From: Promethearchaeota archaeon
GTDB taxonomy: Archaea; Asgardarchaeota; Lokiarchaeia; Sigyniarchaeales; SOKP01
Direction of reading: 5' to 3'
Assembly: GCA_016839765.1 (NCBI GenBank)
Contig: JAEOTP010000036.1
Span: 1 to 19,629 of the forward strand
Length of the DNA stretch: 19,629 nucleotides
The notes beneath the pieces were generated by a model. The model saw nothing but the letters and a program-made list of their open reading frames with translations. It made no database searches and was not told where the DNA came from. The position numbers and the translations under genes are program-made. Shown one piece after another: positions 1 to 19,629 of this stretch. Every line of letters begins with the position of its first letter. The stretch's first letter is position 1.

Positions 1-42
1 AAGATATCTCTCTATTTCCAAAATTAAATTTTGATTATTCAT
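1..42 (-). CDS. Probable 5' end of a gene running off the window (MNNQNLILEIERYL...), divergent from 213..2327
   Basis: ATG at 42..40 on the minus strand, open for 14 codons to the window edge, preceded by AT-rich intergenic DNA. Too short to assign a function. Confidence 0.35.
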   Translation of the reverse strand, partial: MNNQNLILEIERYL

Positions 43-212
43 TTTCAATATAATATAATTTTGGATTATTTAAAAAAATTATTATATGGAATCGACTATA
101 ATAATCCAAATAAAATATTAAAAGATCGTTATTTCCTAAAATTTATATTTACAAAGTCTATCTTTTTATTATTTGGCAATTATACCAAATCAATAAATAT
201 CAGGTCATTAAA

Positions 213-2327
213 ATGTCTGATTTAATTATTATAGATATTACTGAAAACGAGAAATTAGTAATAGACGGCTCTCTAAATCTTAAGGAAATTAAAGGTAGTG
301 GAAATTTATCAGTAAAGAATCCCTCAAATAAAAGTAGGGTCTGGAATTTAATGTGTGATTTAAAAGAAATTGTTAATACGACGATAGATTCAAGAGAACT
401 TAATGTTGGAATACTTAATCCTTCACAAGAATATAATAAAGATTATGAGATACAAAATTTAAAACAATCTTCATTGATTGTTAATGAAACATTTGATACA
501 CATAGAGATATTAATGATAAACTAAACAATGTTTTTCTTTTTGAAAGTGATAATAAAAGTAGTATAAAAATTACATTAACTAATCCTTTAGAAATTCCAA
601 TATCAAACATTAAATTAAGTCGGGAAATTCCTAGTTTCATCCAAGAGATTGAAATTAAAGCGCCAAATGTTGGAAGTGCTGGAGTAAAGGAAGAGTTAGA
701 AAGCAGAACCCTAGAATGGGTTATTGTAAATTTAGATGGCAACCAAACTGCTGAACTAATTGTCTTTTGTAGCGTTAATGTTAAAGATAGAGAGAAAAAA
801 GCCCTTGGTAAATTAAATATCTCTTACTTAATTAATAATTATAGGTTAACATTATTAAATCCAGAAATTCGTGGACTTACAGATTCAATGAGTGGGATTG
901 ACAGAGATGAAGGAGTTCAACCTGGTTCTTGGGATTGTGAAGTTGAATTCATAAATGAATCAGAATTTCAAGTAAAATTAGAAGATATAAAAGTGATGCA
1001 TAAAATAATTACTGGAACAGAGACTGTAGTATCTCAAGCACCTAATCGATTATTAAATCCTGAACAATCATGGACATATAATTTTCAAGTTGATTCAAAA
1101 GATGTACCTGAACTAAGCTCAACCATCGAATTCACTCCACTATTTGTAGTTATAACAAGAGTTATTGGTGAAATAACTAAAGAATCTACTGTTTATCCCG
1201 TGTTAAGTGCAGCTATAGAAAAAGTTATTAATCCACCAGAAGTTGATGCATACGCTAACACTGATATCCAAATCGAAAATATAATTACCAATAACGGGAG
1301 TTCTATTATTAATTCCATAAGAATCATAGATTATATTCCTCAAGACTTTATTTGTCCCTTACTCAGTCAAATTGCAATAAATTTGCAAAGTATAGATATT
1401 AGTTCAAGAACAGATTTTACTAATAAAATAGAGATTAATCCTAGTGATCAGAATCCTGAAACACAACATACAATTACTATAGAGCTTTTTAATTTATCAG
1501 ATCAATTCCTACCAAATTCTAAATTAAACATAAAGTACCCATTAGTTGCAAAAAATCCAAGACCTCCTACTGAAACTCTATATAAAACACCAGTAAAAAT
1601 AGAAGCTAACAGTCCCGTAGAGGGAAAGTATTATGTAGATGAGCCTATAGATGAACCTGAAATAAAAGTCAAATATGTAAAGCGTAAATTAAAAACTCTC
1701 AAAAGTATTAAACCTGGTACATCTGAAGGAGAATTTTCAATTTCTGTTCGTATCCAGAATAAAGGAAATGTAGAATTAGAAAATATTATTATAAAAGATA
1801 AAATTCCTAGGGGTTTCAATTTATCACAAATCGAAATTGATGCTTATGAGGTTAATCAATTAGGAGAAGGATCAGAGTTACAAGTTAAAATAGCCGAATT
1901 AAAAGGAAGTGATTCATTTATTATCAATTATAGCTGCTCAGGTCAAGGAGAATATCCCAGATACGAGCCTGAAGTCATTGTTCAGGGCAGAGAGGGTCTA
2001 GATCAAACTTCAGAAACTTCTAGTCAAAACCTAGAATCATCTTCTCTTACTGAAACAAAAATCAGTGAGATAAGCATAGAAAAGAAAGCAGTAATTCATG
2101 AATTATTTAATACCATCTTTAAAAAGATAGATCAAACAATAACAGGGAATGAATTAGGTATATTTATTGAAGGAATGAGAGACAAAATTCCTCCTGGTCC
2201 CGTCTTACATCAGTTTATGCAATTTGCAAGGGAAATAAGAACAACTTCAGCAGAAAAAGTTATTGTTGGGTCATTGAGGGATGAAGTATTAACTAAGTTA
2301 AAGGAATTTAAAGATAAATATGCCTAG
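213..2327 (+). CDS. Cytoplasmic multi-beta-sandwich protein: N-terminal mu-homology-like (AP-mu/delta-COP) region, extra DUF11-like Ig domains, S/T/E-rich linker, C-terminal helical domain
   Basis: 704-aa ORF with no signal peptide or TM segment. Five recurrences of an Ig-like motif (LSVKNPS, ITLTNPL..ISNIKLSREIP, VEFINES, IITNNGS..INSIRIIDYIP, VRIQNKG..LENIIIKDKIP). The N-terminus and LEWVI region resemble the mu-homology domain. The CDS is certain; the domain call is manual. Confidence 0.6.
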   Translation: MSDLIIIDITENEKLVIDGSLNLKEIKGSGNLSVKNPSNKSRVWNLMCDLKEIVNTTIDSRELNVGILNPSQEYNKDYEIQNLKQSSLIVNETFDTHRDINDKLNNVFLFESDNKSSIKITLTNPLEIPISNIKLSREIPSFIQEIEIKAPNVGSAGVKEELESRTLEWVIVNLDGNQTAELIVFCSVNVKDREKKALGKLNISYLINNYRLTLLNPEIRGLTDSMSGIDRDEGVQPGSWDCEVEFINESEFQVKLEDIKVMHKIITGTETVVSQAPNRLLNPEQSWTYNFQVDSKDVPELSSTIEFTPLFVVITRVIGEITKESTVYPVLSAAIEKVINPPEVDAYANTDIQIENIITNNGSSIINSIRIIDYIPQDFICPLLSQIAINLQSIDISSRTDFTNKIEINPSDQNPETQHTITIELFNLSDQFLPNSKLNIKYPLVAKNPRPPTETLYKTPVKIEANSPVEGKYYVDEPIDEPEIKVKYVKRKLKTLKSIKPGTSEGEFSISVRIQNKGNVELENIIIKDKIPRGFNLSQIEIDAYEVNQLGEGSELQVKIAELKGSDSFIINYSCSGQGEYPRYEPEVIVQGREGLDQTSETSSQNLESSSLTETKISEISIEKKAVIHELFNTIFKKIDQTITGNELGIFIEGMRDKIPPGPVLHQFMQFAREIRTTSAEKVIVGSLRDEVLTKLKEFKDKYA

Positions 2328-2344
2328 GATTTTATTAAACACAA

Positions 2345-2371
2345 TTTTCATTTTCTTTTTTATTTTTTTTT
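2345..2371 (+). terminator. Oligo-T tract, putative archaeal intrinsic terminator
   Basis: ttttcattttcttttttattttttttt starts about 18 nt after the stop at 2327. Confidence 0.5.
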
Positions 2372-2473
2372 CTACCAAAGCTTCTTTTATGAATCAAAAA
2401 TTTAAGTAGAATTAAAGATTCATTAAATCACTCAATTATTTAAATATAAAATATCAAAAATAGTGCAATCGTA

Positions 2474-3121
2474 TTGATAGTTCCTACTATCATCCTTGAA
2501 ATGTTATTTTCATTTAATTTAATATTGTATTGGATGATTTTCATCAAAATTAAGAGTCCACATGCGAAATTAAGGAGATTTTACAAAAAGGTCTTTCCAA
2601 TACTCTGGATATCTTCTCTAATACCAATACTAATCATTAATTCTAGCTTATTGCAATTTATTTTTAATGAAAATATCAGCTACTTTCAAGAAATCTGGAT
2701 TTGGTTTTTAATTTTGGGAATTATTATTATAATTATTGGTATCAGAATTGCTTCAATGGCAATGAAAAGATATAAAGTCAAAGTGATTGATGTTAAGGAA
2801 TCAGAATTAATAAAAACAGGCATCTACTCAGTGATTCGGCATCCTGTCTACTTATCTTGGGTGTTAATATTCATGGGTTGTAGTTTTTCTTTTGATTCTT
2901 TCTTAGCAATCCTCTTTACCCCTATTCTTACTGTACTTCTAGAAATCCATTGTATCTTAGAAGAAAAGTATATTCTTATACCTAATTTTGGAGAAGAATA
3001 CCTTGAATATAAAAAAAAGATCCCATTTCGCCTATTTTCCCCACCATATAATTATTTATTAATAATTATCTCCTTAATTGTAATTTATATAGGATTGTTG
3101 AATTTTGTTTTAGGAAATTAA
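2474..3121 (+). CDS. Isoprenylcysteine carboxyl methyltransferase / PEMT-family integral membrane methyltransferase
   Basis: Motifs LIKTGIYSVIRHPVY and EEKY..FGEEYLEYKKKIP plus several TM helices. The start may be ATG 2501 rather than TTG 2474. Confidence 0.85.
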   Translation: MIVPTIILEMLFSFNLILYWMIFIKIKSPHAKLRRFYKKVFPILWISSLIPILIINSSLLQFIFNENISYFQEIWIWFLILGIIIIIIGIRIASMAMKRYKVKVIDVKESELIKTGIYSVIRHPVYLSWVLIFMGCSFSFDSFLAILFTPILTVLLEIHCILEEKYILIPNFGEEYLEYKKKIPFRLFSPPYNYLLIIISLIVIYIGLLNFVLGN

Positions 3122-3180
3122 CTTAGTAGAACTAAAAGATAATAAATTATAACCCGAATTATAAAATATTTAGATACAGT

Positions 3181-3190
3181 TAAATATATA
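3181..3190 (+). promoter_or_regulatory. Putative TATA box for pfpI (probably leaderless transcript)
   Basis: TAAATATATA lies about 28-37 nt upstream of ATG 3218. Confidence 0.45.
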
Positions 3191-3217
3191 ATGATTAGTT
3201 AAGTAAGGTTTTGAAAA

Positions 3218-3727
3218 ATGGTTAAAAAAATCGCTATTCTTGCAACTGATGGTTTTGAAGATGCGGAATTGTTATATCCTAAAATAAGATTGAAAGAAGC
3301 AGGTTTTATTACGGAAATAATTAGTTTACATAGAAGAGAAATAAAAGGAAAGCATGGATATCCTCTGAAACCAGATAAATTGGTTAGAGAAGCAATGGTT
3401 GATGATTACGACGGAGTAATTATTCCAGGTGGCACTAAAAATCCTGATTATCTAAGAAGGGAAAAAGATGTATTAGATTTTGTTACCAAAATTAATGATC
3501 AAAATAAGTTAGTTGGTGCAATTTGTCATGCAGGGTGGGTCCTTATTTCTGCTAAAATTATAAAGGGTCGTAAAGCGACAAGTTACTTCGCTATAAAAGA
3601 CGATATGGTAAACGCAGGTGCAAGATTTGAGGACAAGTCCGTTGTTGTAGACGATAATTTAATAACATCTCGAACACCAGATGATTTGCCTGATTTCATG
3701 AAAGAGGTATTGAGATTCCTCCAATAA
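3218..3727 (+). CDS. pfpI: PfpI/DJ-1 family intracellular protease / deglycase (type 1 glutamine amidotransferase-like)
   Basis: KKIAIL.TDGFEDAE, DYDGVIIPGG, nucleophile elbow AICHAG, NLITSRTPDDLPDF; 169 aa is typical for the family. Confidence 0.93.
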   Translation: MVKKIAILATDGFEDAELLYPKIRLKEAGFITEIISLHRREIKGKHGYPLKPDKLVREAMVDDYDGVIIPGGTKNPDYLRREKDVLDFVTKINDQNKLVGAICHAGWVLISAKIIKGRKATSYFAIKDDMVNAGARFEDKSVVVDDNLITSRTPDDLPDFMKEVLRFLQ

Positions 3728-3757
3728 AATCTTTAAAAAAAGGATTATTTGATTATA

Positions 3758-4975
3758 TTAAATTTCTTTAATTTTATTTATTTCATCTTTAATATTTTTT
3801 TGTAATTTTGCTAGTTCTTCGATAAATTTCTGTGAAATTTCAATTTTTTTCTTTAGTAACTCATCTGATTTTGTATTTTTATCATACTCAATTTGTTTTA
3901 TAGCCAAATTATATGACTTAATTTGATTTAATGAAATTTCAATTTTTCTTAGGTTGATTTTAATTCCTCTTTTATATTTTTTAAAAATATCCATTAATGT
4001 CTCAGAATTTTCAATATAATTCGTCCATTGCTCCAATTCTTGATCGTCTTTTAGAATTTCTATCGTATTATACATATTTTCTAAAAAAGCTATGAAAATA
4101 TTTCTGGGTTTTATCTCAAGTGATTGGCTCCTCGATTTCGGTTCTAGATTAAGTTTTTCAATAATGTCCTTGGCATATTGAACTGAAATTCGGTTTTCAA
4201 TTTTTTTCAAATCATTAGTGGAAATTTCAGCATTTTTCTTATCAAAATCATCAATATCTGTAACTAATTTTAATTCATCTAACTGAATTTGGGTAATTAA
4301 AGGGGTAAATCTTACTGAAAGATGTTTTTTTCCATAAAAATTATTATTTAATCTTAAAATTTGAGTATAGGTTTGTATAAATTCCTCTCCAATCGGTGCA
4401 AATAAAACACCATATTCATGATCAAGTTGATTTAATAATGGATAAATTTTTTCTTGCTTAATAGCACCTGTCACTAATATTTTTTTCCAGGGACCCCTCT
4501 CTGGCATACCAACTAAAGGGTTTTTCACAATAACCTTTATCTTTTCATTCAATCCAAGTTGTTCTAAATTTTTTTGAGTAACCTTTGCAATTCTTGAATT
4601 TGCCTCAAGGATAACAATTTTTCCTTGGGGAGCTAATTTATGTGCTAAAACTGCTATGTAGCCACTTTTTGCTCCTAAGATCAATAAGTCATCATTTTCT
4701 TTTAAGATTAGATTTTGAAGCATAATAGTAATCATATGAGGTGCTGAAATTGTTCTTAAATTTTCAGGGCGTTCTCTTTCATAGTAAAAAAGAACTGGTG
4801 CGTCGTCATAAATCCTTACTGATGGTAGAATTTCCTTTGGGACAAACTTTTCCAATTGTACATCTAAGAAGGCTTTAAAAAGTCGAATATCTTTAAGATA
4901 ACCGTTATACAATAATGATAATAAGAGCTGAATTTTTGAATAGAAGATTTTTTTTCTCTCCACGATAATCAACAA
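3758..4975 (-). CDS. Protein-L-isoaspartate O-methyltransferase (PIMT/Pcm)-like protein with degenerate SAM motifs and a ~175-aa C-terminal coiled-coil extension
   Basis: RTISAPHM..ML..L, ILVTGA, QL...GVLFAPIG and VRFTPL match PIMT. Motif I reads LILGAKSGY. The true start may be GTG at 4963 (MERKKIF). Confidence 0.8.
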   Translation of the reverse strand: MLIIVERKKIFYSKIQLLLSLLYNGYLKDIRLFKAFLDVQLEKFVPKEILPSVRIYDDAPVLFYYERERPENLRTISAPHMITIMLQNLILKENDDLLILGAKSGYIAVLAHKLAPQGKIVILEANSRIAKVTQKNLEQLGLNEKIKVIVKNPLVGMPERGPWKKILVTGAIKQEKIYPLLNQLDHEYGVLFAPIGEEFIQTYTQILRLNNNFYGKKHLSVRFTPLITQIQLDELKLVTDIDDFDKKNAEISTNDLKKIENRISVQYAKDIIEKLNLEPKSRSQSLEIKPRNIFIAFLENMYNTIEILKDDQELEQWTNYIENSETLMDIFKKYKRGIKINLRKIEISLNQIKSYNLAIKQIEYDKNTKSDELLKKKIEISQKFIEELAKLQKNIKDEINKIKEI

Positions 4976-5063
4976 AATAATGATAAATCTTATTATTATT
5001 ATATCTTTTTATATTAAAATATTATAAACTACCATTTATCAACATAACATAAAATTCCTTGAT

Positions 5064-5648
5064 ATGTTTGTATTAACTGCTGAAAATTTTAAAGAAGCCA
5101 GAATTACATTATTTTTAATCTCAATTAATATTATCATTTTTATCTCGTTTAGTTTTGCAATAGAACCTGCTTATTTTCTCTTATTAGCACAAATCAACGA
5201 TAGAGTCATTAATCATTATGAATTATGGCGTCTCATTACAGCTATGTTTCTACATGGAGATATATTACACATATTTTCGAATATGTTCGGTTTATTATTA
5301 TTTGGAGCATTTTTAGAAACATACTTTACAAAAATATCATATTTGCTAGTATATTTTATTTCTGGACTAACTGGAAATATTTTTTCATTAATATTGCTAC
5401 CATTAGATACAATAAGTTTAGGAGCTTCAGGTTGTGTTTTTGGATTGATAGGAGCTGCCATCATTATTATTACAATACATAAAGATAAGAGCTTATTAAT
5501 TTTGGGTATGGTATACGTGTTATTTTTTATAATATCATCATTTTCTCCAGGAATTAATTACTTTGCTCATATTTTTGGATTATTAGGAGGGCTTTTTTTT
5601 GGATACCTATTAAGAAAAAAGAAACAAGAAAAAGAATATCAATACTAA
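5064..5648 (+). CDS. Rhomboid family intramembrane serine protease
   Basis: WRLITAMFLH, HIFSNM, catalytic GASG and AHIFGLLGG; about 6 TM helices. Confidence 0.95.
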   Translation: MFVLTAENFKEARITLFLISINIIIFISFSFAIEPAYFLLLAQINDRVINHYELWRLITAMFLHGDILHIFSNMFGLLLFGAFLETYFTKISYLLVYFISGLTGNIFSLILLPLDTISLGASGCVFGLIGAAIIIITIHKDKSLLILGMVYVLFFIISSFSPGINYFAHIFGLLGGLFFGYLLRKKKQEKEYQY

Positions 5649-5653
5649 TAGAT

Positions 5654-6319
5654 TTAACTATTATTTTTTTTCTTCTTAATTGCTCGTTCCATTGAGAAAT
5701 CTCTGGGACAGAAGTTAATTAATGGGCAAATATCACATTTTGGATTATTAGGTAAGCATAATTCTTGTCCAAATCTCACAAACAAACGATTAACGCGAAT
5801 CCATTGATCTTTAGGAATTAATGCTCTTAATTTTTTCTCTGTATCATTTGGATTTTTGGTTTTAACCCAACCTATTCTATTACTTATCCTATGCACATGT
5901 GTATCGACGGGTATAGCAGGAATTTTAAATGCATACACTAAAACACAATTAGCTGTTTTAGCACCAACACCAGGAAGATTTAGTAAATCCTTAAATGTAT
6001 TTGGGACTTGACTCTCATATTTTTCTAATAATAGTTTAGCCACTTCTTTTATACGAGCTGCTTTAACTTTATAAAACCCTGATTTGTAAATAAGGCGTTC
6101 TAATTCCTCTACATCGGCATTAGCTATTTCTTGTGGAGTGCTATATTTTGAAAATAGTATTTCAGTAGCTTCTCTTGTATTGGTATCTCTAGTTCGTGCC
6201 GATAAAATTGTGGATATTAAAATTTTAAAGGGATCTTGTTTTTTACTTGCTAATTCATCTAAATGGGCTTCTCCTTTAAGTGTTTGCTCAATTTTATCAA
6301 AAACTTTTTTTATCTCCAT
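5654..6319 (-). CDS. nth: Endonuclease III (HhH-GPD DNA glycosylase/AP lyase, 4Fe-4S)
   Basis: LISTILSART, HhH LLNLPGVGAKTA (catalytic Lys), PVDTHV (catalytic Asp), C-x6-C-x2-C-x5-C cluster CLPNNPKCDICPLINFC. Confidence 0.96.
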   Translation of the reverse strand: MEIKKVFDKIEQTLKGEAHLDELASKKQDPFKILISTILSARTRDTNTREATEILFSKYSTPQEIANADVEELERLIYKSGFYKVKAARIKEVAKLLLEKYESQVPNTFKDLLNLPGVGAKTANCVLVYAFKIPAIPVDTHVHRISNRIGWVKTKNPNDTEKKLRALIPKDQWIRVNRLFVRFGQELCLPNNPKCDICPLINFCPRDFSMERAIKKKKNNS

Positions 6320-6331
6320 ATAAATTCTCTA

Positions 6332-7735
6332 TTATGAAATTTTTTCAAATAAGTAGATTTTTCTTTTAATTATTTGATCTTTTTTCGCATCAATCATTGT
6401 TCTTACTTGTTTTTTCCGAAACTGTAGCCTTTGATTGGATTTATTAATAATTCGGTTAATATCTAATAAAGGAATAAGTTTAAAATTAAAATTATTTGCA
6501 ATTTTTTCAATATTTAATTGAATATCTCCGCCGTCTAAAGTTTCAATAATAGGAGATATAATACATATTCGCCCATTTTCTTTAAGTACTTTATAGGCCT
6601 CTCTAAAGGCAAATTGATAGATTGGCTCTAGTTTGTTTTCAATTAACTCTTTAACCTCAGAATAATAGGGTCTTTCGCTGTAAAAAGGCCCTAATTCTGG
6701 TTCGGTACAAATTCCATCAAAAAATTTTTCTTTGAAACTATTTGATAAATTTTCCACGTCTGTAGATTTGATTCTTTCCGTGAATAGTAAAGGGATAGGT
6801 TCTTCTAATTCATTCAGTAACCAATTAATATTTCTAACTGTGTTTTTTACTTTTACCTTATCTATATCTGAACCATAAATTTGGAAGTCTTGAAGTAAAG
6901 CAAATAATAAAATTGTCCCATTTCCGACAAAGGGGTCAAGTATATTCTTCTTATGTCTATTATCAAACAGATTTAACAAATTTAACATAATTATTGATAA
7001 TTTAGGTGAAATATTACTTTTAAATTCTTTAAGTGGCCTTTCTTCATCTATTTTTCTTTTAAAATTAGGATCATCACAAGTATATGTTCTTGCAATATAT
7101 ACACCCTCTTCAGTAAAACCAAATATTAATTCTGCCCGATCCTTATTTAATAAACCATATTTTATAACATGATGAGGAAAGATGGGATTTAATGTCCCTT
7201 CTTCGATATTTTTCTCTGGATATTGATAATAGAGAGCCCTTTCAGCGCCCTTTTTTTTTAAGATCTTCATTATTTCTGTGTTAAGAAATGGTAGGAAATG
7301 TTTTACTAAAACTTTTGGGTAGTATTCATCGTCAAAAAAGTTTGGATAGATAGATACAGCATAGAAAATTCTTTCATTTTTTATTTTTGGAAAGATCTCA
7401 TCAAGATTTGAAGCTATAACATCTAATATCTTTTTTCGTAGTTTTTGGATTTCCTGAAATTTCTCAATTTTTAGCGGAAAGGCTTCTATAATATTATGAA
7501 TATGGATGAAATCATATACTTTTGCGATTTTTTGAGTCCCTCCTAAAATGAATTGAAATTCCATCAAGTCATTTATATAATGTTTATGTTTATCTAATTT
7601 ATCAAATTCTACAATAGCCACATTAGCGGAATAATCCATAATTTTTCCTAAATACTTTGAATTCTTCAGCACATTATCTAATTCTGCTAATGAAAGTTGC
7701 CAGTTTGACCCTAAGACCATTAAAAATTTTTCCAT
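6332..7735 (-). CDS. Trm11/COG1041-like SAM-dependent RNA (tRNA guanine-N2) methyltransferase
   Basis: N-terminal LSLAEL motif, ISPKLSIIMLNL, motif I ILDPFVGNGTI, GSDID, motif IV variant ICTEPELGP, and LKENGRIC. Confidence 0.8.
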   Translation of the reverse strand: MEKFLMVLGSNWQLSLAELDNVLKNSKYLGKIMDYSANVAIVEFDKLDKHKHYINDLMEFQFILGGTQKIAKVYDFIHIHNIIEAFPLKIEKFQEIQKLRKKILDVIASNLDEIFPKIKNERIFYAVSIYPNFFDDEYYPKVLVKHFLPFLNTEIMKILKKKGAERALYYQYPEKNIEEGTLNPIFPHHVIKYGLLNKDRAELIFGFTEEGVYIARTYTCDDPNFKRKIDEERPLKEFKSNISPKLSIIMLNLLNLFDNRHKKNILDPFVGNGTILLFALLQDFQIYGSDIDKVKVKNTVRNINWLLNELEEPIPLLFTERIKSTDVENLSNSFKEKFFDGICTEPELGPFYSERPYYSEVKELIENKLEPIYQFAFREAYKVLKENGRICIISPIIETLDGGDIQLNIEKIANNFNFKLIPLLDINRIINKSNQRLQFRKKQVRTMIDAKKDQIIKRKIYLFEKIS

Positions 7736-7797
7736 AATTTATGAAAAATAAGTTACTTTGGCTTAAAGAAAGAAGCATATTTTTTCTATTTTATTGA

Positions 7798-9069
7798 TCA
7801 ATCAATTTCAAAAATATACTTAATTACTGAAATTATATCAGCCTTTCTTGCGTTAGGAGGTAATTCAATATTGTATTCTGTACAAAATTTTTTTAAATCC
7901 TTAACTGTCCAACCATTTAAATCCTCTGGTAATTCAGCCAAAGCTTTTTTTTTTTCCTCTTCTTCCTCAAAATCGATTGATCGCTCATATTTCTCACCAG
8001 TTAATTCTTCAATTGCTCCAATAATACCTTCTAAATCCTCTTTTTTTCTTTCTGGGATAATCTCTAATAATTCTTCTTCTTCAGGTTTTTCTTGTACTTC
8101 TAATGCTTTCTTAATTGCTTCTAAGTGCTCTTTTTTCTTTTCTAATCTCTCTCCCCTAATTTTTTTGATTTCTTTCATAATGCTATTATAGTTATCTTTG
8201 AAGTATTTAAGACTAATATTAATAAGATCGGAAAAGTTCTCCCAGTCTTCTTTACTTATAATTGAATCTGCCCAATGAAACAAATCTAATTGTAAATCAA
8301 TTGTAAGTGCTTTACCCTCCATCTCAATATTTGTAGTTAACCATCTCAAAATGTTTGCTAGAAAAATATCATTATCAAAAGCACTAAAACCGTATTCTCT
8401 GCCTAATGATGAGAATATTGATAAAGTTCCAAAAGCAACAACTTTTCCCTTAAAATATTCAACAGCTACCATTAAGTCAATTTTTGGACAGTCCTCTTCA
8501 ACCCATTCATCCCCATCAAATTTTTTTCTCCAACAATTTATCCCGCCTTTGACAAGTGGTTCAATTTTAATATCTTTTTCATCTTCTAAAAAATCTAACA
8601 CTTCTATAGAACATGGATTTGATAAAACTATTTTCCTTACTTGTTCAGTAATGAAATGTGGTTTAAGTTTTTGTAATAATGGTCTTTTCTGTAAATTAAC
8701 GTAGGTTACTGAATCATAAATTTCATCAGGAGCAAATTCAAAACCAAATTTACTAGTTAATTCATTTAAATTTGTACGATTTAAATAATCTCCGCCTCGG
8801 GCTCCAATGATTAATAAACTTCCACCATTTTTCACATATTGTTCAAGAATATCTAGTTCCTCTGGGCTGAGATTTACATTTTTTGGAGTGGACATAATAA
8901 CAGCATCATAATTCCCTAATTTTTCCGAAGAGTAGAATCCTGCTTCAATTTTTCCTAATTTATAACCTGAATTAAATAAGAATTGAGTAAAATCAGCATA
9001 GCTAGATGCTTCTAACATCAGCATATTATTATGACTATAATCAAGCCCAATTGCTATATCATTTCTCAT
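7798..9069 (-). CDS. GIFT/IFT52-like (GldG/DUF4350, GATase1-like) domain + ribbon-helix-helix + coiled coil + C-terminal SAP/HeH/Rho_N-like domain protein
   Basis: aa1-246: DYSHN, YDAVIMSTP, ELDILEQYVKNGGSLLI, TNLNEL..KFG, GKVVAFG..SIFS, DN..FLANILRWL. aa253-294: RHH pattern. aa382-420: LNGWTVKDLKKFC..YNIELPPNARKADIISVI. Confidence 0.75.
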   Translation of the reverse strand: MRNDIAIGLDYSHNNMLMLEASSYADFTQFLFNSGYKLGKIEAGFYSSEKLGNYDAVIMSTPKNVNLSPEELDILEQYVKNGGSLLIIGARGGDYLNRTNLNELTSKFGFEFAPDEIYDSVTYVNLQKRPLLQKLKPHFITEQVRKIVLSNPCSIEVLDFLEDEKDIKIEPLVKGGINCWRKKFDGDEWVEEDCPKIDLMVAVEYFKGKVVAFGTLSIFSSLGREYGFSAFDNDIFLANILRWLTTNIEMEGKALTIDLQLDLFHWADSIISKEDWENFSDLINISLKYFKDNYNSIMKEIKKIRGERLEKKKEHLEAIKKALEVQEKPEEEELLEIIPERKKEDLEGIIGAIEELTGEKYERSIDFEEEEEKKKALAELPEDLNGWTVKDLKKFCTEYNIELPPNARKADIISVIKYIFEID

Positions 9070-9323
9070 GGGTAGTGATCATTTCTTTTTTTTTATTCTT
9101 TTTAATAATAATAATTCCCATTTTTAATTTCTTTTATGTAAAAATTTTTATTAATTTCTTAAAAAACCTTATAATATAACCGTTTTATAAGAATAGAGTT
9201 CTAAAGTAAATTTCTTCTATATAATATAAAAATTTCGTTTGTAGCTTATATTTTCTAGGATAATATTATTAAATGATTAAGTTGAAATTAGTATAAATTA
9301 GAAAGAAACTTTGGTAAATTCAT

Positions 9324-10755
9324 ATGAAAAAAAGAGAAATTTTATCTACAGGATTTTTCATTTTTTTAATTCTCATTATGATTATGGATATGCATTAATT
9401 CTTCCTAATGAGGTCTTAATTGCAGCAGATTTAAAAGTAAACTTCGATGCACTTGGAATATTAATTGGGCTCTATACTATAATCCTTGGCGTCTCAATTT
9501 TGGTTTTTGGTTATTTAACTGACAAAATTAATAGAAAGAGAATTTTAATTTTCTCAGGGCTTTTATGGGCAATTCCCGTTATTTTTTACCTATTTATTCT
9601 AGAATTTTGGCAATTATTACTTCTTAGAATAATAGCTGCTATTGCTCAGGAGCAGCACCACTAACTATCTCATATTTAGCAGATATGATTTCTCCAAAAT
9701 CTCGTTCAAAATCATTCGCATTTTGGGGATTAGTCGAAACATTTGCTACTCTATTTGCTAGTTTTTTTGCTTTAGCATTTAACTTTATAGATTTTGGAGC
9801 AATTGGAGGTACCCCTAATGAAAAAATCGAGTTCATTGCAACAAATTATCCAAATCTTCTCTATACATGGCGTTTACCCTATTTTTATTTAGGAATTTTA
9901 GCTTTAATAGTTATAGGTTTTAATTTTTTTATTGTAGTAGAGCCCAAAAGAGCGGCAAAAGAAACTTATTTTAAAGATATATTATCAAAAGAAGATCTTC
10001 AATATTCCTATAAAATAAAACTAGCTGATTTGAAATTTATCTTTAAAAGAAAATCAAATTTTTTTTTAATATTTAATTTTTTTGATGTAATTGCCTCTGG
10101 GTTATTGGTTGCTTATATTTTTCCCTATATTCAGCTTGAAATTGGAGTAAGTGTAATCGATTTGAAAATAATTATACTTTTTCTAGTATTAATTATTTTT
10201 GGGTTAATTTTAGGGCAATTTTGGCTAGCACATTGGGGAGATAGGAAAGTTCAAAAAGGAGATCTTTCTGGAAGGGTAAAAATTGCGATCATTTGTTCTA
10301 TTTTAAATTTACCCTTTCTTTTAATTGCTTTTACAATGTCTCCAAATGTTTCAAATCAGACATTCTTCTTTAATTCATTAGTAGTAAATGAGACAAGGTT
10401 TTGGGTTCTATGGATAATTTTTACATTATTAATAGGTTTAGGCATGGCATTCACCTTTGGAATTGCCCCTAATTGGTATTCAGCAATGATTGATGTGAAT
10501 TTTCCAGAAAATCGAGGTACTATGATTGCAATTGCCTCTTTCATTGACACTATAGGACGTGCAATAGGGGCTCTCATAGGCGGATTTGTGGTTGTATTAA
10601 CTGGAAGTTTTTCCTCTACAATAATTTGGACACTGTTAGTTTTTGGAATCATCTCCATCGGATTCTGGATTCCATTATTCTTTACTGCTCAAAAAGATTT
10701 CAATAGTGTCAATGAAATTATGAAAGAACGAGCAAGGGAAATGGAAAAAAAATGA
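9324..10755 (+). pseudogene. MFS transporter (Spinster-like) split by two single-base deletions (pseudogene or sequencing error)
   Basis: Frame from ATG 9324 reads MKKREILSTGFFIFLILIMIMD and stops at 9398. A -1 shift near 9390 continues ALILPNE...GYLTDKINRK (MFS motif A)...LRIIAAI. A second -1 shift near 9645 continues SGAAPLTISYLADMISPKSR into ORF 9685..10755. Restored length is about 477 aa. Confidence 0.85.
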
Positions 10756-10763
10756 TATGGTAA

Positions 10764-11546
10764 TTACATTTCAAAGTTTTTTTCTGATTCACCTTCTCTT
10801 ATTGGAAGTATTTTTTCAACCCATTTTGGTAGAATAAATCCAATATAAAAAAACAAGTTTGAGGTTACTAGGATTATTCTCATAATAATTAATAGTAGTT
10901 GGTCCATCTGTACGATTGCATCAAAAATGGCTGATATTCCAAATAAAATAAACGCGGCTAATAAGAACCTTCCTTTCCACAAAAGATAAGGTGTTTCTTT
11001 TTCCTTAATTGATTTGATTGCGAAATGTATTCCAGTTGTACAAGCAGTTAAAATACTCGCGCCTAAATAAACTAAAACAAATCCTTTATAGTCAATATCC
11101 ATTGGATTAATTAGATCATCTTTTATCCCTAAAAGTGGTTCTACAGGGGCTCCGGGAGCAAAATAAAGATAATAAAATAGATAAATTTCAAAGGCTATTG
11201 AAAAAATAGCATATAAAGATAGAATTATTTTTTTCTTCGTTGGTTTTACGGTTGTCATATAAACATTAAGCCAGGCTAAAATAGCGATGGGGATGCCTAC
11301 AATGCCAACTAAAACATAAATTTCATAATCTAATGGAGTATTGTTTATTAGCCAATAAACATATCCTAATCCGCTTGGATACCACGGAGATAACGTAAAG
11401 ATGATGCAAAGAAAGAAGTTAAAAACTAATAAATCCTTTACTTTAACACTTTTTATGAGGACAATAAAACCGAAAAAGAAACCAATACAAACAGATAAAA
11501 GTGCTGTAAAACCTGAAAGTTGAGCTAATTCGCTGATAAAAAACAT
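10764..11546 (-). CDS. Stand-alone 7-TM membrane protein of unknown function (Lokiarchaeia-type)
   Basis: Seven hydrophobic segments with basic cytoplasmic loops (KSVKVK, KPTKKK, KSIKEK..KGR), no soluble domain, and no retinal-binding Lys in TM7. Confidence 0.75.
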   Translation of the reverse strand: MFFISELAQLSGFTALLSVCIGFFFGFIVLIKSVKVKDLLVFNFFLCIIFTLSPWYPSGLGYVYWLINNTPLDYEIYVLVGIVGIPIAILAWLNVYMTTVKPTKKKIILSLYAIFSIAFEIYLFYYLYFAPGAPVEPLLGIKDDLINPMDIDYKGFVLVYLGASILTACTTGIHFAIKSIKEKETPYLLWKGRFLLAAFILFGISAIFDAIVQMDQLLLIIMRIILVTSNLFFYIGFILPKWVEKILPIREGESEKNFEM

Positions 11547-11579
11547 AATAAGACCTTTTTTATTATATTATACTTTACA

Positions 11580-11606
11580 TAGTTGATGCAACTAGGTTAA
11601 TATAAA
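11580..11606 (-). promoter_or_regulatory. TATA box plus palindromic operator TAGTTG-N3-CAACTA upstream of the 7-TM gene
   Basis: Perfect 6-3-6 inverted repeat at 11580..11594, immediately downstream (minus strand) of TTTATATT at 11606..11599 and 34 nt upstream of ATG 11546. Confidence 0.55.
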
Positions 11607-11651
11607 TCTTAGTTTATAAAAAACATTTTAAGGTAAATTTTTAACAAAAAC

Positions 11652-12509
11652 TTACTTTTTTGAGGCTAAAATGTCAATCACAGTATGAAATAGGTTAGGA
11701 CCGTAACTTTTAACATATCTCTTCGATAATATTTCACATTTAATCTTCTCTGTAGTAGCTATATCTTCAAATTCTTGAAATAATGGCAAATAATTTTCCC
11801 CTTCAACTACACCCTCATAATGATAGATTGTGCCATTTTCTTTTAAAAGAGTCAGTGCTTCTTTGATATATCCTTTTGGAGCGGGAAGCACCCCCATAAT
11901 AATCCTATCTGCTTTGATTCCGGACTTACTTAATTTTATTACTTCTTCCTTACAATCACCATGAATTGGAATGATAACGTCTTCAAGATGATTAAGTTTA
12001 ACATTTATCACTAAATAGTTATAAGATCCTGTGTTTAATTCAATACTATAAATCTTAGCTGGCTTCGCGTGTCTTGCAATAGGTAATGAAAAATAACCAA
12101 TACCAGCGAACATATCCACAATAATCTCACCATCTCTGACTAAGCTCGCTAAATATTTTCTCTCATTAATGTTTCCCTTGCTAAACATTATTTTAGTTAT
12201 ATCAAATCGATAAATTACATCATGTTCTTTATGCTCAACTATAGGATTATCTTCTCCTGCTATCAATTCAATCTTTTCCGGCTTTCTAAAGGTTCCAACT
12301 ACTTTACCTAGGTTAAGATAGACGGATTTGAAATTTGGGAACAATTTTAGACATGTTTCCCCAATTAGGAATTTTTTTTTTATTATTTTTGAATTGAGTT
12401 TTAAAATCATAACTTTACCTAATATCTGAAATCCCCTTGGAAGTAATGAGAGTTCTTCTTCTGTAAGGGAATCTCGTAATTCTGCTTTTAATTGCTCTTT
12501 AAATCCCAT
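11652..12509 (-). CDS. taw2: tRNA(Phe) wyosine-derivative aminocarboxypropyltransferase Taw2 (Trm5/TYW2, Met-10+ family)
   Basis: IMFSKGNINER, IVDMFAGIGYFSLPIA, YSIELN, ADRIIMG and GTIYHYE fit the Taw2/TYW2 branch; it lacks the N-terminal D1 domain of Trm5. Confidence 0.8.
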   Translation of the reverse strand: MGFKEQLKAELRDSLTEEELSLLPRGFQILGKVMILKLNSKIIKKKFLIGETCLKLFPNFKSVYLNLGKVVGTFRKPEKIELIAGEDNPIVEHKEHDVIYRFDITKIMFSKGNINERKYLASLVRDGEIIVDMFAGIGYFSLPIARHAKPAKIYSIELNTGSYNYLVINVKLNHLEDVIIPIHGDCKEEVIKLSKSGIKADRIIMGVLPAPKGYIKEALTLLKENGTIYHYEGVVEGENYLPLFQEFEDIATTEKIKCEILSKRYVKSYGPNLFHTVIDILASKK

Positions 12510-12638
12510 TTGTAGCCATTATTGTAAATAAAATCAAATGCTTAAATTTATCAAGCGTACTTATTATATAATATTAATCTCTAAAATATTATAATAGTTG
12601 AAAAATTAAATTTGAAGAAATGAAAAATGTGATATAAA

Positions 12639-14510
12639 ATGCCAAACTTAGAAGATCCAGAATTTTTAGTTGATGAAAATAAGGTGTGGTTTACTCCCCC
12701 AGAAGAAGGTGGTTATTGGCCAGATGGAGTTCCGAAACAACTAAGAGATGTTGAAGGTCTTGATGTAAAGCCATTATGGCAAGGTTTCATAAATAGTGCT
12801 AATGAATATGATACTTGGGATAATGACATCTGTGTCTTTGTATATGGACCTTACATCGAACGAGTTAAATTGCGGACATTATTTGATTATGCCAAACGAT
12901 TTGGAACCTTTCTTTACGAGACATTGGAAATAAGAAAGGGTGATGTTGTAGCAATTGATTTACCAAACTCAATCAATTTCGTTGTAGCCTATATGGGATG
13001 TCAATATATTGGAGCTATAGCACAAGGTATAAATCCAACTTATAAACCAATGGAACTTTTACATTCATTAACAATGACAAAAGCAAAAGTATTTGTTATG
13101 ATGGATATGCTCTATATAGCTGGACCTAAGGATATTCTTCCAAAAACTAGTGTTAAATATGTCATTCCCTCAAATTTCGTAGATTTCCTAACAGCTGATA
13201 AGGCGACAATTGAAAAATTAGGAATTCCCAATGCTAAAGATAAAATTCCGAATGAAACAGAGCATTATAAAGTATATTGGATGGAAAATATTATTAAAGA
13301 AACAAAACCAGTTGAAATTGAAACAAAAATCGATCCTTGGACCGATCCAGCTGCCTATCTTATGACAGGAGGAACAACCGGGTTACCAAAAGTAGCAATG
13401 TTAAGCCATGCAAATTTGTATACAAATCTCTATATGATAAAACCGTGGGTAAATCTAGAACCTGGAATGATTACCATTGGTAGTCTGCCTTTTTTCCATA
13501 GTTTTGGTATGACTTCAGTTATGAATGGCTCTTTAAGCTTAGGTATGCAGATGCTACTTTTCCCTAAGCCGCCTTCAGATGATGTCTTATGTGAAACCAT
13601 CAATAAATTAGATGCTCCACAAGGAGTAATATATGTTGGAGTTGAGATGTTATTTAAACGATTAACTGATTTTGTAAATAGCATGGGAGTTGAAGAATTT
13701 AAGAAAAAATACGATTTGTGGAAAAAATTAAGTTATGCTGTTCAAGGAGCGGGACCATTACACGATTATGTTAGAGTTCCATTTGAAGAAATTTTTTGTC
13801 AGATAAGATCAGGTTATGGATTAACAGAAACTTCTCCAGTAGTTAGTGTAGCGCCATTCTGGGGCCCAACAAAGACAGGAAAATTAGGGTTACCTCTTCC
13901 AGGAGATGATTGGGCAATATTTGATGCTGAAAATTTCGAAGTGGGCCCTATATGTGATGGCACAAAAGAAAGAGGAAATTTTGGAATAGAAAATACAGGA
14001 GAAATCTGTGTTGCTGGCCCTAATATAATGCTAGGTTACTTAGGAGTACAAAAAGAACAAGAAGATAATTTAAAATCATGGGGGGGAAAAACTTGGCTCC
14101 TAACGGGAGATATTGGTTTTATGGATGAACATGGATGGATTGAAATTCGAGATCGTAAGAAATCGCTAATTAAAGTTTCAGGACACTCTGTATATCCAAA
14201 AGAAGTAGAAGAACTAATGGGTCATCATGAAATGATTGATGAAGTTGGTGTTGCAGGAATTCCTGATGAAATGACCGGAGAAGCTGTGAAAGCATGGGTC
14301 ACGCTCAAGAAAGGATATAAAGCAGATAATGACATAACTAGCGAAGATTTGAAGGCATGGTGTTTAGAAAATATGGCTAAATGGAAATCTCCCAAATACA
14401 TTGAGTTCATCCGCAAAATGCCCGTAAGCATGACGGGAAAGGTCCAACGTAGAGAATTACAAGAAAAAGATTTAGATAAACTTGAGAAAGGAAAAGAAAT
14501 TAAAGGCTAA
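12639..14510 (+). CDS. Long-chain fatty-acid--CoA ligase (ANL/AMP-binding superfamily)
   Basis: P-loop YLMTGGTTGLPK, LPFFHSFG, SGYGLTETSP, WLLTGDIG, DRKK.LIKVSG, C-terminal TGKVQRR. SD-like GTGAT just upstream. Confidence 0.92.
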   Translation: MPNLEDPEFLVDENKVWFTPPEEGGYWPDGVPKQLRDVEGLDVKPLWQGFINSANEYDTWDNDICVFVYGPYIERVKLRTLFDYAKRFGTFLYETLEIRKGDVVAIDLPNSINFVVAYMGCQYIGAIAQGINPTYKPMELLHSLTMTKAKVFVMMDMLYIAGPKDILPKTSVKYVIPSNFVDFLTADKATIEKLGIPNAKDKIPNETEHYKVYWMENIIKETKPVEIETKIDPWTDPAAYLMTGGTTGLPKVAMLSHANLYTNLYMIKPWVNLEPGMITIGSLPFFHSFGMTSVMNGSLSLGMQMLLFPKPPSDDVLCETINKLDAPQGVIYVGVEMLFKRLTDFVNSMGVEEFKKKYDLWKKLSYAVQGAGPLHDYVRVPFEEIFCQIRSGYGLTETSPVVSVAPFWGPTKTGKLGLPLPGDDWAIFDAENFEVGPICDGTKERGNFGIENTGEICVAGPNIMLGYLGVQKEQEDNLKSWGGKTWLLTGDIGFMDEHGWIEIRDRKKSLIKVSGHSVYPKEVEELMGHHEMIDEVGVAGIPDEMTGEAVKAWVTLKKGYKADNDITSEDLKAWCLENMAKWKSPKYIEFIRKMPVSMTGKVQRRELQEKDLDKLEKGKEIKG

Positions 14511-14518
14511 CTCCTCTA

Positions 14519-14542
14519 TTTTTTAATTCAATTAATTTTTTT
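14519..14542 (+). terminator. Oligo-T tracts after the acyl-CoA ligase, putative terminator
   Basis: T6 at 14519 and T7 ending at 14542, just after the stop at 14510. Confidence 0.4.
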
Positions 14543-14673
14543 GACATAATTTTATATATAATGACTTTTACTATAGTTATGCATTTTAGTTAGGGTTTTA
14601 GTTGAGATTACATTTTTTTTACATTTGTAAAATTAAGAATATATTTTCATTAATATAAAAAAATGAGAGAAAG

Positions 14674-15531
14674 ATGGAACAAGCATTTAGATTATTAAAA
14701 ATTGCGTGCCCTTCATGCGGTACTGCAAGGGAATTAAAAATTCCAGATTCTATCTTTTCTGAAAAAAAAATCGGTTTTATAAAGATTCAAGTACCTCAAG
14801 GAGCAGTATGTAATGACCATGATTTTATGATTTTAGCAGATCCAAAAGGTAAAATTTTAGGATATGAAACTTTTGATGTAGCTATTTCAAAGGCAAAGGA
14901 GCAACTTGAGGAAATTAAAGAGGAACAATCAACAGGTCCTACTTTACAAGGTTTAATAGATATATATGGTTTTAATTGCATAGCAGGTTTAATTCACGCC
15001 AAGTTATTTGGTTATTCTTCTTTTATGGTTAGCAGTTTAAATTTAAATAAAGATATTAGTGAATTAAAGAATATAATAGAGAGTATAATTCCTAAACCTT
15101 ATAGAAATTCTTCTACTATAGATAAAATTGAATACGATGGTAAGACTTTCCCTAGTCCGGGTTACTATTATTCAATACTTACAAGTAGAAGGAATAATGT
15201 TTTTTTAATTAATCCTTATAAGCATGTAATACAATCACCCTGGGAAATAGATATTGAATATGAACAAATGATAATTAACCATGCATTAAAAAGGGATGAA
15301 AATGGGATTCAATTTAAAGTATTAACGGAATTTTTACAAAGACTTTTAAAAGATGTAGATGAAGCCAAATTCATTCTTGAAAATTGTAAGAAGATTTCGG
15401 AAAAGGAATTAATTAAAGAACTGAACGCGAGGTTAACTCTTTCTTCAATCAATAAATCACGAATGAGATTGATTAAAGAATTTATTAATCGAAGAATCTC
15501 ACCTGAATTAGCTGCAAAAATTAAAAAATAG
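14674..15531 (+). CDS. Zn-finger (CxxC...CxxH) protein with a putative cDENN/folliculin-C-like domain
   Basis: C12-x2-C15 and C46-x2-H49 followed by F.I..D..G.I.GYE..D. aa90-140 (TLQGLIDIYGFNCIAGLIHAKLFGYSSFMVS...IIESIIP) fits the cDENN helix-helix-strand-helix pattern. The CDS is certain; the domain call is manual. Confidence 0.55.
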   Translation: MEQAFRLLKIACPSCGTARELKIPDSIFSEKKIGFIKIQVPQGAVCNDHDFMILADPKGKILGYETFDVAISKAKEQLEEIKEEQSTGPTLQGLIDIYGFNCIAGLIHAKLFGYSSFMVSSLNLNKDISELKNIIESIIPKPYRNSSTIDKIEYDGKTFPSPGYYYSILTSRRNNVFLINPYKHVIQSPWEIDIEYEQMIINHALKRDENGIQFKVLTEFLQRLLKDVDEAKFILENCKKISEKELIKELNARLTLSSINKSRMRLIKEFINRRISPELAAKIKK

Positions 15532-15561
15532 TAAAAAGAAATCTATAGTACTTTCGCTATT

Positions 15562-17187
15562 TTAGGAATTTAGTCGCTTATATGTTTTTCCCATGATTTT
15601 ATATATGTTTAAATATTCCTCGAATAGTTTATCATAAATGGCTCTATTTTCTGGATTTGGTTCATATGTATTTGAAAATTGGATGTGTTTTTGAATATGA
15701 TCCCACTCGATATATCCAAGTCCCACTGAAGCAATAAAAGCAGCTCCACGAGCATTTGCCTGGATAGGGTTTTTTACTTGTTTTACTCTCCTATTTAAAA
15801 CATCTGCAAATATTTGACACCAAACATTACTACTTGCACCACCACCAATTAAACTTAGTTCTGGGATAACTACATCTTTTTTTGAAATGCTAATGCCTCC
15901 TTTTTTTTTCTGCTTACATATAAATCTTTCAACATATGTGAAAAGCCATTTAATATTATATGCTACACCCTCAAAAATTGCTCTAATAAGGTGTTCCCTT
16001 GACATTTCTAAAGAAATATTATATAAACCCCCTCTAACTGTGTGATCATCGGCAGGAGTTCTCTCTCCTATAAGCCATGGGGTAAAAATAAGATTATTTG
16101 CTCCTGGGGGTGTTTTTTCTACAATTCTATCAAAAATTTTATAGACATCAGGAACAGCCTCTTCTCTTAAAAGTTCATCTTTATGATAAAGAATTTTATC
16201 CCTTAGAAATGATAATGTGCCTCCTGCAATTTCTTGTTCATTAATTATCATATATCTTCCTGGAATTCCTGAAGCTATTGCTCCCATGTTATGAAAAATA
16301 TCTGTATTTTTATAAGGAACATGACAAATAATCCAATCACTCGTGCCGATATACACATGAGTTTCATAATCTCGAACAGCACCCGAACCGATTGCGGCAC
16401 AAGGAACATCAGGAGCTCCAGCAATTACCTTTGTACTTCTTTCTAATCCTAATTCATCTGCTACCTCTTTCTTTACTGAACCTAAAATATCAGTAGAATT
16501 TACTAACTCGGAAGGAAGTTTTTCCTTATCAATTTTCATCATTTTAATTAACTTTTTTGAATATCTAATATTATTAATATCTCTTATATCAGTTAGCCAA
16601 TGAATTCCAATAGTTGTATAGGATGAGGCAAATTTTCCAGTTAATTTTAAATTAATATAATCTTGGGGCTCTAGAAACATATAAGTTTTATTATAAATAT
16701 CTGGACGTTCATTTTTAAGCCATAATATATGTGCGACAGGATCCTTACCACTTAAAGTTGGAGCTCCACCAGTTCGTTTAACAAATTTTAAAGCTTTAAT
16801 AACATTTAATCCATCAAACTTGATTAGACCCTTGTAAAATTTTTTGATATAAGAGGCCCCACGAGTATCCATCCAGATAATTGCATTCATTAAATGGTTT
16901 CCATCTTCGTCTAAAGGTACTGTACCGCTCCATTGGCTTGTATTGCAAACACCAACAATATCTTCTACAGGGACACAACCAGTATCAATCACTTGTTTTG
17001 ATGTCTTTAATATAGCATTCCACCAATCATCTGGATTTTGTTCTACTCCCCCTCCTTTCTCTACATATAAGGGAACTTCATGAAATGCCCATTCAAGAAC
17101 ATCACCATGAGTTGATACAATTGCTGCTTTCGGACCTCCTGTACCATGATCTATCGCAAGGATATATTTTTTTTCGGTAATCGTCAT
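15562..17187 (-). CDS. FGGY-family carbohydrate kinase (xylulokinase-like)
   Basis: YILAIDHGTGGPKA, EQNPDDWWNA, AIIWMDTR, YIGTSDW, FTPWLIGERTP, RAIFEGVA, GGGASSNVWCQIFADV. Confidence 0.92.
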   Translation of the reverse strand: MTITEKKYILAIDHGTGGPKAAIVSTHGDVLEWAFHEVPLYVEKGGGVEQNPDDWWNAILKTSKQVIDTGCVPVEDIVGVCNTSQWSGTVPLDEDGNHLMNAIIWMDTRGASYIKKFYKGLIKFDGLNVIKALKFVKRTGGAPTLSGKDPVAHILWLKNERPDIYNKTYMFLEPQDYINLKLTGKFASSYTTIGIHWLTDIRDINNIRYSKKLIKMMKIDKEKLPSELVNSTDILGSVKKEVADELGLERSTKVIAGAPDVPCAAIGSGAVRDYETHVYIGTSDWIICHVPYKNTDIFHNMGAIASGIPGRYMIINEQEIAGGTLSFLRDKILYHKDELLREEAVPDVYKIFDRIVEKTPPGANNLIFTPWLIGERTPADDHTVRGGLYNISLEMSREHLIRAIFEGVAYNIKWLFTYVERFICKQKKKGGISISKKDVVIPELSLIGGGASSNVWCQIFADVLNRRVKQVKNPIQANARGAAFIASVGLGYIEWDHIQKHIQFSNTYEPNPENRAIYDKLFEEYLNIYKIMGKTYKRLNS

Positions 17188-17332
17188 AATTAAATTAAAT
17201 GTTGTAAAACTAAATAAAGGTTCTTTTACCAGAATTGCTTCTAAATTCTATAAAAAATAAAGTTATTTTTTGATGCTACTCTTTAATAATCAATCTATTA
17301 AAATTATCTAATTAACTGGTTTTTATATAAAA

Positions 17333-18742
17333 ATGTGTAGTATGAAATATGAAGAGCAAATTGCCAAAATCGAAAATATTGTAAGCCATCCATTGAGAAA
17401 ATTTAAGCCAGGAGAATTAAGAGGAATCATTGAAAGATATGAAAATAACCATCGAAAATCAAAACAAGCTTTTGAAAGAGCTCTTAAAGTTATTCCTGGG
17501 GGGGTTGAACACAATTTAGCCTTCAATTTTCCTTTTCCATTGACTAGCAAACGGGTATATAATTGTTATATGGAAACAATTGATGGAGTTACATTGTTGG
17601 ACTACTTAATGTGTGGTGGCCCTATAATATTGGGTCATAATTACAAACCTTTGACAGAAAAAATTCTAGAAGTTATTAAAGAATCTGCTCCCTGTCATGG
17701 AATAACAAGTGAGTATGAATATCTAGCAGCAGAACAACTTCAAAAACATTTTCCTTCATGTGAAAAAATTAGGTGGCTGCAAACTGGAACTGAAACAGAT
17801 ATGCTAGCTATTCGAGTAGCTCGCGTTTTCACAGGAAAAAAACATGTCATAAAAGTAGGTGGAAGTTATCATGGATGGTCTGATCAACTTGTTTATGATA
17901 TGCATGTTCCAGGAACTAAAAGAATGGAATCTCATGGGATTCCTAAAGAAATGTATAAATATATGGATTCAGTTCCCCCAAATGATATTGAAGCTTTAAG
18001 AGACATGTTTAAGGAAAAGAAAAAAGTAGCAGCTGTAATTATAGAGCCGATGGGTGGAGAAAGTGGAGCAATTCCTGTCCGCCCCGAATTTAATAAAGAA
18101 GTAGAAGAGATTTGTCATCAAAATGACACGCTCTTAATTAGCGATGAAGTTGTGTGCGCATTTAGGTTACATATGGGAGGAGGTCAAGCTTATTTTGATT
18201 ATACGCCCGATCTTTCTGTTTTTGGCAAAATTGTAGGTCATGGTTATCCTTCTGCTGCAGCATTAGGCGGTAGAGCTGACATTATGGCTACTGTAGCTGC
18301 GGGAGTGGGTGGAGGAGCTAAAAGGGCATATTGTGGTGGTACGTTAGCAGCAAATCCTTTAACTTGTGCTGCTGCCTATTGGGCAATGAAATATGTAGAG
18401 GAAACTAATGCTACAGAAATTGCAGGAAGAGCAGCAACTAGACTCTCAACTGGATTGAATGAAGTATTTGAAAAGTATAATTTACCATGGTTTTCTTACA
18501 ATTATGGAGGCACAGTGCATTTCCATTCATCGTGTGTATTTGGTTTGGATATTACTGATCCTAAGCAAGGTCCTCAGATAAAACATCGTAAAGAATTTAT
18601 GGAACATATGGGTGCTGCTTTAGTTGATCAAGAAATAATTAGTGTTGCTGGAAGTCGCTTTTACACTTGTATGCTTCATGACGATGAAATTATCTACAAT
18701 ACAATAAAAAAGATGGAAAAAATTTGCCAAAAGATTGAATAA
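17333..18742 (+). CDS. Class III PLP-dependent aminotransferase, HemL/GSA-aminomutase-like paralog
   Basis: IPGGV, DY..CGGPIILGH, GSYHGW, AAVIIEP, LLISDEV..AFR, PDLSVFGK (PLP Lys), GGTLAANP. The start may be ATG 17342. Confidence 0.9.
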   Translation: MCSMKYEEQIAKIENIVSHPLRKFKPGELRGIIERYENNHRKSKQAFERALKVIPGGVEHNLAFNFPFPLTSKRVYNCYMETIDGVTLLDYLMCGGPIILGHNYKPLTEKILEVIKESAPCHGITSEYEYLAAEQLQKHFPSCEKIRWLQTGTETDMLAIRVARVFTGKKHVIKVGGSYHGWSDQLVYDMHVPGTKRMESHGIPKEMYKYMDSVPPNDIEALRDMFKEKKKVAAVIIEPMGGESGAIPVRPEFNKEVEEICHQNDTLLISDEVVCAFRLHMGGGQAYFDYTPDLSVFGKIVGHGYPSAAALGGRADIMATVAAGVGGGAKRAYCGGTLAANPLTCAAAYWAMKYVEETNATEIAGRAATRLSTGLNEVFEKYNLPWFSYNYGGTVHFHSSCVFGLDITDPKQGPQIKHRKEFMEHMGAALVDQEIISVAGSRFYTCMLHDDEIIYNTIKKMEKICQKIE

Positions 18743-18887
18743 ATCTTTAAAATCTTATTTTATTCCAATTCTAAATTTAAATTAATCGTTTAATTAATTT
18801 AGTAAAGTGAAAAATTAGTATAATTATATATTTTTCCTTGAATTAATTCTTTTAAAAAAATTTTATTTTAGAAACCACTAATTTTTC

Positions 18888-19629
18888 ATGAAAAATAATA
18901 AATTAAGTACATATTTTTTAGCTAAAAATATTTCCTATGAAATTCTTATAGAGGAACAGCTTCAACTAAAAAGTGAAGCTACACAGCGAATACTAGAAAG
19001 ATATAGTAAGAGAAGAAGTTCTCTAAAACTAAAATTTGTATCCTATAAAATTATTAATTCAATAATTTTTGGAATATTACCAATTTTTCCATTAATAGCT
19101 TATTTGGAGCTTACCAACTTATTTGTAAGTGGGTCAGTTCCTGTTCAAATTGCTATATTTACAAAAAGTTTGATCTTCCAAATATTCTTTACTTTACAAT
19201 TTTTAGATTTCTTCTTAATGGGACTTTTCAGTTTAATAAATATTATGTCTGGAGAGATTTTTGAATGGTTTAAAACATTGCCTTTACCCAAAAAAAAATT
19301 GAAAAAATTGGCTTTTTTTACTCTTATCCATAATTTTGATTTACCAATTCTGGCAAATATATTTGTATTTCCTATAATAATGCTCTTTGCTACTCAAAAT
19401 GTGATTATATTTCTTATTTCACTAGGAACTTCATTTCTAAATAACTTTTTTTCAATTACAATATTAATTATTCTAGGGGAAAAGATCGCTAAAAGGATAA
19501 AAATACAGAATATTAAGGCTAAAAAATCGCTTTTTTTTCAATTATTAAATACTTTGAGTTATGCTTTAATTATATTTGGGAGTATCTTTATAATCCAGAT
19601 GACTTTAAGTTCACTGGTTAACATTATGA
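18888..19629 (+). CDS. Multi-pass membrane protein, probable ABC-2-type permease (partial, runs off the 3' end; missing from the ORF track)
   Basis: ATG 18888 is open to the window end: MKNNKLSTYFLAKNISYEILIEEQL...; several TM helices with the IFEWFKTLPL loop typical of ABC-2 permeases. Confidence 0.75.
   Translation, partial: MKNNKLSTYFLAKNISYEILIEEQLQLKSEATQRILERYSKRRSSLKLKFVSYKIINSIIFGILPIFPLIAYLELTNLFVSGSVPVQIAIFTKSLIFQIFFTLQFLDFFLMGLFSLINIMSGEIFEWFKTLPLPKKKLKKLAFFTLIHNFDLPILANIFVFPIIMLFATQNVIIFLISLGTSFLNNFFSITILIILGEKIAKRIKIQNIKAKKSLFFQLLNTLSYALIIFGSIFIIQMTLSSLVNIM

What the first reader, a model, noticed from the sequence alone, without database searches (positions are those of the whole stretch)
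7798..9069. IFT52-like GIFT domain fused to ribbon-helix-helix and SAP/HeH nucleic-acid-binding modules
Seen: aa1-246 closely follow the IFT52 N-terminal GIFT domain as recalled: SSEKLGNYDAVIMSTP vs TSEKLNGVKLWITAGP; GGSLLIIGARGGDYLNRTNLNELTSKFG vs GGDVFVMLGEGGESRFDTNINFLLEEYG; GKVVAFGTLSIFS..DN..NILRWLT vs GKLAVLGSCHMFS..EN..VFQWLT. Many prokaryotic GIFT proteins (GldG, DUF4350) are exported or membrane-anchored, but this one is soluble like IFT52. It is followed by an RHH-like segment, a K/E coiled coil, an acidic linker and a SAP/HeH-like helix-loop-helix. Inference: a dimeric DNA-binding protein (one-component regulator or chromosome tether) using a fold that eukaryotes use in intraflagellar transport. 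I do not recognise this four-part architecture as described.
Basis: partly seen in the sequence, partly recalled or inferred. Interest (0 to 1): 0.8.

Follow-up and report, generated by a model that had tools for sequence, protein, structure and literature searches.

The report
Loki archaeal GIFT–RHH dimer, swappable tail
One order of Asgard archaea has a conserved soluble protein that joins a GIFT domain (the fold found in the cilia-transport protein IFT52, here with no catalytic cysteine) to a ribbon-helix-helix dimer of the kind that binds DNA; it is probably a gene regulator or nucleoid adaptor, but it is not especially close to IFT52, and its SAP/HeH tail was found in only one genus.

Summary
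The 423-aa ORF (7798-9069, minus strand, Promethearchaeia/Loki) has the three modules claimed. GIFT: Pfam PF23355 above cut-off; best PDB fold is IFT52N (Z 25.2). RHH: ungapped 43-column profile match to archaeal RHH_1; the homodimer model scores 0.57 against a best control of 0.00, with the confident interface at 251-301. HeH: sub-threshold Pfam and fold matches, all to SAP/LEM/Rho-N-type domains.

Two parts of the reading do not hold. (1) It is not specially IFT52-like. It ranks 213 of 235 prokaryotic GIFT frames on an IFT52 profile and nests among Loki paralogues. Sisterhood with IFT52 is the least favoured of three placements but is not rejected (AU p=0.22). (2) The four-part architecture is genus-specific. 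Of 104 orthologues, 34 end in HeH, 55 in an unrelated Trp mini-domain that also tags RNA polymerase A', and 15 in neither.

The conserved core is GIFT + RHH + long helix + a short amphipathic helix. It lies after taw2/trm5 across most of the order, including cultured P. syntrophicum and L. ossiferum. Best reading: a dimeric RHH DNA-binding regulator or adaptor with GIFT as input domain. DNA binding is untested. The scan noted this family on other genomes; I found no paper on it.

The parts
7798..9069 (-). Whole gene, 423 aa, GIFT-RHH-helix-HeH protein
   Evidence: 531 homologues
8329..9069 (-). GIFT domain (class I glutamine amidotransferase-like fold), aa1-247; no Cys at the nucleophile elbow after the GGSLL strand
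8764..8796 (-). G-G-[DE]-x4-T-N-[LI]-N motif (aa92-102), shared by IFT52 and all three soluble Asgard GIFT groups, much weaker in the other GIFTs sampled
   Evidence: PDB alignments
8188..8322 (-). Ribbon-helix-helix domain, aa250-294; predicted homodimer interface; keeps K253, T256, N278, S280
8092..8187 (-). Long charged helix aa295-326 continuing RHH helix B (coiled coil inferred, not shown)
7990..8043 (-). Short amphipathic helix aa343-360, conserved in the long orthologues including the cultured strains; flanked by low-confidence acidic linkers
7801..7935 (-). HeH (SAP/LEM/Rho-N-like) module aa379-423; found on this protein only in the host's genus; replaced by an unrelated Trp mini-domain or absent elsewhere
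11652..12509 (-). Taw2/Trm5-family tRNA methyltransferase; directly upstream in most orthologous loci, separated here by two inserted genes
6332..7735 (-). TIGR01177 (Trm11/TrmG10)-like methyltransferase, below cut-off; conserved downstream neighbour (77 of 80 loci)
5654..6319 (-). Endonuclease III (Nth); conserved third gene of the run

Best explanation
A cytoplasmic homodimer specific to one order of Loki-type Asgard archaea that works like a one-component RHH regulator or nucleoid adaptor. Shown by computation: the GIFT and RHH folds, dimerisation through the RHH alone in the model, no catalytic Cys at the GATase elbow, conservation across the order, and a replaceable C-terminal module. Inferred: (1) the two beta-strands form the usual RHH ribbon, which reads DNA through K253/T256/(D/E)258 while N278/S280 hold the backbone; (2) the two GIFT domains, which make no confident contact with each other, bind a protein partner or a small ligand and so modulate or use that DNA binding, as IFT52's GIFT domain is a protein-binding surface; (3) the long helix and the 343-360 helix extend the dimer or dock a partner; (4) the terminal slot is an optional, flexibly tethered, non-specific nucleic-acid grip, filled here by HeH and in most sister genera by a Trp mini-domain. 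Targets and ligand are unknown.
For: RHH profile match in exact register, with the same K-x-I-T-x strand and N-x-S helix cap as canonical archaeal RHH proteins. T256 is kept in 114/118, S280 in 113/118 and K253 in 93/118; T256 is a DNA-facing position in RHH proteins (own knowledge), so folding alone need not keep it. Family RHH net charge is +0.7 against +1.3 for canonical RHHs, so it is not generally acidic. Homodimer score 0.57 against best control 0.00; the mark was reached by 20 of 30 solved homodimers and 1 of 23 monomers; runs agree in at least 35% of contacts; pLDDT at least 77; interface 251-301. RHH dimers are textbook structures, so the pass may be from memory. JGI's pipeline names five homologues 'Arc/MetJ-type ribbon-helix-helix regulator'. 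RHH proteins are usually DNA-binding dimers (PMC9976892). Both tail modules also sit on DNA machines: HeH on ScpA (19/26) and TopoVI-B (15/29), the Trp mini-domain on RNA polymerase A'. [quoted passage not shown] The MK-D1 orthologue is transcribed, RPKM 228 (PMC7015854).
Against: No direct evidence of DNA binding. Three basic or polar positions of canonical RHHs are changed: H/S/R to D/E258, R to F279 and R to N284. This copy's RHH has net charge -3 and its HeH helices 0. The short paralogue lacks a basic residue in the strand. No operator-like palindrome is conserved upstream across genera. Both tail modules also occur on proteins not known to act on DNA: gelsolin-like proteins (HeH, 15/30), an ABC ATPase, HisKA-receiver proteins and membrane proteins (Trp mini-domain). 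Several of the closest HeH structures are protein-binding (CDNF/MANF-BiP, LEM-BAF, SAP30-Sin3). Near-universal single-copy presence in a fixed housekeeping gene run is not what a typical local regulator looks like (inference).
Confidence: 0.5

Rival explanations
1. The RHH is only a dimerisation device. The protein is a bivalent cytoplasmic scaffold whose GIFT domains and 343-360 helix bind proteins, and the tail is a protein-binding or localisation tag.
For: D/E258, F279 and N284 replace basic or polar residues. The paralogue's strand has no basic residue. The sister GIFT clade carries a heptad-like helical tail where this one has the RHH, which suggests the slot serves oligomerisation. Tags occur on gelsolin-like and membrane proteins.
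Against: K253, T256, N278 and S280 are retained at DNA-facing positions, and family net charge is close to canonical RHHs. ScpA, TopoVI-B and RNAP A' are the most consistent carriers of the two tags among those identified.
Confidence: 0.28
2. It is an accessory factor of tRNA modification or nucleic-acid repair: an RNA-binding or enzyme-scaffolding partner of the neighbouring Taw2/Trm5, TrmG10-like methyltransferase or Nth.
For: The gene order taw2/trm5 > this gene > TrmG10-like > nth holds over most of the order (51 and 77 of 80 loci within 3 kb). Taw2 is directly upstream in both cultured strains, with similar RPKM in MK-D1 (213 against 228). HeH resembles Rho-N.
Against: Intergenic gaps of about 60-100 bp leave room for separate promoters, and genes insert freely between taw2 and this gene in the host genus. 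The whole surrounding block (rhomboid, PCMT, PfpI, AMP-binding) is equally syntenic, so gene order alone is weak evidence. Paralogues lie in unrelated contexts (gyrase; TldD/PmbA-like by eye).
Confidence: 0.1
3. One reading: a sister of eukaryotic IFT52 that tethers the chromosome through a conserved RHH+SAP pair.
For: IFT52N is the best PDB structural and sequence match. It shares the GG[DE]x4TN[LI]N motif. The AU test does not reject the grouping (p 0.216).
Against: The PDB match list holds no GldG/DUF4350 structure to compete, and bacterial GIFT models fit equally well. It ranks 213 of 235 on an IFT52 profile, with mean identity to IFT52 of 20% against 23.7% for the pan-Asgard family. Two starred branches (97/84) place it inside Loki paralogues. 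It was found in one order only. HeH occurs in one genus and is absent from the cultured strains. There is no membrane anchor for a tether.
Confidence: 0.07

Closest known systems
IFT52 N-terminal GIFT domain (PDB 5FMS/5FMR; PF23355)
   Same: Fold (Z 25.2, rmsd 2.3 over 214 aa), soluble, no catalytic elbow Cys, shared GG[DE]x4TN[LI]N motif.
   Different: About 20% identity. It lacks the IFT52 central and C-terminal domains and IFT52's conserved H-P-K-E stretch; it has an extra Trp hairpin (179-193) and an SSL...YG loop; it is followed by an RHH. Not shown to be sister to IFT52.
CopG/Arc/MetJ/NikR-type RHH regulators (PF01402), including archaeal CdrS and aCcr1
   Same: Ungapped beta-helix-helix register, K-x-I-T strand, N-x-S helix cap, predicted intertwined dimer.
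   Different: The RHH is internal, after a 247-aa domain. D/E258, F279 and N284 replace the usual residues, and two invariant Trp are added. No Pfam hit. DNA binding not shown.
HicB-type antitoxin regulators (partner-binding domain followed by a C-terminal RHH; own knowledge, not tested here)
   Same: Same logic: an N-terminal interaction domain, then an RHH.
   Different: The input domain is GIFT, there is no adjacent toxin gene, and the gene sits in a stable housekeeping block.
HeH/SAP/LEM/Rho-N superfamily (PF12949, PF02037, PF07498)
   Same: Two-helix fold, rmsd 1.4-2.3 A over 33-40 residues to CDNF, emerin LEM and Rho-N.
   Different: Here it is a mobile Loki tag also found on ScpA, TopoVI-B and gelsolin-like proteins. 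Net charge is about 0. Its ligand is unknown.
Prokaryotic GldG/DUF4350 (arCOG01314) proteins
   Same: Same GIFT fold (TM 0.50-0.54 to bacterial Atlas models).
   Different: arCOG01314 proteins have a signal peptide and a C-terminal TM helix (PMC5898192); this protein has neither.

Membership tests
GIFT domain superfamily | Profile match above cut-off | tested here: met
   PF23355 31.7 vs 27.2 bits; PF09822 35.0 vs 34.7
GIFT domain superfamily | GATase1-like fold closest to IFT52N/OST48/S1P | tested here: met
   Z 25.2, 19.9, 18.1
IFT52 orthologues | IFT52 central and C-terminal domains | tested here: not met
   No such Pfam hits; RHH, helix and HeH instead
IFT52 orthologues | Groups with IFT52 in a tree | tested here: inconclusive
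   ML tree places it among Loki paralogues; AU p 0.216, dlnL 8.3, against 1.5 for the pan-Asgard family
Class I glutamine amidotransferases (active) | Cys at the nucleophile elbow and a His-x-Glu dyad | tested here: not met
   The elbow after the GGSLL strand carries small residues and GG, no Cys; no conserved His after the last strand (residue positions by analogy, own knowledge)
GldG/DUF4350 exported proteins | Signal peptide or TM anchor | tested here: not met
   Maximum 19-residue hydropathy 1.17, inside the fold
RHH transcription factors | Beta-helix-helix profile | tested here: met
   hhalign probability 71-74%, E about 3e-5, above shuffles and non-overlapping windows; no direct Pfam hit
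RHH transcription factors | Intertwined homodimer | tested here: met
   Model only: 0.57 vs best control 0.00, interface 251-301; may be from memory of solved RHH dimers
RHH transcription factors | DNA-contact residues on the strand and the helix B cap | tested here: inconclusive
   K253, T256, N278 and S280 kept; D/E258, F279 and N284 differ
RHH transcription factors | Sequence-specific DNA binding and regulation | not testable with these tools
   Needs EMSA, SELEX or ChIP; the upstream palindrome search was inconclusive
HeH/SAP/LEM superfamily | Helix-extended loop-helix fold | tested here: met
   Sub-threshold but concordant Pfam hits, 2out E 0.0015, and fold matches
HeH/SAP/LEM superfamily | Binds nucleic acid | not testable with these tools
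   Members bind DNA, RNA or protein; net charge about 0

The most novel reading that the evidence does not exclude
Asgard archaea carry a radiation of soluble GIFT proteins (the pan-Asgard 400-500 aa family, GIFT-coiled-coil and this GIFT-RHH clade), marked by the same GG[DE]x4TN[LI]N motif as IFT52, from which the eukaryotic IFT52 domain descends. This member is a DNA-bound scaffold whose GIFT domains recruit partners as IFT52's does, with two unrelated nucleoid tags interchangeable at its tail.
Probability: 0.15. Interest if true: 0.8.

Novelty: new variant of a known kind. Interest (0 to 1): 0.45.

Why it matters
If it binds DNA, it adds GIFT to the input domains of one-component regulators and gives a first functional handle on soluble prokaryotic GIFT proteins. 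No ligand or partner for them appeared in the literature searched. It can be tested: both cultured Loki strains have an orthologue (DSAG12_01290, which is expressed, and L. ossiferum P0306). The exclusive swap of HeH for an unrelated Trp mini-domain that also tags RNA polymerase A' is a natural experiment on what these Loki tags do. For the origin of cilia, the pan-Asgard GIFT family is a better lead than this protein.

Tried and rejected
Searches for the RHH by direct sequence comparison failed: Pfam and PDB sequences with the family profile found nothing. The AF2 monomer of aa246-423 turned the RHH strand into helix, so the fold searches were uninformative for RHH. Trp mini-domain: no Pfam, NCBIfam, PDB or Atlas family; a resemblance to the RNase H1 N-terminal domain (PF01693) stayed at E 0.05-0.6 per genome and is only a lead; it is not homologous to HeH (probability 0.6%). 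HeH and the Trp module do not swap on ScpA, TopoVI-B or gelsolin-like proteins, so general interchangeability is not shown. Operator search: an AAGA-N6-TCTT palindrome occurs in 9 of 41 non-redundant upstream regions, seen in the lineage with the Trp tail, but related sequences are not independent and I did not see it in this genome's upstream region. The sigma-70 scan was at chance level and does not apply to archaea. AU tests rejected none of the three placements of IFT52. Literature: no paper with Asgard+IFT52 or GIFT domain+IFT52+archaea; the other searches and reads gave nothing on this family; most subscription papers are not in the library. Caveats: my IFT52 set was fished with the shared motif, so its 100% conservation there is by construction (the two PDB chains show it independently). 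The prokaryotic candidates were retrieved by similarity to this protein or to PF23355. The trees lack OST48, S1P and verified GldG, and most 'other' rows have no taxonomy.

Full report
Observation. The finding is one ORF on the minus strand, 7798-9069, 423 aa. Homologues named by their sources are mostly Promethearchaeota (Lokiarchaeia) and otherwise carry other Asgard labels.

GIFT domain. Residues 1-247 pass the Pfam cut-offs for IFT52_GIFT and ABC_transp_aux. The AF2 model (mean pLDDT 79.9) matches mouse IFT52N best (Z 25.2, rmsd 2.3 over 214 aa), then OST48 (19.9) and site-1 protease (18.1). There is no Cys at the amidotransferase elbow and no signal or TM segment. IFT52N likewise lacks catalytic residues, does not appear to bind sugar, and uses a surface patch to bind IFT-B2 (PMC4818760).

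RHH. Direct Pfam and PDB sequence searches fail. I built a profile from 30 Asgard PF01402 proteins and compared it with the family profile. The match is 43 ungapped columns, probability 71-74%, E about 3e-5, score 24.3; column shuffles reached at most 14.3 and non-overlapping windows of the family at most 14.1. The homodimer prediction scores 0.57 against a best control of 0.00 (mark reached by 20/30 solved homodimers and 1/23 monomers; runs agree in at least 35% of contacts; pLDDT at least 77). The confident interface is limited to 251-301, with strand-strand and helix B-helix B contacts. RHH dimers are well represented among solved structures, so this shows likeness, not binding. In register with canonical RHHs the family keeps K253, T256 (114/118), N278 and S280 (113/118), but has D/E258, F279 and N284 where canonical ones have H/S/R, R and R. 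Mean net charge is +0.7 against +1.3; this copy is -3.

Tail. A long helix (294-325) follows the RHH. The last 45 residues are HeH: Pfam HeH, Rho_N and SAP below cut-off, and fold matches to CDNF/MANF, emerin LEM, Rho-N and EndoVII, each weak but concordant.

The architecture is not a fixed four-part unit. Among 104 distinct complete long orthologues, 34 end in HeH, 55 in an unrelated ~40-aa Trp mini-domain (A-[IV]-W-x-G-K-x-T motif) and 15 in neither; none has both. Every genus-labelled HeH copy is from the host's genus (22/22), and 33 of the 34 form one starred clade among Trp-module lineages, which suggests replacement in that genus's ancestor. The two modules are not homologous. Both are mobile in these genomes. 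HeH sits on ScpA (19/26), TopoVI-B (15/29, up to four copies) and gelsolin-like proteins (15/30). The Trp module occurs in all 41 family genomes searched and in the five other genomes of the order tested, and gave one marginal hit in 71 other Asgard genomes. Its carriers here are RNA polymerase A', HisKA-receiver proteins, an ABC ATPase and membrane proteins.

Distribution and context. Orthologues were found in 38 of 41 genomes of the family and in the three other families of the order tested. The 157 other Asgard genomes searched gave only GIFT-level hits (E 1e-17 or weaker). The genome has a short GIFT-RHH paralogue (309 aa), a GIFT-coiled-coil paralogue (307 aa), a pan-Asgard 455-aa GIFT protein, a lone GIFT and a subtilase-GIFT. 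The order taw2/trm5 > gene > TrmG10-like > nth is conserved over most of the order; here an MFS gene and a membrane-protein gene are inserted upstream. P. syntrophicum DSAG12_01290 and the L. ossiferum orthologue follow taw2 directly and have no HeH. The MK-D1 gene is a 'hypothetical protein' at RPKM 228, not flagged as an ESP (PMC7015854).

Relation to IFT52. I retrieved 19 intronless eukaryotic IFT52 domains from metagenomes. On their profile this protein ranks 213 of 235 prokaryotic GIFT frames (37 bits; redundant entries included), below three own paralogues (60, 45, 43) and the pan-Asgard family (up to 99.7). Bacterial GIFT models fit its structure as well as IFT52 does. In a 194-row FastTree and a 51-row LG+C20 tree the GIFT-RHH clade (100/99) lies inside the GIFT-coiled-coil group (97/84 twice), next to the pan-Asgard family (94/78), with IFT52 outside on a long branch. 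AU tests reject nothing: IFT52 + pan-Asgard dlnL 1.5, p 0.465; IFT52 + all soluble Asgard groups 3.7, p 0.393; IFT52 + this clade 8.3, p 0.216. It is shared by IFT52 and all three soluble Asgard groups (G92, G93, D94 and N100 at 72-100%) and much less by the other GIFTs (24-44%). So an Asgard origin of the IFT52 domain is open, but this protein is the least likely of the three candidates tested.

Mechanism. Most likely (0.5) it is an RHH dimer that binds DNA, with two GIFT domains as partner- or ligand-binding inputs and an optional tethered nucleic-acid grip. Folds, dimer model, conservation and the tail swap are computed; DNA binding, the GIFT ligand and the role of the tail are inferred. 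Rivals: a pure protein scaffold dimerised by a repurposed RHH (0.28), a tRNA-modification or repair accessory suggested by gene order (0.1), and an IFT52-sister chromosome tether (0.07).

Novelty. All three domains are known, and databases already label the family as IFT52 GIFT domain-containing or GldG family. I found no paper describing the GIFT-RHH fusion or the tail swap, in a library that lacks most subscription journals. The scan's first readers noted the same architecture in relatives. Verdict: a real, conserved and apparently undescribed architecture, a new variant of a known kind, less tied to cilia than proposed; interest 0.45.

Noticed in passing
window 9311-10755 (+): The MFS transporter gene is split by a 4-nt deletion (1+3) near 9647-9655 relative to six close relatives; the four checked have an intact ~480-aa frame. 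It is a strain-specific pseudogene or an assembly error; no reads were available.
   Followed up: partly
G000:C57:84281-87211 (L060) and seven more own-genome proteins: An unclassified ~40-aa Trp mini-domain ends RNA polymerase A' (three copies in G216) and tags HisKA-receiver proteins, an ABC ATPase and membrane proteins. It was found only in this order, with a weak RNase H1 N-terminal-domain resemblance.
   Followed up: partly
L280:1210-2316, L469-L498: Loki gelsolin-like proteins (Pfam Gelsolin 21.4 bits, cut-off 21) carry one or two C-terminal HeH modules in 15 of 30 loci; a possible actin-to-nucleoid link, untested.
   Followed up: partly
G000:C50:36443-37459 (L065) and L499-L519: The ScpA-like kleisin next to SMC has an N-terminal HeH, and TopoVI-B has 1-4 C-terminal HeH copies, in many genera of the family.
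   Followed up: partly
G000:C66:3612-4979 (L004); L185-L214: A pan-Asgard soluble 400-500 aa GIFT family with a helical C-terminus scores highest against IFT52 among single-domain candidates (up to 100 Pfam bits) and is the best-scoring sister candidate in AU tests. It deserves its own study.
   Followed up: partly
G000:C81:10825-11754 and C6:32711-33634: Short GIFT-RHH paralogue (no basic residue in the strand; possible heterodimer partner) near gyrase, and a GIFT-coiled-coil paralogue upstream of two TldD/PmbA-like genes (by eye).
   Followed up: partly
G000:C96:125952-129971 (L067): A 1339-aa subtilase S8 + GIFT + zinc-ribbon protein, recalling the S8+GIFT arrangement of site-1 protease.
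   Followed up: no
window 213-2327 (+): A 704-aa protein with DUF11-like Ig repeats and a weak adaptor-like Pfam hit (AP3B1_C E 0.1).
   Followed up: no
window 3758-4975 (-): PCMT homologue with a ~175-aa C-terminal extension, conserved in length across the family.
   Followed up: no
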